A program made the position numbers and the translations under genes. From assembly GCF_024298765.1 (NCBI RefSeq), contig NZ_CP101210.1: a DNA stretch of 64,000 nucleotides. The stretch is one strand, 5' to 3'. Source of the DNA: Escherichia coli (GTDB lineage: Bacteria > Pseudomonadota > Gammaproteobacteria > Enterobacterales > Enterobacteriaceae). The notes beneath the pieces are model-generated. The model was given only the letters and a program-made list of their open reading frames with translations, was not told the origin of the DNA and ran no database searches. Below, one piece after another: positions 1-64,000 of the stretch. Positions within the stretch are counted from its first letter, which is position 1; each line of letters begins with the position of its first letter.

Positions 1-28
1 TCTGAGCCATGATCAAACTCTTCAATTT
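1..28 (-). rRNA. rrsE: 16S rRNA, 5' terminal 28 nt only (gene continues beyond window start)
   Basis: Reverse complement of 1..28 is AAATTGAAGAGTTTGATCATGGCTCAGA, the mature 16S 5' end; same leader as the complete 16S at 38929..40470. Confidence 0.8.
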
Positions 29-360
29 AAAAGTTTGATGCTCAAAGAATTAAACTTCGTAATGAATTACGTGTTCACTCTTGAGACTTGGTATTCATTT
101 TTCGTCTTGCGACGTTAAGAATCCGTATCTTCGAGTGCCCACACAGATTGTCTGATAAATTGTTAAAGAGCAGTTGCGACGCGGCTTTCAGCTCACTGTC
201 GCGAGGTGGCGTATACTACGCTTTCCTCTTTCAGAGTCAACCCTGAATTTCAGGGTTTTTTCTCTTCAACCGAACCGGCTGTTTGTGTGAAGTGATTCAC
301 ATCCGCCGTGTCGATGGAGGCGCATTATAGGGAGTTCTCCGCAGGCCGCAATAGAAAAAT
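29..360 (-). promoter_or_regulatory. rrn operon leader and tandem P2/P1 promoter region with AT-rich UP element
   Basis: Leader 29..177 is near-identical to 40471..40619; minus strand reads CTCCCTATAATGCGCC (P1 -10) near 321..336 and an A/T-rich UP-like tract at 352..372. Confidence 0.6.
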
Positions 361-522
361 TGCAGAAAAATGACTGACTGCTGCATTCCCCAGCAAAACC
401 CCGCTTTATACCTTTTTACGCACAGAGTTATCCACAATCATCAATGTAATTTCTGTATTTTTCCCACGGCAACCACTGTCAAAATTGTGATCACCATTGA
501 AAGAGAAAAATTCGCGAGCGTT

Positions 523-538
523 GCGCAAACGTTTTCGT
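523..538 (+). promoter_or_regulatory. PurR operator (PUR box) at the purHD promoter
   Basis: gcgcaaacgttttcgt matches the PurR 16-bp palindromic consensus (aCGCAAACGTTTnCgT) about 110 bp upstream of purH. Confidence 0.6.
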
Positions 539-575
539 TACAATGCGGGCGAAAAATAAGGATGCCCCGTTAGGG

Positions 576-613
576 GCGTTAGCTGAGTTTTTCGCGAAAA
601 ATTCAGCTAACGC
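576..613. other. 38-bp near-perfect palindrome in the purH 5' leader
   Basis: gcgttagctgagtttttcgcgaaaaattcagctaacgc is self-complementary except one mirrored mismatch; lies between the PUR box and the purH ATG. Confidence 0.5.
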
Positions 614-645
614 TCTCTGTAATAGTCAAATCCAGGGGATTTACC

Positions 646-2235
646 ATGCAACAACGTCGTCCAGTCCGCCGCGCTCTGCTCAGTGTTTCTGACAAAGCCG
701 GTATCGTCGAATTCGCCCAGGCACTTTCCGCACGCGGTGTGGAGCTGCTGTCTACAGGGGGCACTGCCCGTCTGTTAGCAGAAAAAGGTCTGCCGGTAAC
801 CGAAGTTTCCGATTACACCGGTTTCCCAGAGATGATGGATGGACGCGTGAAGACCCTGCATCCGAAAGTACATGGTGGCATTCTGGGTCGTCGCGGCCAG
901 GACGATGCCATTATGGAAGAACATCAGATCCAGCCTATCGATATGGTGGTTGTTAACCTGTATCCGTTCGCCCAGACCGTTGCCCGTGAAGGTTGCTCGC
1001 TGGAAGATGCGGTTGAGAACATCGATATCGGCGGCCCAACGATGGTGCGCTCTGCCGCCAAGAACCATAAAGATGTCGCCATCGTGGTGAAGAGCAGCGA
1101 CTACGACGCCATTATTAAAGAGATAGATGCCAATGAAGGCTCCCTGACTCTGGAAACTCGCTTTGACCTTGCCATTAAAGCCTTCGAACACACCGCCGCC
1201 TACGACAGCATGATTGCCAACTACTTCGGCAGCATGGTTCCGGCTTACCACGGTGAAAGCAAAGAAGCCGCCGGTCGCTTCCCACGCACGCTGAACCTGA
1301 ACTTCATTAAGAAGCAGGATATGCGTTACGGCGAGAACAGCCACCAGCAGGCTGCCTTCTATATAGAAGAGAATGTGAAAGAAGCCTCCGTTGCTACCGC
1401 AACCCAGGTTCAGGGTAAAGCCCTCTCTTATAACAACATCGCCGATACCGATGCGGCGCTGGAGTGCGTGAAAGAGTTCGCCGAGCCGGCATGTGTGATT
1501 GTGAAGCACGCCAACCCTTGCGGCGTGGCTATCGGCCATTCCATTCTTGATGCTTACGATCGCGCGTACAAAACCGACCCAACCTCCGCGTTCGGCGGCA
1601 TTATCGCCTTTAACCGCGAGCTGGATGCGGAAACCGCACAGGCCATCATTTCTCGTCAGTTTGTTGAAGTGATCATTGCGCCATCCGCCAGCGAAGAAGC
1701 CCTGAAAATCACCGCCGCCAAACAGAACGTGCGCGTCCTGACCTGCGGTCAGTGGGGCGAGCGTGTTCCGGGCCTTGATTTCAAACGCGTGAACGGCGGT
1801 CTGCTGGTTCAGGATCGAGACCTGGGGATGGTCGGTGCAGAAGAACTGCGCGTCGTCACCAAACGTCAGCCGACCGAACAGGAACTGCGTGATGCGCTGT
1901 TCTGCTGGAAAGTGGCGAAGTTCGTGAAATCCAATGCTATCGTCTATGCCAAAAACAATATGACCATCGGGATTGGCGCGGGCCAGATGAGCCGCGTGTA
2001 CTCCGCAAAAATCGCCGGTATTAAAGCTGCCGATGAAGGTCTGGAAGTGAAAGGTTCCTCGATGGCTTCTGACGCGTTCTTCCCGTTCCGCGACGGTATT
2101 GATGCCGCCGCCGCTGCGGGCGTGACCTGCGTAATCCAGCCTGGCGGTTCTATCCGTGATGACGAAGTGATTGCCGCCGCCGACGAGCACGGTATTGCAA
2201 TGCTCTTCACCGACATGCGCCACTTCCGCCATTAA
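646..2235 (+). CDS. purH: Bifunctional AICAR transformylase / IMP cyclohydrolase
   Basis: 529-aa ORF; N-terminus [27 protein letters not shown] typical of PurH; followed 11 bp later by purD. Confidence 0.97.
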
Positions 2236-2246
2236 TGGAGCAATAG

Positions 2247-3536
2247 ATGAAAGTATTAGTGATTGGTAACGGCGGGCGCGAGCACGCGCTGGCCTGGAAA
2301 GCGGCCCAGTCGCCGCTGGTTGAAACTGTTTTTGTTGCTCCGGGTAACGCAGGCACTGCGCTGGAGCCTGCACTGCAAAACGTCGCTATCGGCGTAACCG
2401 ATATCCCGGCGCTGCTGGATTTCGCGCAAAACGAAAAGATCGATCTAACCATCGTCGGCCCGGAAGCGCCGCTGGTGAAAGGCGTGGTGGATACCTTCCG
2501 CGCCGCCGGGCTGAAAATCTTCGGCCCAACCGCAGGTGCCGCGCAGCTGGAAGGCTCGAAAGCGTTTACCAAGGATTTCCTGGCCCGCCATCAGATCCCT
2601 ACGGCGGAATACCAGAACTTCACCGAGGTAGAACCTGCGCTGGCGTATCTGCGTGAGAAAGGCGCGCCAATCGTCATTAAAGCTGACGGTCTGGCTGCCG
2701 GGAAAGGCGTTATCGTGGCGATGACGCAGGAAGAAGCGGAAGCGGCTGTTCACGATATGCTGGCGGGCAACGCTTTTGGCGACGCGGGGCATCGCATCGT
2801 TATCGAAGAGTTCCTCGACGGCGAAGAAGCGAGCTTTATCGTGATGGTGGACGGTGAGCATGTGCTGCCGATGGCCACCAGCCAGGATCACAAACGCGTA
2901 GGCGATAAAGATACCGGGCCGAACACCGGCGGGATGGGCGCTTACTCCCCTGCGCCAGTGGTGACCGATGAAGTTCATCAGCGCACGATGGAACGTATCA
3001 TCTGGCCAACCGTGAAAGGCATGGCGGCGGAAGGCAACACCTACACCGGTTTTCTCTACGCGGGCCTGATGATCGACAAACAGGGCAATCCGAAGGTTAT
3101 TGAATTTAACTGCCGCTTTGGCGATCCAGAAACCCAGCCGATTATGCTGCGCATGAAGTCCGATCTGGTTGAGCTTTGCCTGGCGGCCTGTGAAGGCAAG
3201 CTGGACGAGAAAACGTCCGAGTGGGATGAACGCGCTTCTCTCGGCGTGGTGATGGCTGCGGGTGGATATCCGGGCGATTACCACACCGGCGATGTGATCC
3301 ACGGCCTGCCGCTGGAAGAAGTGTCTGACGGCAAAGTGTTCCACGCGGGCACGAAACTGGCGGATGACGAGCAGGTAGTGACCAGCGGCGGGCGCGTACT
3401 GTGCGTCACCGCGCTGGGTCATACCGTGGCAGAAGCGCAGAAACGCGCTTATGCCTTAATGACCGATATCCATTGGGACGACTGCTTCTGCCGGAAAGAT
3501 ATCGGCTGGCGCGCTATCGAACGCGAGCAGAACTAA
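2247..3536 (+). CDS. purD: Phosphoribosylamine-glycine ligase (GAR synthetase)
   Basis: 429-aa ORF MKVLVIGNGGREHALAWK; ATP-grasp fold signature; operon with purH. Confidence 0.97.
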   Translation: MKVLVIGNGGREHALAWKAAQSPLVETVFVAPGNAGTALEPALQNVAIGVTDIPALLDFAQNEKIDLTIVGPEAPLVKGVVDTFRAAGLKIFGPTAGAAQLEGSKAFTKDFLARHQIPTAEYQNFTEVEPALAYLREKGAPIVIKADGLAAGKGVIVAMTQEEAEAAVHDMLAGNAFGDAGHRIVIEEFLDGEEASFIVMVDGEHVLPMATSQDHKRVGDKDTGPNTGGMGAYSPAPVVTDEVHQRTMERIIWPTVKGMAAEGNTYTGFLYAGLMIDKQGNPKVIEFNCRFGDPETQPIMLRMKSDLVELCLAACEGKLDEKTSEWDERASLGVVMAAGGYPGDYHTGDVIHGLPLEEVSDGKVFHAGTKLADDEQVVTSGGRVLCVTALGHTVAEAQKRAYALMTDIHWDDCFCRKDIGWRAIEREQN

Positions 3537-4858
3537 CGCGACAGTTTTGCCAAGAGCGTTTTGCGCGTGATCCCTAACTGACGGGCGGCTTCGGTTTTGT
3601 TGCCGCCCGTTTTCTCCAGTGCCGCAAGAATCACCTCTTTTTCGACTTCCACCAGCGGCTGAATATCCTGACTTTGTACCAGCGGGATCGGCGTACTCGC
3701 AATCGCCAGCGGCAGCTCGCGTTCGGAAATATATTCCCCGGTCAGCAGCACCACCGCCCGTTCCACCGTGTTTTCCAGTTCACGAATATTTCCCGGCCAG
3801 TCGTAGTGAATCAGCAGATCCATCGCCTGGGGCGTAAAACCTTTTACCGCCTTACGATTACGCTCGGCAAAGCGCTGAAGAAAATGGTTTGCCAGCAGAG
3901 GAATATCTTCCCGCCGCTGACGCAGCGACGGAACTTCAATCGCCACCACGTTCAGGCGATAGTAGAGATCCTGGCGAAAACGCCCGGCATTCACCTCTGC
4001 GGCAAGATCGCGATGAGTCGCCGCAATCAGCCGGACATCAACCGAGATGGTCTGGTTGCTGCCGACACGCTGAACTTCGCGCTCCTGAATCGCACGCAGC
4101 AGACGAACCTGCATCATCGGCGAGATATCGCCAATTTCATCGAGAAACAGCGTGCCGCCGTCCGCCTCAACAAAGCGCCCTTCCCGGCGTTTATCGGCTC
4201 CGGTAAACGCCCCTTTTTCGTGACCGAACAATTCAGATTCCAGCAAGGATTCGTTGAGTGCCGCACAGTTGAGCGTTACCAGTGGTTTTTCACTCCGTGC
4301 GCTACTGGCGTGAATCGCCCTTGCGACCAGCTCTTTACCGGTGCCGGAATCGCCGTGGATCAGCACCGTGGCTTCCGATGGCGCGACGAGGGCGATTTCA
4401 CTGAGCAGGTGTTGCATCGCCGGGCTTTTACCGACCATACCGAACTGGCTGGCAGTCACCACAGGCGTTTCAGCATCAATACTGTGCGTATGTGCGAGCG
4501 CCTTTTCCAGCGTCGCCTGCAGGTTATCGAAATCCAGCGGCTTGATGAGATAATCCAGCGCCCCGGTTTTCAACGCTTCTACCGCCGTCTCGACGCTGGA
4601 GTACGCGGTCATAATCAGTACCGGAATCGCCGGATTTAACGCTTTGATCTCTTTTAGCGTGGCAATGCCGTCCATCTCTGCCATTCGCACATCGCAAAGC
4701 ACAAGATCAAAAACCTGTTCCCGCACCTGCTCCAGCGCCTGTCGCCCGCTGTTCGCCAGCGCGACGTTATAGCCCCAGCCGCGCAGCAAAGCCTGCAAAA
4801 TAGTGCAGTGGCTAATGTCATCATCCACCACCAGAATATCGATATTATCGTGCGTCAT
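3533..4858 (-). CDS. zraR: Sigma54-dependent response regulator (NtrC family)
   Basis: 441 aa; receiver domain, AAA+ sigma54 activator motifs ([14 protein letters not shown]), C-terminal HTH; 4-bp overlap with zraS. Confidence 0.95.
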
Positions 4859-6231
4859 CCTTGTGGGTCCTTACGCGTAATAGTGACCGGAAGCCAGAGG
4901 GTGAACGTTGCGCCTTTTCCCTCCTGGCTTACGACCTGAATTGTACCACCGTGTTGTTCAACAATATTATGCACGACCGCCAGCCCCAGTCCGGTGCCTT
5001 CGGCCTTCGTGGTGAAATACGGGGTGAAGATGGCTTCAAGCTGATCCGCCGCAATTCCCTTACCGCTGTCGGTAACGCTGATTTTTACGCCCGCGCCGCT
5101 TTCGCTGGCCGTCACGCTAATCACGCCATGCTGACCAATCGCCTGAATAGCGTTGAGATAGAGATTCAACAGGACCTGAGTCAGCCTGTCCGGATCGGCC
5201 TGAATTTCCGGTAATGTGTCGTTGGCGGTAAAGCGTAACTGGATCTCCCGGCTGTTTGCATCCTGGCTTACCAGCTGTAATGAGTGGCTAATCAGCGTGT
5301 TGAGTTCCACCGCCTGCAAAGCCAGATGCGTTGGCTTAACCAGTTCCAGCAACTCGCTTACCACGCGGTTTAAACGGTCAGCTTCTTTCGCCATCACCTG
5401 CGCCAGTTGATGCGCTTCTCCCCCTGCTGGCGCGCGTTCGGCAAAGTATTTCGCCAGCCCTTTAATCGAGGAAAGTGGGTTACGGATTTCGTGGGCAACG
5501 CCTGCCGCAAGATGCCCCAGTGCCACCAGCTTCTCTTTGCGCTTCATTTCATCCTGCAACAGCTGGCCCGAGCGCAGATATCGGCGATACCAGAAGAATG
5601 ACAACACGCTTGCCAGCAAGACCGTCGCCAGGGCGAAGAGGATAATCAGGGTGTTTCTCTGCTCACGATCTTCGGCACTCACAATGTTACTGGCGTCGAA
5701 AGCGATAAAAATTGCTTGTGGTGTCGCGGCATACTGCTGCATATGGCGCATCCGGTGCATTCCAGCAGCAAACATCGGTTGAAACTGGCGATAAATTTCC
5801 AGAACAGGCTCGCCGTCTGCGCTATCGATCCGCCGCCACGCTTCTTCATCTCCCGGATGTAACTGCTGCATTTCCTGCGGGGAATAAAGCTGTTTTCCCA
5901 CCATGCCGGAGTTGCTATGCATCACGATTGTTCCTTGTTCATCCGTGACCGCAAACCAACGTACACCAGGCTGCCCGGCCATTTCTTCCAGTAATGCCTG
6001 CTGCTGCGCATGATGCATGCGCATCCCCATGCCGACGCGCGAGCCGGATTCGAGAGCACGGATAAGTACACTGCCTTTTTCCAGCAGCGTTTGTCTGGCG
6101 GCTGCAGTCTCGCGCCCGTAATCGCGAATCACTGTCACCGCAAACAGCCCCACCAGCCCAACAATGACCACGGGGAGGATCGCGCTTAACCATTTAGCTA
6201 AGGAGTCTTTAGAACGTTGCATAAAACGCAT
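4855..6231 (-). CDS. zraS: Sensor histidine kinase of the zinc-responsive envelope stress two-component system
   Basis: 458-aa ORF; TM segments, H-box HEIRNPL, HATPase G-boxes; upstream of and overlapping zraR. Confidence 0.9.
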   Translation of the reverse strand: MRFMQRSKDSLAKWLSAILPVVIVGLVGLFAVTVIRDYGRETAAARQTLLEKGSVLIRALESGSRVGMGMRMHHAQQQALLEEMAGQPGVRWFAVTDEQGTIVMHSNSGMVGKQLYSPQEMQQLHPGDEEAWRRIDSADGEPVLEIYRQFQPMFAAGMHRMRHMQQYAATPQAIFIAFDASNIVSAEDREQRNTLIILFALATVLLASVLSFFWYRRYLRSGQLLQDEMKRKEKLVALGHLAAGVAHEIRNPLSSIKGLAKYFAERAPAGGEAHQLAQVMAKEADRLNRVVSELLELVKPTHLALQAVELNTLISHSLQLVSQDANSREIQLRFTANDTLPEIQADPDRLTQVLLNLYLNAIQAIGQHGVISVTASESGAGVKISVTDSGKGIAADQLEAIFTPYFTTKAEGTGLGLAVVHNIVEQHGGTIQVVSQEGKGATFTLWLPVTITRKDPQG

Positions 6232-6329
6232 CTTCTTCTTTGCCTGCTCATCCCTTTCTGACAGCAGAAATCATGCCATCTTTTATCAGCGCTTACCCTG
6301 CGCTGTAACACAAAGGCTTAAGTTTCAAT

Positions 6330-6375
6330 GAGTAAAAATGACTCGCTACCCGCAGCAGGCGAGTCATTTTTACTC
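6330..6375. promoter_or_regulatory. Pair of 17-bp inverted repeats (ZraR enhancer-like sites) in the zraP-zraS divergent region
   Basis: gagtaaaaatgactcgc, 12-bp spacer, then gcgagtcatttttactc: a perfect inverted repeat. Confidence 0.6.
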
Positions 6376-6417
6376 GTTTATCATGCCAGATTACCCGTCA
6401 TATCAGCGTTTCATCGT

Positions 6418-6434
6418 TGGCACGGAAGATGCAA
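6418..6434 (+). promoter_or_regulatory. Sigma54 (-24/-12) promoter of zraP
   Basis: TGGCACggaagaTGCA matches the TGGCAC-N5-TTGCA consensus about 35 bp upstream of the zraP ATG. Confidence 0.6.
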
Positions 6435-6468
6435 TACCCGAAGTAAGACAACCACTGGAGGATTAACC

Positions 6469-6894
6469 ATGAAACGGAACACGAAAATTGCCCTGGTAAT
6501 GATGGCGCTTTCAGCAATGGCGATGGGATCGACATCGGCATTTGCTCACGGCGGACACGGTATGTGGCAGCAAAATGCCGCGCCTTTGACCAGCGAACAA
6601 CAGACAGCGTGGCAGAAAATCCATAATGACTTTTACGCTCAAAGCAGCGCACTGCAACAGCAACTGGTGACGAAGCGTTATGAATACAACGCCCTGTTAG
6701 CCGCGAACCCACCGGATAGCAGCAAAATTAACGCGGTCGCCAAAGAGATGGAGAATTTGCACCAGTCGTTAGATGAATTACGGGTGAAACGAGATATTGC
6801 GATGGCTGAAGCGGGTATTCCGCGCGGTACCGGAATGGGCATGGGCTACGGCGGCTGCGGTGGTGGCAGTCATATGGGTATGGGCCACTGGTAA
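6469..6894 (+). CDS. zraP: Periplasmic zinc-binding envelope stress chaperone
   Basis: 141 aa starting MKRNTKIALVMMALSAMAMG (signal peptide), Gly/Met/His-rich C-terminus; track ORF 6328..6894 is extended upstream across the promoter. Confidence 0.92.
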   Translation: MKRNTKIALVMMALSAMAMGSTSAFAHGGHGMWQQNAAPLTSEQQTAWQKIHNDFYAQSSALQQQLVTKRYEYNALLAANPPDSSKINAVAKEMENLHQSLDELRVKRDIAMAEAGIPRGTGMGMGYGGCGGGSHMGMGHW

Positions 6895-6895
6895 A

Positions 6896-7597
6896 TCAGA
6901 ACGTTTTCTCGTTGGGTTGCCAGCGACAGAAATCAGAGTTTGCCACTAACAGTAATTGCGAACCTTCGGGCGCTTCCAGCCATGCCACGCTGACATCAAC
7001 AGAAGAGCGGCTCTGGCGGCGCTCGATATGCGCTATCGCCTGCGAATCTAAATCAGGTTTAATGGTTTGCCCTTCGCAGGTGGTCACGGTCTGTTCCATC
7101 GCATGCCAGCGCCCCTGGCGCAGCACGACTCTTCCCTGACGTAAGGCATCGCTAATCTGGCGGATCTGATCAGCACGATAACGGTATAAATCGATTTGGT
7201 CGTTAGAAAGCTGCTGCTTTTCCCCATCGGATTCACGTTGCATAAAGCTCAGATCGCCGCGATCGTCAAAACGCGCGCGAATGTTCACCGGCGGTTTGCT
7301 GTAAACATTGATATTGATGAGCGTAAGGTTATCGCCCTGCCAGCGATACTCTCGCGTGGTGGTATCGCCACTGCGCCACGGGCTAAACACGGCAAGCAGA
7401 TGCACATTATCGCCGCTGTCTTTTCGCCAGATGCGTACCGCGCCCTGGTCTTCAGCAAATCCACTGGCGGTAAAGGGAGGAAGTGAAGAGTTGTGGCTAC
7501 AGGCAGTGAGAAACAGCGCACCTGCCAGCATCAATGATCGACGCCAGAAAGACAAAAGGGGTGAAACCACCCCTTCGTTAAAACTGTTCACTGCCAC
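6896..7597 (-). CDS. yjaH: Conserved hypothetical protein (probable lipoprotein)
   Basis: ORF with hydrophobic N-terminus and Cys (LAGALFLTACSHN); synteny between zraP and hupA; track start is probably a GTG, exact start uncertain. Confidence 0.8.
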   Translation of the reverse strand: MAVNSFNEGVVSPLLSFWRRSLMLAGALFLTACSHNSSLPPFTASGFAEDQGAVRIWRKDSGDNVHLLAVFSPWRSGDTTTREYRWQGDNLTLININVYSKPPVNIRARFDDRGDLSFMQRESDGEKQQLSNDQIDLYRYRADQIRQISDALRQGRVVLRQGRWHAMEQTVTTCEGQTIKPDLDSQAIAHIERRQSRSSVDVSVAWLEAPEGSQLLLVANSDFCRWQPNEKTF

Positions 7598-7603
7598 GCA
7601 ATC

Positions 7604-7876
7604 TTACTTAACTGCGTCTTTCAGTGCCTTGCCAGAAACAAATGCCGGTACGTTAGCTGCGGCAATTTTGATTTCTTTACCGGTCTGCGGGTTGCGGCCA
7701 GTACGCTCAGCGCGGTGGTTCACTTTGAAGGTACCGAAACCAACCAGTTGTACAGCATCGCCTTCTTTCAGAGACTCAGTAATTGCAGCCAGAGTGGACT
7801 CCAGAGCAGCTTTAGCCTGGGTTTTGGACAGTTCTGCTTTCTCTGCAATTACATCAATCAGTTGAGTCTTGTTCAT
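7604..7876 (-). CDS. hupA: Nucleoid-associated protein HU alpha subunit
   Basis: 90 aa [73 protein letters not shown]. Confidence 0.98.
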
Positions 7877-7975
7877 AAGTTATCCTTACAATGTGTTTAT
7901 CGCTTGCTAAGCATCGAGTGCGACGGAAATGCCAGAATAGCACTCTCCTGCATACACGCACCGATAGCCACTTTT

Positions 7976-8012
7976 TTTCGCCCCCCAAATGTAGACCAGA
8001 CGGGGGGCGAAA
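7976..8012. other. GC-clamped stem-loop (tttcgcccccc / ggggggcgaaa) in the yjaG-hupA intergenic region
   Basis: 11-bp inverted repeat with a 15-nt loop, preceded by a T7 run on the plus strand. Confidence 0.5.
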
Positions 8013-8062
8013 GGGAAGACTCCAGGTACGACAAATCAGGCGTTAAATCACGTTTTCTGGTC

Positions 8063-8653
8063 TTATTGCTGAAAAATTATACCAATATTGCTCTCACCCG
8101 CCTCACGCAGGTCTGCCCTAAGGCCTTTTATCAGCTCGATATCGCGTTCTTCGCACTCAGCTAAAAGTCGGAATATTTCCCACTGAATGTCCCATTCTTG
8201 CTCTACAGCTGGGTTTTCTTTGAGCTCTTCATCGCTCATTTCGCGACCAGCCTGAGTCATTTCCAGCATCGCAACGGTCGTGATGGAGGTCTTACTCACT
8301 TCCACCGCGTGTTCGAGCGTTTCACCACTCAAACGCGAATGGACCAGTTCACTTAACGCCACGCAGGCATCGATTGCCGGATAAACGCCGTACAGATCGA
8401 AATCGTCGGCTGAAGGAATCGCTTCTTCAAATTTCTCCAGTTGGCTGTCGAAATTTACTTTTGCGTCTTTGACGGTCAGCGTTTCCCAGATGAGATCGAG
8501 AATACGGCGGTAAATTTGCCCATCACCAAAACCAGTTTGCTGACAGAATACGGCGTAATTGGGGTACATGCGTTCGCATAAGCAGGCCATAAAAGTGACG
8601 TGCTGCCAGCTTTCCAGGCGCTCCAGACGCAGATGAATTGGGTTTTGTAACAT
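8063..8653 (-). CDS. yjaG: DUF416-family conserved protein
   Basis: 196-aa ORF in conserved position between hupA and nfi. Confidence 0.88.
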   Translation of the reverse strand: MLQNPIHLRLERLESWQHVTFMACLCERMYPNYAVFCQQTGFGDGQIYRRILDLIWETLTVKDAKVNFDSQLEKFEEAIPSADDFDLYGVYPAIDACVALSELVHSRLSGETLEHAVEVSKTSITTVAMLEMTQAGREMSDEELKENPAVEQEWDIQWEIFRLLAECEERDIELIKGLRADLREAGESNIGIIFQQ

Positions 8654-8695
8654 GTTGAGTTCTCAAATACGGAAATTATCCGCAGTTTACCTGAA

Positions 8696-9367
8696 TTAGG
8701 GCTGATTTGCTGTATAGCGCACGAACGCCGGACGTTCCGAGGCCACCGCGTCCGCCCAGCGCGTTGGCTCCGGCAGACGATAGCCTTTCATGCAGCGTTG
8801 TACCCACGCCAGCGCGCTGTCTACGCTGACCCGATGGCCGGTAGCGATAAACAACGGGTTACAGCGCGCTTTGCTGCGCCAGACCCAGGCCAGCTGCTCG
8901 CCTTTATCCATCAGCGGTGCCAGCGCGCCCGGTTCACTGGAGAGCGGTTCGAATTTACCGCAGAGCCGTTTTTTCGCCACGCCTATCGTTGGCACATCCA
9001 CCAGCAAACCAAAGTGGCTGGCGACGCCAAGACGGCGAGGATGCGAGATCCCGTGACCATCGACAAACACTAAATCCGGCTTTTGCGACAGCATCTCCCA
9101 CGCTGCCAGCAGCGCAGGATATTCGCGGAAGGAGAGAAAACCTGGAATGTAAGGCATGGTGGTGGCGATGCGGGCCACTTTATACTCCACCAGCTCAAGC
9201 GAGGGGTATTTCAGCAGCACCATCGCCGCTCGCGTCACTTCTCCGCCCTGCTCAAATCCGACATCGGCTCCGGCGATCAGATCCGGCGGATCTTTATCGA
9301 GTCGATCCTCGCGGATCACAGAAGAAGCCAGTTCGATTTGTTGAGCGCGTAATGACGCGAGATCCAT
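8696..9367 (-). CDS. nfi: Endonuclease V (deoxyinosine 3' endonuclease)
   Basis: 223 aa [23 protein letters not shown]; RBS aaggag upstream. Confidence 0.95.
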
Positions 9368-9379
9368 AATCGCTCCTTA

Positions 9380-9523
9380 GAGCCTGGTCCACCAGGCGTA
9401 ATTGTTGAAGGCAGTTTGAGGCCGGACAGCGCGGAAAAACCGGAGCGTACACGTAGTACGTGAGGATTTTGAGCACTGCCCGGCCTCAAAATGGCAAATA
9501 AAATAGCCTGATGGACCAGGCTC
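9380..9523. mobile_element. 144-bp MITE-like palindromic element with 18-bp terminal inverted repeats, flanked by TTA direct repeats
   Basis: Left TIR gagcctggtccaccaggc (9380..9397) vs right TIR reverse complement gagcctggtccatcaggc (9506..9523); inner IR ttgaggccgg/ccggcctcaa; central perfect palindrome cacgtagtacgtg; TTA at 9377..9379 and 9524..9526. Confidence 0.6.
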
Positions 9524-10588
9524 TTAGCGGTGATACTGTTCAGATAACCGATGCACTGCCTCCACAAACACGCCAGCATGTTCTGGCGGCACATCCTGAT
9601 GAATGCCGTGACCAAGGTTAAAGACATGACCTTCACCGTGACCGAAACCTGCAAGTATAGTCGCTACTTCTTCTTCAATGCGGGCTGGCGGCGCGTACAG
9701 CATCGACGGATCCATATTGCCCTGCAACGCGACTTTATTGCCCACGCGACGGCGCGCATCGGCGATGTCCGTTGTCCAGTCGAGGCCCAGCGCATCGCAA
9801 CCGGTTTCTGCCATGGCTTCCAGCCACTGTCCGCCGCCTTTGGTAAACAGCGTGACCGGTACGCGGCGACCGTCGTTTTCACGCAGTAAACCATCAACAA
9901 TTTTATGCATGTAATAAAGCGAGAACTGTTGATAATCGCGCCCGGTAAGCACGCCGCCCCAGGTGTCGAAAATCATCACTGCCTGAGCACCGGCTTTAAT
10001 CTGCGCATTCAGATACAAAGTGACGCTTTTCGCCAGTTTATCGAGTAGCGCGTGCAGCGCCTGCGGATCGGCATACATCATTTTTTTGATCACGGTGAAG
10101 GCTTTGCTGCTGCCGCCTTCCACCATATAGGTCGCCAGCGTCCACGGGCTGCCGGAAAAACCAATCAGCGGCACTTCGCCTTTCAGTTCGCGACGAATGG
10201 TACGCACCGCGTTCATCACGTAACCCAGCTCATCTTCCGGGTCCGGAATTGGCAGTTTATCGACGTCGGCTTTGCAGGTGACTGGCGAGGTAAAACGCGG
10301 ACCTTCTCCGGCTTCAAAATAGAGCCCTAACCCCATCGCGTCCGGCACGGTGAGGATATCGGAAAAGAGGATCGCCGCATCCAGCGGGTAGCGACGCAGC
10401 GGTTGCAAAGTCACTTCGCACGCCAGCTCGGCGTTTTTGCACAGCGACATAAAATCGCCCGCCTGGGCGCGCGTGGCTTTATATTCCGGTAGATAGCGAC
10501 CCGCCTGGCGCATCATCCATACTGGAGTGACATCAACGGGCTGGCGCAGCAGCGCCCGCAGATAACGATCGTTTTTAAGTTCGGTCAT
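9524..10588 (-). CDS. hemE: Uroporphyrinogen decarboxylase
   Basis: 354 aa [36 protein letters not shown]. Confidence 0.97.
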
Positions 10589-10627
10589 TTTGGCTGTTCC
10601 TTAGTGCGTCAGGCGGTCAGTGTATCA

Positions 10628-11401
10628 TCACTCATACTCTGCCCGACACATCGCCACCGTATCTTCTATCAGACGGCGCGCTACGGTGCCGGGCGGCGGG
10701 AGTAACGGCAAATCGTCATAGCGATACCAGTTCGCCTCGAGCAATTCTTTCGGGTCGATCACGATGTCGCCGCTGTCATATTCCGCCATAAACGCGGTCA
10801 TTAAAGACTGAGGAAACGGCCACGGCTGGGAAGTCACATAACGCAAGTTTTTAACTTTAATTCCGCTCTCTTCCATCACTTCCCGCGCGACCGCCTGCTC
10901 GAGGGTTTCGCCCACTTCGACGAATCCGGCAAGTACCGTATGGACACCGTTGCGATGGCGGGTATGCTGGGCAAGGAGGATCGAATCATCGCGACGGATG
11001 GCAACAATAATGCAGGGGGCGATTTGCGGGTAGTAACGCTCACGGCAATGGCTGCACAGCATCGCCCATTCGGTTTTGCTTGGATACATTTCATGACCGC
11101 AGTAACCACAGTATTTATGCGATCGGTAAAACTCCGCCAGTTGCACGCCACGTCCGGCCAGTTGAAACAGCCCAACATCGAGATCAATGACCTGACGTAC
11201 CGACCCCATATCGTGACGACGCTGCTGTTGTATTAACCAAACAGGTTCCCCCTGCCATTCGCCGATTTGTAGTGCGCGCTGACCCACAAGATCGAAATTT
11301 GCCGCTTCGCCATATGGCAATTCTCCCTTCGGCAACCATAATTTTTGTTCATGGCTGACGACCCACCAGCCGTGATCTAATTTTTCAATTATACGATCCA
11401 T
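10628..11401 (-). CDS. nudC: NADH pyrophosphatase (Nudix hydrolase)
   Basis: 257 aa; Nudix box ([22 protein letters not shown]), zinc-ribbon Cys motifs. Confidence 0.95.
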
Positions 11402-11495
11402 AGCTCTTGCACTACCTTTGCATCACTGGCATGTTTAACATGGTTTTTACATTTCTCACTGAGCAGTTTTTGAATACAAACTTGCGGAGTCAATC

Positions 11496-11972
11496 ATGCT
11501 TAACCAGCTCGATAACCTGACGGAGCGCGTCAGAGGAAGTAACAAACTGGTTGATCGCTGGCTACATGTACGTAAGCATCTGCTCGTGGCTTACTACAAT
11601 CTGGTTGGCATTAAGCCTGGCAAAGAATCGTACATGAGGCTAAACGAAAAAGCCCTTGATGATTTTTGTCAGAGCCTGGTCGATTACTTGTCTGCCGGGC
11701 ATTTCAGTATTTATGAGCGCATTCTTCATAAGCTGGAAGGCAACGGGCAACTCGCGCGCGCCGCGAAGATTTGGCCGCAACTCGAAGCCAATACCCAACA
11801 GATTATGGATTACTACGATTCCAGCCTGGAAACCGCCATCGATCATGATAATTACCTTGAGTTTCAACAGGTTTTATCTGACATCGGCGAGGCGCTGGAA
11901 GCGCGCTTTGTGCTGGAAGATAAGCTGATTCTGCTGGTGCTTGACGCCGCCCGCGTCAAACATCCTGCTTGA
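11496..11972 (+). CDS. rsd: Regulator of sigma D (anti-sigma70 factor)
   Basis: 158 aa MLNQLDNLTERVRGSNKLVDRWLHVRKHLLVAYYNLVG. Confidence 0.95.
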   Translation: MLNQLDNLTERVRGSNKLVDRWLHVRKHLLVAYYNLVGIKPGKESYMRLNEKALDDFCQSLVDYLSAGHFSIYERILHKLEGNGQLARAAKIWPQLEANTQQIMDYYDSSLETAIDHDNYLEFQQVLSDIGEALEARFVLEDKLILLVLDAARVKHPA

Positions 11973-12009
11973 GTTCTGCGCTGTTAACGCGTAATTTACA
12001 TTCAACGCC

Positions 12010-14099
<2,090 letters not shown>

Positions 14100-14100
<1 letters not shown>

Positions 14101-14735
14101 TGTATCAGCCTGATTTTCCTCCTGTACCTTTTCGTTTAGGACTGTACCCGGTGGTGGACAGCGTACAGTGGATCGAACGTCTGTTGGATGCAGGCGTGCG
14201 TACTCTCCAGCTACGCATCAAAGATCGGCGCGATGAAGAGGTGGAAGCCGATGTCGTGGCGGCAATTGCGCTGGGCCGCCGCTATAACGCGCGATTGTTT
14301 ATCAACGATTACTGGCGGCTGGCGATCAAGCATCAGGCATATGGCGTCCATCTGGGGCAGGAAGATTTGCAAGCCACCGATCTCAGCGCCATCCGCGCGG
14401 CTGGTCTGCGGCTGGGCGTTTCGACACATGATGATATGGAAATCGACGTCGCGCTGGCAGCACGTCCTTCTTATATCGCGCTGGGACATGTGTTCCCGAC
14501 GCAAACCAAACAGATGCCTTCTGCACCGCAGGGGCTGGAACAGCTGGCACGGCATGTTGAGCGCCTGGCGGATTATCCCACCGTGGCGATTGGCGGTATC
14601 AGTCTGCCGCGCGCGCCAGCGGTAATGGCGACGGGTGTCGGCAGTATCGCCGTTGTCAGCGCCATTACTCAAGCCGCAGACTGGCGTTTGGCAACGGCAC
14701 AGTTGCTGGAAATTGCAGGAGTTGGCGATGAATGA
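14100..14735 (+). CDS. thiE: Thiamine-phosphate synthase
   Basis: 211 aa from the ATG overlapping the thiC stop (track ORF starts one codon earlier at GTG). Confidence 0.93.
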
Positions 14736-15483
14736 CCGTGACTTTATGCGTTATAGCCGCCAAATCCTGCTCGACGATATCGCTCTTGACGGGCAGCAAA
14801 AACTGCTCGACAGCCAGGTGCTGATTATCGGTCTTGGCGGGCTGGGTACACCTGCTGCGCTATACCTGGCGGGCGCTGGCGTCGGGACGCTGGTACTGGC
14901 AGATGACGACGATGTGCATTTAAGCAATCTGCAACGACAAATCCTCTTTACCACTGAAGATATCGATCGCCCGAAATCGCAGGTCAGCCATCAGCGACTG
15001 ACACAGTTGAATCCCGATATTCAACTGACAGCATTACAACAACGGTTAACGGGTGAGGCGTTAAAAGATGCGGTTGCACAAGCCGATGTGGTGCTCGACT
15101 GTACCGACAATATGGCGACTCGCCAGGAGATTAATGCCGCCTGCGTGGCACTCAACACACCGCTTATCACCGCCAGCGCGGTCGGATTTGGCGGTCAGTT
15201 GATGGTACTGACGCCGCCCTGGGAGCAGGGGTGTTACCGCTGCCTGTGGCCAGATAACCAGGAGCCAGAACGCAACTGCCGCACGGCGGGCGTGGTTGGC
15301 CCGGTGGTCGGGGTTATGGGCACTTTGCAGGCACTGGAAGCCATTAAGTTATTAAGCGGTATAGAGACGCCTGCGGGAGAACTCCGACTGTTCGACGGTA
15401 AGTCTAGCCAGTGGCGCAGCCTGGCGTTGCGCCGCGCCAGTGGTTGCCCGGTATGCGGAGGAAGCAATGCAGATCCTGTTTAA
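14728..15483 (+). CDS. thiF: ThiS adenylyltransferase (E1-like)
   Basis: 251 aa from [15 protein letters not shown]; Rossmann GLGGLG motif; CxxC pair; track ORF extended upstream. Confidence 0.93.
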
Positions 15484-15667
15484 CGATCAACCGATGCAGT
15501 GCGCCGCCGGGCAAACTGTTCACGAACTACTGGAGCAACTCGACCAACGACAAGCGGGCGCGGCTCTGGCGATTAATCAGCAAATCGTCCCGCGTGATCA
15601 ATGGGCGCAACATATCGTGCAGGATGGCGACCAGATCCTGCTTTTTCAGGTTATTGCAGGGGGTTGA
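15467..15667 (+). CDS. thiS: Sulfur carrier protein ThiS
   Basis: 66 aa [12 protein letters not shown]...ending GG; overlaps thiF 3' end by 17 bp. Confidence 0.93.
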
Positions 15668-15668
15668 G

Positions 15669-16439
15669 ATGTTACGTATTGCGGACAAAACGTTTGATTC
15701 ACATCTGTTTACCGGCACCGGGAAATTCGCTTCTTCACAACTGATGGTGGAGGCGATCCGCGCTTCCGGCAGCCAGCTGGTGACGCTGGCGATGAAACGT
15801 GTCGACTTGCGCCAGCACAACGACGCTATCCTCGAACCGCTTATCGCGGCGGGTGTGACCCTGCTGCCGAATACTTCCGGGGCGAAAACAGCGGAAGAAG
15901 CCATTTTCGCCGCCCATCTGGCACGTGAAGCATTAGGCACAAACTGGCTAAAATTAGAGATTCACCCTGACGCCCGCTGGCTGTTGCCCGATCCCATCGA
16001 AACCCTGAAAGCCGCCGAAACGCTGGTACAACAGGGATTTGTCGTGCTGCCTTACTGCGGGGCCGATCCGGTATTGTGTAAACGTCTGGAAGAAGTCGGC
16101 TGTGCAGCGGTGATGCCGCTCGGCGCGCCGATTGGCTCGAATCAGGGACTGGAAACCCGCGCCATGCTGGAGATTATTATCCAGCAGGCCACGGTTCCGG
16201 TGGTTGTCGATGCTGGCATCGGCGTTCCCAGCCATGCCGCGCAGGCGCTGGAAATGGGGGCCGACGCGGTGTTAGTGAATACGGCGATTGCCGTCGCGGA
16301 CGATCCCGTCAACATGGCGAAGGCATTTCGTCTGGCAGTAGAAGCAGGCCTGCTGGCACGGCAGTCCGGACCGGGCAGCCGCAGTCATTTTGCTCATGCC
16401 ACCAGCCCGCTGACCGGATTTCTGGAGGCATCGGCATGA
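15669..16439 (+). CDS. thiG: Thiazole synthase
   Basis: 256 aa from [20 protein letters not shown]. Confidence 0.95.
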
Positions 16440-17569
16440 AAACCTTCAGCGATCGCTGGCGACAACTGGACTGGGACAACATCCGCCTGCGTATCAACGG
16501 CAAAACGGCTGCTGACGTAGAGCGGGCGCTAAATGTCTCGCAACTCACCCGCGACGATATGATGGCGCTGTTATCGCCAGCCGCCAGTGGCTATCTGGAA
16601 CCACTGGCCCAACGGGCGCAGCGTCTGACCCGTCAGCGATTTGGCAACGTCGTCAGCTTCTACGTCCCGCTTTATCTTTCCAATCTTTGCGCTAACGACT
16701 GCACGTACTGCGGATTCTCTATGAGCAACCGCATCAAGCGCAAAACGCTGGATGAAGCGGATATTGCCAGGGAAAGCGCCGCTATACGGGAGATGGGCTT
16801 TGAACATCTGCTTTTAGTCACTGGTGAACATCAGGCGAAAGTGGGGATGGATTACTTTCGTCGTCATCTCCCTGCCCTGCGTGAACAGTTCTCTTCACTA
16901 CAGATGGAAGTACAGCCGCTGGCGGAGACGGAATACGCCGAGTTAAAGCAACTTGGTCTGGATGGCGTGATGGTTTATCAGGAGACATATCACGAGGCGA
17001 CTTATGCCCGCCATCATCTGAAAGGCAAAAAACAGGACTTCTTCTGGCGGCTGGAAACGCCGGATCGGCTGGGCCGTGCGGGGATTGATAAGATAGGCCT
17101 CGGCGCGCTAATTGGCCTTTCCGACAGCTGGCGCGTTGACTGCTATATGGTTGCAGAACATTTGCTATGGCTGCAACAGCATTACTGGCAAAGCCGCTAC
17201 TCTATCTCCTTCCCACGCCTGCGTCCATGTACTGGCGGCATTGAGCCTGCGTCGATTATGGATGAACGCCAGTTAGTGCAAACCATCTGCGCCTTCCGGC
17301 TGCTTGCACCGGAGATTGAACTGTCACTCTCCACGCGGGAATCACCGTGGTTTCGCGATCGCGTTATTCCGCTGGCAATTAATAACGTCAGCGCTTTTTC
17401 GAAAACGCAGCCAGGTGGCTATGCCGACAATCACCCCGAGCTGGAACAGTTCTCACCGCACGACGATCGCAGACCGGAAGCGGTTGCTGCCGCGTTAACT
17501 GCTCAGGGTTTGCAGCCGGTATGGAAAGACTGGGACAGCTATCTGGGACGCGCCTCGCAAAGGCCATGA
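16436..17569 (+). CDS. thiH: 2-iminoacetate synthase (radical SAM tyrosine lyase)
   Basis: 377 aa; radical [11 protein letters not shown] motif. Confidence 0.95.
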
Positions 17570-17761
17570 GACAGAATGTAAGAACGTAAATTTATTCCGA
17601 GCCGCTACGGAAGATGAAAAACGCAAGGTTGTTGAAAGCGTTGTGTTTTTTTATGGTAGTCCCGTCAGCAGGAATGTTGTCCAGGGCGAAAAGCTTCTTC
17701 CTCGTTTCGCCCTGCCTTTCTTAAAAATTCCGTGAAGAATTGCCCTCTGAATAACACCCAT

Positions 17762-17790
17762 AAAAAAACCCGCCGAAGCGGGTTTTTACG
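17762..17790 (-). terminator. Intrinsic terminator downstream of rpoC (bidirectional geometry)
   Basis: Minus strand reads aaaaacccgcTTCGgcgggttttttt: GC stem, UUCG tetraloop, U-run; A-run on the other side. Confidence 0.8.
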
Positions 17791-17808
17791 TTATTTGCGG
17801 ATTAACGA

Positions 17809-20800
17809 TTACTCGTTATCAGAACCGCCCAGACCTGCGTTCAGCAGTTCTGCCAGGCTGGCAGATGCGTCTTCTGCAGTCACCTGCGGTGCAGCCGGAG
17901 CTTCACCCGCAGCACGGCGACGCATACGATCCTGGTGGTACGCGTAACCGGTACCTGCCGGGATCAGACGACCCACGATAACGTTCTCTTTCAGGCCGCG
18001 CAGTTCGTCGCGTTTGCCCGCAACGGCTGCTTCGGTCAGCACGCGAGTGGTCTCCTGGAACGATGCCGCGGAGATGAAGGACTCGGTTGCCAGAGACGCT
18101 TTGGTGATACCCAGCAGATCGCGGGAGTAAGTTGCACCCACTTTGCCGTTCGCTTCCAGTTCGCGGTTTGCGATCTTGACGCGAGAGTATTCAACCTGTT
18201 CACCTTCCAGGAAGTCGGAGCTGCCCGCGTTAACGATGGTAGCTTTACGCAGCATCTGACGAACGATAACTTCGATGTGTTTATCGTTAATCTTAACGCC
18301 CTGCAGACGGTATACGTCCTGTACTTCGTTAACGATGTAACGAGTAACAGCATGAACACCACGCAGACGCAGAATGTCGTGCGGCGCTTCCGGACCGTCG
18401 GAAATTACGTCACCACGTTCTACACGTTCACCTTCGAACACGTTGAGCTGACGCCATTTTGGAATCATCTCTTCGTACGGATCGCTACCGTCTACCGGGG
18501 TGATAACCAGACGACGTTTACCTTTGGTTTCTTTACCGAAGGAAACGATACCGCTGATTTCAGCCAGGATTGCCGGCTCTTTCGGACGACGTGCTTCGAA
18601 CAGATCCGCAACGCGCGGCAGACCACCGGTGATGTCCTTGGTACCGCCGGATTCCTGCGGAATACGCGCCAGGGTGTCACCAGAGCTGATCTGTACGCCA
18701 TCTTCCAGCTGAACAATCGCTTTACCCGGCAGGAAGTACTGCGCAGGCATATCGGTACCCGGGATCAGTACATCGTTACCCTGAGCATCAACGATTTTCA
18801 GTGCCGGACGCAGATCTTTACCACCTGCGGTACGTTCTGCGGAATCCAGAACCACCAGCGAAGACAGACCGGTCAATTCGTCGGTCTGACGCGTAATGGT
18901 CTGACCGTCGATCATGTCAGTAAAGCGTACAAAACCGCTTACTTCGGTGATAACCGGCATGGTGTGCGGGTCCCAGTTTGCAACGGTTTCGCCGCCAGCA
19001 ACCTGTTCGCCATCGCCTTTTGCCAGTACCGCACCGTAAGGTACTTTGTAGCTTTCTTTGGTACGACCGAATTCGTCGATCAGTTTCAGTTCGGTGTTAC
19101 GGGAAGTGATAACCAGTTTACCGCTGGAGTTCACAACCGACTTCACGTTGCTGAGCTTGATGCTACCTTTGTTTTTCACCTGGATGCTGGATTCAGCAGC
19201 CGCACGAGATGCCGCACCACCGATGTGGAACGTACGCATGGTCAGCTGTGTACCCGGTTCACCGATGGACTGTGCCGCGATAACACCGATTGCTTCACCT
19301 TTGTTGATGATGTGGCCACGCGCCAGGTCACGACCGTAGCAGTGCGCACATACACCAAAGTCGGTGTCACAAGATACAACAGAACGTACTTTAACCGCGT
19401 CGACAGAGTTCTCTTCCAGCAGGTCACACCACTGTTCGTGCAGCAGCGTGTTGCGCGGAACGAGGATATCAGCAGTACCCGGCTTCAGAACGTCTTCAGC
19501 AGTTACACGACCCAGTACGCGATCGCGCAGCGGCTCTTTAACGTCACCACCTTCGATAACCGGAGTCATCATGATACCTTCATGAGTACCACAATCGTCT
19601 TCGGTAACCACTAGGTCCTGCGCCACGTCAACCAGACGACGAGTCAGGTAACCGGAGTTCGCCGTTTTCAGTGCGGTATCCGCCAGACCTTTACGAGCAC
19701 CGTGGGTGGAGATGAAGTACTGGAGTACGTTCAGACCTTCACGGAAGTTCGCGGTGATTGGCGTTTCGATGATGGAGCCATCCGGCTTCGCCATCAGACC
19801 ACGCATACCAGCAAGCTGACGAATCTGTGCCGCAGAACCACGCGCACCGGAGTCGGCCATCATGTAGATGCTGTTGAAGGAAACCTGCTTCTCTTCCTGA
19901 CCGTCACGGTTAATAACGGTTTCAGTTTGCAGGTTATCCATCATCGCTTTGGATACACGATCGTTCGCCGCAGCCCAGATATCGATAACTTTGTTGTAGC
20001 GTTCGCCCGCAGTTACCAGACCAGACTGGAACTGCTCCTGAATTTCAGCAACTTCTGCTTCTGCCTCGGAGATGATTTCGTGTTTCTTCTCCGGGATGAC
20101 CATGTCATCGATACCAACAGATGCACCAGAACGCGCTGCATATGCAAAGCCGGTGTACATGATCTGGTCCGCAAAAATAACGGTCGGTTTCAGACCGAGA
20201 ATGCGGTAGCAGGTGTTCAGCATTTTGGAGATTGCTTTTTTACCCAGCGCCTGGTTGACGATGGAGTAAGGCAGACCTTTCGGTACAATCATCCACAGAA
20301 TGGCACGGCCAACAGTCGTGTCTTTCAGGCTGGTTTTCGCTACTAATTCACCGTTAGCATCTTTTTCATACTCGGTGATACGCACTTTAACGCGCGCATG
20401 CAGAGAGGCCAGACCAGAGCGATACAGACGTTCTGCTTCTTTCGGGCCAGTCAGCACCATGCCTTCGCCTTTGGCGTTAACACAGTCACGGGTCATGTAG
20501 TACAGACCCAGTACAACGTCCTGAGACGGAACGATGATTGGTTCGCCGTTCGCCGGGGACAGGATGTTGTTGGTAGACATCATCAGCGCACGCGCTTCCA
20601 GCTGGGCTTCCAGCGTCAGCGGTACGTGAACTGCCATCTGGTCACCATCGAAGTCGGCGTTATATGCCGCACAAACCAGCGGGTGCAGCTGGATAGCTTT
20701 ACCTTCGATCAGTACCGGTTCAAATGCCTGGATACCCAGACGGTGCAGAGTCGGTGCACGGTTCAGCAGTACCGGGTGTTCGCGGATAACTTCGTCCAGG

Positions 20801-22032
20801 ATATCCCAAACGACAGCTTCTTCGCGCTCAACCATTTTCTTCGCAGCTTTAATGGTGGTAGCAAGACCACGCAGTTCCAGCTTGCCGTAGATGAACGGTT
20901 TGAACAGCTCCAGCGCCATTTTCTTCGGCAGACCGCACTGATGCAGACGCAGGTATGGACCTACGGTGATTACAGAACGACCGGAGTAGTCAACACGCTT
21001 ACCGAGCAGGTTCTGACGGAAACGACCCTGTTTACCTTTGATCATGTCGGCCAAAGATTTCAGAGGACGCTTGTTAGAACCGGTGATCGCACGACCGCGA
21101 CGACCGTTATCCAGCAGGGCGTCTACCGCTTCCTGCAGCATACGTTTTTCGTTACGTACGATGATGTCCGGCGCAGCCAGATCCAGCAGACGTTTCAGAC
21201 GGTTGTTACGGTTAATGACGCGACGATACAGATCGTTCAGGTCAGAAGTCGCGAAACGACCACCATCCAGCGGAACCAGCGGACGCAGATCTGGCGGCAG
21301 TACCGGCAGAACGGTCAGGATCATCCACTCTGGTTTGTTACCAGACTGAACGAACGCTTCCAGCAGTTTGATACGCTTGGTCAGCTTTTTACGCTTGGTT
21401 TCGGAGTTGGTTTCGTTCAGCTCTTCACGCAGCTGTTCGCACTCTTGCTCCAGATCCATGCTCTTCAGCAGGGCCTGGATTGCTTCCGCACCCATTTTCG
21501 CGTCGAATTCGTCACCGAACTCTTCCAGCGCGTCCAGATACTGCTCTTCAGTCAGGATCTGCTGGCGTTCCAGGTTGGTCATACCGCCTTCAATAACCAC
21601 ATAGGATTCGAAGTACAGTACGCGTTCGATATCGCGCAGCGGCATATCGAGCAGCAGGCCGATACGGGACGGCAGCGATTTCAGGAACCAGATGTGCGCA
21701 GTCGGGGAAGCCAGTTCGATGTGGCCCATACGCTCACGGCGTACTTTAGTCTGGGTCACTTCAACGCCGCACTTCTCACAGATGACACCACGGTGTTTCA
21801 GGCGCTTGTACTTACCGCACAGGCACTCGTAATCTTTTACCGGCCCAAAGATACGGGCGCAGAAAAGGCCGTCACGTTCTGGTTTGAACGTACGGTAGTT
21901 GATGGTTTCCGGCTTTTTAACTTCACCGAAAGACCATGAACGGATCATGTCTGGCGAAGCCAGAGCAATTTTGATCGCATCAAACTCTTCGGTTTTAGTC
22001 TGCGCTTTCAGAAACTTTAATAAATCTTTCAC
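17809..22032 (-). CDS. rpoC: DNA-directed RNA polymerase beta' subunit
   Basis: 1407 aa [64 protein letters not shown]. Confidence 0.99.
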
Positions 22033-22108
22033 GGATTTGCTCCCGTCGGAGTTAGCACAATCCGCTGCCGGGTTTTACCCCGACAGCAGTGACCTGTTTG
22101 AGCGAGAA

Positions 22109-25100
22109 TTACTCGTCTTCCAGTTCGATGTTGATACCCAGCGAACGAATCTCTTTCAACAATACGTTGAAGGATTCTGGCATGCCCGGCTCCATCTGAT
22201 GGTTGCCGTCCACGATGTTTTTATACATCTTAGTACGACCGTTCACGTCATCAGACTTAACGGTGAGCATTTCCTGCAGGGTGTATGCTGCGCCGTATGC
22301 TTCCAGCGCCCACACTTCCATCTCCCCGAAACGCTGACCACCGAACTGTGCCTTACCACCCAGCGGCTGCTGAGTAACCAGGCTGTAAGAACCGGTGGAA
22401 CGCGCGTGCATCTTGTCGTCGACCAGGTGGTTCAGTTTCAGCATGTACATGTAACCAACGGTTACCGGACGCTCGAACTGTTCACCAGTGCGGCCGTCGT
22501 ACAGGCGGATCTGACCAGAAGTCGGCAGGTCGCCAAGTTTCAGCAGCTCTTTAATTTCTGCTTCTTTCGCACCGTCGAACACCGGCGTTGCGATTGGCAT
22601 ACCTTTGCGCAGGTTTTCAGCCAGACGCATAACTTCTTCATCGCTGAAGGTACTCAGGTCAACTTTCTGACGAACGTCAGCGCCCAGATCGTACGCACGC
22701 TGGATGAATTCGCGCAGTTTCGCGACTTCTTGCTGCTGTTTCAGCATGGCGTTGATCTTGTCGCCGATACCTTTCGCAGCCATACCCAGGTGGGTTTCGA
22801 GGATCTGACCGATGTTCATACGAGACGGTACGCCCAGCGGGTTCAGTACGATGTCTACCGGCGTACCGTTTTCATCGTAAGGCATATCTTCGATCGGGTT
22901 GATCTTAGAAATTACACCCTTGTTACCATGACGACCTGCCATCTTGTCACCAGGCTGGATACGGCGTTTAACCGCCAGATATACCTTAACAATCTTCAGC
23001 ACGCCCGGTGCCAGATCGTCGCCCTGGGTGATTTTGCGGCGTTTCGCTTCGAGTTTCTTCTCGAACTCGTGTTTCAGTTCGTCATACTGCTCAGCCAGCT
23101 GTTCCAGCTGATTTTGTTTCTCTTCGTCGGTCAGGCCCAGCTCCAGCCAGCGATCGCGCGGCAGTTTGTCGAGCTTCTCAGCTTCAACGCCACCGGCTAC
23201 CAGCACAGCACGGATACGGCTGAACAGACCCGCTTCGAGGATCTGCAGTTCTTCAGACAGGTCTTTCTTCGCCTGTTTGAGCTGCATTTCTTCGATTTCC
23301 AGCGCACGTTTGTCTTTTTCTACGCCATCGCGAGTAAAGACCTGAACGTCGATAACCGTACCGGATACACCGTTTGGTACGCGCAGAGAAGAGTCTTTAA
23401 CGTCAGACGCTTTCTCACCGAAGATCGCACGCAGCAATTTTTCTTCTGGGGTCAGCTGAGTTTCACCTTTCGGCGTAACCTTACCAACCAGAATGTCGCC
23501 ACCGGTCACTTCCGCACCAATGTAAACGATACCGGATTCATCCAGTTTGGAGAGCGCAGCTTCACCCACGTTCGGGATGTCAGCGGTGATCTCTTCTGGC
23601 CCCAGCTTGGTGTCACGGGACACACACGCCAGTTCCTGAATGTGGATGGTGGTGAAACGGTCTTCCTGAACAACACGCTCGGATACGAGGATGGAGTCTT
23701 CGAAGTTGTAACCATTCCACGGCATGAACGCTACGCGCATGTTCTGACCAAGCGCCAGTTCACCGAGGTCGGTGGACGGACCGTCTGCCAGCACGTCGCC
23801 ACGTTCAACCGGTTCACCCAGAGACACACACGGCATCTGGTTGATACAGGTGTTCTGGTTAGAACGGGTGTATTTGGTCAGGTTGTAGATGTCGATACCT
23901 GCTTCACCCGGATACATCTCGTCTTCGTTAACTTTGATAACGATACGGGAAGCATCCACGTACTGAACGACACCACCACGTTTAGCAACCGCCGTTACAC
24001 CGGAGTCAACGGCAACAGCACGTTCCATACCAGTACCAACCAGCGGCTTATCAGCACGCAGAGTCGGAACGGCCTGACGTTGCATGTTCGCACCCATCAA
24101 TGCACGGTTGGCGTCATCGTGTTCCAGGAACGGGATCAGGGACGCACCGACGGATACCACCTGCTGGGTGGATACGTCCATGTAGTCAACCTGGTCACGG
24201 CTGAACAAGCTGGATTCGCCTTTGCTACGGCAAGTTACCAGGTCTTCTACGAAGTGGCCTTCTTCATCCAGGTTGGAGTTCGCCTGGGCGATAACGTAGT
24301 TGCCTTCTTCGATAGCAGACAGGTAGTGAATTTCGTCAGTTACAACACCGTCGGTCACTTTACGATACGGAGTCTCAAGGAAGCCGTATTCGTTAGTCTG
24401 TGCGTACACGGACAGAGAGTTGATCAGACCGATGTTCGGACCTTCAGGGGTTTCGATTGGACATACGCGACCGTAGTGAGTCGGGTGTACGTCTCGAACT
24501 TCGAAGCCTGCACGTTCACGGGTCAGACCACCTGGGCCGAGTGCGGAGATACGACGTTTGTGCGTAATCTCAGACAGCGGGTTGTTCTGGTCCATAAACT
24601 GAGACAGCTGGCTGGAACCGAAGAACTCTTTCACTGCTGCAGAAATCGGCTTGGCGTTGATCATATCCTGAGGCATCAGGGTATCCAGATCGCCCAGAGA
24701 CAGACGCTCTTTCACCGCACGCTCTACACGTACCAGGCCAACGCGGAACTGGTTTTCCGCCATTTCGCCAACGGAACGGATACGACGGTTGCCGAGGTGG
24801 TCTATATCATCGACTTCGCCTTTACCGTTACGGATATCGATGAGCTTTTTCATAACATCAATGATGTCGTCTTTGCTCAGGATACCGGAACCTTCGATTT
24901 CTTCGCGCAGCAGAGAACGGTTGAACTTCATACGACCAACCGCAGACAGGTCATAACGGTCTTCGGAGAAGAACAGATTCTCGAACAGGCTTTCAGCTGC
25001 TTCACGAGTCGGCGGCTCGCCAGGGCGCATCATGCGGTAGATTTCTACCAGTGCGCTCAGACGGTCGTTAGTTGGGTCGACACGTAAGGTTTCAGAGATA

Positions 25101-26137
25101 TACGGGCCGTGATCCAGGTCGTTTGTGAACAGCGTTTCGATACGCTTGTGACCAGACTGGCTCAGCTTAGCCAGCAGATCCAGGCTCAGCTCCATGTTCG
25201 CTGCGCAGATCAGCTCGCCGGTAGACTCATCAATATAGTCTTTAGCAACCACTTTACCTGCGATGTACTCAACCGGGACTTCGATCAGTTTGACGTCGTC
25301 TTTTTCCAGCTGGCGAATGTGGCGCGCAGTGATACGGCGGCCTTTTTCTACGTACACTTTACCGTTAGCTTCGATGTCAAAAGATGCGGTTTCACCACGC
25401 AGGCGTTCCGGCACCAGTTCCATCTGCAGCTTGTTATCACGGATTTCAAAGATAACTTTTTCAAAGAACAGGTCAAGGATCTGCTCTGTGGTGTAGTTCA
25501 GGGCGCGCAGAATGATGGTCGCAGGCAGTTTACGGCGACGGTCGATACGTACGAACAGGTTGTCCTTCGGATCGAATTCGAAGTCCAGCCAGGAACCACG
25601 GTAAGGGATGATGCGCGCGTTATACAGCACTTTACCCGAAGAGTGGGTTTTACCTTTGTCGGAGTCAAAGAAGACGCCCGGACTACGGTGCAGCTGGGAA
25701 ACGATAACACGCTCAGTACCGTTGATAACAAAGGTACCGTTGTCTGTCATGAGCGGAATTTCGCCCATGTAGACTTCTTGTTCTTTAATGTCTTTTACGG
25801 TGCCTTCCGGCGCTTCGCGCTCATAGATCACCAGACGCAGTTTAACGCGCAGCGGTGCGGAATAGGTCACGCCACGGATTTGACATTCCTGGACGTCAAA
25901 CACCGGTTCGCCAAGGCGGTAGCTGACGTATTGCAGCTCGGAATTACCGCTGTAGCTCTGAATCGGGAATACGGAACGGAAAGCAGCTTCCAGACCATAC
26001 TGCCCTTCAGGATCTTGCTCGATAAATTTCTGAAACGAGTCAAGCTGGATAGAAAGGAGATAAGGTACATCCAGAACTTGTGGACGTTTACCAAAATCCT
26101 TACGAATACGTTTTTTCTCGGTATAGGAGTAAACCAT
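22109..26137 (-). CDS. rpoB: DNA-directed RNA polymerase beta subunit
   Basis: 1342 aa from [35 protein letters not shown]; track ORF has 11 extra upstream codons. Confidence 0.99.
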
Positions 26138-26382
26138 AGGGTTCCTCAGCTCGCTGACAAGTCGACCCATCTGTCCATTGAGCGGACAGTTTGTGCAACA
26201 CTATTTTGTTGACCGGAAAATGGAACACTTTCCGCAATGCCTGTTGCTATCACGCTTAAACCATTTCATTGCGATTTACACAGAACGGACGTCCTGTCGC
26301 AGTATATTAAGTCGTCGATAGAAACAAGCATTGAAAGGCACAGCAGTAGTCAAACAGTGTGAAACGCTACTGGCGCCTTACA

Positions 26383-26440
26383 GCGCAAAAAGGCTGGTGA
26401 CTAAAAAGTCACCAGCCATCAGCCTGATTTCTCAGGCTGC
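26383..26440 (-). terminator. rplL-rpoB intergenic attenuator hairpins
   Basis: Minus strand: cagcctgagaaatcaggctg then aggctggtgactttttagtcaccagccttttt (stem-loop plus U-run) between rplL and rpoB. Confidence 0.7.
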
Positions 26441-26456
26441 AACCGGAAGGGTTGGC

Positions 26457-26822
<366 letters not shown>

Positions 26823-26888
26823 TTAAATTGTTCCTGAATATCAGAATAAGTTTATACGTAAGCGAATGCGTTAAAAAGATAACTGCGA

Positions 26889-27386
26889 TTAAGCAGCTTC
26901 TTTCGCATCGCGTACAGCAGCCAGAGTACGAACCAGTTTGCCAGCCGAAGCTTCTTTCATGGTTGCCATCAGGCGTGCAATTGCTTCTTCGTAGGTCGGC
27001 AGAGTTGCCAGGCGGTCGATCTGAGACGCCGGGATCAGCTCACCTTCAAAGGCAGCGGCTTTGACCTCAAATTTTGCATTCGCTTTCGCGAACTCTTTGA
27101 ACAGACGAGCAGCAGCGCCCGGGTGTTCCATAGAGTATGCAATCAGGGTCGGACCAACAAACGCGTCTTTCAGGCACTCGAACGGAGTACCTTCAACAGC
27201 ACGGCGCAGCAGGGTGTTACGAACAACACGCATGTATACGCCAGCTTCGCGACCTGCTTTACGCAGTTCAGTCATTTTATCTACAGTTACGCCACGGGAA
27301 TCCGCAACTACTGCAGACAGCGCGCCTTTGGCTACTTCGCTGACTTCAGCAACAATCGCTTGTTTGTCTTGAAGATTTAAAGCCAT
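26889..27386 (-). CDS. rplJ: 50S ribosomal protein L10
   Basis: 165 aa [64 protein letters not shown]. Confidence 0.98.
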
Positions 27387-27790
27387 TAGCTTTGCTCCTG
27401 GATGTTTGCCAGAGAAAATCTCTGGAACTCACTTCACTCCTCCAAACGGAGAGAGCGTCTTAATTACGGTGAGCAGAAACAAGCCAGAATATAAAAGAAT
27501 AATCTTAGCGTTCTGTCACCGTCTACGCAGGGGATTAAGTTTCTTGCGAAACTCCTGCGGTCTTCGACGGAGGCCTGGATAGGCCAGGCTCCAACGAACA
27601 AATCTTTTCTATCCGTCGCTATTCAGCTTGTGGCGGCGTTGGCTTCCTTCGTTCGCACCAGTCACATAGTTAACTATGCTCCTGGCGACTCGCTCAGTTA
27701 CCGCCTTGCCACAACCCGAATATCTCGGATATACGTCTGCATTAAGCATTATACGTGGGGGTAAGATTGTAGACAAAATCACCGCCCACG
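27387..27790 (-). promoter_or_regulatory. rplJ promoter (PL10) and long 5' leader (L10/L12 autoregulatory region)
   Basis: Minus strand ...ttgtctacaatcttacccccacgTATAATgc... just downstream of the rplA stop; about 370-nt untranslated leader before rplJ. Confidence 0.6.
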
Positions 27791-27798
27791 TAAAGGCA

Positions 27799-28998
<1,200 letters not shown>

Positions 28999-29011
28999 TT
29001 ACGGGCAAGGC

Positions 29012-29056
29012 CCATAAAAACAAAAGGCGCGAAATTGTATTCCAATCTCGCGCCTT
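29012..29056 (-). terminator. Intrinsic terminator downstream of nusG
   Basis: Minus strand aaggcgcgagattggaatacaatttcgcgcctt followed by ttgtttttatggg. Confidence 0.7.
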
Positions 29057-29093
29057 GTGCAACGATTAAATCGCCGCTTTTTTGATCGCTGGG

Positions 29094-29639
29094 TTAAGCT
29101 TTTTCAACCTGGCTGAAGTCCAGCTCTACCGGGGTCGCACGACCGAAGATAGAAACAGACACTTTCAGACGAGATTTCTCGTAATCCACTTCTTCAACAA
29201 CACCGTTGAAGTCAGCGAACGGACCATCATTAACACGGACCATTTCACCCGGTTCAAACAGCGTTTTCGGACGCGGCTTATCACCAACCTGCTGCAGGCG
29301 GTTCATAATCGCATCGACTTCTTTATCGCTGATTGGTGCAGGACGATCGGAAGTACCGCCGATGAAGCCCATCACACGCGGTACGCTGCGCACCAGGTGC
29401 CAGCTCGCGTCGTTCATCACCATCTGAACGAGGACGTAGCCAGGGAAGAATTTACGTTCGCTTTTGCGACGCTGACCGCCACGGATTTCAACCACTTCTT
29501 CGGTTGGTACCATGACTTCACCAAACAAATCTTCCATGTTGTGTAATTTGATATGCTCACGCAGCGACGTTGCTACGCGGCCTTCAAAACCGGAAAACGC
29601 CTGAACGACGTACCAGCGCTTTTTAGGAGCTTCAGACAT
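29094..29639 (-). CDS. nusG: Transcription termination/antitermination factor NusG
   Basis: 181 aa [73 protein letters not shown]. Confidence 0.98.
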
Positions 29640-29640
29640 C

Positions 29641-30024
29641 TCAGAACCTCAGGCCAGTGATAAAGGATACCAGGCGAACCAGAATACCATCCAGTCCCCA
29701 CAGGATCAGTGACATTACTGCGGTAACCGCAGCCACAATCAGCGTGGTGTGCAATGTTTCCTGGCGAGTCGGCCAAATGACCTTACGGACTTCGGTACGC
29801 GCTTCACGGGCAAAAGCAACGGTAGCTTTACCTTTTGTCGTTAACAGCGCGACACCACCCGCTGCAGCAATCAGAATTACTACGGCCAGCGCACGCAGCG
29901 GCAGCATAATGTCGCGATAAAGATAGTTGCCGACAATCGCCACCAGGAGCAATGCCACCACAACGACCCACTTCATCGCTTCCAGGCCGCGCCCGCTTCC
30001 TTGAGCTTCGGTATTCGCACTCAT
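29641..30024 (-). CDS. secE: Preprotein translocase subunit SecE
   Basis: 127 aa [45 protein letters not shown]; three TM segments. Confidence 0.97.
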
Positions 30025-30189
30025 AAACCAACCTGTCAGAAGTATTCTACAAACATTTTCACCCCGCGATCGCGAGGCAAACCAAATCGAAACGCGTATT
30101 AGCTTTTCGGATTATACGCCCTCAACAGAGCCTGTCTCAGCAATGATTATGACAAAGAAAATCACTGATGAGCCAGGTTCTGGTACGAA

Positions 30190-30221
30190 AGCGTGCAAAA
30201 AGGGCATCAAATGATGCCCTT
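30190..30221 (-). terminator. Intrinsic terminator downstream of tufB
   Basis: Minus strand aaaagggcatcatttgatgccctttttgcacg. Confidence 0.7.
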
Positions 30222-30253
30222 TTAGTGCGCATTGCGTCAAATGTTATCGGCAA

Positions 30254-31474
<1,221 letters not shown>

Positions 31475-31552
31475 TCACCACATCAACCAGGCAACATGCC
31501 CGACTTGTTGAATGCAATAAACAGAAGGAAAAAACAGGGAGGAGAAAAGAAG

Positions 31553-31628
31553 TGGTGCTGATAGGCAGATTCGAACTGCCGACCTCACCCTTACCAAGGG
31601 TGCGCTCTACCAACTGAGCTATATCAGC
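31553..31628 (-). tRNA. thrT: tRNA-Thr (anticodon GGU)
   Basis: Reverse complement GCTGATATAGCTCAGTTGGTAGAGCGCACCCTTGGTAAGGGTGAGGTCGGCAGTTCGAATCTGCCTATCAGCACCA. Confidence 0.95.
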
Positions 31629-31634
31629 ACATCT

Positions 31635-31709
<75 letters not shown>

Positions 31710-31825
31710 ATCCTGGAACTCGGCTACCTGATTTTCATTCTGCACTGAATATCGAGAGAAGCTCTCTTTATTCGAGCCGGTAAGCGAACTTATCGTCTCG
31801 GGCTACGCCATCGCGTGGCCGAAAT

Positions 31826-31910
<85 letters not shown>

Positions 31911-31918
31911 GGACTTGA

Positions 31919-31994
<76 letters not shown>

Positions 31995-32004
31995 ATCAAG
32001 TAGC

Positions 32005-32075
32005 GCGCATTCTATGGAGACATGCGAGTTCATGCAACTAAAAAATTGCATAATTTGTTTTATTGGTCACATTTT
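32005..32075 (-). promoter_or_regulatory. Promoter of the thrU-tyrU-glyT-thrT-tufB operon with AT-rich upstream element
   Basis: Minus strand TTGCATgaactcgcatgtctccaTAGAATgcgcgcta (17-bp spacer) preceded by an AT-rich tract. Confidence 0.6.
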
Positions 32076-32355
32076 ATGCGACGCGATGAAGAAACAGCCG
32101 AATGGAGGGCAGATTAGCACACTTTTTCAACATCATTGTGCTCAACAATGCGCTCCTGCTAAACCATAATTCTTTTTATCAGATGGAATATCTGTCACAT
32201 TGCTTTTCAACGATAGCTTCCTGGGAGAGATTTTTTCTTATTATTCCTCCCCATCTGGTGTTACCCTCCTGCCCATTAACCCATTCAACAGAACTGTGGC
32301 GCGCCATGGCAAATATCGCTTTGCCGATAGAGCTATGACCGCCAGAAACATGCTT

Positions 32356-33306
32356 ATGAGTATAAAAGAGCAAACGTTAATGACGCCTTACCTACAGTTT
32401 GACCGCAACCAGTGGGCAGCTCTGCGTGATTCCGTACCTATGACGTTATCGGAAGATGAGATCGCCCGTCTCAAAGGTATTAATGAAGATCTCTCGTTAG
32501 AAGAAGTTGCCGAGATCTATTTACCTCTATCACGTTTGCTGAACTTCTATATAAGCTCGAATCTGCGCCGTCAGGCAGTTCTGGAACAGTTTCTTGGTAC
32601 CAACGGGCAACGCATTCCTTACATTATCAGTATTGCTGGTAGTGTCGCGGTGGGGAAAAGTACAACCGCCCGTGTATTGCAGGCGCTATTAAGCCGTTGG
32701 CCGGAACATCGTCGTGTTGAACTGATCACTACAGATGGCTTCCTTCACCCTAATCAGGTTCTGAAAGAACGTGGTCTGATGAAGAAGAAAGGCTTCCCGG
32801 AATCGTATGATATGCATCGCTTGGTGAAGTTTGTTTCCGATCTCAAATCCGGCGTGCCAAACGTTACAGCACCTGTTTACTCGCATCTTATTTATGATGT
32901 GATCCCGGATGGAGATAAAACGGTTGTTCAGCCTGATATTTTAATTCTTGAAGGGTTAAATGTCTTACAGAGCGGGATGGATTATCCACACGATCCACAT
33001 CATGTATTTGTTTCTGATTTTGTCGATTTTTCGATATATGTTGATGCACCGGAAGACTTACTTCAGACGTGGTATATCAACCGTTTCCTGAAATTCCGCG
33101 AAGGGGCTTTTACAGACCCGGATTCCTATTTTCATAACTACGCGAAATTAACTAAAGAAGAAGCGATTAATACTGCCATGACGTTGTGGAAAGAGATCAA
33201 CTGGCTGAACTTAAAGCAAAATATTCTACCTACTCGCGAGCGCGCCAGTTTAATCCTAACGAAAAGTGCTAATCATGCGGTAGAAGAGGTCAGACTACGC
33301 AAATAA
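32356..33306 (+). CDS. coaA: Pantothenate kinase (type I)
   Basis: 316 aa from [26 protein letters not shown]; P-loop GSVAVGKST; track ORF extended upstream. Confidence 0.95.
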
Positions 33307-33309
33307 TTT

Positions 33310-33333
33310 TCAGGGGAGCTAATGCTCCCCTAT
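33310..33333. terminator. Bidirectional hairpin between convergent coaA and birA
   Basis: aggggagctaatgctcccct flanked by A/T runs on both sides. Confidence 0.5.
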
Positions 33334-33334
33334 C

Positions 33335-34300
33335 TTATTTTTCCGCACTACGCAGGGATATTTCACCGCCCATCCAGGGTTTTATTATTCCATCCTGCTC
33401 AAGCAATAAAGCGCCCTGTTTGTCTATTCCACGTGAAATGCCAAATATTTCTTTATCACCAATGATAAGTTTCACTGGGCGATTAATAAAATTATCCAGC
33501 TTTTCCCAGCGCGAAAGATAAGGTGCCAATCCTTCTTGCTCGAAGAGTTCCAGCGCCGCGCGTAATTCACGTATGAGCATGGCCGCCAACGTATTACGAT
33601 CGAGATTGATTCCCGCTTCCTGCAGCGTGATCCACCCTTGATTAACGACACTCTCTTCAACACGACGCATTGCCATGTTGATCCCGGCTCCAATGACTAT
33701 TTGCGCCGCATCGCCGGTTTTGCCAGTTAGCTCCACAAGAATGCCTGCCAGCTTGCGATCCTGCAGATAGAGGTCATTAGGCCATTTAACACGAACTTTA
33801 TCTGCACCCAGCTTGCGTAATACTTCCGCCATCACGATACCGATAACCAGACTTAAACCAATCGCCGCCGCCGGGCCTTGTTCCAGACGCCAGAACATCG
33901 ACAAATATAAGTTTGCGCCAAAAGGCGAAAACCATTTCCGCCCCCGGCGACCACGGCCAGCCTGCTGGTATTCTGCAACACAGGCATCGCCCGATTTAAG
34001 CTCTCCGATACGATCAAGAAGGTACTGATTCGTGGAGTCAATAACGGGCAGCACAGTTACACTACCGCCATCCAGCTGACCCAATATCTGTTCAGCATTA
34101 AGTAACTGGATAGGCTCAGGCAGGCTGTATCCTTTACCCGGAACGGTAAAGACATCAACGCCCCAGTCACGCAGTGTCTGAATGTGTTTATTAATAGCCG
34201 CCCGGCTCATTCCTAACGTTTCACCCAACTGCTCACCAGAGTGAAATTCGCCATTCGCTAACAGCGCGATTAATTTCAGCGGAACGGTATTATCCTTCAT
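33335..34300 (-). CDS. birA: Biotin-protein ligase / bio operon repressor
   Basis: 321 aa [62 protein letters not shown]. Confidence 0.97.
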
Positions 34301-35325
34301 GAAATCGTCTCCACTGCGCTAACTTCACCTGATGCACCAATAAAGCGAACTTCAGGCTCAAGCCAGACATTAAATTTTTCACCCACTTTTTGTCTTACAT
34401 GATGTGCCAGTTGCACCACATCTTCGCTTTTTGCATTGTCTTCATTAATGAGGACTAACGCCTGTTGACGGTGCACCGCAGCACCACCCATTTGCATCCC
34501 TTTTAGCTGGCACTGATCGATAAGCCAACCTGCTGCCAGTTTTACTGAACCATCCGCCTGGGGATAATTTGGTGCTGTTGGAAATTGTGCCAGTAATGCT
34601 TTAGCCGTTTCGGCAGATACAACAGGGTTTTTGAAGAAACTACCGGCATTGCCATTCACTTTTGGATCAGGGAGTTTGGTGGTGCGCATATGACACACCG
34701 CATTAAATACTTGCTGTGGCGTTACGGTTGTAGGATCCAGACGAGTTAAGTCACCATACGTTAGTACAGGTTGCCACTCTTTTGGCAGACGCAGACCTAC
34801 GGCTACAATGGCGAAGCGGTCCTGGTATTCATGTTTAAAAATACTGTCGCGATAGCCAAAACGGCACTCTTTGGCAGTTAAGCGCACTAGCTTGCCTGTC
34901 GCCAGTTCAACACAGTCAACATAAGCGCAAACTCGCTGTAATTCTACGCCATAAGCACCAATATTCTGGATAGGTGATGAGCCGACACAACCAGGAATTA
35001 ATGCCAGATTTTCCAGACCAGGCATACCTTCCTGCAAAGTGTATTTTACCAGGCGATGCCAGTTTTCTCCGGCTCCTACATGTAAATACCACGCATCAGG
35101 TTCATCATGAATTTCGATACCTTTAATCCGGTTGATGATCACCGTGCCGCGATAGTCTTCCAGAAAAAGTACATTACTTCCTTCACCCAGAATAAGAACG
35201 GGTTGTCCTTCTGCGGTTGCATGCTGCCAGGCATTGAGTAGTTGTTGTTCGTCTTCGGCACATACAATGTGCTGAGCATTATGATCAATGCCAAATGTGT
35301 TCCAGGGTTTTAAGGAGTGGTTCAT
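34297..35325 (-). CDS. murB: UDP-N-acetylenolpyruvoylglucosamine reductase
   Basis: 342 aa [34 protein letters not shown]; 4-bp overlap with birA. Confidence 0.97.
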
Positions 35326-35411
35326 AGCTGCTTTCCTGATGCAAAAACGAGGCTAGTTTACCGTATCTGCGGGGGGATGGCTTGTAGATATGATGACAGG
35401 AAGAGTTTGTA

Positions 35412-35447
35412 GAAACGCAAAAAGGCCCAGTCTTCCGACCGAGCCTT
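35412..35447 (-). terminator. rrn operon terminator (single hairpin)
   Basis: Minus strand aaggctcggtcggaagactgggccTTTTTgcgtttc immediately 3' of the 5S gene. Confidence 0.65.
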
Positions 35448-35459
35448 CTGCTTAATTTG

Positions 35460-35579
35460 ATGCCTGGCAGTTCCCTACTCTCGCATGGGGAGACCCCACA
35501 CTACCATCAGCGCTACGGCGTTTCACTTCTGAGTTCGGCATGGGGTCAGGTGGGACCACCGCGCTAAGGCCGCCAGGCA
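35460..35579 (-). rRNA. rrfB: 5S ribosomal RNA
   Basis: Reverse complement TGCCTGGCGGCC...GGGAACTGCCAGGCAT, 120 nt; two positions differ from the 5S sequence I recall. Confidence 0.9.
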
Positions 35580-35677
35580 AATTCTGTTTTATCAACACGT
35601 CTCGTTATGACCTGTCGATTTAATCTGTATCAGGCTGAAAATCTTCTCTCTATCCGCCAAAACACCTTCGGCGTTGT

Positions 35678-38583
<2,906 letters not shown>

Positions 38584-38767
38584 TCACAACCCGAAGATGT
38601 TTCACTTCAGAGTTGCGAAAATTTGAGAGACTCACGAACAACTTTCGTTGTTCAGTGTTTCAATTTTCAGCTTGATCCAGATTTTTAAAGAGCAAATATC
38701 TCAAACATCACCCGAAGATGAGTTTTGAGATATTAAGGCAGGTGACTTTCACTCACAAACCAGCAAG

Positions 38768-38843
38768 TGGCGTCCCCTAGGGGATTCGAACCCCTGTTAC
38801 CGCCGTGAAAGGGCGGTGTCCTGGGCCTCTAGACGAAGGGGAC
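38768..38843 (-). tRNA. gltT: tRNA-Glu (anticodon UUC) in the 16S-23S spacer
   Basis: Reverse complement GTCCCCTTCGTCTAGAGGCCCAGGACACCGCCCTTTCACGGCGGTAACAGGGGTTCGAATCCCCTAGGGGACGCCA. Confidence 0.93.
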
Positions 38844-38928
38844 GTATCAGTCTGCTTCGCAAGACGCCTTGCTTTTCACTTTCTATCAGACAATCTGTGT
38901 GAGCACTGCAAAGAACGCTTCTTTAAGG

Positions 38929-40470
<1,542 letters not shown>

Positions 40471-40800
40471 AAAAGTTTGATGCTCAAAGAATTAAACTTC
40501 GTAATGAATTACGTGTTCACTCTTGAGACTTGGTATTCATTTTTCGTCTTGCGACGTTAAGAATCCGTATCTTCGAGTGCCCACACAGATTGTCTGATAA
40601 ATTGTTAAAGAGCAGTGCCGCTTCGCTTTTTCTCAGCGGCGCGGGGTGTGCATGATACACTTTCCCGCTACAGAGTCAAGCATTTATTTTTGCTTTCTCT
40701 GCCGGAATTCTCAGGAGAACCCCGCTGACCCGGCGGCGTGTTTGCCGTTGTTCCGTGTCAGTGGTGGCGCATTATAGGGAGTTATTCCGGCCTGACAAGA
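40471..40800 (-). promoter_or_regulatory. rrn leader plus tandem P2 and P1 promoters
   Basis: Minus strand contains CTCCCTATAATGCGCCACCACTG (P1) and GCTTGACTCTGTAGCGGG...(P2 -35); leader conserved with 29..177. Confidence 0.7.
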
Positions 40801-40843
40801 GGAAATTTAAAATAATTTTCTGACCGCGCAACATTCAACCAAA

Positions 40844-41701
40844 TCAGTCTAAAACTGCCAGTTTTTCGAGCGTTTCGAAGCCGTAACGCTGTAAAACGGG
40901 CAATAATTGTTCAGCTTCTGGCGTCATTGCCATACAAAAGGCAATATTCGCATCGGCAGATTTTGCATCCGGGGCTTCATGTTCTAACAGCCAGGCCGTT
41001 CGGCGAGCAATCGCTGCGCCAGAATCCACCAGCCGGGTTCCCTCTGGCAGCACCTGTAACAGTTCTTCTTGTAGTAGAGGGAAATGGGTACACCCCAGTA
41101 CAACGGTATCTGGCGGCTCTTTCATTCTTAACCACGGACGCAAGATACGTTTTAGCGCATCCAGAGAAACATCTTCGCCATGCAGCTTCGCTTCAGCCAA
41201 CTCGACCATCTCTGCCGAGCCCAGCATTTCTATCTGGCATTCATTAGCGAAACGCGCGATCAGCTCATGAGTATAAGAACGTTTAACAGTTCCGCGGGTT
41301 GCCAGTAATCCGACAATGCCATTTGCCGTCAGACGTGCAGCAGGTTTAATCGCCGGCACGACACCAACAACCGGGAAGTCGAACTTTTCGCGTAATGCAG
41401 GAAGTGAAACGGTACTGGCGGTGTTGCAAGCGACCACAGCCAGCGCAAGGGGATAACGTTCTTGCACTGCGGTGACAATTGCCACCACTCGCTCAACAAT
41501 AAACTCTTCGCTTTTTTCGCCATACGGGAAAGCGACGTTATCGAAAGCATAAATGTAATGGAGATCCGGTAAGAGATGCCGGATCTCGTCATAGACCGAC
41601 AACCCACCGACGCCGGAGTCAAACACCAGCACGGTGGGACGTGGTTCAGAAGGTGTAGCTGCCAGACAAGGTGTATTCCCGTCCTGCAGTTTGGTAGCCA
41701 T
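40844..41701 (-). CDS. murI: Glutamate racemase
   Basis: 285 aa from [40 protein letters not shown]; 5' end overlaps btuB 3' end. Confidence 0.95.
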
Positions 41702-43490
41702 AGACTGTCTCATAATCTTTGTCGAACAGGTTGGCTATTTTACCACGAACTGTCAGATGAGAGGTGACCGGATACGCAACCGCAAGATCCCACAAGCTCA
41801 CACCGCCCATTTTGACTGACTTATAGGGCCAGGATGAGTAATCCGAATCGTATCGCGATCCCAGATATTGATAAGTTACACCCCAGTCAAAATCGAACAC
41901 TTGCCAGTCGAGCTGATACTTTACTTGCTGTTTAGGACGACGTTCTAACGGTTTGTCAGTTAAGGCATTTCTGGCATCCGTATAATCGTAGCTAACGGTA
42001 TGCACCAGCGGTCCAGTCTCGAAGTTTGCTGTAGATTCAATACCCTTAATATGCACCTTTGCGTCGTTATAATATCTTTCGCAGTTTTGGGTACAATTAA
42101 TCATATCACTGATATCATTACGGTATCCTGAAATTCGCCAGTTCACTCCTGCTGTTAAGCCTTCAAACGCCCCTTCCCACTGTTTGCTTTTTTCTGGATC
42201 GAGATTCGGATTACCTTTGTAACCATATAACTGACCGAGATTTGGCGCTTTAAATGCAGTTCCATAGGAAGCGATAAAGCGATAGCCTTCAATAAACTCC
42301 CATCCCACACTGGATTGCCATGTTGTGTGGCGATCAAATTGCGAGTTGTCGTCATTACGCACCGCGCCTTCTAACGTAAAATCGCCAACTTTTTGTAATC
42401 CAGTCAGATAAATCCCCGTGTTACGCTGATCGTAACCTTTTGGCAAATATCCAGTTCCAGGAGTAGTGGATTGTTTTTGCCAGTCGATACCAGCTCCAAC
42501 ATCACCGTGACCGACTGTGACGCTATTTGTCCACTGGAGATTGTATTGTTTCATCTCATCCAGGTTAGCTGATGCGTCATAGCGTCCATAATGTGGATCG
42601 TAGTTGTAATCTTTACTATGGCTATAACTGGAAACAAGTTGAGATTGCAGTGTTTCGCCAGCGTAGCGAAGACCCGCATCCCAGCTTTGACTATAAAGTT
42701 TTCGTGTATCAATCAGCGGAGAACCAGGAGAGTACCAGGCGTCATATTTAGTTCGGTTATCATAGCCGTAGCCACGAACAAATCCGCTCCACGTATCAGA
42801 GAAGTTATGTTCAAGTTTGCCGTAGAGTGTTTTACTTAAAAAACCGTCTCTGTCTGACTGTGGCTGCATCCCAGTGTTGCCATAGGCAACGACATCAAAT
42901 CCCCTGGTATAGGCATAATCACCAAGAAGTGTTACTTGAGTATTTTCACCAATTTGTTGCTGAGTGGAAATATCGTAATTTTGATAACTATTACTTCCCC
43001 ATCCGGCTGAAATTTCAGTGCCAGTATTCTCACGGGAGGTAATAATATTTATCACACCGCCAATGGCATCTGAGCCATAAATCGCTGAACGTGGCCCACG
43101 GATATATTCGATACGCTGCACCAAAGCGATCGGAAACTGGCTCAGGTCAGCCGATCCGCTAACACCTGCTAAATTCAGACGTACACCATCAATTAAAACC
43201 AGTGCATGGTTAGAGTTCGTGCCTCGAATAAAAATAGTTGAGAGCTGACCTTCTCCTCCATTTTGTGCAATTGCCACACCAGGCAAACGGCGGAGAACAT
43301 CATTTACAGAGGAAACTTGCCATCGTTCAATATCCTCACGTGTCACGACAGTGACAGGAGCAAGCACGGCACTTAATGGTTCCTGAAAACGGTTAGCAGT
43401 AACAACGAGAGTATCCGGGCTGGTATCCTGTGCCCAAGCAGAAAAAGCTGTGACAGAACACGCCGTCAGCAGCGAAGCTTTTTTAATCAT
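41646..43490 (-). CDS. btuB: TonB-dependent vitamin B12 outer membrane transporter
   Basis: 614 aa from [35 protein letters not shown]; TonB box DTLVVTA; C-terminal F. Confidence 0.97.
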
Positions 43491-43731
43491 TGTAAAGCAT
43501 CCACAATAGAAGAAGGATGCCGCAGGTTTCATCAATATTACGCGATGATGAGAACCAGATGCGACGTTAGCCGGCAGGTCTTCGGGCTTGGAGGGGTATC
43601 TAAGATACTAAGAGATGATGACTTCCCACCGGATGGCAGTGTCCGCATAACGCAATCATCGCACCTTTCCTTACCGCTGCGCGTCAGCTCCAGATTCGCA
43701 CTGGATTCCCTATTAACTCACAGGACCGGCA
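43491..43731 (-). promoter_or_regulatory. Cobalamin (AdoCbl) riboswitch / btuB leader
   Basis: Minus strand matches the btuB leader GCCGGTCCTGTGAGTTAATAGGGAATCCAGTGCGAATCTGGAGCTGACGCGCAGCGGTAAGGAAAGGTGCGATGATTGCG...CTGCCGGC... Confidence 0.85.
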
Positions 43732-43858
43732 AGTGGATGCTACAGGTTGTAACAAGTTACTGTCCAGACGTAGCTCACAAATAGGAATTCATCAAGATCT
43801 GGACATCTGATGAGCAATCCCTACAATCGCCGCGTACTTTAATTTTTCAGGATACATC

Positions 43859-44959
43859 ATGACCCCCGAACACCTTCCAACAGAACAGTATGAAGCGCAG
43901 TTAGCCGAAAAAGTGGTACGTTTGCAAAGTATGATGGCACCGTTTTCTGACCTGGTTCCGGAAGTGTTTCGCTCGCCGGTCAGTCATTATCGGATGCGTG
44001 CGGAGTTCCGCATCTGGCACGATGGCGATGACCTGTACCACATCATTTTCGATCAACAAACCAAAAGTCGTATCCGTGTGGATAGCTTCCCCGCCGCCAG
44101 TGAACTTATCAACCAGTTGATGACGGCGATGATTGCGGGTGTGCGTAATAATCCCATTCTGCGCCACAAGTTGTTCCAGATTGATTACCTCACTACGCTA
44201 AGCAATCAAGCGGTTGTTTCCTTGCTGTACCATAAAAAGCTGGATGATGAGTGGCGTCAGCAGGCGGAAGCCCTGCGCGATGCACTGCGCGCGCAGAATC
44301 TGAATGTGCATCTGATTGGTCGGGCAACGAAAACCAAAATCGAGCTGGACCAGGATTACATCGATGAACGTCTGCCGGTCGCAGGGAAAGAGATGATCTA
44401 CCGTCAGGTAGAAAACAGCTTTACCCAGCCGAACGCGGCGATGAATATTCAGATGCTGGAATGGGCGCTGGACGTAACCAAAGGCTCAAAAGGCGATTTG
44501 CTGGAGCTGTACTGCGGCAACGGTAACTTTTCATTAGCACTGGCGCGCAATTTTGATCGGGTATTAGCCACCGAAATCGCTAAGCCGTCGGTCGCTGCCG
44601 CGCAATACAACATTGCCGCTAACCATATTGATAACGTACAAATTATTCGTATGGCGGCAGAAGAATTTACTCAGGCGATGAATGGCGTACGCGAGTTTAA
44701 CCGCCTGCAAGGAATCGACTTAAAGAGTTATCAGTGCGAAACCATTTTTGTCGACCCACCGCGCAGCGGTCTGGACAGTGAAACCGAGAAAATGGTGCAG
44801 GCGTATCCACGTATTCTGTATATCTCCTGCAATCCGGAAACGTTATGCAAGAATCTGGAAACATTAAGCCAGACGCACAAGGTCGAACGTCTGGCTCTGT
44901 TTGATCAGTTCCCCTACACGCACCATATGGAGTGCGGCGTATTACTGACCGCGAAGTAA
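43859..44959 (+). CDS. trmA: tRNA (uracil54-C5)-methyltransferase
   Basis: 366 aa [29 protein letters not shown]; SAM-MTase motifs. Confidence 0.95.
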
Positions 44960-44964
44960 AACCC

Positions 44965-44990
44965 ATGCCGGATGCACCAGCATCCGGCAT
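44965..44990. terminator. REP-like hairpin between convergent trmA and yijD
   Basis: atgccggatgcaccagcatccggcat perfect inverted repeat. Confidence 0.5.
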
Positions 44991-44998
44991 GATACCGA

Positions 44999-45358
44999 TT
45001 ACTCAGCAACTTCCTGCTTACGGTTACGCATCTTCGCGCCAATCCAGAACACCATAATGACGGAGAGTACTGCCGGGAAGAAGTTAGAGCCGATATCCGG
45101 ATATTCCGCACGAACTACCGTGCTGTACAGCAGTACGCCGAGAATAAAACAGGCAGCTGCCAGACCCGGCAAGCCTACCGGCATGGTGCGATTAAGATAA
45201 CGTTGATGCAGGCAGTAAACCGTCAGCAACAGGGAAATAATCGGGAATACAGAAAATGGCACAATGGAGCTAAACAGCGCTGCGAAAGTACCATTAATCG
45301 ATAAGCCAGCAACCAACGCCAGCAGCAGCGTACCTCTATCTTGATTTGCTTGTTTCAT
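44999..45358 (-). CDS. yijD: DUF1422 inner membrane protein
   Basis: 119-aa hydrophobic ORF immediately downstream of fabR. Confidence 0.88.
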
Positions 45359-46005
45359 TACTCGTCCTTCACATTTCCCGGAATAATTGCGGTTTTCTCT
45401 TGTTCACGGCGATACCAGTAATAAGCCCCTTTAGAAATCATTCGCAGTTGCAGTACCAGTCGCTCTTCTAATTGCCGACGTTGTTCGACGCCGACATCCA
45501 ACGCCTCGGCCCCCGCACTGAAGACAATCGTCACCATTGCTTCGGCTTGCGCTTCAGTAAACGCACGCGGCATATGGTTTTCGAGTTCCAGATAGTCCGC
45601 AAGTTCCGCAATGAAGTGCTGAATTTCACGCGCAACGGCGGCACGAAACGCAGCGGAGGTGCCGGAGCGTTCCCGCAATAATAACCGGAAGGCGTTAGGA
45701 TTATTACCGATGAACTCCATAAATGTGGAGACCGAGGTGCGGATCACACTCCCGCCTTTGGCGATACGCTGACGCGCCTGACGCATGAGTTGGCGTAGCA
45801 TTAAACCGCTCTCATCAACCATGGTCAGACCCAGTTCGTCTACGTCGCGGAAATGCCGATAAAAAGAGGTGGGAGCAATGCCCGCTTCACGCGCCACTTC
45901 ACGCAAACTCAGGCTGGCGAAGCTGCGTTCAGCACTTAATTGGCTAAATGCGGCTTCCACCAGCGAACGGCGGGTTTTTTCTTTTTGTTGCGCTCTTACG
46001 CCCAT
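45358..46005 (-). CDS. fabR: TetR-family repressor of unsaturated fatty acid biosynthesis
   Basis: 215 aa from [52 protein letters not shown] (TetR HTH); track ORF runs 32 codons further upstream. Confidence 0.9.
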
Positions 46006-46339
46006 CACGATGTCTGAATCCTTGCCAAAAGTACTGCTGGCACTATACCAGAGAATGAACATACTGGATTGCTCCAGTATTGTGAATGAACGGTAACGCA
46101 ATAAAACATATTTACTGCAATTCTTTGGCCGGTTCTTTTACGTACAACGGAAACCTGCCGCTTAAACGGAGAGTATCGTCGATAAAAATCCAATAAAACG
46201 TTCAGGTCAAAAGTAAGAAACAGACAAAGCAAAGGCCGCTCACGATATAGCCAGATAAATGACGGGGATCAATTGGCTTACCCGCGATAAAATGTTATCA
46301 TTCTGTTGCTTTTATGTATAAGAACAGGTAAGCCCTACC

Positions 46340-47740
46340 ATGCCACATTCCTACGATTACGATGCCATAGTAATAGGTTCCGGCCCCGGCGGCGAAGGCG
46401 CTGCAATGGGCCTGGTTAAGCAAGGTGCGCGCGTCGCAGTTATCGAGCGTTATCAAAATGTTGGCGGCGGTTGCACCCACTGGGGCACCATCCCGTCGAA
46501 AGCTCTCCGTCACGCCGTCAGCCGCATTATAGAATTTAATCAAAACCCACTTTACAGCGACCATTCGCGACTGCTCCGCTCTTCTTTTGCCGATATCCTT
46601 AACCATGCCGATAACGTGATTAATCAACAAACGCGCATGCGTCAGGGATTTTACGAACGTAATCACTGTGAAATATTGCAGGGGAACGCTCGCTTTGTTG
46701 ACGAGCACACGCTGGCGCTGGATTGCCCGGACGGCAGCGTCGAGACACTAACCGCTGAAAAATTTGTTATTGCTTGCGGCTCTCGTCCATATCATCCAAC
46801 AGATGTTGATTTCACGCATCCACGCATTTACGACAGCGACTCAATTCTTAGCATGCACCACGAACCGCGCCATGTACTTATCTATGGTGCTGGAGTGATC
46901 GGCTGTGAATATGCGTCGATCTTCCGCGGTATGGATGTAAAAGTGGATCTGATCAACACCCGCGATCGCCTGCTGGCATTTCTCGATCAAGAGATGTCAG
47001 ATTCTCTCTCCTATCACTTCTGGAACAGTGGCGTAGTGATTCGTCACAACGAAGAGTACGAGAAGATCGAAGGCTGTGACGACGGTGTGATCATGCATTT
47101 GAAGTCGGGTAAAAAACTGAAAGCTGACTGCCTGCTCTATGCCAACGGTCGCACCGGTAATACCGATTCGCTGGCGTTACAGAACATTGGGCTGGAAACT
47201 GACAGCCGCGGACAGCTGAAGGTCAACAGCATGTATCAGACCGCACAGCCGCACGTTTACGCGGTGGGCGACGTGATTGGTTATCCGAGCCTGGCGTCGG
47301 CGGCCTATGACCAGGGGCGCATTGCCGCGCAGGCGCTGGTGAAAGGTGAAGCCACCGCACATCTGATTGAAGATATCCCTACCGGTATTTACACCATCCC
47401 GGAAATCAGCTCTGTGGGCAAAACCGAACAGCAGCTGACCGCGATGAAAGTGCCATATGAAGTGGGCCGCGCCCAGTTTAAACATCTGGCACGTGCACAA
47501 ATCGTCGGCATGAACGTGGGCACGCTGAAAATTTTGTTCCATCGGGAAACAAAAGAGATTCTGGGTATTCACTGCTTTGGCGAGCGCGCTGCCGAAATTA
47601 TTCATATCGGTCAGGCGATTATGGAACAGAAAGGTGGCGGCAACACTATTGAGTACTTCGTCAACACCACCTTTAACTACCCGACGATGGCGGAAGCCTA
47701 TCGGGTAGCTGCGCTAAATGGCTTAAACCGCCTGTTTTAA
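46340..47740 (+). CDS. sthA: Soluble pyridine nucleotide transhydrogenase
   Basis: 466 aa [38 protein letters not shown]; FAD/NAD Rossmann motifs. Confidence 0.97.
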
Positions 47741-48640
47741 CACTTTATCGAAATGGCCATCCATTCTTGCGCGGATGGCCTCTGCCAGCTGCTCATAGCG
47801 GCTGCGCAGCGGTGAGCCAGGACGATAAACCAGACCAATGGTACGGCGTGGTTCCGGCTTAATACACGGCAAATAAACAACCCCATCGCGTTTGCGCTCC
47901 GGCGGCACAGCCAGCGCAGGCAGTAAAGTGATCCCGCTACCTGCCGCCACCATGTTGCGCAGAGTTTCCAGGCTGGTCGCGCGGAAGTGTGTATCTTCAT
48001 CCGCCCCGGCTTCAAAACAGAAACCCATTGCCTGATCGCGCAAACAGTGACCGTCTTCCAGCATCAGCAGTTTTTCCCCTGCCAGATCGGCCATCGGTAC
48101 GCATTCGCGGTTCGCCCACGGATGGTCTTCATAGATAGCCAGCAACATTGGCTCATCAAACAACGGCACTTCAATGAATGCTTCGCTCTCTTTCACCAGC
48201 GCGAGGATCACGCAATCGAGTTTGCCGCTGTCCAGTTGCGCCAGTAACTGGTGGGTCTGTGCTTCATGCAGATACATTTCCAGCTTTGGAAAGGTCTGGT
48301 GCAGCATCGGGATAATATGCGGTAGCAGGTACGGTCCAACCGTGGGAATCAGACCAATATGCAGCGGTCCGGACATCGTCTCGCCCTGCTGGCTTGCCAT
48401 CTCTTTAAGGACTTTCACCTCACGCAGCACGGTACGCGCCTGATCCACCAGCAGCATTCCCGCCTGGGTGAATAACACTTTACGGCTGGTCCGCTCCAGC
48501 AACATCACACCCAACTCATCTTCCAGCTTACGAATTTGCCCGCTAAGCGTCGGCTGGCTAACGTGGCAGGAATCTGCCGCACGCCGAAAATGGCGGTGTT
48601 CGGCCAATGCCACCAGGTACTCAAGATCACGAATATTCAT
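47723..48640 (-). CDS. oxyR: LysR-family hydrogen peroxide-inducible regulator
   Basis: 305 aa from [44 protein letters not shown]; redox Cys residues present; 3' end overlaps sthA by 18 bp. Confidence 0.97.
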
Positions 48641-48735
48641 TATCCATCCTCCATTGCCACGATAGTTCGCGGCGATAGGTAGCATAGCAACGAACGATTA
48701 TCCCTATCAAGCATTCTGACTGATAATTGCTCACA

Positions 48736-48848
48736 GAAACGGAGCGGCACCTCTTTTAACCCTTGAAGTCACTGCCCGTTTCGAGAGTTTCTCAACTCGA
48801 ATAACTAAAGCCAACGTGAACTTTTGCGGATCTCCAGGATCCGCTTTT
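48736..48848 (+). ncRNA. oxyS: OxyS small regulatory RNA
   Basis: GAAACGGAGCGGCACCTCTTTTAACCCTTGAAGTCACTGCCCGTTTCGAGAGTTTCTCAACTCGAATAACTAAAGCCAACGTGAACTTTTGCGGATCTCCAGGATCCGCTTTTTTTT; divergent from oxyR. Confidence 0.92.
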
Positions 48849-48891
48849 TTTTATTCTACAGGCCCACAGCAAGAGAGCCTGATAGTAACGG

Positions 48892-50175
48892 TTACTCAAT
48901 CCGATCTTTGACAATAAAGAAGTAACACAGCGCCCCGGTGAACGTCACACAGGCCGCGATAACCAGCGCCAGATTAAACGAGTGTGTGGTATCCACGACC
49001 CAACCGGTTACGATCGGAGCAAAGGAAGCAAAAACAAAACTGCCAAAGTTTTGAATCCCGGCGATGGAAGCCACTTTTGTTTCTGACACCATCACCTGCA
49101 CCAGCCCCCATGCAGATGTTCCCGCGAAATGCACGCAGAACAGCGCCATTGAGATAAACGCTACCGCCTGGGCTGGCGAGGAAGATTGCACGACCAGCAA
49201 CGTGCCTAATGCCGACATCATCAAACCGCAGACAATCGCCGTTTTACGCGTCTTCGCCAGGTCATAGCCTTTTTTCGCCAGCCGATCGACAACAATACCG
49301 TTAACCCACATCCCGACCGCCGCCGCGAGGAAAGGAATTGCCGCCACCCAACCGGTTTTCGCCAGACTGAAACCTTGTTCGGCCTGCAAATAACCGGGTA
49401 ACCACGCGATGTAGAGCCAACCGGTATAATTGACGCCAGAGAAACCTAAAATCATCCCCCAGGTTGTCCGATGCTTAAACAGCGCCAGCCACTCGCTAAA
49501 TTGTAACTGTGGACGCGGTTTAACCGGCGCGGAGAGATATGTCCGTTCTTCCTCGGTCAGGACAAACTGCGCCCGGTTGCGATACCACGCGTACCAACAG
49601 ATCCCAACCAGAATCCCTGCTACGCCGATGATGACAAACATCGTCCGCCAGCCCCATGCCAGTTGCATCAATACAAGAGCAGGAGGCGCGATAGCCTGAC
49701 CGATAACGGTAGATGAGTTAAAAATCCCCAGCGCCGTGCCGCGTTCTTTTTGCGCATACCAGTCGGTGATCGACTTTACTCCCGCAGGCATAAATGGCGC
49801 TTCGCCAATACCCAGACCGATACGCATTAAAATAAAGTGGCTAAAAGAATTAACCATTCCTGTTAATGCCTGCATTAATGACCAGAATATTAAGCCTGCG
49901 CCTAACACTATTCGTGGGCCAAAGCGGTCTAGCAAAATACCGGAAGGAAGTTGTGAAAAACCATAAGACAGAGAAAATGCAGAAAGCAAAACACCAAACT
50001 CGGTAGCGGATAATCCTAACTCGCCACGAATTGCTTCACCTGCCACGCTCAATGACGAACGGTCGAGAAAATTAACGATCCCCGCCATAAATAATAAAAC
50101 CAGGGTCACTGTCTGAATACGACGAATCCGTTGCGGTTTATTACCCGCAACACTGGTTGACACATCAACGTCCAT
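48892..50175 (-). CDS. MFS transporter, anion:cation symporter family (hexonate/hexuronate-type)
   Basis: 427-aa ORF; MFS motif A GILLDRFGPRIV; about 12 hydrophobic segments; strong RBS aaggag; resembles the DgoT/ExuT/GudP/RhmT class by eye. Confidence 0.85.
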   Translation of the reverse strand: MDVDVSTSVAGNKPQRIRRIQTVTLVLLFMAGIVNFLDRSSLSVAGEAIRGELGLSATEFGVLLSAFSLSYGFSQLPSGILLDRFGPRIVLGAGLIFWSLMQALTGMVNSFSHFILMRIGLGIGEAPFMPAGVKSITDWYAQKERGTALGIFNSSTVIGQAIAPPALVLMQLAWGWRTMFVIIGVAGILVGICWYAWYRNRAQFVLTEEERTYLSAPVKPRPQLQFSEWLALFKHRTTWGMILGFSGVNYTGWLYIAWLPGYLQAEQGFSLAKTGWVAAIPFLAAAVGMWVNGIVVDRLAKKGYDLAKTRKTAIVCGLMMSALGTLLVVQSSSPAQAVAFISMALFCVHFAGTSAWGLVQVMVSETKVASIAGIQNFGSFVFASFAPIVTGWVVDTTHSFNLALVIAACVTFTGALCYFFIVKDRIE

Positions 50176-50241
50176 TTTTAGCTCCTTGAGCGGAATTAAT
50201 CGATTTGATGAATATTCAGAAAATAATTAAGCGAACCGCTA

Positions 50242-51456
50242 TTACCAGTTCCACAATGTGCCATCTTCCAGTCGTGCGACGGGGAGATACGCCGGGTCAT
50301 ACGGATATTTCGCCGCCAGTTTCTCATCGAAAGAAATACCCAGCCCCGGTTCATCGCCTGGGTGCATATAACCTTCATCGAAGCGCCAGCTATGCGGGAA
50401 GACTTCAAGCATTTGTTCGGAATAGCCCATGTACTCCTGAACGCCAAAGTTTGGCACCCAGAGGTCAAAATGCAGCGCCGCCGCATGGCAAACAGGCGAT
50501 AAATCTGAAGGGCCATGCGAACCGGTACGTACCTGATAAAGCGATGCAAAATCGGCAATCCGTCGCATCCCGGTAATGCCGCCTGCATGGGTAATCGTCG
50601 TGCGAATATAGTCAATCAGCTGCTCTTCGATTAACTGCTTGCAGTCCCAGATACTGTTAAACACTTCACCGACCGCAATCGGCGTCACGGTATGCTGACG
50701 AATCAGACGAAAACATTCCTGATTCTCGGCAGGCGTCGGATCTTCCATCCAGAACAGGCGGTAATCTTCAATGCTCTTCCCAAAGCGCGCCGCTTCGATG
50801 GGGGTCAGGCGATGGTGCATGTCATGCAACAGATGTTCGTTAAAACCGAACTTATTACGCACCGCTTCAAATAACTTCGGCGTAAAATCGAGATACTTTT
50901 CTGAAGACCACAACTGCTCTTCTGGCCACAGGCCTTTGGTTGCTGGTTCATACGCCAGTCCTTTGCCCTTCGCCAGACCATAGGTGGTTTGCATACCCGG
51001 TACACCACACTGCACACGAATCGCCTTAAAGCCCATCTGCTGGTGCTTTGCATAGTCTTCAAGGACTTCATCAATCGTACGCCCGGTGGTGTGGCAATAA
51101 ACCATAACGCCTTCACGAGAAGCACCACCAAGCAGTTGATACAATGGCATATTTGCCGCTTTTGCTTTGATATCCCACAACGCCATATCAATGGCAGAAA
51201 TGGCTGACATCGTGACGGGGCCACGTCGCCAGTAAGCACCTTTATAAAAGAATTGCCAGATATCTTCGATACGGCTGGCATCGCGGCCAATTAGTTGTGG
51301 ACAAAGATGATCTTTCAGATAAGAAGCGACCGACAATTCGCGACCATTTAACGTGGCATCTCCTAATCCACAAAGTCCGCTTGCAGTGGTTATTTTAAGC
51401 GTAACGAAATTACGCCCTGGGCAAGTAACAAAAACATCTGCAGCAATAATTTTCAT
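50242..51456 (-). CDS. Enolase-superfamily dehydratase, D-mannonate dehydratase (ManD/RspA-like) subgroup
   Basis: 404 aa from [24 protein letters not shown]; ManD-type motifs ([25 protein letters not shown]) and metal ligands in HDMHH / WMEDP / GEVF; RBS aggag. Confidence 0.85.
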
Positions 51457-51857
51457 TATTGCAATCTCCTGTGTTGTAAATAGACGTTTCAAACTTAATT
51501 TTGCGCCTACTACCATACAAGAGAGAAAGAGCGATTATTCAACCATGATCACATTAAAAATAAAAATTTCTACCGAGGAGAAAAAACACCCTCAAAAACC
51601 ACCTGAATAATTAGCTATCATCGTTAAAACAACACGTTAAATAATCACATAACAAACTCCATTAATCATTAAAAATGAACACAGCAATAGAAATGAATTA
51701 TATTCAATTAATTAAAGTATGTATTGGCTGATGTATTGAAAATATAATTTTTATGGGGAGAGTGAAGGTAAAGAAGACGCAAGAATAAAAAGGAATGTGA
51801 CAAATAATGGTTCTGGTTGGGCGTTAAATTTAAGGTCACCAGAATACTGACAAATTT

Positions 51858-51912
51858 CTGCCTGATGCGGCGTAAACGCCTTATCCGCCTACGAAGTGTC
51901 GCACTTTGTAGG
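51858..51912. repeat. REP/BIME-type palindromic repeat downstream of argH
   Basis: gcctgatgcggcgtaaacgccttatccgcctac followed by an imperfect palindrome gaagtgtcgcactttgtagg. Confidence 0.6.
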
Positions 51913-51953
51913 CGTGGTAAGCTCCCCATTTTCAGGGGAGCAATATAAACAAA

Positions 51954-53327
51954 CTACTCTAACCGAGCTTGCGCAAAAGCAATCGCCTGCGCCACCTGCT
52001 GCGGTGAGACGCCGCCTTTTGCAGCACGCTTGTCGAGGCACGATTGCAGCGACAGAATCGGATAGACATCTTCGCCAATCACCTGGCTGAATTTCTGCAA
52101 CTCACTGAGCGGCAGATCTTCCAACGCTTTGCCCTGACGAATGGCTTCCACCACAGCTTCACCCACAATATGGTGCGCCTCGCGGAACGGTACGCCTTTC
52201 GCCACCAGATAATCCGCCAGTTCAGTAGCGTTGGCGTAACCCTGCTGCGCCGCTTCCTGGCAACGCGGACGTTTCACCTGAATGCCGTCCAGCACCAGCG
52301 CCGCCATATGCAGGCAGTCCAGCCAGGTATCGAGCGCGTCGAACAGACCTTCTTTGTCTTCCTGCATATCTTTGTTGTAAGCCAGCGGCAAACCTTTCAG
52401 CGTCATCATCATGCCGGTTAACGCCCCCTGCACCCGACCGCATTTACCGCGAATCAGCTCCAGCGCATCCGGGTTTTTCTTCTGCGGCATTAATGATGAA
52501 CCGGAAGTCACACGGTCAGAAAGCTCCACAAACCCCGCTTCGCCGGTGTTAAAGAAAATCAGATCTTCAGCAAAACGCGACAGATGCACCATGCCGATAG
52601 CGGCAGCAGAAAGCAGTTCCAACACATGGTCACGGTCAGAAACGCTGTCGAGACTGTTACGGGTCGCCGAAGCAAAGCCCAGCCAGCCTGCTAACTGTTC
52701 ACGGTCGATTTCATAGGCCGTTCCTGCCAGTGCGCCACAGCCTAGCGGGCTGACATCCAGACGCTTAAGCGCGTCCTGCAAACGGCTTTCATCACGCGCC
52801 AGCATCTCAACGTAGGCCAGGCACCAGTGAGCGAACGTCACCGGCTGGGCGCGTTGCAGGTGAGTGTAACCCGGCATCACCGCGTCCTGATTGTTCTGCG
52901 CGGTCTCGACCAGAGCGGATTGTAACTGCCGGTTAGCCGTCAGCAACTCGCTAACGGTATCTTTGCACCACAGTTTCAGGTCAGTTGCTACCTGATCATT
53001 ACGGCTACGCCCGGTATGCAGTTTTTTGCCTAACTGACCCACTTTGTCGATCAGTTTGCCTTCCACCCAGCTATGGATATCTTCGGCGTCGCTTTCAAGG
53101 ATTTGTTGTGGCCTGGCGCGAACATCTTCCAGCAGCACGTTCAGCGCCTCTTCCAGTTGCGCCTGCTCTTCTGCGGTTAACACGCCGACCGTTACCAGGG
53201 CTTTGGACCAGGCCACAGAGCCAACAATATCCTGCTCCGCCAGACGGTAATCAAAGCGCAGTGAGTCGTTGAATTGTTTGAACCGTTGATCTGCTGCCTG
53301 GGTAAAACGCCCGCCCCAAAGTGCCAT
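51954..53327 (-). CDS. argH: Argininosuccinate lyase
   Basis: 457 aa [44 protein letters not shown]. Confidence 0.97.
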
Positions 53328-53387
53328 AACTCTGTTTCCTTATTTTGAAATTCAATGCCGGAAAGCTGCGCCTCCGGCCAACAAAAC

Positions 53388-54164
53388 TTAAGCTAAAATC
53401 CGCGTACCCATCGGCATACCGTTAAACAGTGCCGGAAGCTGTTCCGCATGACGCCAGGAGGCGATATCTACCGGACGGCCCAACGTGCGCGCAGCATCCA
53501 GCGCCGCGTTCACTTTCACAATCATGCCGTCAGTAATAATGCCCTGCTCAATCAGTTGTTCTGCTTTCGCGGCGGTCATTTCGGCAATACGTTGCCCTTT
53601 GCCGTCGAGAATGCCGCTGACGTCAGAGAGCAAAATCAGATCCGCGCCCAGCGTTGCCGCCAGCGCCGTCGCCGCCTGGTCGGCATTGACATTCATCAGT
53701 TGCCCTTCGTCTGTTACGCCAATGGAGCTGACCACCGGCAGATAACCGTTCTCCAGCAAACTGTTGATAAGCTTAGGCGAACCTGGCTGCGCCAGTCCAA
53801 CATGGCCTAACTCTTCATCAAGCTGGGTCACTTTGACGCTGTCGCCGTCACCGAGAAACAAACCTACGGCCGCAATCTGATGTTTCTTCGCCCATGCCAG
53901 CAGGGTTTTATTTGCCGTTCCCGCCAGTGCTCCGGTGATAATGTCTATCTGATCCGCAGGCGTCACCCGCAGGCCATTTTTCTTTTTCACCGGCAGATTC
54001 AGCCCTTTCATCAGCTCATCCACCACGCAACCGCCGCCGTGCACAATCACCAGCGGACGCTGATGTGACTCGCGATAATTCACCAGTGCGCTAAACAGAC
54101 GTTCCAGCGCCTCTTCACTATCCAGCAGTACGCCACCCAGTTTGATAATTAATGGATTCATCAT
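53388..54164 (-). CDS. argB: Acetylglutamate kinase
   Basis: 258 aa from [24 protein letters not shown]; track ORF extended 11 codons upstream. Confidence 0.95.
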
Positions 54165-54171
54165 TGCACCC

Positions 54172-55176
54172 TTAAATAAGAGACTGCGTTTCCGCATAGC
54201 CGAAACGAATATTGGCGCACTGCACCGCTTGTGCCGCCGCGCCTTTCAGTAAGTTGTCTTCGGTCGCCACAATAATCAGATGCTCGCCCTGAACGGCAAA
54301 ACCGATATCGCAGAATGGCAGTCCAACGACATTTTTCAGCGCCGGAACGCCTTTGTCATACAGCCGCACCAGTGGTTTATGGGCATACGCCTGCTGTAAC
54401 GCTTGCGCCACTTGCACCTGGCTCACACCCGGTTTCAGGCGGCAGGTAATGGTTTCGAGAATGCCGCGCGGGAAATTGCCCAGATGCGGGGTGAAGATAA
54501 CGTCAGCACCGAGGTGTGTGGCGATCTCTGGTTGATGGCGATGGGTAAAGACGCCATACGGTTGCAGGCTAACTTCACAAAAACTATTTGAAATCGCTGC
54601 CTTACGTCCTGCACCGCTCACGCCGCTGGTGGCGTTGATCACCGGCCACTGATTGAGGTCAAGAAGATCGGCATCAATCAACGGTTTCAGCGCCAGCTGT
54701 GCTGCCGTCGGATAACAGCCTGGCACGGCAATCAAGTTCGCTTCTTTTAATTTATTACCGCACCACTCCGCCAGACCGTAGGCTGCCTGTTCCAGCAGTT
54801 CCGGGTATTGATGGGTAAAGCCGTAATATTTTTCATAGAAGGCGACATCGTTAACACGAAACGCGCCGGAAAGGTCGAACACCACACAGCCTGCTTCAAG
54901 AAATTGCGGCGCTAAATCGTGGCTGACTTCATGGGCGGTGGCGAGAAACACCACGTCCACCCCTGGGCTAAACTCGCTGATATCCGACATCGGCTGCAAC
55001 GGCAGATCAACGATGCCTTTTAGCTGCGGATGCAAATCGGAGATTAACTTTCCCGCATCATTGCTTTGCGCTGAAACAGTCAAAGCGGTTATGTTCATAT
55101 GCGGATGGCGATTTACATAGGTCACTAGCTCTGCGCCAGCGTAGCCGCTGGCACCCACAATCAGCGTATTCAACAT
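54172..55176 (-). CDS. argC: N-acetyl-gamma-glutamyl-phosphate reductase
   Basis: 334 aa [37 protein letters not shown]. Confidence 0.97.
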
Positions 55177-55239
55177 CGGGGCTATTCACCTTCTTATGTC
55201 TGGTTGCCAGGTTAAACGTAAAACATTCACCTTACGGCT

Positions 55240-55305
55240 GGTGGGTTTTATTACGCTCAACGTTAGTGTATTTTTATTCATAAATACTGCATGAATATTG
55301 ATACT
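55240..55305. promoter_or_regulatory. Divergent argC / argE control region with ARG-box-like operators
   Basis: AT-rich tgaatA/T-type repeats (ttattcataaatactgcatgaatattgatac) between divergent argC and argE. Confidence 0.55.
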
Positions 55306-55329
55306 ATCATGACCAGAGGTGTGTCAACA

Positions 55330-56481
55330 ATGAAAAACAAATTACCGCCATTTATCGAGATTTACCGTGCTCTGATTGCCACACCTTCAATAAGCGCCAC
55401 GGAAGAGGCACTCGATCAAAGCAATGCAGATTTAATCACTCTGCTGGCGGACTGGTTTAAGGATTTAGGCTTCAATGTGGAAGTACAGCCTGTGCCAGGA
55501 ACTCGCAACAAATTTAATATGCTGGCCAGTTGCGGACAGGGGGCTGGCGGTTTGTTGCTGGCGGGGCATACCGATACGGTGCCATTTGATGACGGACGCT
55601 GGACGCGCGATCCATTTACGTTGACGGAGCATGACGGCAAGCTTTACGGCTTAGGCACCGCCGACATGAAAGGCTTTTTTGCGTTTATCCTTGATGCGCT
55701 ACGCGATGTCGACGTCACGAAACTGAAAAAACCGCTCTACATTCTGGCGACTGCCGATGAAGAAACCAGTATGGCCGGAGCGCGTTATTTTGCCGAAACT
55801 ACCGCCCTGCGCCCGGATTGCGCCATCATTGGCGAACCGACGTCACTACAACCGGTACGCGCACATAAAGGTCATATCTCTAACGCCATCCGTATTCAGG
55901 GCCAGTCGGGGCACTCCAGCGATCCAGCACGCGGAGTTAACGCTATCGAACTAATGCACGACGCCATCGGGCATATTTTGCAATTGCGCGATAACCTGAA
56001 AGAACGTTATCACTACGAAGCGTTTACCGTGCCATACCCCACGCTCAACCTCGGGCATATTCACGGTGGCGACGCTTCTAACCGTATTTGTGCTTGCTGT
56101 GAGTTGCATATGGATATTCGTCCGCTGCCGGGCATGACACTCAATGAACTTAATGGCCTACTCAACGATGCGCTGGCTCCGGTGAGCGAACGCTGGCCGG
56201 GTCGTCTGACGGTCGACGAGCTGCATCCGCCGATCCCTGGCTATGAATGCCCGCCAAATCATCAACTGGTTGAAGTAGTTGAGAAATTGCTCGGAGCAAA
56301 GACCGAAGTGGTGAATTACTGTACCGAAGCGCCGTTTATTCAAACGTTATGCCCGACGCTGGTTCTGGGGCCTGGCTCAATTAATCAGGCTCATCAGCCT
56401 GATGAATATCTGGAGACGCGGTTTATCAAGCCCACCCGTGAGCTGATAACCCAGGTGATTCACCATTTTTGCTGGCATTAA
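55330..56481 (+). CDS. argE: Acetylornithine deacetylase
   Basis: 383 aa from [26 protein letters not shown]; M20 peptidase metal ligands. Confidence 0.95.
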
Positions 56482-56497
56482 AACGTAGGCCAAACAA

Positions 56498-56535
56498 TGT
56501 CGGATGCGATGCTTACGCATCTTATCCGACCTACA
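56498..56535. repeat. REP element in the argE-ppc intergenic region
   Basis: tgtcggatgcgatgcttacgcatcttatccgacctaca (REP-like hairpin). Confidence 0.6.
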
Positions 56536-56782
56536 CCTTTGGTGTTACTCGAGGCGATTTTTTAACATTCCCATAAGTTACGCTTATTTAAAGCGTCGTG
56601 AATTTAATGGCGTAAATTCCTGCTATTTATTCGTTTGCTGAAGCGATTTCGCAGCATTTGACGTCACCGCTTTTACGTGGCTTTATAAAAGACGACGAAA
56701 AGCAAAGCCCGAGCATATTCGCGCCAATGCGACGTGAAGGATACAGGGCTATCAAACGATAAGATGGGGTGTCTGGGGTAAT

Positions 56783-59434
56783 ATGAACGAACAATATTCC
56801 GCATTGCGTAGTAATGTCAGTATGCTCGGCAAAGTGCTGGGAGAAACCATCAAGGATGCGTTAGGAGAACACATTCTTGAACGCGTAGAAACTATCCGTA
56901 AGTTGTCCAAATCTTCACGCGCTGGCAATGATGCTAACCGCCAGGAGTTGCTCACCACCTTACAAAATTTGTCGAACGACGAGCTGCTGCCCGTTGCGCG
57001 TGCGTTTAGTCAGTTTCTGAACCTGGCCAACACCGCCGAGCAATACCACAGCATTTCGCCGAAAGGCGAAGCTGCCAGCAACCCGGAAGTGATCGCCCGC
57101 ACCCTGCGTAAACTGAAAAACCAGCCGGAACTGAGCGAAGACACCATCAAAAAAGCAGTGGAATCGCTGTCGCTGGAACTGGTCCTCACGGCTCACCCAA
57201 CCGAAATTACCCGTCGTACACTGATCCACAAAATGGTGGAAGTGAACGCCTGCTTAAAACAGCTCGATAACAAAGATATCGCCGACTACGAACATAACCA
57301 GCTGATGCGCCGCCTGCGCCAGTTGATCGCCCAGTCATGGCATACAGATGAAATCCGTAAGCTGCGTCCAAGCCCGGTAGATGAAGCCAAATGGGGCTTT
57401 GCCGTAGTAGAAAACAGCCTGTGGCAAGGCGTACCGAATTACCTGCGCGAACTGAACGAACAACTGGAAGAGAACCTCGGCTACAAACTGCCCGTCGAAT
57501 TTGTTCCGGTACGTTTTACCTCGTGGATGGGCGGTGACCGCGACGGCAACCCGAACGTCACTGCCGATATCACCCGCCACGTCCTGCTACTCAGCCGCTG
57601 GAAAGCCACCGATTTGTTCCTGAAAGATATTCAGGTGCTGGTTTCTGAACTGTCGATGGTTGAAGCGACCCCTGAACTGCTGGCGCTGGTTGGCGAAGAA
57701 GGTGCCGCAGAGCCGTATCGCTATCTGATGAAAAACCTGCGCTCTCGCCTGATGGCGACACAGGCATGGCTGGAAGCGCGCCTGAAAGGCGAAGAACTGC
57801 CAAAACCAGAAGGCCTGCTGACACAAAACGAAGAACTGTGGGAACCACTCTACGCTTGCTACCAGTCACTTCAGGCGTGTGGCATGGGTATTATCGCCAA
57901 CGGCGATCTGCTCGACACCCTGCGCCGCGTGAAATGTTTCGGCGTACCGCTGGTCCGTATTGATATCCGTCAGGAGAGCACCCGCCATACCGAAGCGCTG
58001 GGCGAGCTGACCCGCTACCTCGGTATCGGCGACTACGAAAGCTGGTCAGAGGCCGACAAACAGGCGTTCCTGATCCGCGAACTGAACTCCAAACGTCCGC
58101 TTCTGCCGCGCAACTGGCAACCAAGCGCCGAAACGCGCGAAGTGCTCGATACCTGCCAGGTGATTGCCGAAGCGCCGCAAGGCTCCATTGCCGCCTACGT
58201 GATCTCGATGGCGAAAACGCCGTCCGACGTGCTGGCTGTCCACCTGCTGCTGAAAGAAGCGGGTATCGGGTTTGCGATGCCGGTTGCTCCGCTGTTTGAA
58301 ACCCTCGATGACCTGAACAACGCCAACGATGTCATGACTCAGCTACTGAATATCGACTGGTATCGCGGCCTGATTCAGGGCAAACAGATGGTGATGATTG
58401 GCTATTCCGACTCAGCAAAAGATGCGGGCGTGATGGCAGCTTCCTGGGCGCAATATCAGGCACAGGATGCATTAATCAAAACCTGCGAAAAAGCGGGTAT
58501 TGAGCTGACGTTGTTCCACGGTCGCGGCGGTTCCATTGGTCGCGGCGGCGCACCTGCTCATGCGGCGCTGCTGTCACAACCGCCAGGAAGCCTGAAAGGT
58601 GGCCTGCGCGTGACTGAACAGGGCGAGATGATCCGCTTTAAATATGGTCTGCCAGAAATCACCGTCAGCAGCCTGTCGCTGTACACCGGGGCGATTCTGG
58701 AAGCCAACCTGCTGCCACCACCTGAGCCGAAAGAGAGCTGGCGTCGCATTATGGATGAACTGTCAGTCATCTCCTGCGATCTCTACCGTGGCTACGTACG
58801 TGAAAACAAAGATTTTGTGCCTTACTTCCGCTCCGCTACGCCGGAACAAGAACTGGGCAAACTGCCGTTGGGTTCACGTCCGGCGAAACGTCGCCCAACC
58901 GGCGGCGTCGAGTCACTACGCGCCATTCCGTGGATCTTCGCCTGGACGCAAAACCGCCTGATGCTCCCCGCCTGGCTGGGTGCAGGTACGGCGCTGCAAA
59001 AAGTGGTCGAAGATGGCAAACAGAGCGAGCTGGAGGCTATGTGCCGCGATTGGCCATTCTTCTCGACGCGTCTCGGCATGCTGGAGATGGTCTTCGCCAA
59101 AGCAGACCTGTGGCTGGCGGAATACTATGATCAACGTCTGGTAGACAAAGCACTGTGGCCGTTAGGTAAAGAGTTACGCAATCTGCAAGAAGAAGACATC
59201 AAAGTGGTGCTGGCGATTGCCAACGATTCCCATCTGATGGCCGATCTGCCGTGGATTGCAGAGTCTATTCAGCTACGGAATATTTACACCGACCCGCTGA
59301 ACGTATTGCAGGCCGAGTTGCTGCACCGCTCCCGCCAGGCAGAAAAAGAAGGCCATGAGCCGGATCCTCGCGTCGAGCAGGCGTTAATGGTCACTATTGC
59401 CGGGATTGCGGCAGGTATGCGTAATACCGGCTAA
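56783..59434 (+). CDS. ppc: Phosphoenolpyruvate carboxylase
   Basis: 883 aa [43 protein letters not shown]; ends ...GMRNTG. Confidence 0.98.
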
Positions 59435-59448
59435 TCTTCCTCTCCTGC

Positions 59449-59478
59449 AAACCCTCGTGCTTTTGCGCGAGGGTTTTC
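59449..59478 (+). terminator. Intrinsic terminator downstream of ppc
   Basis: aaaccctcgtgcttttgcgcgagggtttt stem-loop plus U-run. Confidence 0.65.
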
Positions 59479-59616
59479 TGAAATACTTCTGTTCTAACAC
59501 CCTCGTTTTCAATATATTTCTGTCTGCATTTTATTCAAATTCTGGATATCCCTTCAGATATCCTTAAGGAATTGTCGGTACATTCGGCGATATTTTTTTC
59601 AAGACAGGTTCTTACT

Positions 59617-61350
59617 ATGCATTCCACAGAAGTCCAGGCTAAACCTCTTTTTAGCTGGAAAGCCCTGGGTTGGGCACTGCTCTACTTTTGGTTTTTCTCT
59701 ACTCTGCTACAGGCCATTATTTACATCAGTGGTTATAGTGGCACTAACGGCATTCGCGACTCGCTGTTATTCAGTTCGCTGTGGTTGATCCCGGTATTCC
59801 TCTTTCCGAAGCGGATTAAAATTATTGCCGCAGTGATCGGCGTGGTGCTATGGGCGGCCTCTCTGGCAGCGTTGTGCTACTACGTCATCTACGGTCAGGA
59901 GTTCTCGCAGAGCGTTCTGTTTGTGATGTTTGAAACCAACACCAACGAAGCCAGCGAGTATTTAAGCCAGTATTTCAGCCTGAAGATTGTGCTTATCGCG
60001 CTGGCCTATACGGCGGTGGCAGTTTTGCTGTGGACGCGCCTGCGCCCGGTCTATATTCCAAAGCCGTGGCGTTATGTTGTCTCTTTTGCCCTACTTTATG
60101 GCTTGATTCTGCATCCGATCGCCATGAATACGTTTATCAAAAACAAGCCATTTGAGAAAACGTTGGATAACCTGGCATCGCGTATGGAGCCTGCCGCACC
60201 GTGGCAATTCCTGACCGGCTATTATCAGTATCGTCAGCAACTAAACTCGCTAACAAAGCTACTGAATGAAAATAATGCCTTGCCGCCGCTGGCGAATTTC
60301 AAAGATGAATCGGGTAACGAACCGCGCACTTTAGTGCTGGTGATTGGCGAGTCGACCCAGCGTGGCCGCATGAGTCTGTACGGTTATCCGCGTGAAACCA
60401 CGCCGGAGCTGGATGCGCTGCATAAAACCGATCCGAATCTGACCGTGTTTAATAACGTGGTGACGTCTCGTCCGTACACCATTGAAATCCTGCAACAGGC
60501 GCTGACCTTTGCCAATGAAAAGAACCCGGATCTGTATCTGACGCAGCCGTCGCTGATGAACATGATGAAACAGGCGGGTTATAAAACCTTCTGGATCACC
60601 AACCAGCAGACGATGACCGCCCGCAATACCATGCTGACGGTATTTTCGCGCCAGACCGACAAGCAGTACTACATGAACCAGCAACGTACGCAGAGTGCGC
60701 GTGAATACGACACCAACGTGCTGAAGCCGTTCCAGGAAGTGCTGAATGACCCTGCGCCGAAGAAACTGATCATCGTTCATCTGCTGGGTACGCATATCAA
60801 ATACAAATACCGCTACCCGGAAAATCAGGGCAAGTTTGATGGCAATACCGATCATGTTCCGCCGGGATTAAGCGCAGAAGAACTGGAGTCATATAACGAT
60901 TATGACAACGCTAACTTGTATAACGATCACGTGGTTGCCAGCCTGATTAAAGACTTTAAAGCGACCGATCCGAACGGTTTCCTGGTTTATTTCTCTGACC
61001 ACGGTGAAGAGGTTTACGACACGCCGCCGCACAAAACTCAGGGGCGTAATGAAGACAACCCGACGCGTCATATGTACACCATTCCGTTCCTGCTGTGGAC
61101 GTCAGAAAAATGGCAAGCGACTCATCCGCGTGATTTCTCACAGGATGTTGATCGTAAATACAGCCTGGCGGAACTGATCCACACCTGGTCAGATTTAGCG
61201 GGCTTATCTTACGACGGTTACGATCCAACCCGTTCAGTGGTGAATCCGCAGTTCAAAGAAACTACCCGCTGGATTGGTAACCCGTACAAGAAAAACGCGC
61301 TGATCGATTACGACACTCTGCCGTATGGCGATCAGGTGGGTAATCAGTAA
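59617..61350 (+). CDS. eptC: Phosphoethanolamine transferase (LPS core modification)
   Basis: 577 aa from MHSTEVQAKPLFSWKALGWALLYFWFFSTLLQAI; N-terminal TM helices plus sulfatase-like domain. Confidence 0.93.
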   Translation: MHSTEVQAKPLFSWKALGWALLYFWFFSTLLQAIIYISGYSGTNGIRDSLLFSSLWLIPVFLFPKRIKIIAAVIGVVLWAASLAALCYYVIYGQEFSQSVLFVMFETNTNEASEYLSQYFSLKIVLIALAYTAVAVLLWTRLRPVYIPKPWRYVVSFALLYGLILHPIAMNTFIKNKPFEKTLDNLASRMEPAAPWQFLTGYYQYRQQLNSLTKLLNENNALPPLANFKDESGNEPRTLVLVIGESTQRGRMSLYGYPRETTPELDALHKTDPNLTVFNNVVTSRPYTIEILQQALTFANEKNPDLYLTQPSLMNMMKQAGYKTFWITNQQTMTARNTMLTVFSRQTDKQYYMNQQRTQSAREYDTNVLKPFQEVLNDPAPKKLIIVHLLGTHIKYKYRYPENQGKFDGNTDHVPPGLSAEELESYNDYDNANLYNDHVVASLIKDFKATDPNGFLVYFSDHGEEVYDTPPHKTQGRNEDNPTRHMYTIPFLLWTSEKWQATHPRDFSQDVDRKYSLAELIHTWSDLAGLSYDGYDPTRSVVNPQFKETTRWIGNPYKKNALIDYDTLPYGDQVGNQ

Positions 61351-61364
61351 TTATCAGCCAGATG

Positions 61365-61462
<98 letters not shown>

Positions 61463-61499
61463 ACTGAAACTGCCGCAATGTTTACATCTCACTCCCATC

Positions 61500-61528
61500 A
61501 GGCCACACTTTTCAGGTGGCCTTTTTTC
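61500..61528 (+). terminator. Hairpin plus T-run (likely eptC terminator)
   Basis: aggccacacttttcaggtggccttttttc. Confidence 0.5.
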
Positions 61529-61574
61529 ATAATGCCAGTTACTGTTTTCCCGTCTACATACCTAAGGGAATAAC

Positions 61575-62426
61575 ATGTATCACGACGTCAGCTATCTGCT
61601 CTCCCGCCTGATCAACGGCCCGCTGTCCCTGCGCCAGATTTACTTTGCCAGCAGCAACGGCCCGGTACCCGATCTTGCGTATCAGGTCGATTTTCCACGG
61701 CTGGAAATTGTGCTGGAAGGTGAGTTTATTGATACCGGCGCTGGAGCAGCGTTAGTTCCCGGCGATGTGCTGTACGTCCCTGCTGGTGGCTGGAATTTTC
61801 CACAATGGCAAGCCCCCGCCACCACCTTTAGCGTGCTGTTTGGCAAACAGCAACTCGGCTTCAGCGTTGTGCAATGGGATGGCAAACAATATCAAAATCT
61901 GGCGAAGCAACACGTCGCCCGACGCGGCCCGCGCATTGGTTCTTTTCTGCTACAAACGCTCAATGAAATGCAAATGCAGTCGCAGGAGCAGCAAACGGCC
62001 AGACTTATCGTCGCCAGCCTGCTTAGCCACTGCCGCGATTTGCTCGGCAGCCAAATCCAGACCGCCTCACGCAGCCAGGCACTGTTCGAAGCTATTCGTG
62101 ATTATATCGACGAACGCTATGCCTCCGCGCTTACCCGCGAATCTGTCGCACAGGCATTCTATATTTCGCCAAATTACCTCTCGCACCTGTTTCAAAAAAC
62201 GGGGGCCATTGGTTTTAACGAATACCTGAATCACACGCGACTGGAGCACGCTAAGACGTTATTGAAAGGCTATGACCTGAAGGTAAAAGAAGTGGCGCAC
62301 GCCTGCGGCTTTGTCGACAGCAACTACTTCTGCCGTCTGTTTCGTAAAAATACCGAACGCTCGCCGTCGGAATATCGTCGGCAGTACCACAGCCAACTGA
62401 CAGAAAAACCGACTACTCCAGAATAA
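61575..62426 (+). CDS. yijO: AraC/XylS-family transcriptional regulator
   Basis: 283 aa; cupin-like N-terminal half and C-terminal AraC HTH. Confidence 0.9.
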   Translation: MYHDVSYLLSRLINGPLSLRQIYFASSNGPVPDLAYQVDFPRLEIVLEGEFIDTGAGAALVPGDVLYVPAGGWNFPQWQAPATTFSVLFGKQQLGFSVVQWDGKQYQNLAKQHVARRGPRIGSFLLQTLNEMQMQSQEQQTARLIVASLLSHCRDLLGSQIQTASRSQALFEAIRDYIDERYASALTRESVAQAFYISPNYLSHLFQKTGAIGFNEYLNHTRLEHAKTLLKGYDLKVKEVAHACGFVDSNYFCRLFRKNTERSPSEYRRQYHSQLTEKPTTPE

Positions 62427-62754
62427 GATGGGTTTGCTGCGGCGCAGAAAGCACTTTGCGCACTGCGCTCATCACCCTCTGCGGCTCACGCAGGAAAGCG
62501 TAGATGCTGCATTGCACGTAGCGACAATGTTCAAATCGCTCAGCACCGGCAAGCTCGATATCCGTAATTAACAGCGCAACATCCGCCCGGCGGATATCCT
62601 CGTCCGCTAAACGATTCTCCGTTCCCAACGCGCCCTGAGTTTCAATGCTAACGCCCCACTTCTCTAACTGGCACAACTTTTCCAGCCGTTCCGCCGCCAT
62701 ATAAGTATGCGCCACGCCGCTTACGCAGGCGGTTACTGCCACCAGGTATGCCAT
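62413..62754 (-). CDS. frwD: PTS fructose-like EIIB component
   Basis: 113 aa from MAYLVAVTACVSGVAHTYMAAERLEKL (active-site Cys); track ORF extended upstream. Confidence 0.9.
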   Translation of the reverse strand: MAYLVAVTACVSGVAHTYMAAERLEKLCQLEKWGVSIETQGALGTENRLADEDIRRADVALLITDIELAGAERFEHCRYVQCSIYAFLREPQRVMSAVRKVLSAPQQTHLILE

Positions 62755-62755
62755 T

Positions 62756-63634
62756 TTAACCTCCCACGGTAACCTGAAATCCGGCCCGTTCTGCCATTTC
62801 ACGCATCGTTGCCACATCGGCTGACGACGGCGCAGCAACCTCTTTCATCGACCATGTTTTCCCCAGCAGGCGGTATTTCGGCTCGCCGTACTGATGAAAC
62901 GGTAACAGATGGATCTGCCTGATATTCAGCGGGATCAGCACGTCCAGCGCCTGCTGCATATTCTCCCGGCTGAGCGTGAAACCAGGGATCAGCGGTAAAC
63001 GCGGGATCACGTTGACACCCTCACTCACCAGCAAACGCAGATTCTCCAGCACGCGTTGCAGGTTCATCTTCACCACATCCCGCGCCTGAGCCGCATCCAT
63101 AATTTTTAAATCGAACAACACTTCATCGCACAATTTCGCCAGCGGTAACAGCTTGCTGGCTGGCGCGTCTCCGGCAGTTTCGATGGCGCATGACACACCC
63201 CATAGCCGCAGTCGCTGTAAAAAACGGGTCGCAAACTCCGCCTGCATTAACACTTCGCCGCCAGAAAGCGTGACGCCACCGCCGGACGTGCGAAAGAAAA
63301 TGTCATCTTTCATCACTTCCCGTTCCAGAGCGTCAAGACTGATATCGCGGCCAATCCGTTCAAATGCCCCGGAGGGGCATTCATCCGCATCACGCAAACA
63401 TTTCGCGCAGTGCAGACATTTCGCCTCTCTGCGCACCGTCTGGATTTTGCCGGAGATCGACTCCGGATTAGCACACCATGGGCAAAGATGCGGACAGCCT
63501 TTAAAAAAGACCACCGTACGAATGCCCTCGCCGTCATTCAGTGAATAACGCTGAATGTTGAAAATGCGCGCCACATCATCGCGGCGCGTTTCCACAACGT
63601 TACAGCTGATGCGCTGTCCGGCGGATGATGTCAT
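62756..63634 (-). CDS. pflC: Glycyl-radical enzyme activating protein (PFL2 activase)
   Basis: 292 aa from MTSSAGQRISCNVVETRRDD; radical-SAM CPHLCPWC plus extra Cys cluster. Confidence 0.93.
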   Translation of the reverse strand: MTSSAGQRISCNVVETRRDDVARIFNIQRYSLNDGEGIRTVVFFKGCPHLCPWCANPESISGKIQTVRREAKCLHCAKCLRDADECPSGAFERIGRDISLDALEREVMKDDIFFRTSGGGVTLSGGEVLMQAEFATRFLQRLRLWGVSCAIETAGDAPASKLLPLAKLCDEVLFDLKIMDAAQARDVVKMNLQRVLENLRLLVSEGVNVIPRLPLIPGFTLSRENMQQALDVLIPLNIRQIHLLPFHQYGEPKYRLLGKTWSMKEVAAPSSADVATMREMAERAGFQVTVGG

Positions 63635-64000
63635 CCTGGATCTCCTTCGACAGTTCGACAAAGAAGGCGCTGTATCCGGCAACGCGCACCACCAGCCCGG
63701 CATAATCTTGTGGGCGCTGTTGCGCTTCCCGCAACGTGTCGGCGTTCACCACGTTAAACTGAATATGCTGCAACTTAAGCTGGGTAAACGCCCGTAAGAA
63801 GTCGGCCAGTTTGCGTAATCCCGCTTCACCTTCCAGGGTCGCCGGAGTGAATTTCACGTTCAGCAACGTACCGTTAGACAGCAGCGTATTATCGAGCTTA
63901 CTGACTGATTTCAGTACCGCCGTTGGCCCTTGTGCATCCTGACCCAGCATGGGTGACAAGCCACCGTCTGCCAGTTGTTCCCCGGCAAAACGACCGTCTG
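63600..64000 (-). CDS. pflD: Formate C-acetyltransferase 2 (glycyl radical enzyme), C-terminal part only; gene continues beyond window end
   Basis: C-terminal glycyl radical motif RVAGYSAFFVEL; overlaps pflC start. Confidence 0.9.
   Translation of the reverse strand, partial: DGRFAGEQLADGGLSPMLGQDAQGPTAVLKSVSKLDNTLLSNGTLLNVKFTPATLEGEAGLRKLADFLRAFTQLKLQHIQFNVVNADTLREAQQRPQDYAGLVVRVAGYSAFFVELSKEIQDDIIRRTAHQL

Follow-up and report, generated by a model that had tools for sequence, protein, structure and literature searches.

An accessory operon of Escherichia coli, made up of manD and an adjacent gene for an MFS transporter, probably serves to import D-mannonate and to dehydrate it to 2-keto-3-deoxy-D-gluconate (KDG). 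The two genes lie, manD first, on the minus strand of an island of ~3.1 kb between oxyS and argH, at about positions 48846-51953 of the window (the whole stretch of 64,000 nucleotides of contig NZ_CP101210.1 that was analysed). We infer the cargo of the transporter, the substrate used in vivo, the catalytic efficiency and the regulation from sequence and gene neighbourhoods. The operon is no new kind of system: it is intact and ordinary in kind, and manD is already annotated in RefSeq. The features of the island are as follows.

48846..48891, minus strand: left island end, a 46-bp spacer from the MFS stop codon to the convergent oxyS 3' end (K-12 junction alignment, fold)
48892..50175, minus strand: MFS transporter of 427 aa that belongs to the ACS/SLC17-like (anion:cation symporter) family and is predicted to act as a D-mannonate:H+ symporter (Pfam MFS_1, PF07690)
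50242..51456, minus strand: manD, a 404-aa ManD-subgroup enolase-superfamily dehydratase (ORF, Pfam, NCBIfam and PDB alignment)
51457..51560, minus strand: manD promoter and leader, with homology to the promoter of rspA (promoter alignment)
51561..51858, minus strand: AT-rich, island-specific upstream DNA (~35% GC), geneless (GC, ORF and Rfam scans)
51859..51953, minus strand: right island end, with a hairpin at 51940-51922 and a REP-like element at about 51913-51859 (sequence read, junction alignment)

The island encodes an intact ManD-subgroup dehydratase

The manD gene starts with an ATG at 51456, preceded by an AGGAG ribosome-binding site 9 nt 5' of the ATG, and ends with a stop codon at 50242-50244 on the minus strand. 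The ORF is intact, and the gene model is identical to that of RefSeq, in which the protein, a paralogue or xenologue of RspA, carries the name 'D-mannonate dehydratase ManD' (WP_000690928.1) in about 1860 genomes. A longer ORF beginning with an ATG at 51516 was rejected, since this start falls within the promoter and the homologues all begin with MKI.

Pfam analysis identified the two enolase-superfamily domains, the N-terminal capping domain MR_MLE_N (PF02746, 117 bits) and the C-terminal modified TIM barrel MR_MLE_C (PF13378, 157 bits). The protein scored 731.5 bits against the NCBIfam ManD equivalog model NF043051, well over the curated cutoff of 550 bits, and 806 bits against PRK15072. Models of rival subgroups all scored below cutoff, with 249 bits for galactonate dehydratase, 141 for talarate/galactarate dehydratase and 90 for rhamnonate dehydratase. 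Full-length alignments were obtained with the structures 4IL2 (E 5e-270) and 4E4F (E 2e-268), at roughly 90% identity as read off the printed alignments. RspA (4IL2) resembles the island protein in fold, in its length of 404 aa and in its catalytic residues, and the two genes share a homologous promoter core.

The motifs HDMHH (211-215), WMEDP (236-240) and GEVF (263-266) contain the acidic Mg2+ ligands D212, E238 and E264 that the superfamily carries at the ends of barrel strands 3, 4 and 5, and these were conserved in 16 of 16 homologues, as were R147, Y159, H214, R285, H314 and E341. The hallmark residues of the ManD subgroup are, in the numbering of 2QJJ, the R147-Y159 base dyad, E262 and R283 (PMC4570537); all of the subgroup-defining residues are found in the island protein, with R147, Y159 and R285 invariant. 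ManD would be expected to act as a Mg2+-dependent dehydratase, in which the Tyr159-Arg147 dyad takes the C2 proton, Asp212, Glu238 and Glu264 bind Mg2+ and so stabilise the enediolate, and His214 helps the 3-OH to leave. The predicted product, KDG, would be converted to pyruvate and glyceraldehyde-3-phosphate via core KdgK and Eda.

These findings bear out the initial annotation in its description of a ManD-subgroup dehydratase with intact metal ligands, on a route that ends in KDG. Neither a missing catalytic residue nor a better match to another subgroup, which it had named as grounds for giving up this assignment, was seen. Calling the substrate unassigned was an overstatement, given the score against the equivalog model and the name in RefSeq. 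We also detected 10 island-specific, fixed substitutions in ManD, two of which (positions 156 and 161) flank the catalytic Tyr159, and given these two the specificity of the island enzyme could have shifted.

Island manD is an old relative of rspA

Native rspA is also present in genomes that carry the island, for example those of CFT073 and strain 104. The earlier description of manD as a second gene of its type is thus correct for the genome as a whole, but not for the window, which holds no other copy. Island manD and native rspA were 80% identical in nucleotide and 91.6% identical in amino acid sequence. The level of nucleotide identity, the saturated dS and the separate clade ruled out a recent duplication of rspA as the origin of manD. 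K-12 RspA is nearer to RspA of other genera than to the island ManD, and a long branch leads to the island clade. These comparisons place manD in an old, separate lineage. Nor did manD behave as an orthologue of rspA, since it occupies the oxyS/argH site and not the ynfA/rspB site and falls into a separate clade in the tree. The next gene encodes an ACS transporter in the island and RspB in K-12, and manD, unlike K-12 rspA, is accessory, being found in 34% of strains.

We compared rsp loci from Lelliottia, Siccibacter, Raoultella, Klebsiella, Pluralibacter, Enterobacter and Atlantibacter. The locus in these other Enterobacteriaceae has the arrangement ynfA-[MFS/rspA]-rspB-ydfJ-ydfI-ydfZ-rspR, and genes for ManD and the MFS protein were adjacent in 10 of the 11 examples, with both gene orders represented. 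Identities to the island proteins were 91-94% for the RspA proteins and 82-89% for the transporters. The rsp loci of Lelliottia, Siccibacter and Enterobacter kpr-6 have manD followed by the MFS gene, as in the island, and share the promoter core. In contrast to the rsp loci, the E. coli island contains the first two genes only, without rspB, ydfJ, ydfI and rspR, and is found at an unrelated site, where an AT-rich leader and a REP element of its own accompany it. Because the MFS gene adjoins rspA in the rsp loci of other genera, the island is a detached 'rspA-like + transporter' module of the rsp system. The partner of manD is indeed a transporter, encoded by the adjacent downstream gene, rather than a dehydrogenase, as had been proposed. 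However, the further proposal that this pairing marks a route distinct from rspAB did not hold, because the same MFS gene adjoins rspA elsewhere and the rspA promoter core is kept.

Historical naming would suggest a signalling, or 'starvation-sensing', role for the island, as first proposed for RspA, and overexpression of rspAB was observed to lower RpoS synthesis (Huisman and Kolter 1994, recounted in PMC8249747). Such a role is hardly credible here, since the chemistry of the enzyme, its pairing with a transporter and the catabolic neighbourhoods of these genes all indicate the breakdown of sugar acids, and the island is without any signalling component.

The transporter is related to DgoT but differs in its substrate-reading residues

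A gap of 66 bp, in which a convincing terminator is absent, separates manD from the MFS gene. The best NCBIfam match of the transporter was TIGR00893 (the D-galactonate transporter subfamily), at 276.6 bits and below the curated cutoff of 395 bits, so that at the NCBI threshold it is classed as a relative of this family and not as a member. The nearest solved structure was that of DgoT (6E9N, 198 bits, 32% identity). Residues D38, R39 and E125 of the transporter align to D46, R47 and E133 of DgoT, as expected of an ACS symporter, and equivalents of Y79 and N393 are also kept. Experiments have shown that D46 and E133 of DgoT are essential for H+ coupling, and R47 for the substrate carboxylate (PMC6532931). 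Three of the four hydroxyl-reading residues of DgoT, however, are replaced in the island protein (Q164, Q264 and S370 by T, F and G), and only N393 is retained; this argues that the protein carries not D-galactonate but another sugar acid.

In its fold, its coupling Asp/Glu and its carboxylate-binding Arg/Tyr, the transporter is like DgoT (6E9N/6E9O), ExuT, RhmT, LgoT, GarP and GudP. It falls outside the set of six K-12 ACS transporters that were studied recently in a report in which mannonate and gulonate are unmentioned (bioRxiv 10.64898/2026.05.20.726482). We predict that this member of the DgoT/ACS family imports a sugar acid together with protons, with D-mannonate as the most likely cargo. 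The protein is thus a candidate D-mannonate:H+ symporter, and many E. coli strains would then have a seventh ACS transporter in addition to the six studied in K-12. A search of the open literature yielded no mention of a mannonate transporter, permease or uptake. The name 'UxuT' was considered and set aside, as it refers to an unrelated sRNA or to a glucuronate transporter. Five distant MFS homologues, with 42-56% identity, lie in unrelated contexts and were uninformative on cargo.

A sister clade of the transporter is paired with UxuA

A sister clade of the transporter, with 65-72% identity to the island protein, also bears on the cargo. UxuA was encoded directly downstream of the sister-clade transporter in five of the six loci, and other enzymes were absent from the cassette. 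These UxuA-linked loci were found in Rouxiella, Pectobacterium, Leminorella, Providencia and K. michiganensis. The sole further gene in the cassette encodes a divergent GntR/FCD regulator, and the flanks were different in every case. The five UxuA-linked proteins (69-72% identity) belong to an orthologous transporter lineage, and all 13 of the pocket, gating and coupling positions were identical between ManD-linked and UxuA-linked transporters. The GntR/FCD-MFS-UxuA cassette and the island thus follow the same logic of a transporter plus a mannonate dehydratase, with KDG as the predicted product. They differ in gene order, which is MFS then dehydratase in the cassette, and in the enzyme itself, for UxuA (PF03786) shares its predicted reaction and product with the island ManD but is unrelated to it in fold and metal chemistry. 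We interpret the exchange of UxuA and ManD beside one transporter lineage as non-orthologous displacement. The regulator of the UxuA cassette was rejected as an orthologue of RspR, having ~28% identity to RspR and a different operator.

The closest characterised relatives, RspA of E. coli CFT073 and ManD of Pectobacterium, are reported to dehydrate D-mannonate at low efficiency only, and reportedly no physiological role was found for them, UxuA being present. Since E. coli has uxuA, ManD looks redundant. The pairing of one transporter lineage with either ManD or the unrelated UxuA argues that RspA-type ManDs are true D-mannonate dehydratases in vivo. We propose that the role of these 'low-efficiency' enzymes is to dehydrate imported D-mannonate. 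Classical UxuA is encoded in the uxuAB operon, under the control of UxuR/ExuR, and its substrate is internally generated mannonate (PMC5934670). Mannonate, gluconate and gulonate had been put forward together as substrates of the island route; the occurrence of UxuA as the only enzyme in five of the six sister loci and the identical pocket favour D-mannonate among them.

An imported compound that precedes D-mannonate by one step, D-fructuronate or glucuronate, would also be compatible with adjacency to UxuA or ManD, provided that UxuB/UxaC of the host act in trans.

The island could instead serve the use of L-gulonate or another aldonate. The transporter would then import L-gulonate, native RspB and YdfI would convert it in trans via D-fructuronate to D-mannonate, and ManD would act last. 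In most Enterobacteriaceae the MFS-ManD pair does sit within a cluster with rspB, which encodes a Zn-dependent dehydrogenase (PRK10083), and ydfI, which encodes a member of the fructuronate-reductase family (PRK15037). The rspB/ydfI cluster is reportedly a cryptic L-gulonate pathway in CFT073. We nevertheless regard this explanation as unlikely. The ManD-MFS pair is retained without rspB and ydfJ at two loci (L006 and L012), seven of nine rspB-carrying loci have a separate MHS transporter gene, ydfJ, directly after rspB, and rspB was left behind when the island moved. In addition, UxuA is the sole partner of the sister transporter, whose pocket is identical, and neither a dehydrogenase nor a reductase accompanies the two.

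The long branch of the island clade and its 10 fixed substitutions, including the two next to Tyr159, would also be consistent with divergence of the island ManD towards D-gluconate, D-altronate or another acid sugar, with the transporter importing the same compound. An older database name, 'bifunctional D-altronate/D-mannonate dehydratase', is in line with this, and specificity reportedly differs among members of the ManD subgroup. The identity to RspA of the rsp loci, the invariance of all catalytic positions and the score against the equivalog model make such divergence very improbable, as does the pairing of the partner transporter lineage with UxuA, which is D-mannonate-specific.

The promoter is inherited from rspA with a degenerate RspR box

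Alignment of the region upstream of manD with rspA promoters identified the following elements.

51553-51547, minus strand: TGTGATC (promoter alignment)
51524-51515, minus strand: degenerate RspR box TCTCTTGTAT, overlapping the -35 element
51520-51515, minus strand: -35 element, TTGTAT
51497-51492, minus strand: -10 element, TAAGTT
51470-51466, minus strand: ribosome-binding site, AGGAG

TGTGA and CTTGTATGGTAGT were invariant in an alignment of 11 promoters across genera. At K-12 rspA, the RspR box ATACTTGTAT lies at -39..-30 from the mapped TSS, and the RspR box ATACnnGTAT overlaps the -35 element (PMC8249747); relative to this TSS, the K-12 TGTGATC site is centred at -60.5. An exact-match search for ATACnnGTAT within the window gave no hit. 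At the position of the RspR box the island has TCTCTTGTAT, in which three of the four left-arm bases are changed while the right arm and the flanking core are intact. The left arms are likewise imperfect in MFS-first operons with an adjacent rspR. Transcription would thus proceed from a promoter inherited from that of rspA, with the -35 and -10 elements and the upstream, CRP-like TGTGATC kept. Because the left arm of the palindrome, present at K-12 rspA, is lost, repression by RspR is predicted to be weaker or absent. Of a CRP site, only the conserved TGTGATC half is present, the second half being weak (7/10 consensus positions), and CRP control is suggested.

The island genes are under purifying selection and occur in a third of E. 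coli strains

The whole island was found in 1860, and a near-complete MFS gene (at least 80% of gene length) in 1862, of 5426 complete E. coli genomes (~34%), including CFT073. Both genes showed dN/dS values of 0.01-0.05 within the island clade, which comprises two E. coli allele classes, Escherichia sp. and E. whittamii, and are under strong purifying selection. Among the observations that count against use of D-mannonate are the absence of the island from ~66% of E. coli and an internal deletion of manD, with the MFS gene retained, in Citrobacter sp. R56. Literature searches on the island, on E. coli 'manD' and on rspB/ydfI/gulonate found nothing specific.

Both of these observations would also fit a cryptic or redundant relic, either silent (e.g., through H-NS acting via the AT-rich leader) or irrelevant beside UxuA. 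Insertions of IS1 or ISKpn26 in some strains, the shortened or partial ManD entries of Shigella flexneri in the database and the 35% GC of the leader agree with this, as does the reported low efficiency of the closest characterised homologues, whose role is said to be unidentified. The strong selection on both genes across the clade, however, speaks against a relic, as do the invariance of the promoter core across genera, the intactness of all catalytic and coupling residues and the near-complete island in about 1860 complete genomes, and we consider this explanation improbable. If the island does serve D-mannonate use, growth on D-mannonate is predicted for CFT073, ST95 and E2348/69-type strains and not for K-12, and the island may bear on the use of gut or urinary-tract niches.

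Island borders and the convergent oxyS gene

OxyS is located at 48736-48845 on the plus strand (Rfam, 139.5 bits), and junction alignment showed that K-12 homology stops directly past its terminator. At the other end, the hairpin and REP-like element lie directly past the argH stop codon, in place of the K-12 argH terminator. This right end gave a weak, sub-threshold naRNA4/REP-type match in Rfam (27.6 bits, where the gathering score is 59.5). The GC content of 51457-51953 was 0.346, and the islands of E. whittamii and Escherichia sp. share the upstream AT-rich DNA. When the AT-rich leader was scanned for Rfam families, repeats and small ORFs, nothing was detected except the REP-like element, the ORFs being short and chance-like.

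In 48846..48891 we found no canonical intrinsic terminator that would end transcription of manD and the MFS gene; folding of the minus strand there gave two hairpins with no U-tract after either. Because the operon ends 46 bp from the convergent oxyS in this manner, induced transcription might continue antisense through oxyS into the oxyS/oxyR control region, to which we would assign only a slight chance. Read-through of this kind would couple the availability of sugar acids to the OxyS/OxyR oxidative-stress circuit in the island-carrying third of strains. Such coupling is absent in K-12, where the dedicated argH terminator stands.

The island gene is an intact ManD-subgroup dehydratase

The manD gene, which is already annotated and belongs to a well-studied family, is an intact open reading frame (50242..51456, minus strand) encoding a 404-residue protein. 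Translation starts at the ATG at 51456, 9 nt downstream of AGGAG, and RefSeq carries the identical model in many genomes as WP_000690928.1, "D-mannonate dehydratase ManD". We rejected a longer frame from an in-frame ATG at 51516 (+20 codons). This codon lies inside the promoter, within the -35 hexamer (51520-51515) and upstream of the -10 element and predicted transcription start; all homologues begin with MKI, and RefSeq models do not use it. The extension is probably due to chance.

The motifs on which the initial annotation had based its ManD-subgroup assignment were found at residues 211 (HDMHH), 236 (WMEDP) and 263 (GEVF). Both enolase-superfamily domains were detected by Pfam, and the protein scored 731 bits against the NCBIfam ManD equivalog (cutoff 550), far exceeding its scores against the galactonate, rhamnonate and talarate dehydratase models, which upholds the assignment. 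It aligned end to end with the crystallised subgroup members 4IL2 and 4E4F. The subgroup-defining residues, namely the R147-Y159 base dyad, E262 and R283 in 2QJJ numbering (PMC4570537), correspond to R147, Y159, E264 and R285 here, and these, together with D212, H214, E238, H314 and E341, were invariant in 16 homologues. The gene is a "second" ManD, as first described, relative to the rspA of this genome, but not within the window, which holds no other copy.

A 3.1-kb island between oxyS and argH

The island is flanked by trmA-yijD-fabR-sthA-oxyR on one side and argH-argB-argC/argE-ppc on the other. On alignment with K-12, homology was lost directly after the OxyS terminator and regained at the argH stop codon, indicating that ~3.1 kb (roughly 48846-51953) takes the place of an intergenic stretch of ~55 bp in K-12. 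Reading with transcription (minus strand), a hairpin and REP-like element are followed by AT-rich DNA, the promoter, manD and, after a 66-bp gap, a gene for a major facilitator superfamily (MFS) transporter.

Features of the island and its left border
48736-48845, plus: OxyS, beside the left end of the island
48892-50175, minus: MFS transporter gene, 427 aa
50242-51456, minus: manD
51940-51922: hairpin, after the argH stop within 51859-51953, in place of the K-12 argH terminator
within 51859-51953: REP-like element, likewise after the argH stop and in place of that terminator

The GC content of the island coding regions (0.50-0.51) is lower than that of the flanking genes (0.55-0.56). An Rfam match to the REP-derived naRNA4 at 51810-51890 (minus) was weak and sub-threshold, and no gene or known RNA was found in ~300 bp of 35%-GC island DNA.

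The island genes derive from the rsp cluster

Orthologues of both island genes were found inside the rsp locus of Lelliottia, Siccibacter, Enterobacter, Pluralibacter, Raoultella, Klebsiella, Citrobacter and Atlantibacter, with 91-94% (ManD) and 82-89% (MFS) identity to the island proteins. The order there is ynfC-speG-ynfB-ynfA-[MFS and rspA, either order]-rspB-ydfJ-ydfI-ydfZ-rspR-ydfG-dcp. The K-12 rsp locus is colinear and lacks only this MFS gene. This synteny shows that the transporter belongs to the normal gene complement of the enterobacterial rsp cluster; the island in E. coli is equivalent to the two leading genes of an operon of the Lelliottia type.

A recent duplication of rspA was rejected, as the island gene is only 80% (nucleotide) and 91.6% (amino acid) identical to K-12 rspA, with dS saturated. 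Island ManD forms its own clade, and the identity of K-12 RspA to RspA of other genera (93-95%) exceeds that to island ManD. The island clade is marked by ten fixed substitutions, including those at positions 156 and 161, which flank Tyr159; a shifted substrate for the island enzyme nevertheless seems very unlikely. Within this clade, dN/dS was 0.01-0.05 for both genes, which indicates maintained function.

Some rsp clusters carry an inserted uxaC (glucuronate isomerase) and a GPH-family (glucuronide-type) transporter gene: Pluralibacter (L007 10693-13678), Atlantibacter (L012 3278-6262) and Raoultella (L011 13219-16196). The Atlantibacter cluster, rspA-uxaC-GPH-ydfI-MFS without rspB or ydfJ, resembles a full glucuronide-to-KDG route in which RspA serves as the mannonate dehydratase.

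The promoter is shared but the RspR box is altered

The 100 bp preceding manD show homology to the promoter of rspA. TGTGA and CTTGTATGGTAGT were invariant across 11 aligned promoters, drawn from rspA-first, MFS-first and island loci in seven genera. In K-12, rspAB is repressed by RspR (YdfH), which has a 31-bp footprint with the palindrome ATACnnGTAT at its centre, and the transcription start precedes the ATG by 30 bp (PMC8249747). Counted from that start, the K-12 box occupies -39..-30, over the -35 element, and a TGTGATC site lies at -60.5. All rspA-first rsp loci carry the exact box. At this position the island has TCTCTTGTAT, with three of the four left-arm bases changed, and we predict that its control by RspR is weakened. 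This control is uncertain because left arms are likewise imperfect in MFS-first operons. The gSELEX work on RspR was done in K-12, a strain without the island.

Context and conserved residues point to D-mannonate as a probable cargo

The nearest solved relative of the transporter is DgoT (32% identity), in which experiments showed D46 and E133 to be essential for proton coupling and R47 for binding the substrate carboxylate (PMC6532931). These residues are retained as D38, E125 and R39, and Y79 and N393 are also conserved. In contrast, T, F and G stand in place of the hydroxyl-reading Q164, Q264 and S370 of DgoT. This pattern is consistent with proton-coupled import of a sugar acid, though not of D-galactonate. 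Substrates of the six K-12 ACS transporters were assigned in a 2026 preprint that mentions neither mannonate nor gulonate and does not include the island protein (bioRxiv 10.64898/2026.05.20.726482); in the literature searched, the island manD copy and transporter appear uncharacterised.

In 10 of 11 rsp-locus examples the MFS gene adjoins that of ManD, with either of the two first, and the pair is retained in two loci without rspB and ydfJ (L006 and L012). In 7 of the 9 loci with rspB, the next gene is ydfJ, so that rspB has an MHS-family transporter gene of its own. Import of L-gulonate by the MFS protein, with RspB and YdfI acting in trans, is an unlikely alternative. Transporters of a sister clade, with 65-72% identity to the island protein, are found in compact cassettes of a GntR/FCD regulator, MFS and UxuA, with different flanks in each of Rouxiella, Pectobacterium, Leminorella, Providencia and K. 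michiganensis. No further catabolic enzyme was found in these five loci, and a sixth, in Celerinatantimonas, has the regulator and MFS only. UxuA is the classical D-mannonate dehydratase, with a fold unrelated to that of ManD. ManD-linked and UxuA-linked transporters do not differ at any of the 13 pocket, gating and coupling positions. The cassette regulator was rejected as RspR (~28% identity, different operator), so that the two arrangements share the transporter and the reaction. Thus ManD adjacency, the UxuA cassette and the identical pocket residues, that is, gene context and residue conservation, converge on D-mannonate as the probable cargo. Alternatively, the transporter may carry a precursor such as fructuronate.

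The UxuA-type cassettes (L018, L034-L038) share an operator-like repeat, TGGCCTGACCAnCAGAC or GGTCCA variants, upstream of the MFS gene, which differs from the RspR box. Their regulator scored best against the UxuR and ExuR models, below the cutoffs of both. The K. michiganensis cassette (L037) is flanked (1-3347, 7757-8002) by IS66-family and DDE_Tnp_1 (PF01609) transposase genes and a transposase fragment, which suggests that the module moves as one unit.

Proposed function and distribution of the island

With gene identities, residues, synteny, selection and promoter homology established, we infer the cargo, in vivo substrate, catalytic efficiency and regulation of the pair, and consider it likely that the MFS protein imports D-mannonate for dehydration by ManD. 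D-mannonate would enter with protons, and ManD, with Mg2+ held by D212, E238 and E264, would dehydrate it using Tyr159/Arg147 as base and His214 as acid. The product, 2-keto-3-deoxygluconate, would feed the KdgK/Eda route of core metabolism. Expression from the rspA-type promoter would probably be CRP-dependent and have partly escaped RspR. A signalling role for the island is highly improbable.

The transporter gene lacks a close paralogue. Of 5426 complete E. coli genomes, 1869 carry it, in every case on the chromosome and almost without exception as a single copy (1871 places). Alleles of at least 99% identity (n=553) include UM146 and the window's own type; listed members of the 95-99% class (n=1316) lie at 97.1-97.7% and include E2348/69, O78 APEC, O121 STEC and ST648. 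CFT073 has both the island and native rspA, and E. whittamii and another Escherichia species carry the same island at the same site. In Citrobacter sp. R56 (L019 7207-8000) it occupies the same argH/oxyR site with the promoter core kept; the MFS gene is intact (92% identity), and manD is an internal-deletion remnant of codons ~1-32 and ~371-403. The matched region contains an IS1A-family insertion in strain HCM-28C-2 and an ISKpn26-family insertion in FY10, where MFS is annotated as two pieces, which shows occasional inactivation.

That two thirds of strains lack the island, together with the Citrobacter deletion and these insertions, would suit a cryptic or redundant relic, and published work reportedly found no role for low-efficiency ManDs. 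The low dN/dS opposes such a reading, which we consider improbable. The additions made here are the rsp-cluster link, an RspR box of which half is lost, and the ManD/UxuA displacement, which makes D-mannonate the candidate cargo. A specialist would not be surprised, but the niche question of what RspA-type ManDs do becomes a simple experiment.

The oxyS gene is convergent with the manD-MFS operon, and 46 bp separate its 3' end from the end of the operon. For minus-strand RNA near 48790-48900 we found two hairpins without a U-tract, and hence no canonical terminator, whereas argH at the corresponding K-12 position has its own hairpin and T6 terminator. Any read-through would run antisense to OxyS. 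Elsewhere in the region, CFT073 (L026 30897-33422) carries extra M20 aminoacylase and citrate-proton symporter genes between sthA and fabR; they are absent from the window (compared at 46102-46339), which is thus not CFT073 DNA, and the sthA-fabR gap is a second variable spot of the region.

Follow-up and report, generated by a model that had tools for sequence, protein, structure and literature searches.

The window analyzed here is a 64-kb stretch of the Escherichia coli chromosome, and strain 104 is 100% identical to it across the region of interest. The annotated gene order in this region is oxyR, MFS, manD, argH, and a 497-bp spacer separates argH from manD (Table 1). The preliminary description of this DNA had placed the spacer directly upstream of a dehydratase gene, and the product of that gene indeed matches the NCBIfam ManD equivalog at 731 bits (cutoff, 550). 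An NCBIfam search assigned the neighboring transporter to the MFS, as a D-galactonate-transporter subfamily type. The manD product is a D-mannonate dehydratase of the enolase superfamily and a paralog of RspA, and the transporter is an ACS-type MFS protein of the sugar-acid type. The annotated manD start, an ATG at 51456, is preceded at the right spacing (8 nt) by the Shine-Dalgarno sequence AGGAG (plus-strand CTCCT, 51466-51470), and it agrees with the N termini of homologs. An alternative in-frame ATG at 51516, 60 nt upstream, would give a 424-amino-acid open reading frame (ORF) and was rejected; it has no Shine-Dalgarno sequence and lies inside block A of the spacer.

In E. coli K-12, the oxyS terminator and the argH stop codon are only 54 bp apart, and positions 48846-51953 of the window, which stand in place of those 54 bp, are therefore an insert of 3.1 kb. 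On the right, its junction coincides exactly with the argH stop codon, which reads GAG TAG in the window and GGG TAA in K-12, and homology to K-12 resumes there, in line with the earlier proposal that the spacer forms the right-hand junction of an accessory insert. Also as proposed, the insert has no regulator gene; its content is manD and the MFS transporter gene only. The manD-proximal 204 bp of the spacer are single copy and occur in 1,864 of 5,426 complete E. coli genomes (about 34%), and the same layout was found in E. whittamii. Between the two species, the ManD protein is 99% identical and the third codon positions are just 81.5% identical. By these comparisons, the two island genes are evidently under purifying selection, and the cassette is evidently old within Escherichia, being common to E. 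coli and E. whittamii. A plasmid origin of the insert was rejected, as the only "plasmid" matches were two records of 1.0 and 4.8 Mb, which we took to be mislabeled chromosomes.

TABLE 1 Genes and spacer features between oxyR and argH in the 64-kb window
Feature	Position	Strand	Remarks
oxyR	47723-48640	-	
oxyS	48736-48845	+	Rfam, 139.5 bits
MFS transporter gene	48892-50175	-	
manD	50242-51456	-	
Noncoding spacer, 497 bp	51457-51953		Between argH and manD
Block A, manD-proximal leader	51457-51556	-	4/100 differences to E. whittamii
Block B, variable spacer	51557-51622	-	14/66 (21%) differences to E. whittamii
Block C, conserved 34-mer	51623-51656	-	0/34 differences to E. whittamii
Block D, AT-rich filler	51657-51754		Homologous to RIVM-type island spacer
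Putative trace of second, lost oxyS	51755-51821	+	Upstream region (decayed OxyR site, -10) and first few bases
38 nt between oxyS-promoter trace and REP	51822-51859		
REP element	51860-51892	+	Core pattern match, 51864-51885
13-bp hairpin of REP tail and truncated inverted REP (51908-51921)	51886-51921		Degenerate BIME; inverted repeat I2, 92% complementary
GC-rich 7-bp hairpin, GCTCCCC-N7-GGGGAGC	51921-51941	-	12 nt downstream of argH stop codon
argH stop codon	51954-51956	-	Right-hand junction of insert relative to K-12
argH	51954-53327	-	argB, argC, argE next

The spacer stands out by its base composition. Its GC content is 34.6%, or 31.0% for 51457-51850 with the REP part excluded, against a mean of 52.2% (standard deviation, 4.0%) for 497-nt segments across the 64 kb and against 49.8%, 50.9%, and 56.3% for manD, the MFS gene, and argH, respectively. 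Just 0.3% of such segments reach so low a value, all within a single trough, the spacer itself, which is the deepest in the 64 kb and the sole one below 40%. The strong AT-richness noted beforehand was thus borne out quantitatively by the windowed analysis, and the long A/T tracts quoted as examples are present in the spacer sequence. The further idea that the region is horizontally acquired AT-rich DNA fared less well. The locus is accessory, as that idea supposes, but the AT signature does not extend beyond the spacer, the GC content of the island genes being host-like, at about 50%, and their composition not atypical. The low GC content of the roughly 200-bp distal part of the spacer is best explained by unconstrained drift of noncoding DNA. 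The 66-nt spacer between manD and the MFS gene (50176-50241) is also AT-rich, at 33% GC, and it contains an exact (50194-50203) and a one-mismatch (50225-50234) match to the H-NS motif TCGWTWAATT.

At the argH end, the spacer carries a REP element with the sequence GCCTGATGCGGCGTAAACGCCTTATCCGCCTAC. REPs are imperfect palindromes of approximately 35 nt with the core GCCKGATGCGRCG...CGYCTTATC...GCCTAC, which this element matches. The 22-nt core pattern was found three times in the window and in none of 100 shuffles. The other two matches form a complete BIME of two inverted REPs at 61375-61447, and the 22-nt core of one of these is identical to that of the spacer REP. A 61-nt query across the REP matched at least 40 places per genome (median, 40) in 5,054 E. 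coli records, and Rfam returned the element as a weak match (27.6 bits) to naRNA4, a REP-derived family. The REP/BIME-like palindrome suspected next to the argH 3' end is thus a genuine member of a dispersed, multicopy family. Like other REP and BIME sequences, it is a 33-nt imperfect palindrome, extragenic and situated at the 3' end of an operon, here argCBH, and part of a second, inverted copy follows it. Unlike in an intact BIME, this second REP is cut in the window to a 14-nt start, with an 18-nt gap where E. whittamii has a full second REP; since both REPs are complete in E. whittamii, the ancestral structure was a BIME. Unlike a standard REP, the first copy is one base short in its ...CCGGCCTAC tail. 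In strains Z226-7 and KN13-4, 15 nt of the REP are deleted, so the element may be dispensable.

Between the REP pair and argH lies a GC-rich hairpin that, by its position and predicted fold, marks the 3' end structure of the argCBH mRNA. The argH-sense (minus-strand) RNA of 51840-51965 folds into three hairpins with z = -5.1. All eight sequences of the window type and of E. whittamii keep the stem of the GC-rich hairpin, E. whittamii having a single change in the loop, and the RIVM-type island form described below has no counterpart of it. A canonical argCBH terminator was not recognized here; the hairpin has no U-tract (UUACCACG follows it on the argH strand), and a terminator scan made no call, whereas K-12 has a canonical hairpin and T-run at the corresponding place. 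Since argH and manD lie on the same strand, read-through from one into the other is possible.

The spacer was aligned in nine alleles, namely, those of the window, six other E. coli strains, E. whittamii, and a rarer island form (RIVM-type), and the third codon positions of manD and argH, which are 81.5 to 83% identical to those of E. whittamii, served as a neutral yardstick. The blocks thus delimited differ sharply in rate (Table 1). Blocks A and C taken together show 4 differences to E. whittamii in 134 positions, where about 17% would be expected (P = 4e-7). Blocks D to F (51657-51860), in contrast, show 36 differences in 204 positions (17.6%), against about 17 to 18% at third codon positions. 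Block A is 96/100 identical also in the RIVM-type allele, and block B, with 21 differences to that allele in 66 positions, changes at about the neutral rate or faster. On these counts, blocks B and D to F evolve at about the neutral rate, and only about 134 bp of the 497 bp are measurably constrained. Block C, the 34-mer GTTAAAACAACACGTTAAATAATCACATAACAAA at 167 to 200 nt upstream of the manD ATG, is invariant in the nine aligned alleles, including 34/34 positions in the RIVM-type allele, although the flanks of the latter differ by 32 to 45%. The only variation seen in block C is a CGTG-to-CACG change in one further allele, that of strain E500002 (alignment columns 67 and 68; window positions about 51634-51637). 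The new tetranucleotide is the reverse complement of the old one in place and looks like a 4-nt inversion or a template switch at a small palindrome.

Blocks A and C are likely the control region of manD, and block C is a candidate operator, activator site, or arm of a leader helix. The preliminary description had called the spacer the probable promoter and right-hand junction of the insert. The junction was confirmed at the argH stop codon, but a promoter is presumed rather than located, as the sigma-70 scans came out at chance level. One promoter-like site was found in the spacer, against 2.0 ± 1.5 by chance, and none stands out. The chance-level candidates include a perfect TATAAT at 51702-51697 on the manD strand, with a poor -35 element, and a TTGAAT-19-TATGGT arrangement inside block A; the promoter-like hexamers of block D, on both strands, occur at or below chance level. 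Binding sites for CRP, KdgR, GntR/IdnR, ExuR/UxuR, and IHF were compared by eye with the consensus sequences, and none fits. KdgR-like half-sites at 51668-51697 are direct repeats, are not conserved, and were likewise rejected.

The origin of the distal part of the spacer became clearer through the rarer, RIVM-type form of the island. In RIVM_C037791 (NZ_CP086624.1, locus L084), a decayed but full-length second oxyS lies at L084:3883-4005, between manD and an FGGY kinase gene. This relic is present in 146 to 147 genomes, is divergent from manD, and is unannotated in RefSeq. It aligns with positions 1 to 110 of the Rfam OxyS model at 35.5 bits (E = 1.5e-5; gathering threshold, 75), with many noncanonical pairs and a 12-nt loop insertion, and it shares 81.6% identity with the true oxyS of 5,425 genomes (E = 8e-15; pairwise z = 40). 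About 45 nt upstream of it align with the promoter region of the true oxyS (z = 3.2). A second allele of the relic, in E500002 (L091, about 4024-4146), shows 7.5% divergence from the first within the relic, and the differences in the terminator stem are not compensatory, as is expected of a pseudogene. With the relic, the manD-MFS cassette of RIVM-type strains is bracketed by direct oxyS copies.

RIVM-type strains, about 2.7% of genomes, further carry a 9-kb sugar-utilization module (L084:4016-13131) between the spacer and argH, with genes for an FGGY kinase, an L-ribulose-5-phosphate 3-epimerase, a sugar ABC transporter, a DeoR regulator, and araD. The relic-bearing spacer adjoins the FGGY gene in 146 of the 147 genomes that have this gene, the exception being H75, which gave a partial match. 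The argH-proximal hairpin of this form, GCCTGGCGTTTTGCCAGGC, resembles the K-12 terminator GCCCGGCGATAAGCCAGGC. Between the window-type and RIVM-type islands, manD is 98.8% identical, whereas block B is 68% and block D about 55% identical (51557-51860 versus L084:3628-3900), a spacer divergence greater than that between E. coli and E. whittamii. Because spacer identity is so far below manD identity, the alleles of the spacer must be much more ancient than those of the gene beside it, and this in turn implies that recombination breakpoints lie within the spacer.

The distal part of the window spacer is homologous to this relic-bearing DNA. Positions 51670-51821 are collinear with L084:3734-3888 (z = 6.3; 0 of 1,000 shuffles as good), and the alignment runs 6 nt into the RIVM-type relic. 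In the same register, 51755-51813 aligns with the region upstream of the true oxyS, 48670-48732, at z = 2.9, with 14 of 1,000 shuffles as good, and an nhmmer profile of true and relic oxyS regions matched 51769-51817 at E = 0.0014. The oxyS body itself was not significant in the window in direct pairwise tests, and the OxyS covariance model (RF00035) gave no match in 51300-52100 at E ≤ 10. In direct tests, the signal of the window trace is thus weak, and the case for it depends mostly on transitivity via the RIVM-type allele. By eye, the TTAA...AAGGTCAC...ATTTCT of 51822-51859 resembles the oxyS TTAACCCTTGAAGTCAC...GTTTCT, and pairwise tests of this resemblance were not significant; the 38 nt may be a remnant of the 5' part of oxyS. 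An alternative register, with 51780-51801 against oxyS positions 64 to 87, was not significant, nor was an extension of the duplication into the oxyR coding sequence (z about 0).

The trace shares with the oxyS locus a GAC..ATAAT.G.TC string aligned with the -10 region of the true gene, and, as in the oxyR/oxyS pair, it is divergent from its neighbor, here manD rather than oxyR. The ATAG/CTAT motifs of the OxyR site, read from the sequence, are not retained in the aligned segment, and the window spacer has neither an intact oxyS terminator nor conserved oxyS stems. Unlike OxyS proper, the window has no covariance-model match, the best relic remains well below the gathering threshold, and the relics have broken stems and a damaged terminator. 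The window trace is a pseudogene trace and not an sRNA gene. The place of the oxyS body is taken in the window by the REP/BIME and the argH hairpin. We infer from the alignments that an ancestor had the order oxyS, MFS-manD, second oxyS copy, and that the copy separated from oxyR decayed, its body being lost in the window lineage. The second copy could have arisen by recombination with a donor that had the cassette beside its own oxyS or by local duplication. One published account traces oxyS to the 3' end of a gene for a peroxidase and, as to gene order, covers only the canonical oxyR-oxyS-argH arrangement (PMC8825220).

In light of these observations, the 497 bp are probably best read as the composite noncoding right end of an old, 3.1-kb accessory manD-MFS cassette lodged between oxyS and argH. 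Proceeding in the minus-strand direction, the argCBH mRNA would end in the GC-rich hairpin, with the REP and the truncated inverted REP coming next. Judging from other REP/BIME sequences, these would make the 3' end more stable and shield the downstream operon in part, with some read-through from argH into manD possible. The next approximately 200 bp of AT-rich, neutrally evolving DNA, homologous to the relic-bearing spacer, would be the remains of a duplicated oxyS locus, the body of the second oxyS having presumably been replaced in the window lineage by the REP and the argH junction. The two conserved blocks would then serve as the manD-MFS control region, holding a promoter, an operator, or both, with the regulator encoded at another locus, and their leader would include a pyrimidine tract able to pair with the Shine-Dalgarno sequence. 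The spacer is, overall, a real but ordinary intergenic region with one small evolutionary curiosity.

A reading that could operate alongside the composite one, and does not exclude it, is that of a foreign promoter silenced by H-NS, the view taken in the preliminary description, in which the AT tract nucleates H-NS and manD-MFS stays off unless an antisilencer acts. We regard this as possible, with the odds somewhat against it. H-NS nucleates at the motif tCG(t/a)T(a/t)AATT, and DNA bound by H-NS typically contains many weak promoter-like hexamers. The spacer without its REP part is 69% AT, has two one-mismatch matches to the motif (51704 and 51821), in addition to the exact match at 50194 in the manD-MFS spacer, and carries many weak promoter-like hexamers on both strands; in its strong local AT excess, its accessory setting, and these hexamers, it resembles H-NS-bound AT-rich intergenic regions. 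However, any AT-rich DNA would be expected to contain matches to the motif at this stringency, the window having 26 against 13.9 ± 3.8 by chance. Unlike in H-NS-bound acquired regions, the island genes are not AT-rich, and the age of the island, shared by E. coli and E. whittamii, and the strong purifying selection on its proteins also argue against a silenced foreign element. Unlike a conserved H-NS silencer, moreover, most of the AT-rich spacer DNA acts as neutrally drifting filler. A conserved small-protein or sRNA gene that would account for the length of the spacer is far less probable still, and we consider it very improbable. The sole sizeable ORF, which is also the largest, has an ATG start and encodes 73 amino acids on the minus strand (51708-51929). 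It is intact in five of nine variants, a point in its favor, but it starts inside the argH hairpin and reads through the REP, which it translates as the LRRRIRRLRRIRQ stretch; it is broken or rephased in strains Z226-7 and KN13-4 (L089 and L090) and in E. whittamii (3 of 9 variants), and it matches no NCBIfam family. The segment 51790-51860 is somewhat better kept than neutral DNA (6/71 differences to E. whittamii), and there is a promoter-like site on the plus strand, at 51676-51704, although a single such site does not exceed the number expected by chance. RefSeq (PGAP) annotates nothing in the spacer in eight E. coli strains, and by E-value the only Rfam families in 51300-52100 were the REP-related naRNA4 and a chance-level CRISPR-repeat match. 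The region is therefore noncoding, as the preliminary description held.

The conserved blocks could also act at the RNA level, as a structured, riboswitch-like or protein-binding 5' leader that starts upstream of block C, forms a helix between blocks C and A, and lets a ligand or protein gate translation. Block C GTTAAATAATC (51636-51646) is complementary to block A GATTATTCAAC (51533-51543; repeat I6), a pairing extendable to 13 bp, and the pyrimidine-rich tract CUCUCUUGU of block A (51516-51525) is predicted to pair with the Shine-Dalgarno sequence. Both the 13-bp helix and the hairpin that would sequester the Shine-Dalgarno sequence appear in the minimum-free-energy (MFE) and the consensus structures; the manD-sense leader fold that includes this hairpin has an MFE z of -3.5, with 0 of 200 shuffles as stable. 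Both paired blocks are kept while the 66 nt in between drift, the perfect -10 hexamer on the minus strand (TATAAT, 51702-51697) lies upstream, and gating by a ligand or protein could explain the absence of a regulator gene. Against this, the alignment fold has compensatory changes in 0 of 78 predicted pairs, the paired columns hardly varying, and a covariation term of -0.98; there is no Rfam family match for the leader, and the -35 element of the upstream promoter is poor. A DNA operator present in two inverted copies, about 103 bp apart, could account for this complementarity just as well. We consider a structured leader unlikely, and it is slightly less likely again that blocks A and C belong to a manD leader of approximately 230 nt that senses a sugar acid or binds a protein to gate the Shine-Dalgarno sequence. 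If true, such a leader would be an undescribed cis-regulatory RNA standing in for the missing regulator gene. In a smaller variant of this unlikely reading, the leftover oxyS promoter would still fire and yield an RNA that ends in the REP and is antisense to the 3' end of argH.

Under the favored composite reading, the analysis amounts to a precise control-region map of an accessory sugar-acid operon that about one in three E. coli genomes carries, among them those of B2 strains such as NC101. Its practical value is modest, namely, that the map narrows 497 bp to 134 bp. The gap between oxyS and argH has existed in at least three states, in one of which a decayed second copy of a well-studied sRNA gene survives, a rare and datable example of sRNA gene duplication and decay. 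For annotation, the relic carries a warning too, as it escapes covariance models at the gathering threshold.

Relatives of the two island genes occur elsewhere. RspA is a ManD-subgroup dehydratase, and the K-12 rspAB operon is regulated by the GntR-type protein RspR/YdfH. Second ManD-like loci of E. coli and E. whittamii are 91 to 92% identical in protein sequence to the island ManD and, going by the K-12 gene order, would be rspA. Relatives in other Enterobacterales, at 91 to 94% protein identity, appear to be mostly rspA-type loci, and in Lelliottia and Pluralibacter, orthologs of the MFS gene adjoin a manD/rspA-type gene next to ynfA. The island manD resembles the rspAB operon in encoding a close paralog of RspA-type dehydratases but, unlike it, has no rspB-type dehydrogenase or regulator beside it. 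In a comparison of the spacer with the upstream regions of 83 loci (blastn, word size 7), only the E. coli and E. whittamii island copies matched, and no similarity was found to the regions upstream of 80 ManD/RspA loci of other species or of the second E. coli locus. The possibility that the spacer is a remnant of neighbors of the ynfA, speG, ynfB, or ynfC type, as in Lelliottia and Pluralibacter, was rejected, as tblastn detected nothing in the spacer. Literature searches aimed at the island and at ManD/RspA turned up no paper on a manD-MFS island between oxyS and argH and, in passing, nothing on a second oxyS copy.

Two further observations concern the surroundings of the spacer. In E. whittamii, a tandem array of four REP copies 123 nt apart (L004:428-832) lies just upstream of the arg cluster, near argE. 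In Z226-7 and KN13-4 (1212-2219 in L089 and L090), the MFS gene is annotated 276 nt shorter, at 1,008 rather than 1,284 nt, and these are the same two strains that have the 15-nt deletion inside the REP; together, the two changes may reflect decay of the cassette in that lineage.
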